Shown piece after piece: positions 1 to 64,000 of a DNA stretch of 64,000 nt. Numbering within the stretch: position 1 is the stretch's first letter; the number at the start of each line of letters is the position of its first letter. The translations under genes and the position numbers were made by a program. The stretch is from the NCBI GenBank assembly GCA_951406725.2, contig OX597823.1, forward strand, positions 117,366,001 to 117,430,000, in the 5' to 3' direction. The stretch comes from Octopus vulgaris (Eukaryota). The notes beneath the pieces are model-generated. The model saw only the letters and a list, made by a program, of their open reading frames with translations, ran no database searches and was not told where the DNA came from.

Positions 1-1310
1 TCTGTAGCAGAACTGGAAAAGAAATTCCAGGTGTGAAAGCAAAACCTGGAATCATGGGCCTGAAAGTTAAGCTAGCAAAGACCAAAGTTGTAGCTAGCAT
101 GAAAGCAGACACAACTCTTTCTGCCAGGTAAATGGTCCTGCTCAATATATAGAAAAGGTGTTGGAAGGAATTCCATTTGATGCTTCAGAGCAAACTATGG
201 ACACATGACAGGTGAGGTGGAATCACAGGTTGGTTAATAGAGAGGCATAGGAGCAGTAAACACTAAAAACACATGGTAAACAAATAGCTTGTTAGAGCCA
301 TACAAGCAATGTATAGGGGCTCGGTGGGATGAGAGTCAGCCATGAGTACAGTGATGAATTTTAGTGTACAAGTAGGAGTTTACCAGTCCTCAGTTCCCAG
401 TCCCTTGTTGTTCATCATAAGTCCTCCAGGACACAACAGATAAATTTAAGACTGACTGTCCACGTGAAGTACTATGTGCTGAGGATATCACTTTTATAGC
501 AGAATCTGTAGCAGAACTGGAAAAGAAATTCTAGGTGTGAAAGCAAAACCTGGAATCATGGGCCTGAAAGTTAAGCTAGCAAAGACCAAAGTTGTAGCTA
601 GCATGAAAGCAGACACAACTCTTTCTGCCAGGTAAATGGTCCTGCTCAATATATAGAAAAGGTGTTGGAAGGAATTCCATTTGATGCATTCAGAGCAAAC
701 TATGGACACATGACAGGTGAGGTGGAATCACAGGTTGGTTAATAGAGAGGCATAGGAGCAGTAAACACTAAAAACACATGGAAATTATATATTCTCAAAT
801 ATCCAGGAGGCTTCCTAGAAGTTGTAGATTGATTTTTTACCTTGGTGACCAAATTAACAGTGGAGGGGGATGTTCTGAAAGTATAGTTGCTAGAATAAGA
901 ATACCTCAGAATAAAAAGGTAGACTGTTTGATAATGATGTACTAACAGCTATGCTCTATGGTTGTTAGATCTGAATCCAGCAGGCGTGTGAAGACTGGGG
1001 AGGAATGAAGCTAGTATACTCTGATGGACATGCAACATATCTTCAAAAGAATCAGATGCAGCATGCGAGAGAAGACTGCAATGGTTTGATCATGTGATGT
1101 GTATGAATGAGAACAGCTGTATAAAGAAGTGCTGACTGCTTAAAGTGGATGGAACCTGCAGAAGTAAGAGACCCAGGAAGACATGTGATGAAGTAGCGAG
1201 AGCCAACCTCAAGTTGTTGAGTCTCACAGAAGAGATGAAAATAGACTGAGATGTCTGGGGGTAGGAGGTTTTTGAGAAAACCCACCCACCTCAGCAAAAC
1301 TGAGTCCTGG
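1..1310 (+). mobile_element. Old, degenerate RTE-clade LINE fragment (RT C-terminal half to end of ORF) with internal tandem duplication
   Basis: Decayed motifs collinear with the RTE copy at 36460-38890 (GLKVKLAKTKV, W.CSI.RKGVGRNSI, YLGDQI, RPRKT.DEV). Bases 1-277 are repeated at 505-781. Confidence 0.75.
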
Positions 1311-1512
1311 AAGCAATGTGTTTTACGTGTGCTCCACCGACATATTGCACTAATTCACACGCCAACACTACCACCTAATGAACCAAACAAACCTTCTCAT
1401 CATGTACTACGTTTGTCTCCCCCACCACTGCTCCTGCAAGCCAACACCACTTTGTCATCTCTCTCTTCTGTCCTCTCCCTGCCAACTGTATCATTGTTAT
1501 CCTGCTACACCT

Positions 1513-1927
1513 CTCTTTTACTCTTTTACTCTTTTACTTGTTTCAGTCATTTGACTGCGGCCATGCTGGAGCCTTTAGTTGAGCAAATTGACCCCGGGAC
1601 ATATTTTTTGTAAGCCCAGTACTTATACTATCGGTCTCTTTTGCTGAACCACTAAGTGACAGGGACATAAACACACCAGCATCGGTTGTCAAGCAATGCT
1701 AGGGGGACAAACACAGACACACAAACACACACACGCATATATATATATAAATATACATATATAAAACGGGATTCTTTGAGTTTCCGTCTACCAAATCCAC
1801 TCACAAGGCTTTGGTCAGCCCGAGGCTATAGTGGAAGACACTTGCTCAAGATGCCACGCAGTGGAACTGAACCCGGAACCATGTGGTTGGTAAGCAAGCT
1901 ACTTATCACACAGCCACTCCTACGCGT
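1513..1927 (-). mobile_element. tRNA-derived SINE, family A (dominant octopus-type SINE with internal microsatellite)
   Basis: Head GCGTAGGAGTGGCTGTGTG(G)TAAG...GGTTCAGTCCC (A/B box-like), internal (TA/CA)n, tail GACTGAAACAAGTAAAAGAG. About 16 copies in the window. Confidence 0.9.
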
Positions 1928-2105
1928 ATATATTTTGTGCACCACTTATTGCATTTCCCTTCTCCTCTCCTCTATCCCACTCTTCTTTTGCACTCTCGGG
2001 AACTCCCTGCTTACTCTCCCTGTCCAGTGTTCTGTACCACTCCACTTGCATTCACCTCCCTCCTATACCTTGAGAGTATTCTCTGGCACATCTTCTCCAA
2101 CATCA

Positions 2106-2164
<59 letters not shown>

Positions 2165-2254
2165 GCCTTTGATATGCGTCTTCTACAGCAAGATCCATGT
2201 GTCTGCCCCTCTATCATAGATTAAACTCTCATCACTTGACACAAAGCCACCACC

Positions 2255-2478
2255 CATTAGTTGAGGGGGTCCTTGTCTTGCAAGTTACTTGGTGACCTCA
2301 CTGGTGCTGGTGCCATGTAAAAAGCACCCAGCACACTTTGGAAAGTGGTTAGCATAAAGCAGGGCATCCAGCCATAGAAACCATGCCAAAGCTGATGAAG
2401 CTTAGTACAGTTCTCTAGCTTACCAGTTCCTGTAAAACCATCCAACCCATACCAGCATGGAAAACAGACATTAAATGA
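2255..2478 (+). mobile_element. RTE LINE 3' UTR fragment
   Basis: AAAAGCACCC...GGGCATCCAGCC.TAGAAACC...CCAACCCAT.CCAGCATGGAAAACAGACATTAAATGA, same as the RTE 3' end at 36460-36790. Confidence 0.7.
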
Positions 2479-2619
2479 GGTTGACAATTAGCTTACTGTG
2501 TCTCCTCTCTGTCCATTCTTCTGCTTCTACAACAGCCCCTACTCTAAAATTGCAATTTGTGATCTGCACCCACCTCATCCTACCCATTACACTTGAAACT
2601 CCTCTTATCTTTTCTTTTA

Positions 2620-3381
2620 CTGGGTTAACCAGAAGTCACCTGACAGTATATCATAACCATTTAATTCCAAGATTTAAACAAAAATTTACTTTATATGAGA
2701 TTTCACTAATAAATAGACAAATGTTGAAGAAAAAGGGTGATTTTAATTCGCAGCATTTAAGTATTAAGCATTCGTGATTGGAATGAATAAACAAAATTGA
2801 ATATTAATTGAATGTTACGGTATCTGAGGTTATAAGAGATAATGGTGTCATTGAGACCCAAAGGTGTCAGGTAATGCTGAATAAGTGCTATAGACAGACC
2901 ATAGTTAAGTTCCAGATTCGGTAATATTGTGAATAAAAGGTTCAACGTTGGTTCTATGTCAGCGTATGTATATAAGAATTTTTTGTGTAATAAGATAAAA
3001 AACCAAGGCTGTATAGATATTAGAACATTTATAGATAGAAGGTCTTACAGCTGTTTCTAGGATATTAATTAATTACATCCCGTCATCGGAGACGGTGTGA
3101 GAGGAAAAATTAAGTCATAGTTAGTTTAGATGTGATACAAAATAGAGATTGAGATGGAGGAAAGAAAATAGATGTAAGATATGTGTGAATATTGAAGTTG
3201 CAAATCCGTTTTATAGGCATAATGGTATATATGCAATATTCCAATACCCTTTGAGTAAAATCTGAAAGTCCAACAGAGTTTAATATGAGTCCTTCCAAAT
3301 ATAGAGTTTATAAGCAATGCAAGATTCCCTTAGGAGTGAGATCATCTTGATTTACTGTCAGGTGACTTTTGGCCACCCCTG
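2620..3381. mobile_element. Tc1/mariner-type MITE ends enclosing a ~630-bp HHR-bearing insert
   Basis: Decayed TIRs (c.gggtt..cc a.aagtcacctgacagta / tactgtcaggtgacttttggccacccctg) flanked by TA, same family as 6335-6558. Confidence 0.7.
3041..3093 (-). ncRNA. Minimal type I hammerhead ribozyme-like motif (variant core)
   Basis: Minus strand GTCT-CCGATGA-CGGGATGT..ATATCCTA-GAAA-CAGCTG-TA-AGAC. Stem I GTCT/AGAC, 7-bp stem II, palindromic ACAGCTGT stem III. Carries a U4C change and a C.A mismatch at the base of stem II. Confidence 0.65.
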
Positions 3382-3486
3382 TATATCACACTTCCTTTTT
3401 CACCAAATACCCTTTACCTATAATCACATCTCTATAAAACATCCTCTCATCGTCTTAATGCAATCTACAAAAGCTCTATCCTAATA

Positions 3487-3703
3487 TTGATTTCAAATTT
3501 TGGCACAAAGCCAGTAATTCCGGCTGAATGAGTTAAGTTGATCACATCATCTCCAGTGTTCAGCTGGTAGCTATTCTATCGACTCCCAAAAGGATGAAAG
3601 AAAAAGTCAACCTTGGCAGAATTCGAACCCAGAATGTAAAGACAGATGAAGTGCAGCCAAACATTTTACCTGGCATGCTAATGATTCTGCCAGCTTGCCA
3701 CCA
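3487..3703 (-). mobile_element. tRNA-derived SINE, family B (degenerate)
   Basis: Head GGTGGCAAGCTGGCAGAAT, B box GGTTCGAATTC, core CTTTCATCCTTT.GGG.GTCGATA, flanked by atcctaatat repeats. Confidence 0.75.
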
Positions 3704-3933
3704 AGCTTAATCCTAATATCAACACCATTAATCTCACCAGTGTGTGTGGGACGTAGTTATAGTTATCATGCTATATAAGGAAGTATTACCATGACAACAG
3801 GCTATTTATGTGAGTGTTACATTTGATTTAATTAACACCAAATTACAGCAAACATTGAAAAATGAATTTGGAAGAAAAATATTAAAAGCACATGCGGAAA
3901 GATTTCATACAAATTCAGTAAATCTTATGTCAA

Positions 3934-3983
<50 letters not shown>

Positions 3984-4136
3984 TGGATGGTTGTTAAGTT
4001 TGATTGCCAACCACATGGTTTCAGGTTCAGTTCCACTGTACTACACCTTAGACAAGTGTCTTCTTCTATAGTTCCAGGCTGACCAAGAGGACTTGGTAGA
4101 TAGAAACTTTAAAAATCTCATCATCAACATATACAC

Positions 4137-4182
<46 letters not shown>

Positions 4183-4184
<2 letters not shown>

Positions 4185-4583
4185 GCGTAGGAGTGGCTGT
4201 GTGGTAAGTAGCTTGCTTACCAACCACATGGTTCTGGGTTCAGTCCCACTGCGGGGCACCTTGGGCAAGTGTCTTCTACCATAGCCTCGGGCTGATCAAA
4301 GCCTTGTGAATGGATTTGGTAGATGGAAACTGAAAGAAGCCTGTCATATGTATGTATGTGTGTGTGTTTGTGTGTCTGTGTTTGTCCCTTCCCACCATCG
4401 TTTGACAACCGATATTGGTGTGTTTAAGTCCATGTTACTTAACAGTTCAGCAAAAGATGCTGATTGAATAAGTACTAGGCTTACAAAGAATAAGTCCTGG
4501 GGTCGATTTGCTCGACTAAAGGCGGTGCTTCAGCATGGCCACAGTCAAATGACTGAAACAAGTAAAAGAGAGTAAAGGGAGAG
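4183..4583 (+). mobile_element. SINE family A (preceded by a partial copy at ~3981-4130)
   Basis: Full head-to-tail match to the family A pattern. Confidence 0.9.
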
Positions 4584-5865
4584 TATATATATATATAAAT
4601 CACACATATATGTATGTATGTATGTTGGTATGTGTGTGTGTGCCTGATTGCATTTACATTCACTATTATATAAGTTGTGACTTGTGAGTAGTGCTAATAC
4701 ATATAGCCGAGAGACACACACACACACACACACACACATAGACCTTAACCCTGTATTCTCATACAGAATTAAGGAATTTATAGCTAACTTTTTCTGTTAT
4801 AGATAACTTTCTCTGTTATCAGAAATTAATCTGACATATCCATTTTCCACGAAAGTTCATAAGAGCAAGGGTGTTGCTATAGTTAATGTTAGAAGATGTG
4901 AAATACATCTCCTCCTGGATGAAACACAGTCCCAATTGCCCAAAGATTATCACTCTGCTTACTCCTAATGACAATATGAATTAAAGTGAATGCCTTGTCT
5001 AAAATATATGACAATATTTCCACAATGCCAAGCAAACTATTTGGATGTCGACTATATCAATCTGTTCAACCATATATTGTACGAAGATGAAATATTATAA
5101 TACAGGCAAGGATTAACTCTAAGAAACCATACCATTCTTCCTTTTACACTTCCTTACACAAATTTCTGGGAATCCATTAAAACCGTAAAAAAAAAAAAAA
5201 TGCAAGGAGAAAATAAATGAAATCACTGTAACTATGTAACTAGAAACTTCTACTGACACACAAACACACACGGTTCTACCATCACCACTGCCACCACCAC
5301 CACCACAACTACTCTTAGAGATATGTCAGGTTTTCTTGAACTGAACCAACAATGCAAACTTGTAATAAGTACAGACAGAAGTTTGTTGTAAACATGTCGA
5401 TTCCAAGAACATTTTTCACTGTTCACTGGAAAGGTACGATAATCAAGTTACGTTGGAGGAAGCAAGGATGTGTTTTAATTTGCTTGGAACAAAACTTCTG
5501 CCTAAATATGTCTCTAGATTCATGTCAGAATTATTCCCGACCATGTAACCACATGATACAATTCACTGCACTCATCTGTACTTCTCTCCCGACATATTGT
5601 CTCACATTCATGCACAAGCATGCATCCGCACACATACCTCCCCCACCACACACACACAAACATACACAATCATACATATGAGAACGTAAATTGATAAACA
5701 CAAGCATTCATGTATATATATCCATAGGTACATGTGTGTGTGTGTGTATATATATATAATACATATATACATATATATTATATGCATATACTATATGTAT
5801 ATTTTATACATATATGTATCATATCTATGTTATATATATGTGTATATGTAATATATATTATATAT

Positions 5866-6225
5866 ATATATATAATATACATTTTATATTATATACATAT
5901 TATATATATCTTATATATAATATACATTTTATATTATATACATATTATATATATCTTATATATAATATACATTTTATATTATATACATATTATATATATC
6001 TTATATATAATATACATTTTATATTATATACATATTATATATATCTTATATATAATATACATTTTATATTATATACATATTATATATATCTTATATTTAA
6101 TATACATTTTATATTATATACATATTATGTATATCTTATACATAATATACATTTTATTTTATATACATATTATGTATATCTTATACATAATATACATTTT
6201 ATTTTATATACATATTATATATATA
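5866..6225. repeat. 45-bp AT-rich minisatellite, about 8 copies
   Basis: Unit tataatatacattttatattatatacatattatatatatcttata repeated in tandem. Confidence 0.9.
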
Positions 6226-6334
6226 TAATTTGGTGAAGGAGGAAGTGTGACAGATAAGATAAGAAGAGGAGTTTCAGGTGTAATTAGTTGGAGGAAGTGG
6301 GTACAGGTCACAATATATTATATATATTTATATA

Positions 6335-6558
6335 CAGGGTTGGCCAAAAGTTACCTGACAGTAAATCAAAATTCCATAAATGCTAATCTGTAATTCTGTA
6401 TTGACTCTAATGGAAAAATATATTGTTCAAGAAGGACTTCAGTTTGAACAATTTTCATATTTAGTTGCTTTTATTAAATTCATTCAGTTGTTAAACATAA
6501 ATAAATCTTGGAATTAAATGGTTTTGATTTACTGTCAGATGACTTTTGGCCAACCCTG
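6335..6558. mobile_element. Tc1/mariner-type MITE
   Basis: ~36-bp TIR cagggttggccaaaagttacctgacagtaaatcaaaa with TA on both sides. Confidence 0.85.
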
Positions 6559-6630
6559 TATGTATATGTATATATATGTTTGTGTGTGTGTGTGTATATA
6601 TATATGTGTATACATATGTATTGCACATAT

Positions 6631-6826
6631 GCGTAGGAGTGGCTGTGTGGTAAGTAGCTCGCTTACCAACCACATGGTTCCGGGTTCAGTCCCACTGCAT
6701 GGCACCTTTGGCAAGGGTCTTCTACTATAGCCTCGGGCCGACCAAAGCCTTGTGACTGGATTTTGTAGACTGAAACTGAAAGAACCCCTATATATATATA
6801 TATATATATATATACATACATACATA

Positions 6827-6861
<35 letters not shown>

Positions 6862-7082
6862 CTGTGTGCATATGTTTGTGTTTCTGTGTTTGTCCCCCCA
6901 ACATTGCTTGACAACCGATGCTGGTGTATTTACGTCCCCGTAACTTAGCGGTTCAGCAAAAGTGACCGATAGAATAAGTACTAGGCTTTAAAAGAATAAG
7001 TCCTGGGGTCGATTTGCTCGACTAAAGGCAATGCTCCAGCATAGCCACAGTCAAATGACTGAAACAAGTAAAAGAGTAAAAG
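6631..7082 (+). mobile_element. SINE family A
   Basis: Full-length pattern match. Confidence 0.9.
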
Positions 7083-7549
7083 ATTATATATATATATATA
7101 TATTATATATTATATATTTTATATTTAACTTTCATATTTGCACACAACGTACTTACATATTTAATCATTCATTTAATGTGTTGGGGTTTTTCCCCCATGT
7201 TTACATAGATTTCATGAAAATGTTATTGAGATATTGTTTTAAAGCCAGATGCCCTTCCTGGTGTCAACTCATACACGTTTTTCAAGTAAAGGATCTCTTA
7301 CTTCACATGGCTTCAAAGGCATGTAATGACAATTTTCAGATTGCTCATATAAACAGACAGATACACATGTATGTATGTATGTGTGTGTGTGTGTGTGTAT
7401 GTGTGTGTGTGTGTGTGTGTGTGTATGTATGCATGTATGTATGTATGTAAGTATGTATGTGTGTATGTATGTTTGTTTATATGTGTGTATTTATGTATGT
7501 ATGTATGTATGTATGTATGTGTGTATTACGTATGTATGTCATAGTTGGT

Positions 7550-7757
7550 GGTCAGCGCTAGTGATAAATAAAAGTCGCTCGTGCCATTGACACATAAAAT
7601 GCACCCGTGCCAGGGACATTTAAAAAGTATTTGGCATCTGTGTTGGTGACATGTAAGTGGCACCTGTGCCAGTGACCCATAAAAGACACCTATGCTGGTG
7701 ACATGAAAAAGGCACCCATTACTCTGTGGGTTGGTTGGTATATGGAAGGGCATCCAA
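7550..7757 (+). mobile_element. RTE 3' UTR fragment (degenerate)
   Basis: Repeated GTGCC..TGACAC.TAAAA.GCACC motifs ending GGAAGGGCATCCA. Confidence 0.6.
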
Positions 7758-7776
7758 AATGCTTAACATGAATTTT

Positions 7777-8171
7777 ATCGTGAAGTATATTTGTCACTTG
7801 AATGTGGCTAACCCTTAAGGGTGGATGCTACTGTAGCTTGTAACCTCAGGAGGACACCTCCTCCAGCTGGCTATTGACACACTTTCTGTGCCCTATCAGT
7901 ATTTGCAAAGGGAAGCCATCCTTCCCATCTTCAGCCTGACATGATACATACGGACTCGAATTTCTGATGACTGGTCAATACCCAGAACCTCGAGTCTGTG
8001 TGTATCATACAGGTTGAAGATGAGAAGGATGGCTTCCCTTTGCAAATACTGATAGGACACAGAAAGTGTGTCTATAGCCAACTGGAGGAGGTGTCCTCCT
8101 GGGGCTACAAGCTACAGTAGTATCCACTCTAAAGGGTTAGCCACATTTAAGTGGCAAATACACTTCACGAT
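7777..8171. repeat. Long foldback (inverted repeat), ~182-bp arms, 30-nt spacer
   Basis: 7777-7959 is the reverse complement of 7990-8171 at roughly 90% identity (by eye). Confidence 0.92.
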
Positions 8172-8534
8172 GTCAAACAGCTACTGTTTATAATTTGCTC
8201 TGGGATTTATTATTGCTTATAAATTTTAATTATTTTAAAATCTGGCCATCATTTAGATGTATAGCCTTTAGAATTTACTCCTTATTTAATCAGTTATTGC
8301 CTCACAAAAAGAAAATTATGACTATGAAGAATACAAACTATTTGTGATATAAAACTAATTAATTAGTAATTTGATACAATAGAATGTTTTCAAATAAACA
8401 ATTATGTTGTATTTACAAATGACTATGTGGTATCTAAAAATTTGATATAAAGTAAAAGTCAAACCAGACTGGAGCCTGGTACAGTGCTCTGGTTTGTCAG
8501 ATCTAGTCAAATTGTCTAATCCAGTGCTACTCAT

Positions 8535-8590
<56 letters not shown>

Positions 8591-8604
8591 GTGTGTGTGT
8601 GTGT

Positions 8605-8805
8605 GTGTATTAAGGCTACCATTGGGTTCATATTTGGAAAAATATCTTAATATCTTAATTTTTCAAGCCAATTACACGGAGGAATGGTGTTCATCTCCAT
8701 TTTCTTAAAATGATGATGAACACCACGCCTACATGTGATCAGCTTGAAAAATTACGATATCAATATCTTTTTCTTAACATGAAACAAAAGGTAGCCTTAA
8801 TACAC
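8605..8805. mobile_element. Palindromic MITE-like foldback
   Basis: gtgtattaaggctacc...ggtagccttaatacac ends with imperfect complementarity along the whole length (tttttcaagc/gcttgaaaaa, tggtgttcatc/gatgaacacca). TTAA+GG ends could indicate Kolobok. Confidence 0.75.
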
Positions 8806-9385
8806 AAATAAAGAAATTTTATCCCCCAATGCAGTGTTGAGCACTCATTCTTGTTGTTCGACATTTATGTATATACTAGCTTAAAGCTGCACTCCATGGG
8901 GACTTTCAGGCTAATACCTGCAGAGAGCTAATTGGACTTGTGGCCCAAAACTAATGGGAGCTACATTGCACAACTATAATGCATCTCCAATGACTATATG
9001 CCCTGGTGGTGTTTAATCAGAGGTTAAGGATGGATGAGAATTAATTCTGTAATTTAATCATTCTAGTGTTCCAGTCTCAAGTTCAATTGTTGGCCAGTTT
9101 GTCCCAAATTAACGAAGCGAATGTCATTTATCTCCCCCTTGATTTCTGACATCATCTGACAAATACCAACCAGGATGGCATGAATCAACTAAGCTTTGCC
9201 TGCTAGAAATAGCAACCCGAGAGCTTTTAAACCAGATATATCTATGTAGAGAAAATGTAGACTGAGATACAGGGTTTCCAGACAGACAGAATTTATTTAT
9301 ACATATATATACACACATACACACATGCACATAAACACATACATATATATATATATCATATGACAAAATAATCATTTTTACTATA

Positions 9386-9770
9386 GGCGTGTGAGTGGCT
9401 GTGTGGTAAGTAGCTTGCTTACCAGCCACATGGTTCCAGGTTCAGTCCCACTGTGTGGCACCTTGGGCAAGTGTTTTCTACTATAACCTCAGGCCAACCA
9501 AAACCTTGTGAGTGGATTTGGTAGACAGAAACTGAAAGAAGCCCGTCGTATATATGTATATATATATATGTACGTGTGTGTATATGATTGTGTGTCTGTG
9601 TTTGTCCCCCCAACATCGTTTGACAACTGATGCTGGTGTGTTTACATTCCCGTTACTTAGCAGTTTGGCAAAAGAGACCGACAAAATAAGTACTAGGCTT
9701 ACAAAGAATAAGTCAACTAAAGGTGGTGCTCCAGCATGGCCACAGTCAAATGACTGAAACAAGTAAAAGA
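9386..9770 (+). mobile_element. SINE family A, followed by a partial minus-strand family B SINE (~9770-9945)
   Basis: Pattern match. Confidence 0.85.
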
Positions 9771-11185
9771 ATATAGGCACAAGGCCCAAATTTTCGTGGG
9801 TGAAGGGAGTCGATTATATGAACCTGCAGTATTTTAACGGGTACTTATTTTATCAACTTCTGAAAGAATGAAAGTCGACAGCGGCAGAATTTGAACTGAG
9901 AATGTAAAAACTGACTGAATTCCACAAAGCATTTTGTCCAGCTGACCGTCTTAATATATATATGACTATATAATGTTAGTAGAGAAGATTGATCTTTTGA
10001 TGTCCCCCCCCCCCGTAGCCATGCCTCCACACCCAGTCGTTTCAATCAGTTGGCCATGCTGGAACATCTGAATTTCTCTCCTGCACACAAACACATTCAG
10101 CCATGATGATTCACAACAACAACAACAAATAAACATCAGAATTACAACATGAGAAAGGAAGTGAAACTCTGCGAAAGTAAGTCACTCTAAAGTTAGTCTC
10201 AAAGACAATTGCTAAACATCTTATTTCTTTACTTTTCACTGAACTGACATTATTTATCCAACACTTACTTCTGACATCTTGTTTCGGGTTGTTGTTGTTT
10301 TGGTTTCTTTCTTTCTTAATCCGATTCCGCATTTCATGTTTATTTATGTCTGTTTAATTCCTGCTCTTTTCTGATCTCTTGCGTAAGTCCAACTTGTTTC
10401 ATACACCCCCCCCCTCTCCCCCTTAGAATTCTCACTTTATTTTCAATTTGCTTTTTAATTTTAAAGTTGTTGGCTTTTTTTTTCCTTTTACCTCATCTAA
10501 ATTCTAATTCTGCCAGTTTATATTTCCAAGTTTCTTTCATCATAATAACTACTACTATTATTACTACTACCACCACCACTACCACTACTATTTTTATTAA
10601 TATCATCATCATCATCATTATATCTTTACCATCATCGTCATCATTATCATCGTCATCATTTTTATTATTATTATTATTGTATTGAATGATAAAAGTGGTT
10701 TAGACATTAAAGAAATCGACTAAAAATCTTTATCGTATTTAAATTTTTATCTTATTTGGGTTGTTTTGAGTTCAAATCTTACTGAGGTTATCTTTGTTTT
10801 TGCTTTTTTTTTTATCCATCTAGAAATTCCAAAAAGAAATACCCATAATTAATGACCTAAATCCAGACGTAACTATTACACCAACAGCTACAACAATAAC
10901 AACAACTACTACTCTACTACTATTTTTATCATTATCACCTTCATCAGTAGCAGCATCATAATCCTCATCATTGTTATTAAGCATTTAGTTTTGTTGCTTT
11001 GTTTTATACAAGTTGTTCCAAGTTTTGAGAGACCTCAAGAAACAACAGGTTGGGACAATTTACTGTTGGAGTTATTTGTGGGTAGCTATGAAATATTTCA
11101 TGGAAAATAAACCAAAAACTGAGAATTAAGATTATATTAAAAATTTGTTATGATAATTGTAATTTTGAAAAATTTTTTTTAAATT

Positions 11186-12022
11186 GGCTCAGGCATGGCT
11201 ATGTGGTAAGAAACTTGCTTCCCAACCACATGATGCCAGGTTCAGTTCCACTGTGTGGCACTTTGGGCAAGTGTCTTCTACTATAGCTTTGAGGTCAGCC
11301 AAAGCCTTGTGAGTGGATTTGATTGCTAGAAACTCAAAGAAGTCCGTCATATATATATCATCATCATCATCATTTAACGTTCATCTTCCATGTTGGCATG
11401 TGTTGGATGGTTTCACAGGAGCTGGCCATGTAGGAGCTTGCACCAGACTTCTGTGTCTGTTTTAACAGGGTTTTTACGGCTGGATGCCCTTCCTAACACC
11501 AACCACCCAGCAGAGTAGACTGAGTGCTTTTTACATGGCACAAGCAAATATTATGTAAATTTTCACATGGAACACTTGCACAAACTGGTAGAGAAACAAC
11601 AGCAACTGGTCACCAAAGACTCAATAAACACTTTCTTTGTCTTCATATTTGGATTATATTTTACTTTTCACTTGACCCATACTTTGGTTTTACTGCTGTG
11701 ACACCTGGATTTTCTACACCTGAAGAAATTCAATCTTAAGATTTTAATCCAAGAGTGTAGACAACCTAAAGCTTGGGTTGAGTGCTGCATTAGAAATACT
11801 CCATCTTTCTGCCCCCCACCCAAGGCCAATGTGTGTCTGTGTTTGTCTCCCCCTCCCTGCTTGACAACAGGTGTTGATGTGTTTATGTCCCTACAACTTA
11901 GTAGTTCAGCAAAAGAGACCAATAGAATAAGCACCAGCCTAAAAAAAAATATATATAAGTACTGGGGTTGATTTCTTTGACTAAAATTCTCCAAGGTGGT
12001 GCTTCAGCATGGCCACAGTCAA
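11186..12022 (+). mobile_element. SINE family A split at its internal microsatellite (5' half 11186-11358, 3' half ~11831-12022) by an RTE 3' fragment (11359-11545, minus) and other DNA
   Basis: The two halves are collinear. The RTE tail (CAT)n TTTAACGT lies between them. Confidence 0.7.
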
Positions 12023-12653
12023 TAAAAGACATTGTGGGGTATAGATACAATTGAGTATTATCCATGGATATGTGTGCTAAGGAGATAAAAAGATCGATAA
12101 TGTGGGAAGAACAAAAGCAATAGCATCATCAAGAAAATGTGTGTGCTTTAGGGATTAATAATACATCTGGGAAAAGACACACTTTCTTAAAATATCCATT
12201 GGTTCCATGCAAAGAATTGTTTGCCTGGAAACCATGAAAACCAGTTAAAGATCCAGTGTACGGAATTTCCCAAACAATACATTTATATAGTCGAAAGACG
12301 CCTGTTGTTATGTCCTGTTATTATTATTATTATTGTTTTTTATTGTATTTTGTATTTATATTCGTGTAACATCGTCTGTTTTTCCGTCCTTGTTTCGTAT
12401 ACATTCATTGCTTTTTTTCCAAAGAATCTAATGCTCTTGGCTTAGTTTTTCCTTGGGGCTGGCCAGACTGAAGCAATCGCAAGATTAATCAGCCGAAATT
12501 GCGAGGATGATCCGGTTCTTGACTGAAAATAAAAGGCTTCGAATGACCCATCCATGTTTTTTTGTATCGTCTAACTGGATGTTTTGTTGTCTCTTTTTGT
12601 ATCACCTAGTTGTCCGGATGTTTTGCATTCTTGTCCCCCTTTGTATTTTATTT

Positions 12654-12686
<33 letters not shown>

Positions 12687-12720
12687 CTAGCTTAAGGTGA
12701 CCCGCTCTACGTGTGGGTAA
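12687..12720 (-). mobile_element. Probable Helitron 3' end
   Basis: Minus strand CCCACACGTAGAGCGGG hairpin, 10-nt spacer, then CTAG followed by T. Confidence 0.45.
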
Positions 12721-13201
12721 GAGTGTGATTGTAACTTTCTGTTGCTTCCTTTCAGCACGTAAAAAGCACCATCCGAACGTGGCCGATTGCAGCGCCGTCT
12801 TGACTGGCTTCTGTGCCGGTGGCACGTAAAAAGCACCAACCGATCGTGGCCGCTGCCAGCCCCCCCTTGGTATTTTGAGCTTCAATCGTGTGGCTAGTTT
12901 TCTTCCATCGAGGTCTGAATAATAGTTCAACTGAAGATAGTCAATGTTTACCACTGGACGTTAGCCTGTGATTGGTCGAGAAAGGTCATGCAGTATAGCA
13001 GTTTGATTTTGGTAATTTAGTGATAACAATTACTTGGAAAATATCGCATGGTGAACAGGAAATTGACCATGTGGTGCATGGTCTTAAATTGTAGAGATTG
13101 CTGGGTTACATGGTTGAATCAACTTCACTAAAGTAGCTCCAGAAACAATACAACAAAGCAAAAACAGATGCAGTGTGTGCTGTGCACATAGATGTACATT
13201 A

Positions 13202-13595
13202 CTCTTTTGCTCTTTTACTTGTTTCAGTCATTTGACTGTGGCCATGCTGGAGCACCGCCATTAGTCGATCAAATCGACCCCAGGACTTATTCTTTCTAAG
13301 CCTAGTACTTATTCTATCAGTCTCTTTTGCCAAACTGCTAAGTTACAGTGATGTAAACCCACCACCATCGGTTGTCAAGCGATGTTGGGGGGACAAACAT
13401 ACACACATACATATATACATATACATATATACGACTGGCTTCTTTCAGTTTCCGTCTACCAAATCAACTTACAAGGCTTTGATCAGCCCGAGGCTATAGT
13501 AGAAGACACTTGCCGAAGGTGCTATGCAGTGGGACTGAACCCGGAACCATGTGGTTGGTAAGCAAGCTACTTACCACACAGCCACTCCTATGCCT
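13202..13595 (-). mobile_element. SINE family A
   Basis: Full-length pattern match. Confidence 0.9.
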
Positions 13596-14394
13596 ATAAA
13601 TAATGATGCACATACCTCAGAAACATGGAAGTTTACCTGGCGGTGCAATAAAAGCTTGCAAGAAACTGCCTTGAAATATCACAACTACAATAATGTCAGT
13701 AATAATATTGGTGGTAAACTACAAATAGTGAGAGCAATATTGAAAACGGGGGCAAAAGCAAAATGATCCTCTTAGAAGATGAGAGCCTGGTTGTGATAAA
13801 AAATAAAGGGGTGGAGTAAAGGGATTCCTGAAAGAACTATCTCCCTGCTGAAGTAAACCAATATCAGAAAGAATTTTCCCATATATTCATGTAAGACACA
13901 CACACACACACACACATGTTAATGCACACACACACATAAACATGCACATACATACACATATAGAGAGTGTTATAAATGTGAATGTAGCTGTCACTATACA
14001 TTCAAGACTGTGTATGATCATATAGAATATAGTTTATAAATATACACACACACACACACACACATATATATGTATGTGAATATATGTGTGTGTGTATGTA
14101 TGTATACATATGTGTTTGTGTATATATGTATGTATGTGAATATATATGTCTGTATATACGTATACACACACATGCACACATAAACGCGCACACACACACA
14201 CTTGCTCACAAATGCATACATACATATAAATACACTCTTTCACATATGCTGATGAAAAATATGTATTTCTGCAAAAAATCCAAGGAGAAATTCTCTCCAA
14301 AAGATCCATATGGTGCCACATTATTTAAAAAAATATTCCTAATAGTGAAGGTTTGCTTCTCATATAACCAGTAACAAATGCATAACAAAAATTC

Positions 14395-14465
<71 letters not shown>

Positions 14466-14470
14466 CAACA
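14395..14470. repeat. (AAT)n microsatellite
   Basis: About 22 AAT units followed by AAC units. Confidence 0.95.
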
Positions 14471-15107
14471 GCAATAATATCTAACATTAGCACAAGGCCA
14501 CACACTGTCAGGGGGTTATATAGACAGTGATAATTTATTTGGTTGGTCCTTGATTTTATTGTTTTAGAAGGATAGAAGGTTATGTTAACCTTGTAGGATT
14601 TGAATTCCCAAATGTAAAGGGCCAAAACTGAATAACAGCTTGAGGAATTCTTGCTCTGTGGGTCCCATGCTGCTTTTATGCATGCATGAATTTATAAATC
14701 GTTAAGCCATTGTTTCACTATGTGAGGGGTTTCTGTTGTGTCTTTCATTTCATTCTGTTGTGAAGATTGTTGAAATCGTAACACTCAAACTCATATCATG
14801 ACAAACAAAATAATATTGCAAATAATGTGTTCCAACATTTCTTCAACAGTTATAAATACAAAGATTGAATGTGAAAACTAATAATGAGAGCTCAGAGGAA
14901 ACTGTGGACCTATGATTCTGTTTACCACTCAACTCCAAGTTCTCTACTCATTGCCATGGTAACATGCTTATAAGTTATATAAAGTCTATTAGAAAATTGA
15001 TTTTAGCAGTGAGCACAGTACTACATCAAGAATTCAGATGTAGGTTCAATATCTACTCAGTTTTTTGACATTTATTATCTTTTATGTTTTACTTAGGGAG
15101 GGTGGTT

Positions 15108-15395
15108 GGAGTTAGGAAGGACAATTGGAGTTAGGAAGGGCAGCTGGAGTTAGGAACGGAAGCTGGAGTTAGGAAGGGCAGCTGGAGTGAGGAAGAGCAG
15201 CTGGAGTGAGGAAGGGCAGCTGGAGTGAGGAAGGGCAGCTGGAGTTAGGAAGGGCAATTGGAGTTAGGAAGGGCATCCAACCATAGAAACCTTCCAAAAC
15301 AGACAACTGTAGTCTGGACAGCTCTCCAGTGGGCCTACTCCAGTTAAACTGTCCAACCCATGCCAGCATGGAAAATGGATTTTAAATGATGATGA
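15108..15395 (+). repeat. 19-bp minisatellite (9 copies) within an RTE 3' UTR fragment
   Basis: Unit ggagt(t/g)aggaagggcagct at 15108-15278, running into GGGCATCCAACCATAGAAACC...CCAACCCATGCCAGCATGG. Confidence 0.85.
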
Positions 15396-15398
15396 TCC

Positions 15399-15780
15399 AT
15401 TAGACTGCGGCCATGCTGGAGTACTACCTTGAAGAATTTTAGTCAACTGAATCAACCTCAGTACTTTAATGACTTCTATTTAAAGCCTGGTATTTATTCT
15501 ATCAGTCTCTTTTGCTGAACTGCTAAGTTACAGCAACATAATCACACTGAGACCAATTGTCAAGTGGTGGCGGGGGGAGGGAAGATAATATTAGACACAC
15601 ACACACACGCACATACATATATATGCATGTATATACAATGGGCTGTTTTCAGTTTCCCTTTACCAAATCCACTTTCAAGGCTTTAGTCAGCCTGAAGCTA
15701 TAGTAGAAGGTACCATGCAGTGGGACTGAACCCAGAACCATGTGGTTGGGATGCAAACTTATTACCACACAGCCATGCCT
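15399..15780 (-). mobile_element. SINE family A (older copy)
   Basis: Pattern match with more divergence. Confidence 0.8.
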
Positions 15781-15999
15781 AAACCTATGAACCATACCTG
15801 GACATATAAAAGCAAAAAATCATTGCCTGTGGTGTTTTTTATTTGATATTATTTTTGTTGTTGTTATTTATTGAGCTTGAAGCAAGTGGCATCAGCCATG
15901 ACCGTTTCCTGCCCTCAGATGCCAGTGAGCTTCATGGTATTGATGTAAACTGTTGAATGTCCTACAACATGAGCAGGGTGAAGATTCTATCCTACAAGT

Positions 16000-16512
16000 G
16001 CACAGACATGTCTGTGTGGTAAGACACTTGCTTACCAACCATATGGATTCAAGTTCAGTCCCACTGCATGGCACCTTGGGCAAGTGTCTTCTACTATAGC
16101 TTCGGGCTGACCAAAGCCTTGTGAGTGGATTTAGTAGACGAAAACTGAAAGAAGCTCGTCATATATATATATATATATATATGTATATGTATATATAGAT
16201 ATATAGTCAATAAATCAAGTACTACTTGTCAAGTACTGGAGTCGATGTGACCCTCCCCACAAATTTCAGGCCTTGTGCCTATTGTACAAAGAATTATTAA
16301 ATTGGTGTTTGAAGCAGTGGGCTGGCTGAATTATTATCATACTGGCCAAAATGCTTAGAATTTCATCTGCCTTCAAATTCTGCTGAGGTTGACTTCGCCT
16401 TTCATCATTCCAGGGTCAATAAAATAAGTACCAGTTGAGTACTGGGGCTGATGTAATCGACTTACTCCCTCCCTTGAAACTGCTGGCCTTGTTTTCAAAT
16501 TTGAAACCATTA
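16000..16512 (+). mobile_element. SINE cluster: family A 5' half (16000-16162) and two family B pieces (16205-16300, 16312-16512)
   Basis: Pattern matches. Confidence 0.7.
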
Positions 16513-17266
16513 AGCTGGTGTTTGAAACACAAATTGAAGCAAAACTTTGATGGGAAGTTTTAATTTAGATTGCTTAAAATCAAGAAATTTGTATCATAGA
16601 ACCAGGAACTGTTTCTGGAGGGTTATCACCAAATAGGTTCAAGTATGCTTTAACTGACTCCCCATTCGGTTAGTCTTGCTTTTCTTTGAATAGTTTTACA
16701 TTAGTGTTCTTCTTATCTTTCCTGGATAGGATGAGGTTTGTGTTTGTTGTTCTAGCAACTGTTTTTATAGATCTTCCCACAGTCTACGTGAACTCAGAGA
16801 AGAACTGGTTTCTCCAAGTCAGAGAAATCAAAATTACAACTTATTTCAGTCTTATTTAAGTTTGGGGCAGTCAGAACTGCACAGAGTTCCATTTTTTTAT
16901 AGTTCTATCAATATTTCATATAAATTATTCAGTGGTGTAGATTTTGGCAATAGATCTTTGAGAAAACATACTTGACACACTCCGCAGAATAGGAATTAAT
17001 TCTATATATTCAAATTATATATGCTTTCTCTGGCTGGTAGAGCCACAAAATTATTTTAGACTTAGGCAAAGAATTTATGAATATATAGAATTAATTTATT
17101 GTGATTTACATAATTTTCCCCCCCTCATACTTGTACAGCCAATACTACATGCTCAATGATTTATTTGAAATATTGATTAATAATATAATGAGTCTTACTG
17201 AGAAAGTTGAAATTCTACTCAGAGTAGCAAGAGACTGACTCGATGAATATATGTGTGTGTGTGTGT

Positions 17267-17520
17267 GGAGGCGCGTGACTTAGTGGTTAGGATGTTGAAC
17301 TCATGATCGTAAGATTGTGGTTTCGATTCCTGGACCGGGCGACGTGTTGTGTTCTTGAGCAAAACACTTCCTTTCATGTTGCCCCAGTCCACTCAGCTGG
17401 CAAAAAGGAGTAACGCTGCGATGGACTGGCGTCCCATCCAGCCGGGGAACACATACGCCATTGAAACCGGGAAACTGGACCCATGAGTCTGGCTAGGCTT
17501 TAAAAGAGCACATTTATTTA
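17267..17520 (+). mobile_element. tRNA-derived SINE, family C
   Basis: GGAGGCGCGTGACTTAGTGGTTAGG (A box)...GGTTTCGATTCC (B box), then GTGTTCTTGAGCAAAACACTT core-like segment. Confidence 0.8.
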
Positions 17521-17756
17521 TTTTATATATATATATACACACACATGTATATATATGTATGTATATATGCACACATATACACACACACACACACACACAT
17601 GTATATGCATGAATGAGTGAATATATATATACATGTGTGTGTGTGTGTAGACATATACGTTCTCTTCTTAATTTAGAATAAAATTTGATTGCCCACCTGC
17701 TTGGTAGCAAAGTTGTGATGGAAAGCATCCTGTTTTGTTCATTATTTTTTAAACCT

Positions 17757-18282
17757 TCAGAAAATCTTGAAAATTTTTAGAATTCCAAGTATCATGATCA
17801 TTTGCAGCGTATGGATTAAGGATTTGCATTCTCTCCTCAAGAACCCAAGTTTAAGCATACTTTTCTCTTGACAGTTTGGCACATACCCTGTGGTTCCAGT
17901 TCTAATAGGTATGAAGCTCAAAGTATATTTTGAGTACTGGATTTGCAAGCCCCTTATTAATGGTCCACAGGATTTCTCATTCTCTGCTATTTTTCTAGCC
18001 CCATTGGTGTTTAGAGGGCAGCTGATTTCCACACAACCAATATCTGGTCGGTTGTATTTTAATGTGGTGACTGTTATCCTCTTTAAGTTGCATCAATATT
18101 CTTTTGACCTATCGATCTCAATATAGTCAGCTTCATCTGTAGGTGTTATTCTCTTTTGTACTCCTGTTCCAGACTGTTCTGGCCATTGCATTATGTCTTG
18201 TTGAAAGACATTCTCTCAGAGTTGGCAATTATGTGGTTGCTGTTTTCAGTCTTGGCCTTGTACAGCCTACATTTGTTATCTC
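17757..18282 (-). mobile_element. Degenerate C-terminus of a restriction-like-endonuclease non-LTR retrotransposon (R4/Dong-like)
   Basis: Minus translation DNKCRL(Y)KAKTENSNHIIAN...RHNAMA (decayed CCHC knuckle), KYNRPDI..VEISCP (PD-D/E motif), GPLIRGLQIQY...IP...G..GYVP...LQ...LGILKIFKIF. A probable upstream piece with EKIVHGYL lies at ~19170-19375. Confidence 0.7.
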
Positions 18283-18285
18283 ATT

Positions 18286-18475
18286 TACTCTTTTACTTGT
18301 TTCAGTCATTTGACTGTGGCCATGCTGGAGCACCGCCTTTAGTCGAGCAAATCAACCCCAGGACTTATTCTTTGTATGCCTAGTACTTATTCAGTCTTTT
18401 TTGCCGAACCACTAAGTTATGGGGATGTAAAATCACCAGCATCGGTTGTCAAGCAATGTTGGGGGACAAACACAG

Positions 18476-18510
<35 letters not shown>

Positions 18511-18677
18511 CGACAGGCTTCTTTCAGTTTCCGTCTACCAAATCCACTCACAAGGCTTTGGTCAGACCTAGGCTATAGTAGAAGACACTTATTGCTTAAG
18601 GTGCCACGCAGTGGGGCTGAACCCAGAACCATGTGGTTCGTAAGCAAGCTACTTACCACATGGCCACTCCTACGCCT
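18286..18677 (-). mobile_element. SINE family A inserted in the R4-like remnant
   Basis: Full-length pattern match. Confidence 0.9.
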
Positions 18678-20139
18678 CTCGGTATTTTCTGCCTTTTATG
18701 CTGCAGGTAGATGGTGGGGATCTCCTAACACTTTTACTTTTTAATGGTTTCAGTCATAGGACTGTGGCCATGCTGGAACACCTCCTTAATCTATTATCTT
18801 TCAGTTTTGTTGTCACATTATGGCTGAAAGTTGGTCTGGGATTGAATTTTGTTGCAGCTGATCTTCCCTGAATGTATCCTTGCATGGGGAGTTGGCCTGA
18901 TATTGTCATTATGAGCTTATCCAATGCTCTTTTAATGTTTCAGTGGAGGTCCCTTTTATGTTTCTGATTTCTTTAGGTTTGGCAATTAAACAATTGAGTT
19001 ACTCTGACTATCAGACTGGTTACAATAAGTGATTTCAATTGTTCAGTTTGTGCCTTAAAATTCTTTAAAAATACCAAAGTTTGGAACATAATGCATGGAC
19101 ATAGCCTATGAATTTGGATGTCATAAACATCTTGGATTTCCATGCCAAGCTTTTGACATGATTAATTGTTTTTATGGTTTGTATTTTTTTTTTGTGCCAA
19201 GTACCCATGTACTATCTTCTCAGTGAACTGGTCCACTTTTTTTATTTTGGTCTTTTGATAAATAGATTTTACCAAAGCTTCTTGGGAAGCTTTGGTAAAA
19301 TTTCATGCCTCTCCTCAAGTTTGTTAGCTATCTTAATTACGTTGTCACAAACTTGGACAAGATAGTTTCAGGTCATTTTTCTTCTACTGGAGATGTTGTT
19401 TCAGTGTCACTATATGCACTTCATACGACGTCACTACAGATTTGAGACTACAGCCATCATCATTGTGTAGGAAGTATAGGTATGTATGTCTGTCAGTATG
19501 TATGTATGTATATATGTATGTATAAAACATATATATATAAAATATATGGGATAAATATATACATACACACAAGAATTACCGTTATTATTAGTATATGCTA
19601 TTTCTACCTACTTCACACTCTGTATATACATATATATAACAAATCAGTTTGTTCCATGTTTTTTACTTTATAAAATCATATTCTAATAACCTAACTATGC
19701 TAGAGATCCCATATGATTTACAATCAATTTAGAGTCCAAAAATTTGACCTTCACCTTCATTTGTTTATCTCATAAAATCACAATTATTCTACAGTTATCT
19801 CTCGAAAGTTTTCTCTCACAATTATCAAACATTAATTTTCATTGACTTCATTTTGTTTCAATTCACTTGCACCTCTCCTACCATGGATTCTTTATGGCGC
19901 CTATGACCCTTGATGTCTTTATTCTGTTGTAAGCATCCAGACTACACTGTCAATTCCACCTGCACACACTGTGTTCTACAAGTATTCAGGTTGGATGGTC
20001 AGCAGTTTAAAAGGACTCACAAAAGGCCTGGACCTGCACTTAATCTTCTGACTAACTTATTAAAAAAAAACACATATATCCATCATGCTTGTGCAGACAG
20101 GAAGACAGAGAGGTGTGTTTAATTTTGTGAATTTAAAGA

Positions 20140-20562
20140 GGTGTAGGAGTAGCTGTGTGGTAAGTAGCTTGCTTACAAACCACATGGTTCTGGGTTCAGT
20201 CCCACTGCATGGCACCTTGAGCAAGTGTCTTCTACTATAGCCTCGGGCTGACCAAAGCCTTGTGAGTGGAGTTGGTAGATGGAAACTGAAAGAAACCTGT
20301 CATATATATGTATATATATATGCATGTGTGCGTGTATATGTTTGTGTGTCTGTGTTTGTCCCCACAACATCGCTTGACAACCGATGCTGGTGTGTTTACA
20401 TCCTTGTAACTTAGCAGTTCGGCAAAAAGAGATTGATAGAATAAGTACTAGGCTTACAAAGAATAAGTCCTGGGGATCGATTTGCTTGACTAAAAGGCAG
20501 TGCTCCAGCATGGTCATAGTCAAATGACTGAAACAAGTAAAAGAGGGAAAGAGTAAAAGAGA
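20140..20562 (+). mobile_element. SINE family A
   Basis: Full-length pattern match. Confidence 0.9.
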
Positions 20563-21679
20563 GTTCATGAGAAAGGTGCTAAAATTTAATTTCACTCGCA
20601 TATAAATGATAGTCACCTCCCCATGTTTGTAAAAGATGATTTCTCAAGACAAATACAACAGTTTTCTACAGAATATCCACATTGAGTATGACATGGAGAA
20701 CACCATCCTCTACTACTTCTACTCCTGCTACTGCTGCTTCCATTGCTAGTATGAAATTTGTAGCTAAGTTTGCTTGAAGACCTGGTTAGTGTATGCATGA
20801 GATATAAGTGGCATCATTTTATCAGCTGAGGGGTGCTGATAGCCAAAACCCAGTTTAGAGAGAATTGAACTTACAACAGAGATATATTGAAGAGTCACAG
20901 CTACTTCACTGCTGTTTCTCTCTCCTTCCACCCTGTCCAACAAACTATTTGCCATTCATGTAAAAACAGTAACAACAACTACCACAATAATAATCAAATG
21001 CTGTGGTATGATTAATGTCTCCAGGTTCATTACACCCATTGAGTTACAGTTCCTTAAGCAAGTCCTATAACTCTGCTTGCCTCAGTTTGCCTGACTGACA
21101 ACAGATTTCTACTGTTAACGTCATGCTTTAGTGGTTTGCAATGAGGAAAATAGAGAATTGAAAACAAAAAAAATAATAATAATAATTGTTTCATAAAACT
21201 AGATAAATAACATCAAAAATTATTCTAACAATGAAGAATGGAGGTAAAAGCACAAACAATGAAAATAAGGAAATAGTTTCCTGGTTCAAGTGGAATGAAG
21301 CAATGTTATTCCTAAAGAAATAGTGACATTGATTGAGTTAATAAGGTCTCCATGGTAGATAACTGTTTCCCAATTATCTAAGCAAGTGTAAGACAATGAA
21401 GACAAGGATTTAAGCAGGAAATTCAGACATTTGATTCCTACTTAGTTTGCTTTGAGAGTTTATTGGATTAGAATCTCTTGTAGCAAATGATAAGGCAGCT
21501 TATCTGGGATGGAGCTTGTAATGTTAATCTCAGTGTAGGAGAGAGAGGGGTTGTATATGTGTGTATGTTTATATGAGTGGTTGCATGTGTGTTGGTGTAT
21601 GTGTGTATGTATGTTTGTATATGCATGTGCATATTTGTATGTGTGTACAAGAGAGAGAGAAAGTGTGTGTGCGTGTGCA

Positions 21680-21721
<42 letters not shown>

Positions 21722-22168
21722 TGAGAGACTGTAAATGTGTGCATATCTATGTTGCAGGGGTAAATGGAAGTATACTTCTCTTATGAGATTTGAGCTTATG
21801 GTAAGATCTAAAGAAGCAAGATGAAGAATTTTCGAGGTCAGAGAGTGCAATGTTTTAAAGAATATTTCAGTGTATTAACATTGTGTGTGGGGGGGGGAGT
21901 ACCGTTACAAAGGAGAGATAATCTTCCCATGTGATTTAAAACTATCCACCAGATTTTGTTGGTCAAAACCAGTTTTTTTTTTTCATTTACATTGTTAATT
22001 ACTTTGAAAGAGGTTTCATCATTCTCTTCCTCACCCACCCCTATATAAAAGATATTTTCTCTTTACCAATATATCTTCCCTTAAACAATGTCAACTCTCT
22101 ATCAGAAAGAGAGAAAGAGTGGCTGACTGAATCATATCCTAAATCCAGTATATTTATGATATGTTACC

Positions 22169-22228
<60 letters not shown>

Positions 22229-22232
<4 letters not shown>

Positions 22233-22537
22233 ATCATTGTGGTCACTGTGACCAACCAGGCTATCAGATGTTGCCACACATTGCTGGTCACAATGCACTT
22301 CGCATTGTTTCATATGACGCCACCCTCCTGGCTAAGCGAGCAGGCCAACAGAAGAAAGAGTGCGAGAAAGTTGTGGCAAAAGTGTACAGCAGGGATTTCC
22401 ACCACCCCCTGGTGGAGCCTCATGGAGCTTTAGGTGTTTTCGCTCAATAAACACTCACAACACCCGGTCTGGGAATCGAAATCGCAATCCTACCACTGCG
22501 AGTCCGCTGCTCTAACCACTGGGCCATTGTGCCTCCA
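22229..22537 (-). mobile_element. tRNA-derived SINE (family C-related head)
   Basis: Minus strand GGAGGCACAATGGCCCAGTGGTTAGAGCAGCGGACTCG...GATTTCGATTCCCAG (A and B boxes). Confidence 0.8.
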
Positions 22538-22538
22538 C

Positions 22539-22574
<36 letters not shown>

Positions 22575-23121
22575 ATGTATGTCCAGCCTAGAAAGAGGTT
22601 TAACCCTTAGTTCAGTTTACTTGCCCGCTAAATAGAATTCACTTTCACATTGTAACAAATTAGTATTTTCCTAGAATGAAGGGAATTGTCTCCTTGTTAT
22701 CTTAATGCTATGTCTTTCTTAGTGGTTTAGGTGTTTTGAAGCAGGACATGACAAGTACACTCTTACAGAAACCTAATGTATATTTAAAACAAGATGTCTA
22801 CTCAGGTTGTCATAGATACCATCTAACCTTATCTTGTACATATTTCTCTAATATCATCAATTTACTTAAATGATACTTAAACTAGCTGCTCCTCATTTGA
22901 GGATTTTCACCAAGAACTTCTATCATTTATATATCATGTATCAATAAAAAGCTCTATATATGCTCACATGACCTGCTAGAAAGAACAGCCATATTCTCTA
23001 AGATTCTTCATGCCAACTTAAACAAATACATTGGATAAAGTAGTCCTAGATGCACCATCTTTGAATAAATGATGGGATAAAATGGTCATAAATGGAATGC
23101 TTTTTTTTTTTATCCTAGATG

Positions 23122-23379
23122 TACTTGACCAGGGTTAATCCATGGTTGAATAAAAACACCAACCAATTTGGTGGCAGCTCTGAGCAGTCAGCAGGTCATA
23201 GAAAACTACAAATGGTCTTTGAAAAAAATGTTGGTTCCAGCTGTTGTTGACTGCTCTGTAATCTTTCTTTATTCCTGCCAGCAGTTCATTTGTGGTTTTC
23301 TATGACATGCTGAGAGCTTGGTAGTGCCACCACATTGGTTGTTATTATTATTTAACCATGGGTCAGCCCTGATGAAGTA
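23122..23379. repeat. Imperfect foldback, ~90-bp arms
   Basis: tacttgaccagggttaatccatggttgaata...aaccaatttggtggca...tcagcaggtcatagaaaactacaaatg pairs with catttgtggttttctatgacatgctga...tgccaccacattggtt...tatttaaccatgggtcagccctgatgaagta. Confidence 0.8.
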
Positions 23380-23436
23380 AGAATGGTTTTGTAGAAAGAA
23401 ATAACCAACAGACTACCATTCTCAACAATAACAGCA

Positions 23437-23640
23437 ATGGCAAATAAACAACTGCCACCTGGTGCTGTGGGAATACATTGGAGAAAGCAGGAATTCCTTA
23501 ACTGATTGAAAATTAAAGTTGAAAGAGTCAAAATGGCACTCAGTAAATGGGAATGTAGCTCCTCCAATGACACACTGTGTGACTGTGGCACAGAGCTACT
23601 TGGAACAACTGTTGAGATGGCTTCTAATGTAAGAACCATG
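23437..23640 (+). mobile_element. Degenerate C-terminus of an Ingi/Vingi-like LINE
   Basis: QLPPGAVGIHWRKQEFLN*LKIKVERVKMALSKWECSSSNDTLCDCG resembles the LPPG..W..LNRLRTG.GR...L.KWG...CDCG pre-CCHC motif. Confidence 0.55.
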
Positions 23641-23996
23641 GGTATCTGATGGCATTGCAATATACAATGGCAATGTAAATAAATGTGTTCAACTTTGACT
23701 GAATGGGAAGTAAACTGAGAAGACAGTTAATATATGGGAGACATTACATCTGGCTCAGTGAGGGTTCAGTGTTTATTCAGTAAAGTAATAGATTTAATTA
23801 GAAATATTGCTAGACTGTCAATTCCCTCTGTAGCAATCGAGAATTAATCTGTGGTAGACCAATATTTATAGGAAAGCTTGGTCTTTTGTCCATTTAATGC
23901 CACACTAAGGCACAGATAAATACAACCATTCCCTGCTGTATTTCCAGGAACCTTTTAATGTGGCAAATGACTGATTCTGTATTCGTTTTTATTTAT

Positions 23997-24200
23997 TCTT
24001 TTACTTGTTTCAGTCATTTGACTGTGGCCCTTTAGTCAAACAAATCGACCCCAGAACTTATTCTTTGTAAGTCTAGTACTTATTCTATTGGTCTCTATTG
24101 CCGAACTGCTAAGTTACAGGGATGTAAACACACCAACATCAGTTGTTAAACGGTGGGGGGGGGGGTAAATACAGATACACAAATACATAACATATACATA
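23997..24200 (-). mobile_element. SINE family A, 3' half (5' half at 31958-32108)
   Basis: Tail and body up to the internal microsatellite. Confidence 0.8.
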
Positions 24201-24364
24201 TATATATGTGTATATGTATGTATATATATATATATGTATGTATGTATATATATATGTATGTATGTATGTATGTATATAAATGTATGTATGTATGTATGTA
24301 TATATATATGTATGTATGTATGTATATATGTATGTATGTATATAAATGTATGTATGTATGTATG

Positions 24365-24397
<33 letters not shown>

Positions 24398-24535
24398 ATA
24401 TGTATGTATGAATATAAATGTATGTATGTATGTATGTATATATATATATATATGTGTGTATGAAAGAAAAAAGATGTTCAGAATGCTGGATGGTTGTAAA
24501 AGTATATATTTATTTACATATCACATATTATTACT

Positions 24536-24580
24536 TCCTATTAGCGCTTTCAACTACTCCTGTAGTTTCATCAGAAATGT
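24536..24580 (-). ncRNA. Minimal hammerhead ribozyme in the Penelope terminal repeat
   Basis: Minus strand ACATTT-CTGATGA-AACTAC-AGGA-GTAGTT-GAAA-GCGC-TA^ATAGG. Intact core, perfect 6-bp stem II, palindromic AGCGCT stem III, weak stem I. Confidence 0.75.
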
Positions 24581-24924
24581 CAGTTTTAAAAGTTTTGTTT
24601 GTATTTATATTATTGGTAAATGAAGTGGGGAGAGAGAGAGAGAGTGTGTGTGTGTATATATAATGGAGAATAGAGGGAGGGAGGTGAAAGAGAGGGAGTG
24701 ATAGGGAGATAGAGGGATGGAGAAGGTGAAAGAGAGAGAATATGGGTGTGTGTGTTTTAAAACTGTGTATTTTTGTCTTTTTTTCTTTTTTGGGGTCTTT
24801 TTGTATTTTTTGGATGACCCTTGTAAGAAATGGAAAGAGAGAAGGAAAAAGAGGATTTGAGAGGGTTTGTTTTTTAATAGTAGGTGTATTGCTATGTACA
24901 CCCACACATATATCCCCACATATA

Positions 24925-24959
<35 letters not shown>

Positions 24960-25231
24960 ACATACACTCACATATATATACACATATGGAGGAACCTATT
25001 ATGTGTGTACATTTTCATAAACATTCAGACATACATGTGCTGTGTGATCTTGAAAATGAGAAAGAAAGAAAGAAAGGGAAAAAAATAAAATATAAAAATA
25101 AAAATATAAAGAAAATGTTGTGTCCATTCTTCACTTGGCACTCCCTTGGGTTTCTAAAAGAACAGGTGGTTGACCATTCAATGCTTGATATACATATATA
25201 TACACCAAAACACATATCAATATGTGTACAT

Positions 25232-25303
<72 letters not shown>

Positions 25304-25329
25304 ATGTACACATATTGATATGTGTTTAG

Positions 25330-25366
<37 letters not shown>

Positions 25367-25525
25367 CACACACACCCACACACATAGAAATATACATGCA
25401 TATACATACATACATACATACATACATACATACATGTACACATATATACACACACATACACATGCATATCCACATATACAGCCACACATATATGCATACA
25501 CATACATATACTTGCATACATACAT

Positions 25526-25566
<41 letters not shown>

Positions 25567-25814
25567 CGACCACATATATCAACATATATATATATAAGAT
25601 ATATGAAACTTGTCTGTACATATATATACACGTCTATATGCATATAAGCATTTATAATCACATACATAGTCAGAATTTTAAGATGCATAATTGTATATAT
25701 AAGAAAAGAAAAGGGAGAATTCTTTCATTTGTATATAAAGATATAGAAAGAGGTTTTTTCCTTTTTTTTGTGTGTATCACATCATCATTGACTTTTTGAC
25801 TACTTTTACTTTTT

Positions 25815-26784
25815 TTAGCCATTCAATTTTGGGCTAAATTTTTCTATGAAGTGCAGTTCCATAGCTTTACGGTATTCCGGGTCATTCCATGAGCATTTGC
25901 AGAATGGAATAATTTTAAATTTTCCATTTCCGCATACTTCTAGGTGTTTGCTTAATGGTACCTTGCGTAACTCTTCCTGTTTTATATGCTGCCTATGTAT
26001 TCTGGCGCATTGGCAGAGAGACTTGTTCATTTCGCCAATATAGTTTTCCTTGCAGTTTGGGCAAGTAATGCGTTTTGCGTTTTGCAAGTCATATTATCAT
26101 TTCTGAATTTTAAGTGGGAACCACATTGTAGGCATTTGTAATTATTCTCGTTGTTGCATGTTCCGCATCTTTTGTCTCCACATTCTGTTACTGAGAATTC
26201 TGGTCCCTTCTCCGATCTGAATTCTGCCCTTGTAAGGTGCTTTTTAAGGTTTTTCGGTTGGCGTTTGTTGTTGAGTAGGATTTTTTTGTTCATCAGGTTC
26301 CTCATTTTAGGGCTTTGTAGAAGGATAGGCAAGTTTGATTTTATAGTCTGGAAAATATTTGTATAGCCAGGACTGTGTGTGGAGACGAATGGTATTGTTT
26401 GTTTATTGGTTTTTGGTGTTCTTAATTCGCTGATGTTGAGTTTCAATGCCTTTTTAAAACCTTCCTTTATCAAACCTGAAGGGTATTTTTGTATTTCGAG
26501 GAAGTCCTGTAGTTCGTCGAGTCTAGTGTTTCGTGTTGCAGTGTCTCTTACTATAGTGCATATGCGTCTTGCCATGCAGTAGGGTATATTTCTTTTAATG
26601 TGTGATGGGTGGCAAGAGTCAAAGTTAAGATAGTGATGTGGGTCTGTTTTGTTTTTGTAATAAATGTCTGTAGTTACTCTGCAATTTTTTATTTTTATGA
26701 GAATGTCCAGGAATGGTAATTCATTAAAGTTGGATTCTGTGGTAAATTGTATGGCTGGGTGCAATTTGTTTAATATCTCTTTAA
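25815..26784 (-). pseudogene. PLE RT thumb + Zn-finger-like linker + GIY-YIG endonuclease (frameshifted)
   Basis: LHPAIQFTTE..ELPFLDILI..TDIYYK.TD...YLNFDSCHP..IPY..ARRI; CGDKRCGTC; ITCPNCKENYIGE...R..QH...HLEVC...R..ME..FI..F.PKLN. Confidence 0.9.
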
Positions 26785-27869
26785 CCCTTTCGTTACTATA
26801 TTTCTGACCAAAATACACCCCTCATGAGTTTCAATTAAATTCTAAAATAATCATGAATCTAGGCTTGTTTCATTAAATAACTGTAACTTTTTTTACTTAT
26901 CAACATATTAATGTGATATTTGGAACATAATTAAAGAAAGGGTTCTTAATCAATTCTATTGCATAACTTTTGTTTCAAAGTGACTTTAATTACAGGTAAA
27001 TCCAGGTAAATTGAGCAAAAGGTAAAAATATTAAAATTTTGTTTAAACATCACCATAGAAAATAAATCATCAGCTAATATTCAAATGGGTATGCAACAAA
27101 ATTTTGATAAAGAAGAATTGTGCACATCACTATATCATCAGTTGAATTTAATACACAACAGGTGTACCATAAAGGTGGAATAAACTGAAATTTTGGAATC
27201 CACCGTAAGTTTGACCGAACTAAAGAAATCGGTCAAAAAATAATATACGGCCCTGGTTATGGTATGGAAGTGATAAATTCCAGACCACATCGTTCCCTAG
27301 GCCATGCTGACTAACATTATTTTCCCTGTATAAAAACTAAATCCACAAAGTACCCAGTATTTGCTTCACAAATTTTCCGAAATTTGAACCCCCATTTTGT
27401 GTTTGTTTACATTTTGCGTAAGTTTGTTTCCGCATTGATCGCTTCAAACAATAACTTCCAGACCACATCATACCCTAAGCCATGCTGACTAACATTAGTT
27501 TCCCTGTATAAAAACTAAATCCACAACAGTACCCAGTATTTGTTTCACAAATTTTCCAATTCGGAATCAATGCTTGATAACATGAAACTCCTATCCATTT
27601 TCAAAGTTGAAGAAAAATCGATGCCGAAAAAAATATGGAAAAAAATCTCCCAAAATTCAGGGAATTAAAATTACACGTCGATCGTTGTACAAAACTGTCG
27701 ATGAACTGTTTACGAAGCATAATCACGTGTTTTCACAAATGTACTAAAGAGATTTGCTCTGATATTCTCATTTAAATATGAATAGGTAAATTCGGGCGGG
27801 TTTGGGCGGTTTGGTCACATTAACCAAAATTTTTTTCGGGCAGCTTTGGGCGGTTTGGTAAAGAAAGGG
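26785..27869. mobile_element. Non-autonomous piggyBac-type DNA transposon inserted in the PLE RT
   Basis: TTAA duplicated at 26781-26784 and 27870-27873. TIR ccctttcgttac / gtaaagaaaggg. Internal ~100-bp direct repeat (27278-27378, 27456-27557). Excision restores SDMDLNTF-KEILNKLH. Confidence 0.9.
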
Positions 27870-29090
27870 TTAAAAGTGTTTAGGTCCATGTCTGATTTTT
27901 CCCAAAAGATGAAGCAATCATCAAGAAATCGTTTCCATTATTTCATAATGTATATCTTGAATTCCTGGTCAAAGGTTTTTTCTACTTCTTTGAAGAGTTT
28001 TTCCTCCAGAAACCCCATGACCAGGTTAGCATATGAAGGTGCAAAGCGTGTACCCATAGTTGTGCCCTTTATTTGTTTATATGTTTTGTGGCTAAATTTA
28101 AATGTGTTTTCCTCCAGAACTATGCGTGTGGCTTTGATGATGAGATCCATCTTAAAATGTTCATCTATTTTATCTCTATGCCTTGTCACCCAGTATTTCA
28201 CTGCTTCCAGACCTAGAGAGTGGGGAATATTGGTGCATAGGTTGGTGACATCGAAACTTGTGAGTATGGTACATTCTGGGACTATGTCCGGGATATGTTG
28301 TAGGAAATCGATGCCATCTCTTACATAGCTTGGTAGGAGGGGGCATAGAGGTTTAAGTATGATGTCCAAAAAAGTGGCTAAATTGTTGGGTCGGTGCTTG
28401 GGGGCCCGTCACTATTGGCCTTAGTTTCAGGTCTGTAGGTCTTGGTATTCATATATATTTGTTTTTTTTGTTCGTTAATGACATTTTCTATTGCCGAGCT
28501 TTTGTGGATTTTCGGCAAGCCATATATATTCTTTCTCTTTTTCTGTGAAAGAGTCTCGGTATTCTTCGATCAGTTTTCTGATTTTTGATTTTGTTGTCTT
28601 TTCTGGGTGCCCTGGTTCTTCCTTGTAATATGTTTCGTCTGTCAGCATTTCCAGTATTTTGTCTTTATAGTAGTCCTTACCCATGATTACTATTGCTCCA
28701 CCCTTACCTGCTTCTTTTAAGATTATCGAGTTGTCATTTTTTAGTGTCTGTAGTGCTTCTTTTTCTTCTGTAGAAAGGTTTTGTTTGTGTTTTTGTGACT
28801 TCAGAGGAAATTTGGAGATTGTTTCAATATATGTATCCAGATATTTTGTCACTTCCCTTGTGGGGGGGGGGATTTCTTTTTTACTATTGATTCATCCTCA
28901 AAATCCTTATTTCCTAAGAATTCTAGCAGTCGCAGGCGACGGCTAAAGTGTTCCACATCTGATTTCAGTTCGATCAAATTAGGTGTGGGTGTAGGGGTAA
29001 ATTTAAAACCCTTTAGTAATAGTGTCATTTCATTCTTATTTATATTTCTATTTGATAAATTTATTATTTTGGGGTCTGTGTGTTTGTTTA
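27870..29090 (-). pseudogene. PLE N-terminal and RT core (stops and frameshifts)
   Basis: IINLS...LLLKGFKFTPTP; NLSTEEKEAL..LK..IILKEAGKGGAIVIM; RPIV; SFDVTNL.TNIPH; YKQIKGTTMGTRFAPSYANL.MG; WKRFLDDCFIFW. Confidence 0.9.
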
Positions 29091-30505
29091 GAGTCTGTAT
29101 TTTATTGGGTCCAGTGGGTGGTTTTGGAAGTTTTTCCCTAAAAAAGAAGGTGTGTTGTTTTCTCTTCGTCTTCCAGGTTCAGGAATTCGTTTTCCATATG
29201 GTGGGGGAGGTGTTGGTTCAAATCGACTGTAAGGAAGTCTTTGGTATTCGGTTCTGTAATCCTCCCACTTGTCATAGGTTATGGGTCTTTTGGGTTGCAT
29301 AGAATTTTTTGGTTTTCTATGTGGATTGTTTGAATATTTCTTCATTTCTTCGGTCCATCCAGTGTTTTTGGTGTTGTAGGCAGCTGGTTGCTTGTATGTC
29401 AGTTTTCTTTTGTGTCCTTTTTGATTTCTCCAGTCAATATAATTGTGGTCATGGGTGATTGGAAAGTGCGGGTTCCTCAACCTCACTTGGTGAGGTGGTT
29501 CTGCTTTTCCCGTATATGGAGTTGAGAGATATACATTTTGGTAGCTTTTTCTGGTTCTGTTGTGTTCGTAGTTTGAGTTTGTATTCCATTTTCTTGTATT
29601 TTGTTGTTTTTGTTGGTGTAGTTGTGTTTTTGTTTTCATGGTTGATTTGTCTCCATAATTCTTTTCATAGGTTGTAAACCATTCTTGATGCTTTTCCCAC
29701 ATTTTTCTGCATCTTGCTTCTTCTATGTCTGTATCTCTCTTCCATAGGTTTCTCAATTTCTCGTGGCATTCTTTATCACTTCATTCTGTAATTTCAGTGT
29801 GCATGATGGTGCCTATTGTTTTAGTTTTCTCCTCGTATCGTGTTTTTCGAGATTCGAGGAGGGAAATTTCTGTTTCTAGGCGGTATAAGGCTAAGTTTTC
29901 ACGTATCTGTTTTTCTTCTAAAGCTTCGCCCTGTATTTCTTTGATCAGGAATTTCCTGGGTAGGATTGGTTCGGCTTTGCTTCGCCAATTTTTGTAAATA
30001 TTTGCTGTTTTCACAGCGGAAGCTTTTCCAGTAGGCATGTTTTCGTTGGTTTAGGAGTTTTTTTCCAGAGGTTCGGTTTCAGGGGGTTTTGTTCTTGGGT
30101 TTCACTTTTAGTTGGTTTCTTTTATTTGACTCAATTAATTAAGCATTTTCAGTGTTATTCTTATGGAGATCATTTTCTCTGTTGTGGAGAATTGCATCCA
30201 GTTTTAGGATGATCAAGTTTAGTTTTTGGGATATTTCTGTTAGAAGTTTTTCTGCGTTTTTGGTATCTTTTGGTTGAGTTCATTTGTGTTTCGTTCATTC
30301 TGGATTTATAGATTTCTGTAAGAAGATCTTCTGTAGATTCCGTGTTATTTATTCCAATGTTGCATATTCTGCAAATTTGTGTGAGGAGATCTGTCTGTTG
30401 TGAGTATTCTGTTTCGCTTCTTTCAATGAGGTTTCCTGTATTGCTGGAATTTTCTAGTCGTGGGTTTGATTCTAATCCATCCATTCTGAGGTCGTGTACA
30501 TCCAA
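29088..30505 (-). pseudogene. Upstream/N-terminal coding region of the PLE (coiled-coil, Trp-rich, function unknown), fragmented
   Basis: Three successive minus ORFs (30170-30505, 29781-30038, 29088-29756) inside the element, e.g. IYKNW..EPILPRKF...IQGE...IRENLA...EISLL, LWKRD..EE..MWEK.QEWF..YE. Confidence 0.6.
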
Positions 30506-30817
30506 ACAAGTATGTTAGAAGTATTGGGGACGATGTACAGATTTAATACATATGAAAGAAAAAAGATGTTCAGAATGCTGGATGGTTGTAAAAATATATA
30601 TTTATTTACATATCACATATTATTACTTCATATATATATATGTATGTACAAAGTGAGATAGGGGTTATGAGTGTAACCCAGTATGGGATATCAGTTATCC
30701 AATATACTGGTGGTCAAGCACCCAAAAGGCAAATACATAAATGCTTACAATTGCAATGCAATTAATTCATTTATTGTATTAGATGGGCGAAGGTAAAATG
30801 TTTTACCTCAAATTCAT

Positions 30818-31187
30818 AATACAAATAAGAAAATGGAGGAACAGATTCCTTTCAATCATCGACTTACGGATATTACCAATTCATATTATTTATTAACTAC
30901 GTAAATAGGAACATCCAAATCCAACAGAATAAAACAGTATACATCAATAAGTAAGATAATACCATAAAAATAATACACATATAATGGATCCTACAGCTGT
31001 TTTAGCCTGTAGATAAGGTATCTCATTCTGCATATATTAGTCAGATGTATTGAGGTAATATGCAGTTAGAAATGAGTTACTTATATATATATAATCTTAT
31101 ATATAATCTCGTCAGAGATTATAAAGTACAATTATAAAATTACAAAAATGCAAATATAAATATGAAACAAAATACACATACGCAAGA

Positions 31188-31218
<31 letters not shown>

Positions 31219-31901
31219 TATATATATATGTATATATATAATAATATACATACACATAAGGTTACAGATAATCAAATATATATACTGGAGTATACATATA
31301 CATCCACATCAATTGGTATATATACAAAGTACAAAGTTCATTACATTATCAAAACTATTAATATTATTATTATTATTAATAATACCAATATTAGATTGTG
31401 TGCATTCTGCTATTCACAATACATAGTAGATGGAAAATACCACATAAAATATAGTATAATATAATATAATATATTATATATCACATATACAATATAGTAT
31501 AACATAATATATAGACAGATGTTTATGAAAGATGCAAGCACATTAATTCAACAAATTATGTCATTATATTCATATATCATACAGTCAAAATCTAAACTTC
31601 AGTCTTATTCTGCATACATATATATATACATACAGCTAACAAATACATGTATATGCATATACATACATGCGCAAAAAACATCTACTAATACATATACATA
31701 TATAAAGAGATTTTATCCTTTTACATCATACAAAAGATATATGCATGTACATACGTAGAGTTCACAGATCAAGAGGTAAGAGATAGGTCGTTACGGGCTA
31801 TGCTTACGTCCTATTTATGTAGTTAATAAATAATATGAATTGGTAATATCTGTAAGTCAATGATTGAAATGAATCTGTTCCTCCATTTTCTTATTTGTAT
31901 T
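30818..31901 (-). mobile_element. Non-coding PLE-derived element with inverted ~92-bp repeat and degenerate HHR
   Basis: 30818-30910 is inverted at 31809-31901. HHR-like motif at 30987-31119. Confidence 0.6.
30987..31119 (-). ncRNA. Degenerate hammerhead-like motif with long stem II
   Basis: Minus strand ATCT-CTGACGA-(~105 nt containing CTCATT..CTGCATAT/ATATGCAG.AATGAG stem)-AAAA(for GAAA)-CAGCTG-TA-GGAT. Confidence 0.5.
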
Positions 31902-31957
31902 TATATATATATATCATTATTTAACGTCCGTTTTCCACGCTAGCACGGGTTATATAT

Positions 31958-32108
31958 GACATGCTTCTTTCAGTTTCCGTCTACCAAATCCACTCACAAG
32001 GCTTTGGTCAGCCCAAGGCTATAATAGAAAACACTAGCCTAAGATGCCACATAGTGGGACTGAACCCGGAACCATGTGGCTGGTAAGCAAGCTACTTACC
32101 ACACAGCT
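31958..32108 (-). mobile_element. SINE family A, 5' half
   Basis: Head and body up to the internal microsatellite. Confidence 0.8.
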
Positions 32109-33989
32109 GCTAATTTTTATTTTATCATCTACCTGTATTGAAATTTTGACAAAACTGGTTTTAGTCTTCAAAGTAAGCAGGAGTTGAGAGACATTGCTCT
32201 CTTGAATGACACTAACACATCCTAAGTCAAGTATATGGTACCAGTTTCAACTTACAGCAGTAAACTGTATCTCTTCTTCCAGTTATGTAAGTTACTGCTA
32301 ACCAGGTTTGACTTTGACAAGTCAGAATTGAAATGTGTTGGTATGTTCTGTAAAGAAAAGAAATTTTAATGTTTCAAAGTAAGATTTTATAAAAACTTTA
32401 ACCAAAAATATTAGATCTTTTTCTCTCTATTGCCTCTTTCTATGGCATTAACTCTTCGTAGCACAGATCTCTTCAGGTCTTCACAGTTGATGGGGATTCT
32501 ATAAATCATTGAAAGTTGTATTTTCTGGAAGACATGGGATGTGAACTATTGATTCTTCAGGTATTTCGCTGATAATCTGACAACCCAGTTAACATCATCT
32601 CTAATAAACATGGACATTTCCTGCAAAATTGACAGAAACACAATCTTATTCTTTTTACAATAACACTATCAACTTACAGTGTAGCCATTGTAATATCTTT
32701 AAAACAAGAAATCACTCTTTTTAATCTAACATTCTTTGGTAATTCTAACTCTATATTATTTTCAGTCTGAGATTCGATCCTATATGATAGAAATTAATCC
32801 CCTTCTTTATCTGGCATAAATTCCTCTTTCTTTCTTTCCAACTCCCATCTCTGTTCAGCTAACTAATGTCATATTACTTGTTCTTTAAATGAAGAAATCA
32901 TCAAAACCCAAAGATAAGATTCCACTATGTAATTCACTGTCACCTCATATTTCACATAATTCCAGTCATATTTCATCTGTCTATAGAAATTCCTGCTAAA
33001 ATAAATTACAAAAGTGACATTAACAACAAAGTAGATTTCCAACCTTATCCCTATGTTCTTTGATTTAATTACTCACACACGATTTATCAATTTCGTTTTA
33101 TTTTATTTTTAAATAGCGAGGTCTTCAAATTTCCTCTATATCCTCATATCAATTATATCAATTTCCATTTGCTTGATAATTACTTTTGGAAATATCATCA
33201 TCCTCACTGTTGTGACCATCATCATCATCATCATCATCAATAAGTCAACAAAAGCAACAGAGTACTCGAAGGCCTTACACTATTTAATCTCATCAATCAT
33301 TATTCTGATTTGAAACTCTGCTGTGGTTGATTGATCACCTAACTCTCTAGGCTCAATGAAATAAGTAGCAATGAATACGGTTGTTAATTCAATTAATTAT
33401 ATACACTTACTTAAATAAAACGAAAAACAGTTGTCTTGTATTTAAAGAAAATATCGTAATTATTGTTATTGTTGTTGTTGTTAAGGTTGCTTGCATAGTT
33501 GATATCTAATCAACATTTTATGGTGGTGAAATTGGTTAAAAATGAACCACAGTAAGATGTTTTATTTCATTACAGATTCAAGTCGTAGGGTATATTAAAT
33601 TCACAATAATGAACTAATAAAATGCTTGTTAATCATTCAGTGCTTTCGCCACTTACTGTGATCAACTGTACCACCTCATGACACCTATTAACAAATACAA
33701 GAACAAAGTCAACAAAAGTGTCTCAGCTACTGGAGCAGCTCCTCCAGTTTGCCAGCTCTTGTCAAACCACCCAACAAATAATGATGATGCCAGCTCTTGT
33801 CAAACCACCCAACAAATGCTGATGATGATGCCTCCCCCCCCACACACACACATAGTCACTGATTATACAGACACTATCATTGATAGCATATAGACCATCA
33901 TGATGGTGTAACATTATCAGTTTAGTTAACTGTGAGTCAGCCTCAGCAGTGAAATTAGTGGCAACTGTAGAGCACCAACTAAATTCTTT

Positions 33990-34345
33990 CATCATCATCA
34001 TCATCGTTTAACGTCTGCTTTCCATGCTAGCATGGGTTGGATGAATTTGACTGAGGTCTGGCGAACCAGATGGCTGCACCAGGCCCCAATCTTGATCTGG
34101 CAGAGTTTCTACAGCTGGATGCCCTTCCTAACGCCAACCACTCCGAGAGTGTAGTGGGTGCTTTATACATAACACTGGCACGGGGGCCAGTCAGGTGGTA
34201 CTGGCAATGACCTCGCTCAAATCTTTTTACACATGCTACCGGCACAAGTGCCTGTAAGGCAACGTTGGTAACGATCACGATCGAATGGTGCCCTTTTACG
34301 TGCCACCGGCACGGAAGCCAGATGGCTGCTCTGGCAATGATCACG
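33990..34345 (-). mobile_element. RTE 3' UTR fragment with (GAT)n tail
   Basis: catcatcatcgtttaacgtc.gctttccatgctagcatgggttgga...ggatgcccttcctaacgccaacc. Confidence 0.85.
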
Positions 34346-36457
34346 CTTTCCACTTCCTTTGTTACAAGTTCAAATCTTACAAGAGTTAACTTTATCCAGA
34401 AAAACAACAATATTCTAGAATCAAATAATTGAATTCTATTCCTTTCTTTTGTCTTGTGATGAGGGAGCTTTGGTAAATAAAGAGTAAAGATCTCCTTCAG
34501 TCATGAAAGACCATGGGGTTGCCCCTAGAAAGTTCCCATCAGAGACACAAGTCTGGGCAAGACAGAATAACCATTATTTAGTGAAATTAAGCAAACCAAT
34601 TATAGATTTCCCTTACAGACATAATTCATTTTGCAAATAAGTTAATGAAGGAGCCTTTTAGGGGTTGCTTGACCTTGAATTAACAGCCTAAAAAAGGGAC
34701 TGCATATTGTAGCTTGTAACACACTATACAGACTAGCTACACTATGTCTGAGAAAAGAATGGTATGGTCCACAAGTGATTCATCTTGATCATGAGTCTTC
34801 TAGACCAGAGCTGACCTAGGGTTAAATAACAACAGTTTGGTTTTGCTGTGAATTTTGTTTTGGTTTATAAAATCCAAGTTTATTGGCCAAAGAGGATGTT
34901 AGCTGTTGAATAGTGTAACATTAAATTAGATTCTAATTACTTTATGACATTGTATTCTGTAACTAAACATTTACAAGGTGTGTACGCCTGACTGAGAATA
35001 CATGTGACTCATATCTAGCCTAAGGACACGTTCAAGTTCTCCATTATATATGATCTCATTAACAACCTGTACAACAACACTGGCTATGTTTACACACACA
35101 CAAAATTAAATACCATACTAATGAAAAACCTGTCGCCATTCATTATAATTTTTTTAATAAGAATATGTAAAATTAATCTATATTAACTGTTTTTCATTAA
35201 AAACCATCTTGTTATTTCCAAAACTATTTTTATATTTTAATTAAAATTTTATATAAATGGCTTTTGAAATTCGTTGATGTTATTGGCTAATTCTAATTGT
35301 AGTATAATTCTGAGGTTTTCTATTAATCACATGTACTTACAGTGAGAGCTGAAGGTTAGGTCAAAAGTAGGAGAACTTATCCATAACTTAGAGTTAATCA
35401 TTGCTGACACATAGGTTGCGTCTCCAGCATTGCTCTTCATTACCTCCATTTTACAAGAATTAATATCTTATCCAGCCATCTCGCTGCAAACAAATTGCTT
35501 CTGGCAGAGCATGTTGGTCAGTTACAAAGATGTTACATTTAAAATTATCCGACTTTGACCCTGCAGAAATACCTCCCTTGGTTATTAGACATTCCAAATC
35601 ATGATGATCATATTAGAAAATGATGGCGCTGTATAGAATATTGCCAAACTGAAGCACAGTTTGGTGTAACAAAAAGAAAATGGTATATGTCGGATCCTTA
35701 TTCATAATGAAATAAAGATTTTATATCATGCGAAAGTCTTTTTAGTGGGATGTGATGGAATGATATTAACATAGTAGTTATAACACAAGGCTGAATCTAG
35801 TATTGAATATGACAGGTGTTTTCTGCACAAATATAGAGTAAAATGTGCTTAAGGCATTTGCAGGTACATTTAAAATTATCTAACCTAAGTGAAAATATAT
35901 GAAAGTAAAATTTTCAGAATTAAAAAGAATTTGATAACATTATTGCCAATTTTATGAAATTTATTTATATTTCCAACACATTAATCAATTAGACTTCGAA
36001 ACCTCCAATTATTTCAATTAACAAAATATAAACATTGTGTTTCACTGTTAAAATATTTCATACACTTTTAATTAATCTAAGAAAGTTTAGAATAATAATA
36101 AGTTATGCTTATTGGAAGAAAAGAAAATTTTGGTGATTGTTTAGTAATGTTGAGACTGTATATATCAGAATCAATGAACATCTTTTGGAAACTTAGCCAA
36201 TAAGATGAAATCATCATCATCTTCATTATCCCCATCTTCACCATTTTCACCTATTGGCTATGCTTTGCGTTGAATTTATACTGCTTAATTGGTAAAACAA
36301 ATAATTGATCATGTAAAACTGAGAAAATATACATGTTTCTGAGAAAGATGGGGCAATATTCTTTCACAGAGATGGAGTAAAGACTGAAAAAAGCTGTTCC
36401 TGATTTTAAAAGGAAATCTATCTTACTGAATATGAATAATTGACATGCAATATCTAT

Positions 36458-38890
36458 CATCATCATCATCGTTTAACGTCCGCTTTCCATGCTAGCATGA
36501 GTTGGACGGTTCAACTGGGGTCTGGGAAGCCAGAAGGCTGCACCAGGCCCAGTCTGATCTGGCAATGTTTCTACGGCTGGATGCCCTTCCTAACACCATC
36601 CACTCCGTGAGTGTAGTGGGTGCTTTTTACGTGCCACCAGCACAGGTGCCAGATGAGGCTGACAAACGGCCACAATGTGATTGAGGTTTTTTACGTGCCA
36701 CCGGCATGGGGGCCAGGCAAGGCTGGCAATGGTCACGATCGGATGGTATCACAGCACTGGTATCACAGCTGCAATTTCCATTGATGTTGATCGATTTGGA
36801 TTTGGATTTTCACTTGCCTCAACAGGTCTTCACAAGTAGAGTTTTGTGTCCCAAGAAGGAAAGGTATGCATAAGTGGTCTGGCTACATCCCATGTAGAGG
36901 CCATGGGTAATGGTTTCACTTGTCCTGCCGGGTCTTCTCATGCACAGCATACTTCCATAGGTCTCGGTCTCTAGTCATTTCCTCGGTGAGACCTAAAGTT
37001 CGAAGGTTGTGCTTCACCACCTCGTCCCAGGTTTTCCTGGGTCTGCCTCTTCCACGGGTTCCCTCAACCGCTAGGGTGTGGCACTTTTTCACACAACTAT
37101 CTTCATCCATTCTCACCACATGACCATACCAGTGCCAACGTCTCTCTTGCACACCACAACTGATGCTTCTTAGGTCCAACTTTTCTCTCAAGGTACTTAC
37201 ACTCTGTCAAGTATGAACACTGACATTACACTTCCATCAGAGCATACTGGCTTCATTTCTTGTGAGCTTACGCATATCCACAGCAGTCACAGCCCATGTT
37301 TCACTGCCATGTAGCATGGCTATTCGTACACATGCGTCATACAGTTTGCCTTTTACTCTGAGCGAGAGGCCTTTTGTCACCAGCAGAGGTAAGAGCTCTC
37401 TGAACTTTGCCCAAGCTATTCTTATTCTAGCAGTTACACTTTCAGCACACCCAACCCCGCTACTGACTTGGTCACCTAGGTAATGGAAGCTATCAACTAT
37501 TTCTAGTTTTACTCCCTGGAATGTGGCAGAAGTTGGTCTCTGCGCATTTTCAATGTTTATTGCTCCTGAGCATCTGCCGCATACTAAAACTATCTTCCCA
37601 GTTAGCCTTCCTTTGATATTGCTGCACCTCTTATGTGTCCATAGCTTACACTTGGTGCATCTTATAGAGTTTCTACCTACGCCTTTTCTACAGATCGAGC
37701 AGGGCCATCTACATGAAGCCGTTTGTGATTTGTCTACCTTCCTACTTATTACGACTTTGGTTTTAGCTAGATTGACTCTAAGACCCTTCGATTCTAATCT
37801 GATAGCGACTCACCAATTAGAGCAAGGTCATCAGCATAGAGGAGCTCCCAAGGGCATCCTGTCTTGAATTCCTCCGTTATTGCCTGGAGGACTATGATAA
37901 ATAGGAGGGGGCTGAGGACTGTGCCTTGGTGGACCCCTACCTCTACCTGGAATTCTTCACTGTACTCGTTGCCAACCCTCAACTTACTAGCAGTGTTCCT
38001 GTACATGGCTCGTACAGCTCTCACTAACCATTCGTCTATCCCTAGTTTCCTCATTGACCACCAGATAAGGGATCGGGGGACCCTGTCGAAGGCTTTCTCC
38101 ATGTCAACGAAAGCCAGGTACAGGGGCTTATCTTTGGCTAGGTATTTCTCCTGCAGCTGCCTTACCAGGAATATAGCATCAGTAGTACTTTTCCCTGGCA
38201 CAAACCCAAACTGCATCTCATCTAAACTAACTCTCTCTCTAATTAGTTGGGCTATGACCCTCTCCGTAACCTTCATTACCTGATCCAACAGCTTGATACC
38301 TCTGTAATTATTTGTATCTAGGGCGTCACCTTTACCTTTGTAGCAGTTGACTATTATGCTGCTACACCAGTCATTGGGCATGACTCCTTTGTGTATCACC
38401 TGATTAACTATACGGGTGACTAGGCTATAGCTGACACTACCAGATATTTTGAGCATCTCTGCAGTGAGTCCAGATGGGCCTTGGGCTTTCCCTGTATTAT
38501 TGCCTTAACTACCAAGGAACTGTCAACTCGGATAGCTGGTCCCTCTGTTGGGTCAACATTCGGCAGACTCTCTTTATCCCATTCATTTTCTTTATTCAGC
38601 AACCTTTCATAGTGGTGTCTCCAAACCTCTCTCTTTGCATCCTCATTTAGCGCAAGTGAACCATCATCCATGCGAATACATTTCTCTCCTACCACATCCC
38701 AATTCTCTCTCACATACTGTCTTGCAACACGAAATACTTCAAGTCTTTGGTCCTCACGGCTCAGAACATTGGCAAATTTTTTCTTATCTGCTTCCCCTCT
38801 TGCTAAATAGACCTGTCTCCTAGCTTTTGGCAGTCTGATACAATTCCCTGCTACCACCATTCTTCCAGTCCTTCCAAGCCTGTCTCTTTT
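36458..38890 (-). mobile_element. 5'-truncated RTE-clade LINE (RT, C-terminus, 3' UTR, (GAT)n tail), frameshifted
   Basis: YKGKGDALD.NNYRGIKLL, QFGFVPGKSTTDAIF, AFVDMEKAFDRVPR, GVHQG.VLSPLLF, LLYADDL, W.GHV.RM, RGRGRPRKTW. Confidence 0.93.
37570..37701 (-). other. PHD-type (C4HC3) zinc finger encoded within the RTE RT region
   Basis: CSIC-RKGVGRNSIR-CTKC-KLWT-H-KR-C-SNIKGRLTGKIVLV-CGRC, located between NLAKTKV and V.SF.YLG. Confidence 0.8.
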
Positions 38891-39034
38891 CTCTATGTCT
38901 AGTTAATTACTTAAAAATAACTGCTAGATTTTGTTTGTGAAATAAAATATAATTTTCTAAGCTAAATAGCAATACAGATGCCTTTCTGCATGTGTGCATG
39001 CTAATACAGATACCTGTGAGAAGGCATTAGATAT

Positions 39035-39346
39035 GTAAAAGGGCACCATTTGAGCGTGATCGTTACCAACATCGCCTTACTGGCACCTGTGCCACTGGCA
39101 TGTGTAAAAAGATTCGAGCGAGGTCGTTGCCAGTACCACCTGCCTGGCCCCCGTGCCGGTGGCATGTATAAAGCACCCACTACATTCTCGGAGTGGTTGG
39201 CGTTAGGAAGGGCATCGAGCTGTAGAAACTCTGCCAAATCAAGATTGGAGCCTGGTGCAGCCATCTGGTTCGCCAGTCCCCAGTCAAAATCATCCAACCC
39301 ATGCTAGCATGGAAAGCGGACATTAAACGATGATGATGATGATGAT
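39035..39346 (+). mobile_element. RTE 3' UTR fragment
   Basis: Reverse complement of 33990-34345, with (GAT)n tail. Confidence 0.85.
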
Positions 39347-39651
39347 ATATTTAGAGTTACACCTAGCTCACATTCATTGTAAGAAATAACATTGGTTGTC
39401 TACCAGTCAAATGAAGCAAGTTTCTCTCCCTTGTTTTAGGTAAGATATTTTTTTCTGTTGACCTCCTATGACATTAAGAATACCCAATATTAAACCCACA
39501 TTGAAAAGGGTGGTGAATAAAGTTTTTGTGACGTTTATGCTTTTCTTAAGTGCATTCATGATACAACTGAAGCAAATTATCTTCAAACAGTGAACAAAAC
39601 CAAATGTATCGAAACATATACACACAACAGACACATGTATGTGTGTGTGTG

Positions 39652-39699
<48 letters not shown>

Positions 39700-40068
39700 A
39701 TACTTTTAAAGTGACTAAAGAAAACCTTAATCCACATATCAGATCATTCCCCACTACATAGACATACAGGCACCTGCCTGCACACAGGGGCACATGTCTA
39801 CATAGAGTCACATGTAGACGAGGGTGCGCGAGAAACATGCCTATGCATTGGCACATGCCAAGCTTTCTGCTTACGCTCATACACACATTGGTTTAACACA
39901 TTTTGCACACAATGCACAGTTACTCACACATTAGAGCATGTCAAACATAACTTACACTCACTCCGAAGATCTAAACTCATTCATAAACACACGTTCATAC
40001 AGGCATGCATACACACACATACATATATGCACAGATACACAACAACATACATGCATTCATATACAAGT

Positions 40069-40121
<53 letters not shown>

Positions 40122-41207
40122 TACACGCTCAATGCATGCACATACACAAGGACACACATGCAACATTAAGGCTAATCATTGGGTTTTAATCAAAATTAAT
40201 ATTTCCAATTGATAAAAATTAATTTTGCCAGAGATGTAAAGATCTTAAGCAACTCTACTGTTTGCTGTTTTCAAAAGAAAGGAATTTAATTTTTCAAACC
40301 GTTAATTGAAAGAAGGATGTGGAACAAAAACTAAACATACAAGAATAAGAAAGCGGTGAAATTCACCAAATTAGACAGCACAATTAGTGTGGTTGCTATC
40401 AGAAGAGCTTTACATAAAGGTGATTAACTTAATCGTTATTTCAGCAAGATGATCAAAAGTTAACCTTTGTGTGAAATTTACAGCTGTACCTGAAGGTGCC
40501 TAATATGTCTAGCACACAACGACCTTCCTTGTTAATATCTTGTAATTATCTAACAAGATAAAGGGAAAAGATAGCAAACAAAGAGAGAGATAAAATGGAA
40601 TCATGAAAGGAAATGGAAGTATGTGTTAACTCCTTTAAAATGGTTGGTTCTCATTTGTTTTGAAGAATTGGTTTTCTGATGTCTATACTTTACTGGCATT
40701 TTTTGTTCTTTTTTCTTTCTTTCATTTCTGAGAAATAATTTGAAAATGCCAAGTCGTTTGTAATGACTCTCTATCTCAATATCATATTTCCATAATTTAT
40801 GGTTCCTATCATAACTTTTAACTAAATTCTGGAATTAGATCTCATTGACTTGACAGCCTTGCTTAGTCACTAATTCTGGTCATTTTGTATTCTGTATGAG
40901 TTTTGGGCATAACTTTTGATATAAAATAAGAAATTTTTTGTGCTACGCGTAAATCGATTAAAAGTGTGTTGCATTTTCTTGTAATTAATTTAAATATATG
41001 TTTTATGTCTTAACGCAATGTAGAAACCCATTGAACTTATTCTTTACAACATCTTTTATTCCTTGCTTTAAGTCTCAGAAATTATGGTGCTCCAGCATGG
41101 CCACTATCTACTGGCTGGAACCAGCAAAACAGATGTTTATATTTATTCTATCAAAATATGATGTTTGAAAACCCATATCCATAAATAATATTACCTTTTG
41201 ATGTTTA

Positions 41208-42115
41208 AAGTGGTGAACTGGCACAATCGTCAGGATGCCAGGCAAAATGCTTAGTGGCGTTTCAGCCATCTTTACATTCATCACCATCATCATCGTTTAA
41301 TGTCCGCTTTCCATGCTAGCATGGGTTGGACGGTTCGACTGGGGTCTGGCAAACCAGATGGCTGCACCAGGATCCAATCTGATCTGGCAGAGTTTCTACA
41401 GCTGGATGCCCTTCCTAATGCCGAGAATGTAGTGGGTGCCTTTATGTGCCACCGGCACGAGGGCCAGTCAGGTGGTACTGGCAACGGCCATGCTCAAATG
41501 GTGTTTATGTGCCACCTGCACAGGAGCCAGTCCAGTGGCACTGGCAATGACCTCACTTGAATGTTTTTTCACATGCCACCAGCACAAGTGCCAGTAAGGT
41601 GACGCTGGTGACAGTCATGCTCAAATGGTGCTTTTTACATGTCACTGGCATGGACGCCAGTCAGCTACTCTGGCAACAATCACACTTGGATGGTACTCTT
41701 AGTGCTCCACTGGCACGGGTGCCAGTTATTGAATTTAATTCGATTTCAATTTCACTTGCCTCAGCAGGTCTTCACAAGCACAGTTTAGTGTCCAATGAAG
41801 GAAAGGTATGCATAAGTGGGCTGGTTACACCCCTGGCATAGGCCACGGGTTGTGGTCTCACTTGGCTTGCTGGGTCTTCTCATGCACTGCATATTTCCAA
41901 AGGTCTCAGTCACTAGTCATTGCCTCAGTGAAGCCTAATGTTCGAAGGTCGTGCTTCACCACCCTATCCCAGGTCTTCAAATTCTGCCAAGGTCGACTTT
42001 GTCTTTCATCTTTTGGGTTCAATAAAATAAGTACCATTTGAGCACTGGGGTCGATCTAATCAGCCTATCCCTCCCACGATATTTCTATACATGTGCCAAA
42101 GCCTGAAAGCAATAT
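41208..42115. mobile_element. Family B SINE (+; 41208-41279 and 41975-42115) split by an RTE 3' fragment (-; 41280-41975)
   Basis: The SINE head stops at ...TTTACATTC and resumes at TTCAAATTCTGCC. The RTE ORF end and UTR lie in between. Confidence 0.8.
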
Positions 42116-42436
42116 TACTTTGATGTTTAATCTCCCCAGTTTGGATTCCTGGTGGGGTTTATGCTACTGAGACATTTCAAGACAGTAATTCTTCCTGGGG
42201 CAGCTAGATGCATGAGGTATAAATACGTGATGTTTCCTTCTTTTTATACACATATTTGTGGGATTTAAATAATTGAACACCTTCCCTGCCACACAGTTAA
42301 TTATCTCTGCTATAAAGTAAACTGTGCCATATTTTATGGAATTTCATTTTATAGAAATACTTTCTAATAAGACTTAACAAGCTAAAAAAAGTTACACACT
42401 AATCATTGTTTCATTGGATAAAACTTGTTGATAGCA

Positions 42437-42466
42437 CTAACCCTAACCCTAACCCTAACCCTAACC
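42437..42466. repeat. Short interstitial (CCCTAA)n tract
   Basis: ctaacc x5. Confidence 0.85.
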
Positions 42467-42537
42467 AAATAAAATCACAAAAATACTCAGACATTTCTTG
42501 CTGAGCACATCTATTATTGCTACTGAAGAATCTTGTG

Positions 42538-42725
42538 GGTGTGCTTACCAACCACATGGTTCCGGGTTCAGTCCCACTGCATGGCACCTTGGGCAAGTGT
42601 CTTCTATTATAGCCTTGGACCAACCAAGGCTTTGTGAGTGGATTTGGTAGATGGAAACTGAAAGAAGCCTGTCGTATATATGTGTGTGTATGTATATATA
42701 TATATATATGACAGACTTCTTTCAG

Positions 42726-42791
<66 letters not shown>

Positions 42792-43020
42792 ATTTATATA
42801 TATGTGTGTATGTATGTGTGTTTGTGCGTCTGTGTTTGTCCCCCCAACATCGCTTGAAACCAATGGAGGTGTGTTTACGTCCCTGTAACTTAGAGGTTCA
42901 GCAAAAAAGGCTGATTGAATAAGTACTAGGCTTATAAAGAATAAACCCTGGGGTCGATTCACTCAACTAAAATCGGTGCTCCAGCATGGGTGCAGTCAAA
43001 CAACTGAAACAAATAAAAGG
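42538..43020 (+). mobile_element. SINE family A
   Basis: Pattern match. The internal region has a small inverted piece (gacagacttctttcagtt). Confidence 0.85.
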
Positions 43021-43198
43021 AAAAAGAATCTGGAAAACTTATAGCAGCACTTTTGAAGTGAACAAAATGTAGTGGGAGGTCACTGTTAGCCTAATGTAGT
43101 GGCGGTTATTAGTTTTATATATATTAGTGGTCATTCAACTAAAACAAAGATCAAAACATCAGCCTAAGTTCTGGAAACCGTAATGTTTTCTAAATAGT

Positions 43199-43405
43199 AA
43201 GGTGGGTGAGCTGGCAGAATCAGTAGCACACTGGGAAAAATTTTGTCCATCCTTACATTCTGAGTTCAAATTTCACCAACGCTGACTTTGCCTTTCATCC
43301 TTTTGGGGTCGATAAAATAAGTACCAGTTGAGCACTGGGGTCAATATAATCATCTTAACCCCTCTCTCAAAATTTCTAGCCATGTGACAAAATTTGAAAT
43401 CAATA
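43199..43405 (+). mobile_element. SINE family B
   Basis: AAGGTGGGTGAGCTGGCAGAAT head, GCCTTTCATCCTTTTGGGGTCGATAAAATAAGTACCAG core. Confidence 0.8.
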
Positions 43406-43431
43406 TTTCTAAATAGTGTAGAACATTTAAA

Positions 43432-43823
43432 TCTCTCTCTATATAAAGCTGAAGTTGTCTGGGTATGGCAAGTTTGGTAGCCTTCAACTAACACTATCTC
43501 CTCCGAGACCCTGCAGCGCAAGTTGACCAAAATTGAGAGTATGATAGAAGAAGGCTTGCTCTTCCTTCTGTAGAAGATAAAATTTAAATCAGACCATGTT
43601 AACACCAAAAATTATTTACATCAAAAAGGTGCTTTTTTTCTATGAAAATCCCTATATTTTATGATTTTTTGACTGCTGTGTTGCCATTTTTCGGTGTATT
43701 TCAACCAGAAAAATGTTCACTTAAAGAGAATAACAAGCTACATAATGCAAAACTTTTACTTTTCAAAAATTCCAATTCTAAAGGGTCAAAACAAACCCGA
43801 GCAACGCAGGGCAATACTGCTAG
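43432..43823 (+). mobile_element. Non-autonomous Helitron
   Basis: Starts A|TCTCTCTCTATATAAAG and ends with a CCCGAGCAACGCAGGG hairpin, spacer and CTAG|T. No TSD. Confidence 0.75.
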
Positions 43824-44111
43824 TCATTGTTAAATTAAAATTCTATCAGATATTATTGATAACAATGACATTTGCAACAACAATAGAGACCTATCCTTTA
43901 GCTCAATGGTTTATTTTCCTCCTGTAAAACAGATGAGATGTGTTCCAGGATATGATGTAAGCCTGTCACCAGTAATATTCCCCACATTGTTCTGAAATTT
44001 ACTTCCAACAGAGTGGCAATGTAGATTAATAAGTTCTGCATAGAAACTCATCAAAATGTTTACAATTGATTGGAACTCCTAATCTATAAGTAGGCTAATC
44101 CTTTCTATCAT

Positions 44112-45970
44112 ACCTATTTCTTTACTACCCGCAAGGGGCTAAACACAGAGAGGACAAACAAGGACAGACACACGGATTAAGTCGATTATATCAACCCCAG
44201 TGCATAACTGGTACTTATTTAAATGACCCCGAAAGGATGAAAGGCAAAGTCGACCTCAATGGAATTTGAACTCAGAACGTAGCGGCAGACGAAATACCTA
44301 TTTCTTTACTACCCACAAGGGGCTAAACACAGAGAGGACAAACAAGGACAGACACACGGATTAAGTTGATTATATCAACCCCAGTGCATAACTGGTACTT
44401 ATTTAAATGACCCCGAAAGGATGAAAGGCAAAGTCGACCTCAATGGAATTTGAACTCAGAACGTAGCGGCAGACGAAATACATATTTCTTTACTACCCAC
44501 AAGGGGCTAAACACAGAGAGGACAAACAAGGACAGACACACGGATTAAGTTGATTATATCAACCCCAGTGCATAACTGGTACTTATTTAAATGACCCCGA
44601 AAGTATGAAAGGCAAAGTCGACCTCAATGGAATTTGAACTCAGAACGTAGCGGCAGACGAAATACCTATTTCTTTACTACCCGCAAGGGGCTAAACACAG
44701 AGAGGACAAACAAGGACAGACACACGGATTAAGTTGATTATATCAACCCCAGTGCATAACTGGTACTTATTTAAATGACCCCGAAAGGATGAAAGGCAAA
44801 GTCGACCTCAATGGAATTTGAACTCAGAACGTAGCGGCAGACGAAATACCTATTTCTTTACTACCCACAAGGGGCTAAACACAGAGAGGACAAACAAGGA
44901 CAGACACACGGATTAAGTTGATTATATCAACCCCAGTGCATAACTGGTACTTATTTAAATGACCCCGAAAGGATGAAAGGCAAAGTCGACCTCAATGGAA
45001 TTTGAACTCAGAACGTAGCGGCAGACGAAATACCTATTTCTTTACTACCCACAAGGGGCTAAACACAGAGAGGACAAACAAGGACAGACACACGGATTAA
45101 GTTGATTATATCAACCCCAGTGCATAACTGGTACTTATTTAAATGACCCCGAAAGGATGAAAGGCAAAGTCGACCTCAATGGAATTTGAACTCAGAACGT
45201 AGCGGCAGACGAAATACATATTTCTTTACTACCCACAAGGGGCTAAACACAGAGAGGACAAACAAGGACAGACACACGGATTAAGTTGATTATATCAACC
45301 CCAGTGCATAACTGGTACTTATTTAAATGACCCCGAAAGTATGAAAGGCAAAGTCGACCTCAATGGAATTTGAACTCAGAACGTAGCGGCAGACGAAATA
45401 CCTATTTCTTTACTACCCGCAAGGGGCTAAACACAGAGAGGACAAACAAGGACAGACACACGGATTAAGTTGATTATATCAACCCCAGTGCATAACTGGT
45501 ACTTATTTAAATGACCCCGAAAGGATGAAAGGCAAAGTCGACCTCAATGGAATTTGAACTCAGAACGTAGCGGCAGACGAAATACCTATTTCTTTACTAC
45601 CCGCAAGGGGCTAAACACAGAGAGGACAAACAAGGACAGACACACGGATTAAGTTGATTATATCAACCCCAGTGCATAACTGGTACTTATTTAAATGACC
45701 CCGAAAGGATGAAAGGCAAAGTCGACCTCAATGGAATTTGAACTCAGAACGTAGCGGCAGACGAAATACCTATTTCTTTACTACCCGCAAGGGGCTAAAC
45801 ACAGAGAGGACAAACATGGACAGACAGACAGATTAAGTCGATTATATCGATCCTCAGTGCGTAACTGGCAAAGTCAACCTCAGCGGAATTTGAACTCAGA
45901 ATGTAGCGGCAGACGAAGTACCGCTAAGTATTTCGCCCGGTGTGCTAACATTTCTGCCAGCTCGCCACCT
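44112..45970 (-). repeat. Tandem array of ~10 x 184-bp family B SINE units between one 16-bp TSD
   Basis: Unit starts at 44111, 44295, 44479 ... 45767. The SINE head is present only at ~45920-45970. TSD taatcctttctatcat at 44096-44111 and 45971-45986. Confidence 0.95.
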
Positions 45971-46164
45971 TAATCCTTTCTATCATGCCTCTATAGTAAT
46001 GATATATGAATGGTAAATAAGTTGCCAAAGAGACTGACAGACATTACTTTATATATCTCCAAAGAACAACAGCCAACATGCTTGATTTTTGTATCAAAAT
46101 GGAATTATTTTTCTTTCAATTTTAAATCTAAAGATGCATGATTTTCATATTTAAGTAAATTACA

Positions 46165-46358
46165 TAATTTTGTTGTGTCTGGGAAGAGTCGTTTTCTCTT
46201 TGTGTCTTATAATATAATACACTCACCTGTAAAATTTCCACTTTTATCTTATTTATATTTTCCTAAAATTTTCGTTGCATCTTACAACCTTTTCAATAGT
46301 TTTGTTATATTATAAGGGACAAAAAGAAAATTACTCTCTGCAGACACAACAGAATATG
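46165..46358. mobile_element. MITE-like imperfect inverted repeat
   Basis: ttttgttgtgtctgggaagagtcgttttctctttgtgtcttataatataa vs ttatattataagggacaaaaagaaaattactctctgcagacacaacagaa. Confidence 0.6.
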
Positions 46359-47389
46359 CTTCAACACACAAACTCATATTAAGAATCTTGCAAACCTAAT
46401 CCAAAAACGAAATACATAATTTTCTTTTTAATTTATCCAAGGTAAACTATAGAGACTACTAAAAGATAAGGGGGTACCTCTTCCTCAGATTTTACAGATT
46501 GGTCAAGGAATGTTTCTCATGAAGAAGCTAGGAATCTTAGCTGGGTCGTGTAGATTTTGTTGTTAATTTAAAAGGCCTTAACATAGACCTCACTATTTTT
46601 TTACCTCTATCAACATAAATCCCAATAGTTGAGGACTCATTTAGATGTTCTAATTGTAATGATTTCACATTTTCTACTTTAATTATAATTTCACCTCATT
46701 TTCTCAGTAATAACAATGTTCATCAATGAAGTGAACTAATTAATTTATGTCAATTATTTCATGTTACTGTAATAAATTCAATTTCTAGAATGTTTTAAAT
46801 TGAAATTTATCAACTTTTGTGTCATTTGACCTATTTATTGACCTCGGGGGAGAAAATATTGTTTATCCCACCTTCTCTTTTAAAACTATAGTTGAAACTG
46901 AATGCCTAAGTTATAAAAACATTAAATTATGCTGAGGGAAGAGAGGTGTAAATAGAGCAAGAGAAGGTGGAGTGCCAGACCATGAGAGAGGTGGAGGAGA
47001 TCAAAACAGATCTATAGTAACAGAAGAGAAAAATGTAGAGTGAAAGACTATACAGAAAGAAGAAGTAAAGTGATAGATGATAGAGAGGGAGGGGATACAT
47101 TACCCTACTATACAGAAGGGAATGAGATAGAATACCAGTCTGTATAAAGAGAGGGGAAGATGGGGTAGTAGAGTAAACAGGAGAAAGGTGACAGTATACC
47201 AGACTATACAGGGGGGGAAGAGATACAGTACCAAACTATATAGAGAGGGGTATAGAAGTAGGGTAGAAGACTATATAAGCTGAGGAGTTAAGGCACAAGA
47301 CTATACTGGGAATAGGACACAGAGTAGCTCATTATACAGAAGAGAAGGAGGTAGGGTAGGAGGTTATACAGTGAGGAATAGGTAAAGTA

Positions 47390-47635
47390 GGAGGTGGCAT
47401 CAAAACGTTCCTGGATTAATTCTATAGTGCTCCAACAGATGGCAGCACATGATTGCACACACAGTGAGATTTCGTAGCATCTTCGTGAGACAGGATGCTG
47501 AGTGACATCACTGTGTTCACTTTGCAAGTTGTAAAATTTATGTTTTCTGTGATTTTTGTTATGGACAGGAAACTGGAACACAAAGCCATTGTGAAATTTT
47601 GCATTAAACTTGGGAAGTCTGCCACAAAGATATTC
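47390..47635 (+). mobile_element. mariner transposon 5' fragment (TIR + transposase N-terminus)
   Basis: gaggtggcatcaaaacgttcctgga TIR-like start. ATG at 47561 gives MDRKLEHKAIVKFCIKLGKSATKIF (mariner EQR..IKFC.KLGKSATET motif). Truncated by a family B SINE. Confidence 0.7.
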
Positions 47636-48254
47636 TTTTCTACTTTTCTGCTCTAGGCACAAGGCCTGAAATTTTGGGAGAGGAGGTACTTAATTTATCG
47701 ACCCTGAAAGGATGAAAGGCAAATAATGGGCAGTGAAGATGGATAGATAAATTGATGGATGGGTGGACAGAACATAATGGATTTAATCCAGGTGAAAATT
47801 AAAGGTAGTACATCATGGTGCTACTTGCATGGATCAGTGCTGTGTGAGTTAAGTATGCAGCACAGTGCCAATATAGAAGCTATACACCCTTCATTCAGAC
47901 GACTGCTGATATACATTCTTGGTAAACTGTGATGCTAAAACACACACACACACACATACACACATTGTATTACATAGATAGATAGATAGATAGATATATA
48001 GATAACGTATTGAATCTTACGCAATAAAAAATTGAAAACTTTTCAATATCAAATAGAAAGTAAAATTAAGATTGTCATTTCTATGGTGAGAAATATCTGA
48101 GAGTATTTGTGTAGAATGTCTTAAATATGTGTATATGTATATATATATATGTGTGTGTCTGTGTGTGTGTGTGTGTGTGTATTTATGGTTGTGTAAATAT
48201 ATGTGTGTATTTGTAAAATGTGTCAACTCTAGTGTTAATATATCTTTGATGTTT

Positions 48255-48565
48255 TTATGCATGTATATATGTGCATATGTGTGCGTTTTTATGCATGTAT
48301 GTGCATATGTGTGCGTTTACATGTATATATGTGCATATGTGTGCGTTTACATGTATGTATGTGCATATGTGTGCGTTTACATGTATATATGTGCATATGT
48401 GTGCGTTTACATGTATGTATGTGCATATGTGTGCGTTTACATGCATGTATGTGCATATGTGTGCGTTTACATGTATGTATGTGCATATGTGTGCGTTTAC
48501 ATGCATGTATGTGCATATGTGTGCATTTACATGTATATATGTGCATATGTGTGCGTTTACATGCA
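48255..48565. repeat. 30-bp minisatellite, about 10 copies
   Basis: Unit atgtatatatgtgcatatgtgtgcgtttac. Confidence 0.92.
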
Positions 48566-49813
48566 CACATAAACACAAAAACTGACATATATACACACAT
48601 ATTTGATTGTCTCCAGTGATAAAATTATAAAGGTGAATATTTCTGTTAAAAATCCCAGAACAATGGAACTGAAATATTGGTAGTTTTAAGGAATCTTCTG
48701 GAAAAAAATAACTAAAACAAAAAATATAAACAATTGTAAAAGCAATATAAAAAAACAATATAAAGCATAAATCTACAAAAAAAAACTATTACAAATATAT
48801 ATATGTAAATAAAAAAATATTTTCTCCTGAAAAACAAACAACACCTGCAAAACAATAAAAAAAAAAGCATTTCTAAAGCTGAAGTAATTGAAAGGAAAAT
48901 GAACTTTTAAATGATTTTTGCTATTAGAAATTATATTTGTATATCAGTCCATATTGTTAATTATGTCCTTGTTAAAGTATATTTAGAATTTTGTTTTTAA
49001 TCAAATTGTTAGAATTATGAGGAAGAAATTCAAAATTCTCAGAATAAGTTTGCAAAAAGAGAGTATGACTGGAATTTCTTTGAGAATTCTTCCATCGATT
49101 CTACCTTTAATTTTATCATTATCAAGAGCAGTGGCATCAAAAGAAATATTTAATTTCAAATTAGACTTCTGGGATATTTTCCCTGTGATATTTATATTTC
49201 CACGTAACAATTGGTGATTGGTATTCATCGCTGATACCATTCCACAGAAACATAGGGGACACATGCCCATAGTCATTACACCCTGTCAAATACACACAGT
49301 CATACAGTTGTCCACATACATGCACACACATTCACATGCAATCAATGAAATACACACAGTTGCTATCATGACTCCACACATACACTTGTGTAGTTACACA
49401 CACACACACACACACACACTGATCAATCCATTACTCATTTGAAATCTAGCATTTAGTACTTGGGTAGCAAAGGTAGGTTTATGGTCTGAAGATAAATTCC
49501 TGCTATTTTGGAAACTCTCTAGAAAAGTGTCATGGCTACTATCCTTTCTGTTGTAAATTCTTTTCTTTTTTTTTGTCCTTACTATCATAACCAAAACCAA
49601 GCTGCAGCAGCACCTTCACTAAGTCATAGCAAAACATTTGATAAATCAAGTGAATAATGTCGACAGGTTGAACAAATTCTATCCCTTGTTCTTTGTCAAG
49701 GATTCCATCCAACTGATGTTATCTCACCCTAAAACATGTTATATGGGGTTAGAATCTCTCTTCCTTCTGTTAACTTACACTTGTATGAAGAAATTCTCTT
49801 TCTTTCTCTCTCC

Positions 49814-49845
<32 letters not shown>

Positions 49846-50046
49846 GTCTATATCAAATAATGTTTATCTACATGCCAACACTATAACAATATTATCACCA
49901 TATGTCAACACCCTGTGATGGCCCTCCTGTAAATCATGATACTTTAGCAGGAAACCTCTCCTATATCCAATGTCACACTGAAGCATGTAGCCCCACTATG
50001 CTATGATGACATATTGCTATACTCTTTAACAAGATAGTGATATATT

Positions 50047-50444
50047 CTTTTCTGTTCTAGGCACAAGGCCCGAAATTTTGGGGGAGGGGACCAGTCGATT
50101 AGATCGACCCCAGTACGCTACTGGTACTTTATTTATCAACCCTGAAAGGATGAAAGGCAAAGTCGACCTCAGCAGACTTTGAACTCAGAACACAAAAAGA
50201 GATGAAATACCTATTTCTTTAAAGCCCACAAGGGGCTAAACACAGAGGGGACAAACAAGGACTGACAAATGGATTAAGTCGATTACATCGACCCCAGTGC
50301 GCAACTGGTACTTATTCAATCGATCCCGAAAGGACGAAAGACAAAGTCAACCTCGGCGGAATTTGAACTCAGAACGTAGCGGCAAACAAAATACCGCTAA
50401 GCATTTTGCCCGGTGTGCTAACGTTTCTGCCAGCTTGCTACCTT
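50047..50444 (-). mobile_element. Dimeric family B SINE with TSD
   Basis: Two cores joined at GAAATACCTATTTCTTT (~50204). TSD aagatagtga(t/c)atatt at 50031-50046 and 50445-50460. Confidence 0.9.
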
Positions 50445-50766
50445 AAGATAGTGACATATTGCATCCTCTCTGATACAAGAACTATGTCTTGCATAAATGC
50501 AAAGTGATGTTAAACCTCCACAACAACAGTTCTATGTAACATGACACTTTGGTATGGTAATACTTTTGTATATCATAGCAAGCATAATTGGTGAGACATT
50601 CCATCAAAATTTCTACCCTGTACAAATATAACAAATATTTTGTTCTTTTGAATTTTAAAATATCATGTACAGTATGTTCATAAAATTAATAGGAATCAGT
50701 TGCCCAGCAGATGAGGACACAGTCAGTGTGATGGTATATCTTCATGAATAACTGACGAATACCACT

Positions 50767-51060
50767 ATGACCGATATCCAAACTACAGTGGAGAAGGCTA
50801 GCCACTGGATTTGGTTAAAAATAGACGATAAGTGATGGCTAGAAGAATATTGAGCTTTATTTGATAACCAGCGGATCTAGCAAGCGGGGCCTCATATCAG
50901 TGATGGGGGGCTGGTGCACATTGATGCCGTCGAGAGGTAGGCCCCGAAATGGCGTGCATTCTCTCCTGATGACCCCATACGCTTGCTGGCTTCCGGTATG
51001 CAAAGCTTTTGACTGGTAGCACTTGCATGTGCAAGTTGTTTGCAAGACATCTATTTATAC
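50767..51060 (+). mobile_element. 3' end of a HERO-like (RLE) non-LTR retrotransposon with structured 3' UTR
   Basis: MTDIQTTVEKASHWIWLKIDDK*W resembles the HERO C-terminal AE.AS.W.W.KR...W motif. A GC-rich stem-loop UTR follows. Confidence 0.6.
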
Positions 51061-51298
51061 CAATGATTATTGGTTCATTTGGTTATGTTAGTAAATGTTT
51101 CAATGACAGTCTGGAGAATCTAGAATTTTCAGGCAGAGGAAGAGACTGGTTAACACACATTTGTAACTAGAACAGTAAAAAACATGCAAATTGTTTTTTA
51201 ATTCAACATGACACATTGTTATACTAATTTCGGTAATGGAGTTTTGTTTCTTGGTCAGAAACTAATTCCCACCTTGTAGACAAAAATTCAAATAATTA

Positions 51299-51334
<36 letters not shown>

Positions 51335-51338
51335 TTAA

Positions 51339-51561
51339 CCTTTTCATTACTGTACTTATTTTGAGATGCTCTGTGTTTCTTTCAATTACTTTAAATATAA
51401 CAAAGAATTTAGTAAAATAACTTAGTTATCATTAAGCTAGTGTTAGGAGCATAAATTGTGACTAAGGTTTGGTGGAAGGTTTTAATTCAAAACTTATGAA
51501 AACAAGAAATTTGTATTCAGAGCCAGAAATTTGTATTTCAGCCTGGTTGTTAATGAAAGGG
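51339..51561. mobile_element. piggyBac-type MITE
   Basis: TTAA on both sides. TIR ccttttcatta / taatgaaaggg, related to the TIR at 26785. Confidence 0.8.
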
Positions 51562-52847
51562 TTAAAACCCACAAAGAGTGCAACAACTGAATCGATATTT
51601 GTAGGGTCCTGTCTTGTCAATTCAGTCCATAACCAATATTCTAAACTGGGAAATGACTCAGCTCAAGTGTATTAAGCTGTAAATAGGTTCTGCAGTGCAA
51701 CATTAATATAACAAGGATAGAATCTGCCCTATAGAATCTGCCATGTTGGAAATATAAGAGGCTCCATATTTTGCCAAGTTTTAGATACAAAGACCTATGA
51801 AAACAACAACCAACTAACTGCTTTCTTTGGACATGTACCTCCATATCAAACAGATTTTGTTTTCTTAAGAAGAGCCAACCAGTACAACACTACAATATCT
51901 CCCCAACTGGCTCCAACTGAAATCCTACAAACAGAGGAAAGCCTTTTCACAGCAAAAGTTAGATACATAAGCAACATAAAGAACAAAAACAAACCTCTAT
52001 TTTTTTTTTTTTTTCCACATTGAAGAAGACAATTTAGTAATAAAAGAACAAAGCTGGAACATGTGAAAGTCAGTGTGTTAACCAAATTAGATTGGAATGA
52101 TGTGTGGTGGTTATGGAAAAGGGTCATGAAATACAAATGCAATAAATCAACAAACATAAAAATAAAAAGAGGAAAGCAAAAGAAATATATGATTCATACA
52201 TAAATTACTTATATTCCAAACCTAAGATTTCTGACAAAAAAGTTTTTTTTCCTATAAAAATAGTGAAAAGGAAAGAAAAGAAACAGTAAATTTGGTAATC
52301 TTCTCCGCTATTCTGCTACTAGCAATTACATTACGTTGACTTTAGAATCAATCTTCAACTTTCCTTGTGAGAATGAAATTTGGAAGATTTGTGTGTGCGT
52401 GCGTGTGTGTATGTATGTATAAGTAGATAACAAAACAAATTATATATCTACATATACATACACGTGTATATTTGTGTAACTTTTGGAATATATATATATG
52501 TATATGTATATATATGTGTATTGCGTGAGTCAGTTTATGTACAAAAGCACGCATATATATATATATATATGTATTCCTATATATATATATATATATACAT
52601 ATGTATTCCCATATATATATATATGTATATGTATATATATATATGTATTCCTAAGCACACATACATATACATGGATGTATGTGTGTATATATATGTGTGT
52701 ATACATACACACATCTATACATGTACACACATATAATGCCTTTAAATCAAAAGTCCATGAAGAGACTTTAATTTCTAAAAAGTTATAGAAACAAACAGTA
52801 AAGCATATTCTAATGAAATTACATAAGAAGTCAACTGTTAAGAACAT

Positions 52848-53280
52848 TGCTGGTGGTGGTGGTGGTGGTGGATGATAGGGGAAGACCAAGGGGATACGGT
52901 GATGATGGTTATAGGGTGACGGTAGTGGTAGATTGGTTGTGGTATGGTGGTGGTAGTGGTGGTGGTCACAGCAGTAGTGTGGTAACAAGGGTAACAGAGG
53001 TGGTAATGGCAGTGGTGGTGGCGGCGATGGTGGTTGTGGTGGTGGTGATTAAGGTGGTGAGGGTGGAGATAGTGATGGTAGTGATGATGGTCACGCTGGT
53101 TGTGATGGAGAGTAGTGAAGATTGGTGCTGGTAGTGATGGTGGTAGTGATGATGATGGTTTCGGCGGTGTTAGTGATAGGGTTAGTAATTTTAGTGTTGG
53201 TGGTAGTGGTGCAGGTGGTGGTGGTGGTGGTGGTTGCAGTGGTGGTGGTTGCAGTGGTGGTAATAATGGTGTTGGTAGAG
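52848..53280. repeat. (GGT/GAT)n low-complexity tract
   Basis: Degenerate GGT triplet repeat. Confidence 0.85.
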
Positions 53281-54117
53281 ATATTAGTCTGCATAGTCGT
53301 TATTGTTTCTTATTTGTCTTTTCAAAGATAATTTGTCTTGTTTTGCTCTGTCTTGTAATTTAAAAATATTCACGTTTGTTATTAATTATATTTTACAGCA
53401 ACAATATTTTTGTTTTGTTTTTTTTGTCTTAATCTTTTACTTTTCTGCTTCATTTATTTTCTTCTTTTTAAATTCAAATTTTAAAACTTTTTACAAATCA
53501 AATTGAAACTAAACGAACTTGTACAACTTTTAATCTGTTATCCCATTCTCCAATAAATCAACATTTATGTATATTATACAGTCATATACATACATACATA
53601 TTCGTACATACACACTTGCACGTACATACACACATATAGATACACACAAATACATATACACAAGCACATACAAATATATGTGTATACAATCTCCTATTTG
53701 ATAACTCCCTCACCCTTCTCATTCTTCCTTTATTTTACACCCCACACAACTTCTGCCAATTTTCTTTCTAATTTTTCATTTAACTTTAAACTGTTTCTAT
53801 TTTGCCCCAAAATAGTGCGGTGAGGTGACCAAGGAATTGAAATATTTTGGTCTAGAAATATTCCATCCGATTCTAAGTCAAAGTTCCATGGGTAGCAACA
53901 TAAATTGATGCTGTCTCTGACATAATGATGTGAGGTGTTCAAGAGACTGTTCTTGATTCTTTATTTTGGGTTGTTGTTGTTTTTTATCTTGAAGGATGTC
54001 CCTCCCCTTTTTCCTTTTTCTCTTTGTTACCTTCTATATTGGACCAAGGAAATCCTTTAAATCTCCCCAATTTAGAAACAATTATATGTTGCTGACATCA
54101 TATGAATTTATGAAATT

Positions 54118-54501
54118 CAGAGTGGCTGTGTGGTAAGTGGCTTGCTTACGAACCACATGGTTCCGGGTTCAGTCCCACTGCATGGCATCTGGGGCAAGTG
54201 TCTTCTACTATAGCCTCGGGCCAACCAAAGCCTTGTGAGTGGATTTGGTAGATGGAAACTGAAAGAAGCCTGTCGTATATACATATGTATATGTATATGT
54301 TTGTGTGTTTGCGTTTGTCCCCCCCCCCAACATCGCTGGTGTGTATACGTCCCCATAACTTAGCGGTTCAGAAAAAGTGACCGATAGAATAAGTACTAGG
54401 TTTACAAAGAATAAGTCCTGGGGTCAATTTGCTCGACTAAAGGCGGTGCTCCAGCATGTCCACAGTCAATTGACTGAAACAAGTAGAAGAGTAAAAGAGA
54501 G
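54118..54501 (+). mobile_element. SINE family A, followed by a family C-like SINE at ~54532-54825
   Basis: Pattern matches. Confidence 0.85.
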
Positions 54502-57500
54502 CATGAAATAAATACTTAGATCCTGTCATTGAAGGTGCATGGCTTAGAGTATCCAGCTCACTCACAATCGTAAGGTCATAAGTTTGATTCTTGGCGCATT
54601 GAGCAAGACACTTTATTTCACATAGCTCCAGTTCATTTAGCTGGTAACAATGAATTGTACAAGTATTTCAAAGGGCCAACCTTGTTGCTAAAACTCCCTG
54701 AGAACTACATTAAGGGTACAGTTCTCTCTGGAACGCTCAACCACTTGCGCATTAATTTCACAAGATGGCAATTCTGTTGATTGAACCAATGGGAACTCTC
54801 ATCGTTTTAACCATCGGAGAGCCAGGATCTTGTAACAGATACGTTATAAATAATAGTGTGTAAATATGAGGTTGAAAAACAAAAAGAATTATTTCATGTT
54901 CCCTTTTTTAAGTTTATAAATTCTTATGATATTAACATCTATATGTCTTTCTCACTGCATTTGCTTCCCTACATAAAAATCTGCTTCTCTGTAATTATAT
55001 ATCTGCCTCTCTGTATCTTTCTATTTATATCTATCTATTTATTTATATCTACCTTTCTGAAAGTAAGATATTCCTAATATTTTATTGCATTACAATAATT
55101 CAAACTCACACTTGTTAAAATAAAACTTTCATATCAGACTGATCTCATTTAATACTGGCAAATTTTAGCTAATTTAATTGGGAAAACATTAGGAAATTAG
55201 AAGATTTTAGATATTTTCATTTGTCTCAATTTCCTACTCTGTCTCTTCCACTGTGTATAATCTATGTTGTTTATTAAATATTTAAATTATAAGAATAATA
55301 AAATAAATTCTAGTTTATAAATATATTGAAGAAAAAATATACTTATTTGTTTGTCTGTTATAAAATGTTTTATTTAAAATTTATTTTTAAAAAATGCTTA
55401 ACTCTTAAATATCTTGCTTTCATAACGCATTCCATTCTCATCAATGAATATCATGCATACATACATATATACTTACTTATACACGTAATTATATAGACAT
55501 ATAGTTTTATATATATATATATACACACACATACACACAGACACATGTATATATTCATACATATTTCTCTGTTTTAATCACCCTCTTTTTAATCATAATA
55601 TAATAGATGGAAATATGAAATTTTATCTAATTTCATTCTATTTCCTTCTCTCTTCCTAGCAGTATATGTTCTGTATGGCTGATGCAGTCAATATTTGTAT
55701 TTAATGTTTTATAGAAATAAACATCATTGTTCACAGTGTCTCATTAGTTATCACAATTTTATTTGGAATTAACATAAATTGAATGGTAGCTTATTACATG
55801 GTTGAATGGACAGGCAGCACTGAAAGACAGACTAAAAATAAGGAATTAGAAAAATGTAAAGACACACAAAAACAGTTATCAAGTCGGATAATTAGTTTCT
55901 TAGTTCTCATCTTTTCCTAACTCATAACAAACCAAGGATTTCTAAAACCAATTTACTTAGCAAGAACATAAGCAACAATAACCCACTGAAACTGTTAAAT
56001 GTCGGAAATGATTGGTTGTTGAGACTATTAAATCTCATCCTTCAGTGGATTAGAGCTTTAATACACTTAAGTTTATAACTAAAAGTTTCTAGTTCAAATC
56101 CAGTCCAGTGCCATGTCCCTACCCAAGAAGTGCACTCAGTAAGTCTTCAGAATGATTCACCTTTCTGCCTCTTGCTTTGTTTCTTTCAACCTTTATATGG
56201 AGATTTTCAATGAAAGGGTTGGTACTTTGTGGTAATTGCACACTGGGTAATTATCATCATCCCACAAAGTGACCCTGCCAGCTAAGGACAGTGCACATGG
56301 TCTGTGTTTGTAGCATAAACACAAGGCCTAAAATTTGGGTACAAGAGGGACTTCAGGATTAACCAACATTATGCTAAAAAATTCAGAGGAAGAAAAAGTT
56401 CTGAGACACTCACTCAATACATTGCAAAGAAATAAATAAAACAAATAAATAAAACAAATATACATTCATGGCTCAAACAGGTCTTACAACAGAATTTTTT
56501 TTATATGTGACTAAACTCTGTTTCTTGTGCTGAAGAATGCTTAGATCTAGTTTTTCTCAGCAAACAACAATACTGTTTGAATCGTGGTTATGGAGGATTT
56601 AGGATTTGGCAACAGTTACAGATATTAATAGTATAGGATTAAGAGAGCTGAAAATTTTCTTGTGTTTAAGATAATTACATTCGTTCAGGTAGTTCTGAAT
56701 CTTTACCAGAGAGAAACATGTGATTTTCTTTTTCTAAATACATTTCTAAGTTATTAATCTGTGATAAGCATTAACTTGTAGGCTTGATTTTTTTTTTTTT
56801 TTTTTGGTGGGGGCGGAGTCCAAGAAAATTAGATTAGTTGATGTTATGTTCCTTTATAGCATTTATCATAGCTGGTTGAAAAAGCTGTGGGAATGGAACC
56901 AATATTTGAAAATGGTTAATGTTTTTACTATATATATATTAATAGAATTATTTTAATAAATGTAGGAACTGATACTTCAATCAACTGTACTTTTTCTCTT
57001 TTTTGACAGCATATATATATATTTTTTTTTTTTTGATAAATTGTATTTTGACCAATTGTCCACATGCCTTTGGATATAGTTTTGGAAATGTTCCATGTGT
57101 AAATCTGCCATGATAGATTCTGTAAAAATGGTAAACCAAGTATTTGTAGAGTCGATCAAGATTTCTGTTGCATGAGTCATGCCTAGAGAAGATTATAGAG
57201 GAGGACAGTTACTGTTTCCTATTATATCAAGTAATTGCATCTAGTTGAGGAAGATTTGTTATTGAGGGAGAATTAATTAATTATATACATTTTGAGGTTA
57301 TTAGAGAATTTCTAAGAGACAAAGAGATATTAATTAAGAGGCTTGCTAACCACAAAATATATAGAGATGAGTCTGTATAAAATATGGATGCACAGACATA
57401 ATAAATTAATTTTGACAATCCTCTTGTTTTCTCAGTACCACCAGAAATATAGACCTCTTCTGGCCTGTGATACAGTGAATCAAGTAGTTAAGACATAAAT

Positions 57501-57682
57501 GCGCTTCTAAAGGTTAGTGAAGTACCAATTGATATTAGACTGCAATGTAAACAGACAAAGATATAAAACTTGATGGTACATCATTATTAAAAGCAAGGTT
57601 TACATAAATACATAGAAAACACTTATACATGTTGTTTGTGTCTGTAAAGTTAACAGTGTACTCAGATTTTATAGTCTTTCGT

Positions 57683-58052
57683 CTTTTAGTCTTTTACTTG
57701 TTTCAGTCATTTGACTGTGGCCATGCTGGAGCACCGCCTTTATTCTTTGTAAGTCTAGTACTTATTCTATTGACTCTTTTGCTGAACCGCTAAGTTACGG
57801 GGACATAAACACACCAGCATCGGTTGTCAAACGATGTTGGGGGGACAAACACAGATACACACACACACACATATATATACATATATACGACAGGCTTCTT
57901 TCAGTTTCCGTCTACCAAATCCACTCACAAGACTTTGGCTGGCCCGAGGCTATAGTAGAAGACATTTGCCCAAGGTGCCATGCAGTGGGACTGAACCCGG
58001 TACCATGTGGTTCGTAAGCAAGCTACTTACCACACACCCACTCCTACGCCTA
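57683..58052 (-). mobile_element. SINE family A
   Basis: Pattern match with a short internal deletion. Confidence 0.9.
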
Positions 58053-58889
58053 TAGCAAAAGCATTATACATATATTCTTGAATGAAAGCCCCTGGTATGT
58101 GTCAAATATAGTGAGAGAAGGTGATAATGTTGCTGGAGTAAACACAAAACATGGGATGCATGAAAACTGGTATAAAATGTGTTGCAGCTGATTGATTACT
58201 CAATCATCTTAAATGTTTTAATATTTAAGACTAACTGAAATGAGAAAGAATTCTGTGTGAAAAAAAAAATAAAGATTCTGTTGATTCCTCTATAGTACTG
58301 ATGGCTGCCAAGAATGAAGCTCCAGTTCAGTTTATCTAACCAAAATGGCTGGTAAAATACTAGACTGGTTGTTCCAGAAAAATGCCAAAAATGGTAAATT
58401 ACTAAAATAATGTAGTTGCATGAGTATTGTTATATGTTCTAAGTTTCATACAATCTTCATATTTTCATCATAATAAGTGAACAAGCCATTTAATTATATC
58501 TTCTAGTTTGTCTGCTTGACAAAATTCAGCTCCTTCTTCAGTTGGTTTCAGGAAGGAAGAATGCAGAGATGTTAAAGAGAACAATGGCTAAATAGAATTT
58601 TAAAATTTATCAAATGCTTACATCTAATGAGTTGTTTTTTTAACGAATTTTGAAAGTATGGCTTTGGTTCCTAATAAGATGAAATGACCATCATAGAATT
58701 TCAAATAAATATAAGAAACCACTCAATTTTCATTTCCTGCAGTTTAGAAATATAGGAATATTTTGCTGCTTTTATTGTTAAAAACATGACCCACTGAGGT
58801 CATGACCTCAGAACCACCCAATAATTCAACCATAACTTTACTTAGATCTCAATTAGACAATATATCTTAGTACCATCACAACACTCAAA

Positions 58890-59082
58890 TCTCTACATGG
58901 TCACTCAACCTGATGAAAGTAACAGCTAAATTTCCTCAAATCACATTCAGCCATCTTAAAAAAGGAAGGACACTTTGCAGTGTAGTTTTATTATACAAAA
59001 AGGACAAAAAATAGCATGTTCATGCCTGGAATGCCTCTTGTCATGGGTCTGCTCAATCAAGTGGACCAAGGGCTAAACAACA
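58890..59082 (+). mobile_element. Old dispersed repeat (family D); related pieces at ~9190-9250, 22960-23160, 34660-34835 and 60870-61040
   Basis: Shared ACCTGCTAGAAATAGCAGCCAAAT...GGAATGC...CAGGG.TGACC..GGGCTAAACAAC motifs. Confidence 0.55.
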
Positions 59083-59336
59083 TCACTGTATATACACAGA
59101 CCACAAGCACACACAGTTGTACATCACTAACACCACACTACCTCAAAACGACAGCACAACATATAACAATATCCCACCACAACTATCCCCAAAACTACAA
59201 CTTAATGCACTTCAGTGAGTTGCGGAAGAATGAAGGGCAGTGCCCTTAACCCTTTCCAGGGTTTCCAGAATGTTTGCAACTAAGTGGTTGAGTGAACTCT
59301 GCTAAAAGCACTCAGAGGTCAGGTGGTGCAATTGAT

Positions 59337-59355
59337 AGTGGTTGTGGTGGTGGAG

Positions 59356-59420
<65 letters not shown>

Positions 59421-59445
59421 GGTGGTGGTGGTGGTGGTGGTGGTG
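59337..59445. repeat. Compound (GTT)n(GGT)n microsatellite
   Basis: Direct reading. Confidence 0.95.
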
Positions 59446-59474
59446 CCGGTAAGTAGACAATAATCTACTTACCA

Positions 59475-59703
59475 TTTCTTTATTGCCCACAAGGGGCTAA
59501 ACAGAGGAGACAAAGAAGGACAGACAAACGGATTAAGTCGATTATATCGACCCCAGTGCGTAAACTGGTACTTAATTTATCGACCCCAAAAGGATGAAAG
59601 GCAAAGTCGATCTCAGCGGAATTTGAACTCAGAACGTAACGGCAGACGAAATACGGCTACGCATTTTGCCTGGCATGATAACGTTTCTGCCAGCTCGTCA
59701 CCT
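59475..59703 (-). mobile_element. Monomeric family B SINE with TSD
   Basis: Full head and core. TSD taatctacttacca at 59461-59474 and 59704-59717. Confidence 0.9.
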
Positions 59704-60460
59704 TAATCTACTTACCAATAATCTACTTATCAGTGAAGAATAGAACAGACCTACTCACAGACTTCCACAGTTTCTGTTTACTAATTTCACTGATCCATGG
59801 CTATGGTAGAAAACACTTGCCCAATGTGCCTTACATGAGATTGAACATGAAACTACATCACAAATATAATCACTACAACAACTTAAACCACCACACCACC
59901 GCACCACCGCAATACAATGAACCTCTAGTACTCGATATATCATACAAGCAGCCAAAATGCATCGGTGCTACAACAGAAATACATCATCCCATAAAGCCAT
60001 ACACTACTACCACTTCTTCCATCACACCAAAGACACCACCAACCCCACCTCACTACAACACCCCTTACCTCTACAATCACCATGGTTACCTTACTAAAAT
60101 GCACCACCACTGCCATATAATACACAGTACTACAAAACAAAATTCTGTCACTATGACAACTACACCAAAATATACCACTACTCCCACCACCAGCATAATA
60201 ACTACAGCTGGAACACAATAGAGCCCAGCATTAGTTCTTCATCTCTAACTAAACTCCTCACCACCACCACCACTTCCTGGACTATTACCACCTGACCAAA
60301 TTACTTGAACAAAGAACTCCAAGAGACAATGTACTTTTAATCCAAGTCCTATTGACATGTTGCAGAAACAATGGAATTATTTCAAACAATCCACATACAA
60401 CAAAGAAATGGTACAGTTCTTAGAATTTCTGAAGACTATAATCAGTCATGTGCGTGTATA

Positions 60461-60509
<49 letters not shown>

Positions 60510-61063
60510 AGACATCTGCATGCATGCATCTCATCTATTCATGTATGAGTGCATGCATACACAAGTGCATAAGTGCATTTATATATGTGTGTGTATGTAC
60601 ATGTGTATTATCAATATATGCCGAGTGTGTAATTCTAATTTATGTGTGTTTAAGTAAACCATTATTTAAACATTAACATAGAGGAGAATTTTGCATTACT
60701 GAGGTGGGGGGGGACCTGGTTTGTGTGTGTGTGTTTATGCAAGTGTGCATTAGCATAGGAACACGGAAACGCAAAACTTAAATATCACCCGATTCACCAG
60801 CTTCTGATTGTTTCTTCAATTATAATTTAACAAATTTTAATTAATTAGAAAAAGTACATGTCATTTGGCTCCAGGCCATCCCTGACTGAACAGACCTGTG
60901 ATCAAAGTATTACATCCATAACCATCCAGGCATTTTGCATATCTTAGATTACATTGTCAAATATACCTTTTATTTTCTTAAATCAGTAGAGTATAGTATA
61001 AGGAAGATTTGGCTGCTATTTCTAGTAAGGTGAGTGACAGTGGAGAGGCTCCTTTGTTGGCTA

Positions 61064-61433
61064 ACTCTTTTACTCTTTTACTTGTTTCAGTCATTTGACC
61101 CTGGCCATGCTGGAGCACCGCCTTTAGTCGAGCAAATCCATCGCAGGACTTATTCGTTGTAAGCCTAGTACTTATTCTATCGGTCTCCTTTGCCAAACCG
61201 CTGAGTTACGGGGACGTAAATACACCAACATCGGTTGTCAAGTGATGTTGGGGAGACAAACATACACACACACATATATATATATATATACATATACACG
61301 ACAGACTTCTTTCAGTTTCCGTCTACCAAATCCAGTCACAAGGCTTTGGTCAGCCTGAGGCTATAGTAGAAGACACTTGCCCCAGGTGCCACGCAGTGGG
61401 ACTGAACCTGGAACCATGTGGTTGGTAAGCAAG
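61064..61433 (-). mobile_element. SINE family A
   Basis: Pattern match. Confidence 0.9.
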
Positions 61434-61849
61434 TGTATTAATGTTCAAGGTGATGACAGTGATGGGAGATTATGATAGTCTAGTAATGAGCTGGAGGACT
61501 GTTTGCTATAAGACTGTGGTGGCTAGATGTGTGAATCAAAGAGATATATGTATTGGTACCAAAATATTAGGAACATCATCATCATCATCATCATCATCAT
61601 CCTCGTTTAACGTCCGTTTCCCATGCTAGCATGGGTTGGACGGTTCGACCTAGGTCTGGGAAGCCAGGAGGCTGCACAAGTTAAAATTATTTAGTTGCAG
61701 TTCTATTGTATCACATCTTGTGCATTGTGTTTTGGCTTTGTACCATGATGTGTTTTGTACATCAGAGTCTCCACCAACAACAGTATTTAAGATGTACAGC
61801 CTGGAGAAGTTTGTGCTGACATATACACATACATACATACATACATACA

Positions 61850-62468
61850 TACCGGCAAGCGCAAGTGTGATCGGCAGGCACAAGTGTGACCATAACCTTG
61901 TGGCCTATGCTAGGGGTGTAACCAGTCCACTTATGCGTGCCTTTCCTTCATTGGACACTAAACTCTGCTTGCGAAGACCAGTTGAGGCAAGTGAAATCGA
62001 AATCAAACTCAGTGACTGGCATCCATGGCTAGTGGAGCGCTAAGAGTACCAGATGAGTGAGATCGTTGCCGGAGCAACAAGCTGGCCTTCGTGTCGATGG
62101 CACATTAAACACACCATTCGAGGGTGATCGTTACCTGCATCGCCTTAGTAGCACTTGTGCTGGTGGCACGTGAAAAAAAACATTCGCGCAAGGTCGTCGC
62201 CAGTGCCGCTGGACTGGCTCCTGTGCAGGTGGCACATAAAAAAGCACCATCTGAGCATGGCCGTTGCCAGTACCACCAAACTGGCTCTCGTGCCAGTGGC
62301 ACGTAAAAGCATCCTCTACACTCTCGGAGTGGTTGGCATTAGGAAGGGCATCCAGCTGTAGAAACTCTGCCAGATCAGATTGGAGTCTGGTTCGCCAGAC
62401 CTCAGTCAAATCATCCAACCCATGCTAGCATGGAAAGCAGACATTAAATGATGATGATGATGATGATG
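61850..62468 (+). mobile_element. RTE 3' fragment with (GAT)n tail; a short opposite-strand RTE tail lies at 61575-61677
   Basis: Matches the RTE 3' UTR of 36460-36915 and 41280-41880. Confidence 0.85.
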
Positions 62469-63199
62469 TACATATATGTATGTGTGTATATATGTATGTA
62501 TATAGATATACACACACACATATATGTATACGTATATACATATACACACACACACACATATATATATAAATATACATATATGTGTGTGTGTGTATATGTA
62601 TATACATACACACACATATACATAAATATACGTGTGTATGTGTGTGTGTATAAAATGTTGATGTAGTAGCTTTCAACCGGTGCAGGTGATAATGCTAGAA
62701 CATGGAAAATGGCTACTATAGTGGTGTTAACATTTATAATCGTGATTGTGATTGTTGCATAAAAGGTGTTTGCAGCAATAATGCTGATTGTGGGGAGAAA
62801 TGATAATGGTGGAAAAGTGGGGACAATGATGATGATGATGGTGTCGGGGAATTTTTTTTCTTTTTTCCTTCATTGTTTCAATTAATGCCTGACAACTTTT
62901 GTTTCCATGTTAGTCAGAAAATATCTTCTGTTCCATGTGTTTGTCAGGTTTTTATTATGAAATATATTTATTCTTACCATTCTGCACCACATACAGAAAT
63001 CCACCCATGGACATGCAATTATAAATGGGCCTATCTATGTATAAGTATATGATACTGTGTTTCTATCTGTCTACCCACTTTCTTTCTCCCTCTAACACGT
63101 GTTCTATAATCCTGTCACATTTTAAATTAGCTTAATGTTAATGTTTATCTTGGTTGTGGCCTCTTGAAAAGGAATGTTAATGCAATTTTTGAAGTACCT

Positions 63200-63396
63200 T
63201 ATTTATAATATATATATATTCTTATATATATGTGTGGCGGGTGTGTGTGTGTGTACATATACATATTATATATGTATTTATATATATACATTTATTTATT
63301 TATATAGATACATTATTTATATCCATATATTTATTTGTTTATATATATACATTTATTAATTTATAAATATAAATGTATATATAAATATATATAAAT

Positions 63397-63431
<35 letters not shown>

Positions 63432-63600
63432 AATATATATATATATAAATAAATATATATATATAACTAAATATATATATATAAATAAATATATATATAT
63501 ATTATATATATGTATATAAATATATATATATATATATATCGTACACATACATATATATATAGTACACATACATATATATTTATTTATGAGTGTGTGTGTT
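63200..63600. repeat. (AT)n-rich low-complexity tract
   Basis: Direct reading. Confidence 0.9.
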
Positions 63601-64000
63601 TGTATATATGTAGGTGTGTGTAGGGGTGCATTTCTGTACATTTGTACATGTGTGTAAATCTGAATGTTCCAAAGTTATTATGTAAGGTTATATTCTGTGC
63701 CTCAAGTGCTGTGATTCAGACTAACAACAGTGAATATATCATCAACTACACAAAAGGAACAAAAATTTTAAATAATATGAGGTTAAAACATCCATTAGAT
63801 AACATACACATACACACACACACACATGCATATATAAATATATGTGCATGTGTATATATGTGTGTGTGTGTGTGTGTATGCACACATTTTTCTCTCTTTA
63901 ATTCACATCATTTTTAAACAGTATTTCTATCCTTATGCAATCGCTTAAGCCAAAACAATTACAGATAGTGAGAATCCGAATACCAATAGTGTAAAGTATC

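Follow-up and report, generated by a model that had tools for sequence, protein, structure and literature searches.

The ends of its genomic copies indicated that the Penelope-like family analysed here is likely to be copied mainly from uncut RNA, while the copy in the window and a few others may well derive from hammerhead-cut RNA; a probability of about 0.45 is assigned to this reading. The window is the whole stretch of 64,000 nucleotides of Octopus vulgaris DNA that was analysed, and all positions refer to it. Most short copies of the family begin at an edge just upstream of the ribozyme that is linked to a TATA box and tracks the TATA spacing, therefore the main template is likely to be uncut RNA; a minor route through cut RNA is plausible. 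The role of the hammerhead in endonuclease-positive Penelope-like elements (PLEs) is described as 'still unclear' in the available text of Craig et al. (2021, PMC8557442), and hammerhead cleavage was dispensable in in vitro work. Which RNAs served as templates in the germline can be read from the ends of the genomic copies. In this family the ends point to uncut RNA from a TATA-driven start as the dominant template, the cut fraction being small at most. Such dominance would explain why stubs that carry the ribozyme are numerous in animal genomes. As an element, the window copy is ordinary.

Structure and coding content of the element

The element (30633 to 24459, minus strand) is a dead, full-length and broken Neptune-type Penelope-like retrotransposon. 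The preliminary description had recognised it as a Penelope element, and the reverse transcriptase (RT) with C-terminal GIY-YIG endonuclease, the pseudo-LTRs, the tail and the inverted 5' copies in the family are in accordance with this. The direct repeat (24459-24541 and 30551-30633) is 83 nt long with 98% identity. The 5' pseudo-LTR (30551..30633, minus strand) spans +1 to +83 from the predicted cut, with its true start at +1 to +5, and adjoins (TA)n. The part of the 3' pseudo-LTR downstream of the cut (24459..24541, minus strand) ends at about +83, the proximal 3' end of the family, at a TA/CA microsatellite. No target-site duplication was definable at the window copy because both flanks are microsatellite. 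A 'tail' of about 40 nt (30511..30550, minus strand; +84 to +123) lies between the two preferred 3' ends of the family, at +78 to +91 (79 of 143 copies) and +118 to +124 (58 of 143). By analogy with Poseidon of Anolis carolinensis, these ends are likely to be RT start sites (available text of Frangieh et al. 2024, PMC11167929).

The N-terminal region, ORF1 (29091..30484, minus strand), was traced by tblastn in three reading frames against the ORF1 of a sister family. A heptamer that may direct a -1 frameshift, TTTTTTA with GGG after it (29139..29145, minus strand), is kept in both families, and L161, a copy of the sister family, has its ORF2 in the -1 frame. ORF2 of the window copy (25815..29028, minus strand) comprises the RT, a CX4CxxC linker and the C-terminal GIY-YIG endonuclease, and is disrupted by frameshifts, stops and an inserted MITE. 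The RT is split by a later non-coding insertion (26785..27869, no strand assigned) with CCC...GGG ends and a TTAA duplication, a signature from which we take it to be piggyBac-like. The window ORF2 is 55-73% identical to that of the sister family in the main aligned pieces. Its RT fragment gave an RVT_1 match at E=0.003, below the cut-off, and the intact sister ORF2 scored above the cut-offs for both RVT_1 (3.5e-10) and GIY-YIG (8.2e-6).

The linker before the endonuclease reads CGDKRCGTC in the window and CGDGRCGTC in L161, which also carries CITCPTC plus two histidines (CCHH finger) and ADKGG (DKG motif). Thus the CX2-5CxxC linker, the CCHH finger and the DKG motif of Neptune were all found, and the choice of Neptune over Nematis is based on these motifs. 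The Hydra-clade combination of a DKT motif, no CCHH finger and a CxCX5C linker was not found. In the available text of Craig et al. (PMC8557442), endonuclease-positive Neptune PLEs share with this family the RT with C-terminal GIY-YIG and these three motifs, the pseudo-LTRs with a hammerhead, the inverted 5' copies, a 30-40-bp tail at one end, (TA)n targets and a frameshift-separated ORF1. The window copy departs from the Neptune norm described there in lacking the partial tandem upstream and in having its start at the cut site.

The hammerhead motif

The 3' terminal repeat carries a minimal type I hammerhead (24537..24579, minus strand) with a weak stem I, a CTGATGA core, a 6-bp stem II, GAAA and a self-complementary AGCGCT stem III. 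On the minus strand the parts are CTGATGA (24574-24568), stem II AACTAC/GTAGTT with loop AGGA (24567-24552), GAAA (24551-24548), GCGC (24547-24544), T24543 and A24542. The predicted cut falls between 24542 and 24541, and 24541 is taken as +1. The motif and its cut site are as the preliminary description gave them, and no ribozyme lies upstream of the 5' copy, as it had also stated. The class it had proposed, minimal type I of the dimer-dependent kind, is right, dimer action being a prediction from the sequence. The CUGANGA/GAAA core, stem II, palindromic stem III and U16.1-H17 were all found. The core, whose conservation the preliminary description had made a condition, is intact together with U16.1 in 40 of the 63 family copies spanning the hammerhead. 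In a hand-picked alignment of nine sequences, C3-G8 and two pairs of stem II have changed on both sides between the family and its sister; for these reasons the motif is more than chance.

Rfam models are expected to miss minimal hammerheads without stem III. The suggested profile search gave no hammerhead at E<=1 with Rfam over 22000-33000, where the sole matches were microsatellite-driven false miRNA hits. The monomer folded no better than shuffled sequences (z 0.08, -0.67 and 0.71). Stem I of the majority allele has four pairs with a U-U mismatch and is unfavourable in the energy model; its formation is uphill from stems II and III alone (-20.7, nearest-neighbour model), and one further stem I pair is broken in the 3' copy of the window. 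The hammerhead of the sister family is partly degenerate.

The motif resembles the metazoan minimal hammerheads in the available text of PMC4209133, which cut poorly in vitro, in its core, long stem II, palindromic stem III, short stem I and predicted dimer action. It differs from them in having no bulged base after A9 and an A-U rather than a G-C at 10.1-11.1; their U3-A8 core variant is found in the sister family.

Copy ends and the TATA-linked edge

All 143 copies with the exact family marker were included in a census, which replaced two earlier DNA searches because these were biased in their 5' ends, no more than 40 of the 327 candidates having been scored in one and 40 of the 367 in the other. 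The preliminary description had called for a pile-up of family 5' ends at the cut. The census revealed only four of 143 ends at +1 compared with 54 at -40 to -30 (33 at -40 to -36 and 21 at -35 to -30); just two fall at -60 to -41. The four +1 ends exceed the 1.2 expected from a flank-matched simulation (P=0.034). Without the ascertained window copy the excess is 3 of 64 and not significant (P=0.12), and no excess was seen over +1 to +5 (P=0.71). A pattern search for +14 junctions gave 0 matches; because this pattern exceeds the +1 pattern in length and lacks a denominator, it was not used as a control.

The main edge is likely to be a transcription start, as judged from its spacing to a conserved TATA box. 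The box, TATAAATA (24602..24609, minus strand), lies at -68 and is conserved in the sister family, being invariant in a 67%-identity alignment and at the canonical distance. The predicted start (24577..24581, minus strand; -40 to -36, mode -37/-36) falls at the CA in ACATTTC, where the short copies of the family have their main 5' edge. This edge is sharp and lies 28-32 nt downstream of the box, the box being 31 nt above -37. The upstream edge is at -40 in the window family, where the TATA-to-cut spacing is 68, and at -45 and -46 in the sister family, where the spacing is 73 and 75. In each case the edge is TATA+28/29, moving with the TATA spacing and not with the ribozyme.

The same edge could be an RT stall or fold-back point 5' of the ribozyme structure, as it lies 3-7 nt above the core and 72 of the 143 copies are in inverted junctions. 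This is improbable, for the edge is equally sharp in non-inverted copies (18 of the 50 ends downstream of -51 lie at -40 to -36), it shifts across subfamilies with the spacing of the invariant, canonically placed TATA box, and it does not follow the core. The possibility that the -37 edge is a splice acceptor was dismissed, since the site has no AG and the copies share no upstream exon. A bacterial promoter scan gave nothing above shuffles; the bacterial model is not applicable to this DNA.

In the sister family none of 98 copies was called at +1 to +5 (one ambiguous), and 12 of its 17 long copies extend upstream past both the ribozyme and the TATA box, none starting at the cut. The R2 HDV-like ribozyme also cleaves itself, and its cut can set where the genomic 5' junction lies (available text of PMC3774820). 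Most 5' junctions of the present family lie elsewhere, and the view that ribozyme cleavage sets its 5' ends is not supported by these counts.

The family is in line with Poseidon in vitro, where, in the available text of PMC11167929, RT starts internally at two sites bounding the tail, targets are AT-rich and uncut RNA is the dominant substrate. The same text reports no RNA-seq reads found at the cut and maps genomic 5' ends neither to the start site nor to the cut; the ORF starts inside the ribozyme there, and about 150 nt past the cut in the window family. The predicted promoter and start site in the pseudo-LTR have counterparts in Penelope (PMC2377424) and in Adineta vaga Penelopes, which have putative TATA and Inr-like motifs including ACATT (PMC3846280). 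Penelope of D. virilis is TATA-less with an internal promoter (PMC2377424), whereas the window family has a TATA box. The available portions of these two papers ascribe solo pseudo-LTRs to recombination or deletion and do not tie short-copy 5' ends to the start site. In the main-text literature searched, no paper came up that places the genomic 5' ends of PLEs relative to the hammerhead cut or the start site; Fig. S2 of PMC11167929 may bear on the point.

Copies beginning at the cut

The 5' repeat of the window copy had been said to start 0-4 nt from the cut, and this was borne out. Its first four bases are indistinguishable from the (TA)n flank, therefore the true end may be anywhere from +1 to +5. 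The sequence ATAGG given for the post-cut bases holds for the 3' repeat; the family majority is ATATG, as in the 5' repeat, and the ATAGG allele is in the minority, with 3 of the 79 repeat matches that were scored. The +4 variant occurs in three copies of one haplotype, including a short copy, and on this sequence evidence the variant base of the 3' repeat is an inherited allele. If the 5' repeat of the source RNA also had it, the end of the window copy must be +5. For this copy, the odds between cleavage and ordinary truncation at +5 masked by the TA flank are about even. The 3' repeat does run about 80 nt past its hammerhead, so that the 3' ribozyme was uncut in the template, as had been remarked; that length is simply the standard 3' end of the family.

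Five family loci have sequence beyond +123 (all 22 candidates scored). The 5' repeat continues into the ORF start only in the window copy and at G000:C16:56679867, and both begin at +1. The C16 locus has two +1 starts, which may not be independent, with no microhomology and no TA flank; a 291-to-+1/+2 junction was found at C11:27314943. Two of the four +1 ends lie in (TA)n flanks, and the one at C13:74058392 lies in an inverted junction and could be explained by stem I complementarity.

It is quite possible, at somewhat worse than even odds, that the same uncut-RNA mechanism made the window copy as well, its end being a late 5' truncation at about +5 with ATAT microhomology to the (TA)n target, and the match to the cut a coincidence and no ribozyme footprint. 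Between -29 and +36 the ends are scattered with a density near 1 per base, 61 ends falling in 60 positions, and +1 to +5 is not above expectation. Moreover, the window copy adjoins (TA)n, its inherited +4 allele may require an end at +5, and the monomer ribozyme is weak. However, the exact microhomology-free starts at C16, the junction at C11 and the +1 start of both ORF-contiguous 5' repeats speak against it, as does the fact that no end was called at -3 to -1 or +2 to +8.

At the other extreme, the hammerhead would routinely cut monomers from tandem transcripts, define the 5' end and possibly feed circular templates, a model proposed in the available text of PMC4209133 and favoured by the window, C16 and C11 copies. 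It is very unlikely and is contradicted by the census, in which 112 of 143 copies reach upstream beyond the cut; read-through matches number 110 against 8 non-read-through matches at five loci, one of which is a 1-nt deletion. Between the two C16 repeats about 6 of the 83 sites are different, a family dimorphism among them, so that a single circular template for this locus is disfavoured. Monomer excision with circles is thus not the main route here, and the earlier proposal of a hammerhead-cut monomer copied to its very 5' end may hold for the window insertion, with its end at +1 to +5, and is not supported as a family-wide rule.

Under the preferred reading of mainly uncut templates with a cut minority, transcription would begin within a pseudo-LTR, about 31 nt downstream of the TATA box, so that the hammerhead would lie at the very start of the RNA. 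The element protein would nick AT-rich DNA and begin reverse transcription inside the RNA at +83 or +123. A start in the first unit would give a stub of 120-160 nt ending at the RNA 5' end, the commonest product; a start in a read-through second unit would give long copies, for which the 3' ribozyme must be uncut. RNA with two hammerheads could pair both through the AGCGCU palindrome. The U-U mismatch in stem I, the weak +1 excess without the window copy and the +4 allele are at odds with a cut minority.

In an RNA starting at -37, the 5' hammerhead would be without the sole G-C pair of stem I, so that cutting of the 5' site by the 3' core would be favoured over cutting of the 3' site by the 5' core. 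The nearest-neighbour model gave an asymmetry of about 3 kcal/mol (stem I energies -17.1 vs -14.1 kcal/mol), and such cutting would yield the pattern of the window copy, with a cut 5' and an intact 3' site. More speculatively, Penelope hammerheads at the very mRNA start might act as an asymmetric double hammerhead, in which the complete 3' ribozyme removes the cap-bearing ~37 nt and the start-shortened 5' ribozyme is unable to cut the 3' site, on which long copies depend. If so, full-length copies and template jumps at +1 would be an in vivo fossil record of the cut, and the -37 stubs a record of uncut RNA.

The hammerhead motif of the window copy

The window copy of the Penelope-like element (PLE) was found on the minus strand from 30633 to 24459, bounded by an 83-nt direct repeat at 98%. 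AGCGCT just ahead of the 3' repeat was taken to be the self-complementary stem III, and by hammerhead numbering the predicted cut lies between 24542 and 24541, the latter being +1. The order on the minus strand upstream of the 3' repeat was CTGATGA, a 6-bp stem II, GAAA, GCGC and TA, the parts being placed using the hammerhead description presented in PMC4209133. The covariance-model check suggested in the preliminary description was negative, as the Rfam search gave no detection of the motif in the window copy, and the monomer hammerhead folded no better than shuffled sequences. The check on family conservation gave the opposite outcome, the core being intact in 40 of the 63 window-family copies spanning the motif. 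Covariation between the window and sister families was seen at the C3-G8 pair and at two stem II pairs, in nine hand-picked, related sequences. Judged by sequence, the motif is conserved despite the Rfam miss and the absence of a fold gain over shuffles.

Ends of the family copies and the TATA box

The family was surveyed with an exact 26-nt marker at +42..+67; all 143 genome-wide matches were listed and fetched, and each was scored by extending an anchored alignment along the 3' repeat of the window copy, with no rows dropped. The census covers copies with the exact marker, not diverged ones; three of its copies at +19 and two at -18 have flanks in common, so the background is slightly inflated. 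The 5' ends were distributed as 21 at or beyond -51 (the limit set on extension), 2 at -50..-41, 33 at -40..-36, 21 at -35..-30, 35 at -29..-1, 4 at +1..+5 (every one called +1) and 27 at +6..+41. The result is in agreement with a direct pattern count, where 110 matches cross the cut without a break and 8 matches at 5 loci do not, one of these being a 1-nt deletion within a read-through copy.

The 3' ends fell into two classes, 79 at +78..+91 and 58 at +118..+124, with 6 elsewhere. This is the same two-start 'tail' pattern as that demonstrated biochemically for the anole PLE Poseidon (PMC11167929); a PLE tail present at one end only is described in PMC8557442 and PMC3846280. Among the 143 copies were 20 head-to-head inverted pairs (e.g. 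G000:C2:32101266/32101446), and in all 20 an end at +80..+88 on one arm is paired with an end at +119..+123 on the other. The two 3' ends are coupled inside one insertion event and not independently chosen.

The modal 5' end, -37/-36, falls on CA within ACATTTC, 31 nt below a TATA box (TATAAATA) at -68 whose core is invariant in the window and sister families. The sister family is far more abundant (1830 exact marker matches) and younger, the repeats of its full-length copies being 93-100% alike. Its sample comprised the first 100 of the 1830 matches, representing 98 distinct contexts. On re-scoring, 40 reach or pass the TATA box and the remainder pile at TATA+28..+43, 20 copies without a recognisable cut motif not being placed. 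The upstream edge shifts with TATA-to-cut spacing, lying at -45 for 73 and -46 for 75 in the sister family and at -40 for 68 in the window family, though numbers are small (7 ends in the sister 75 class, 5 in the sister 68 class). The edge therefore follows the TATA box and not the ribozyme, and the main 5' edge is likely the transcription start. Short copies are accordingly best read as the products of reverse transcriptase (RT) that began at +83 or +123 and reached the 5' end of uncut RNA, a reading in line with Poseidon in vitro, for which uncut RNA is reported as the dominant substrate (PMC11167929). Uncut RNA is considered the main template of the window family with a probability of roughly 0.85, and the start-site footprint is clearer than the cleavage footprint. 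Literature searches, covering articles apart from their supplements, turned up no study that places the 5' ends of PLE copies relative to the cut or the start site.

Insertions beginning at the predicted cut

The preliminary description held that the 5' repeat of the window copy begins at the predicted cut, and this was confirmed: its first base is +1, and as ATAT there also belongs to the (TA)n flank, the actual end falls somewhere between +1 and +5. The pile-up of 5' junctions expected from a ribozyme-cut template did not appear, with 4 of 143 copies at +1. A simulation using real flanks and uniform true ends put the probability of calling an end at +1 at 1.9%, or 1.2 expected among 65 ends in -29..+36 against 4 observed (P=0.034) or, leaving out the window copy, 3 (P=0.12); over +1..+5 no excess of 5' ends was seen. 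The cleavage footprint in the window family is weak.

In two of the five family loci with sequence beyond +123, the 5' repeat leads on into the beginning of the ORF, and each of these two begins at +1. The C16 locus has two +1 starts without microhomology or TA flank, in a chimeric insertion (L153:2340-2920; G000:C16:56679867) of +1..465 joined to +1..+83. An identical 11 nt of element sequence precedes each +1-starting part, and the chimera is likely the product of template jumping, with two RNAs involved; against a cut-site footprint, its two starts may represent one event. The C11 locus shows a 291-to-+1/+2 junction. The +4 variant of the window 3' repeat also occurs in two other copies of one haplotype, one being short; if the source's 5' repeat had this variant, the window copy would start at +5 and ATAT would be flank. 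Of 17 long copies in the sister family, 12 carry on upstream across the promoter and not one begins at the cut, a comparison in which the sister ribozyme is partly degenerate (U3-A8 core variant, closing pairs of stem II broken). No 5' end was called at +1..+5 in the 98 sister contexts; that of L187, from one sister subfamily, could be +1..+3. The cut-template reading of the preliminary description is partly supported: it stands at about even odds for the window copy, and for the main family template it gives way to uncut RNA.

A long copy would need an RNA with two hammerheads, the 3' one uncut, and such an RNA could form a double hammerhead. An RNA starting at -37 would leave the 5' unit without its C-38:G+5 pair, and in a nearest-neighbour model action of the 3' core at the 5' site then comes out favoured by 3 kcal/mol (-17.1 vs -14.1), an asymmetry that is predicted only and disappears if the start is -39 or -40. 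In this model stems II+III by themselves (-20.7) are more stable than either state, so protein help would be needed; such help is reported for Poseidon (PMC11167929).

Coding region and accompanying structures

An intact sister ORF2 gave RVT_1 and GIY-YIG both above cut-off, and sister copy L161 has ORF1 (535 aa) and ORF2 (729 aa) open. The window copy matches sister ORF2 in several frames, and a piggyBac-like MITE (26785-27869, 1085 bp, TTAA duplication, internal 76-nt direct repeat) interrupts the RT and splits the alignment; the copy is a dead element. The CX4CxxC linker, CCHH finger and DKG motif match a Neptune-type element and rule out a Hydra-type identity. A candidate slippery sequence, UUUUUUA-GGG, is kept in both families between ORF1 and the -1 frame ORF2 (window 29139-29145, minus strand; L161:2570), and resembles the HIV-1 gag-pol shift site. 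The window element, ribozyme, tail and inverted structures are all of known kinds.

At L041 (G000:C20:60602990-60603173), four tandem copies of about +1..+24 with (TA)n between them lie ahead of a short copy, giving the 5' junction a stuttered form with its start at +1..+5. A repeat tail, which we take to be SINE-like, follows the 3' microsatellite at about 24070-24190 of the window (minus strand), and similar sequence lies beside the C16 insertion.
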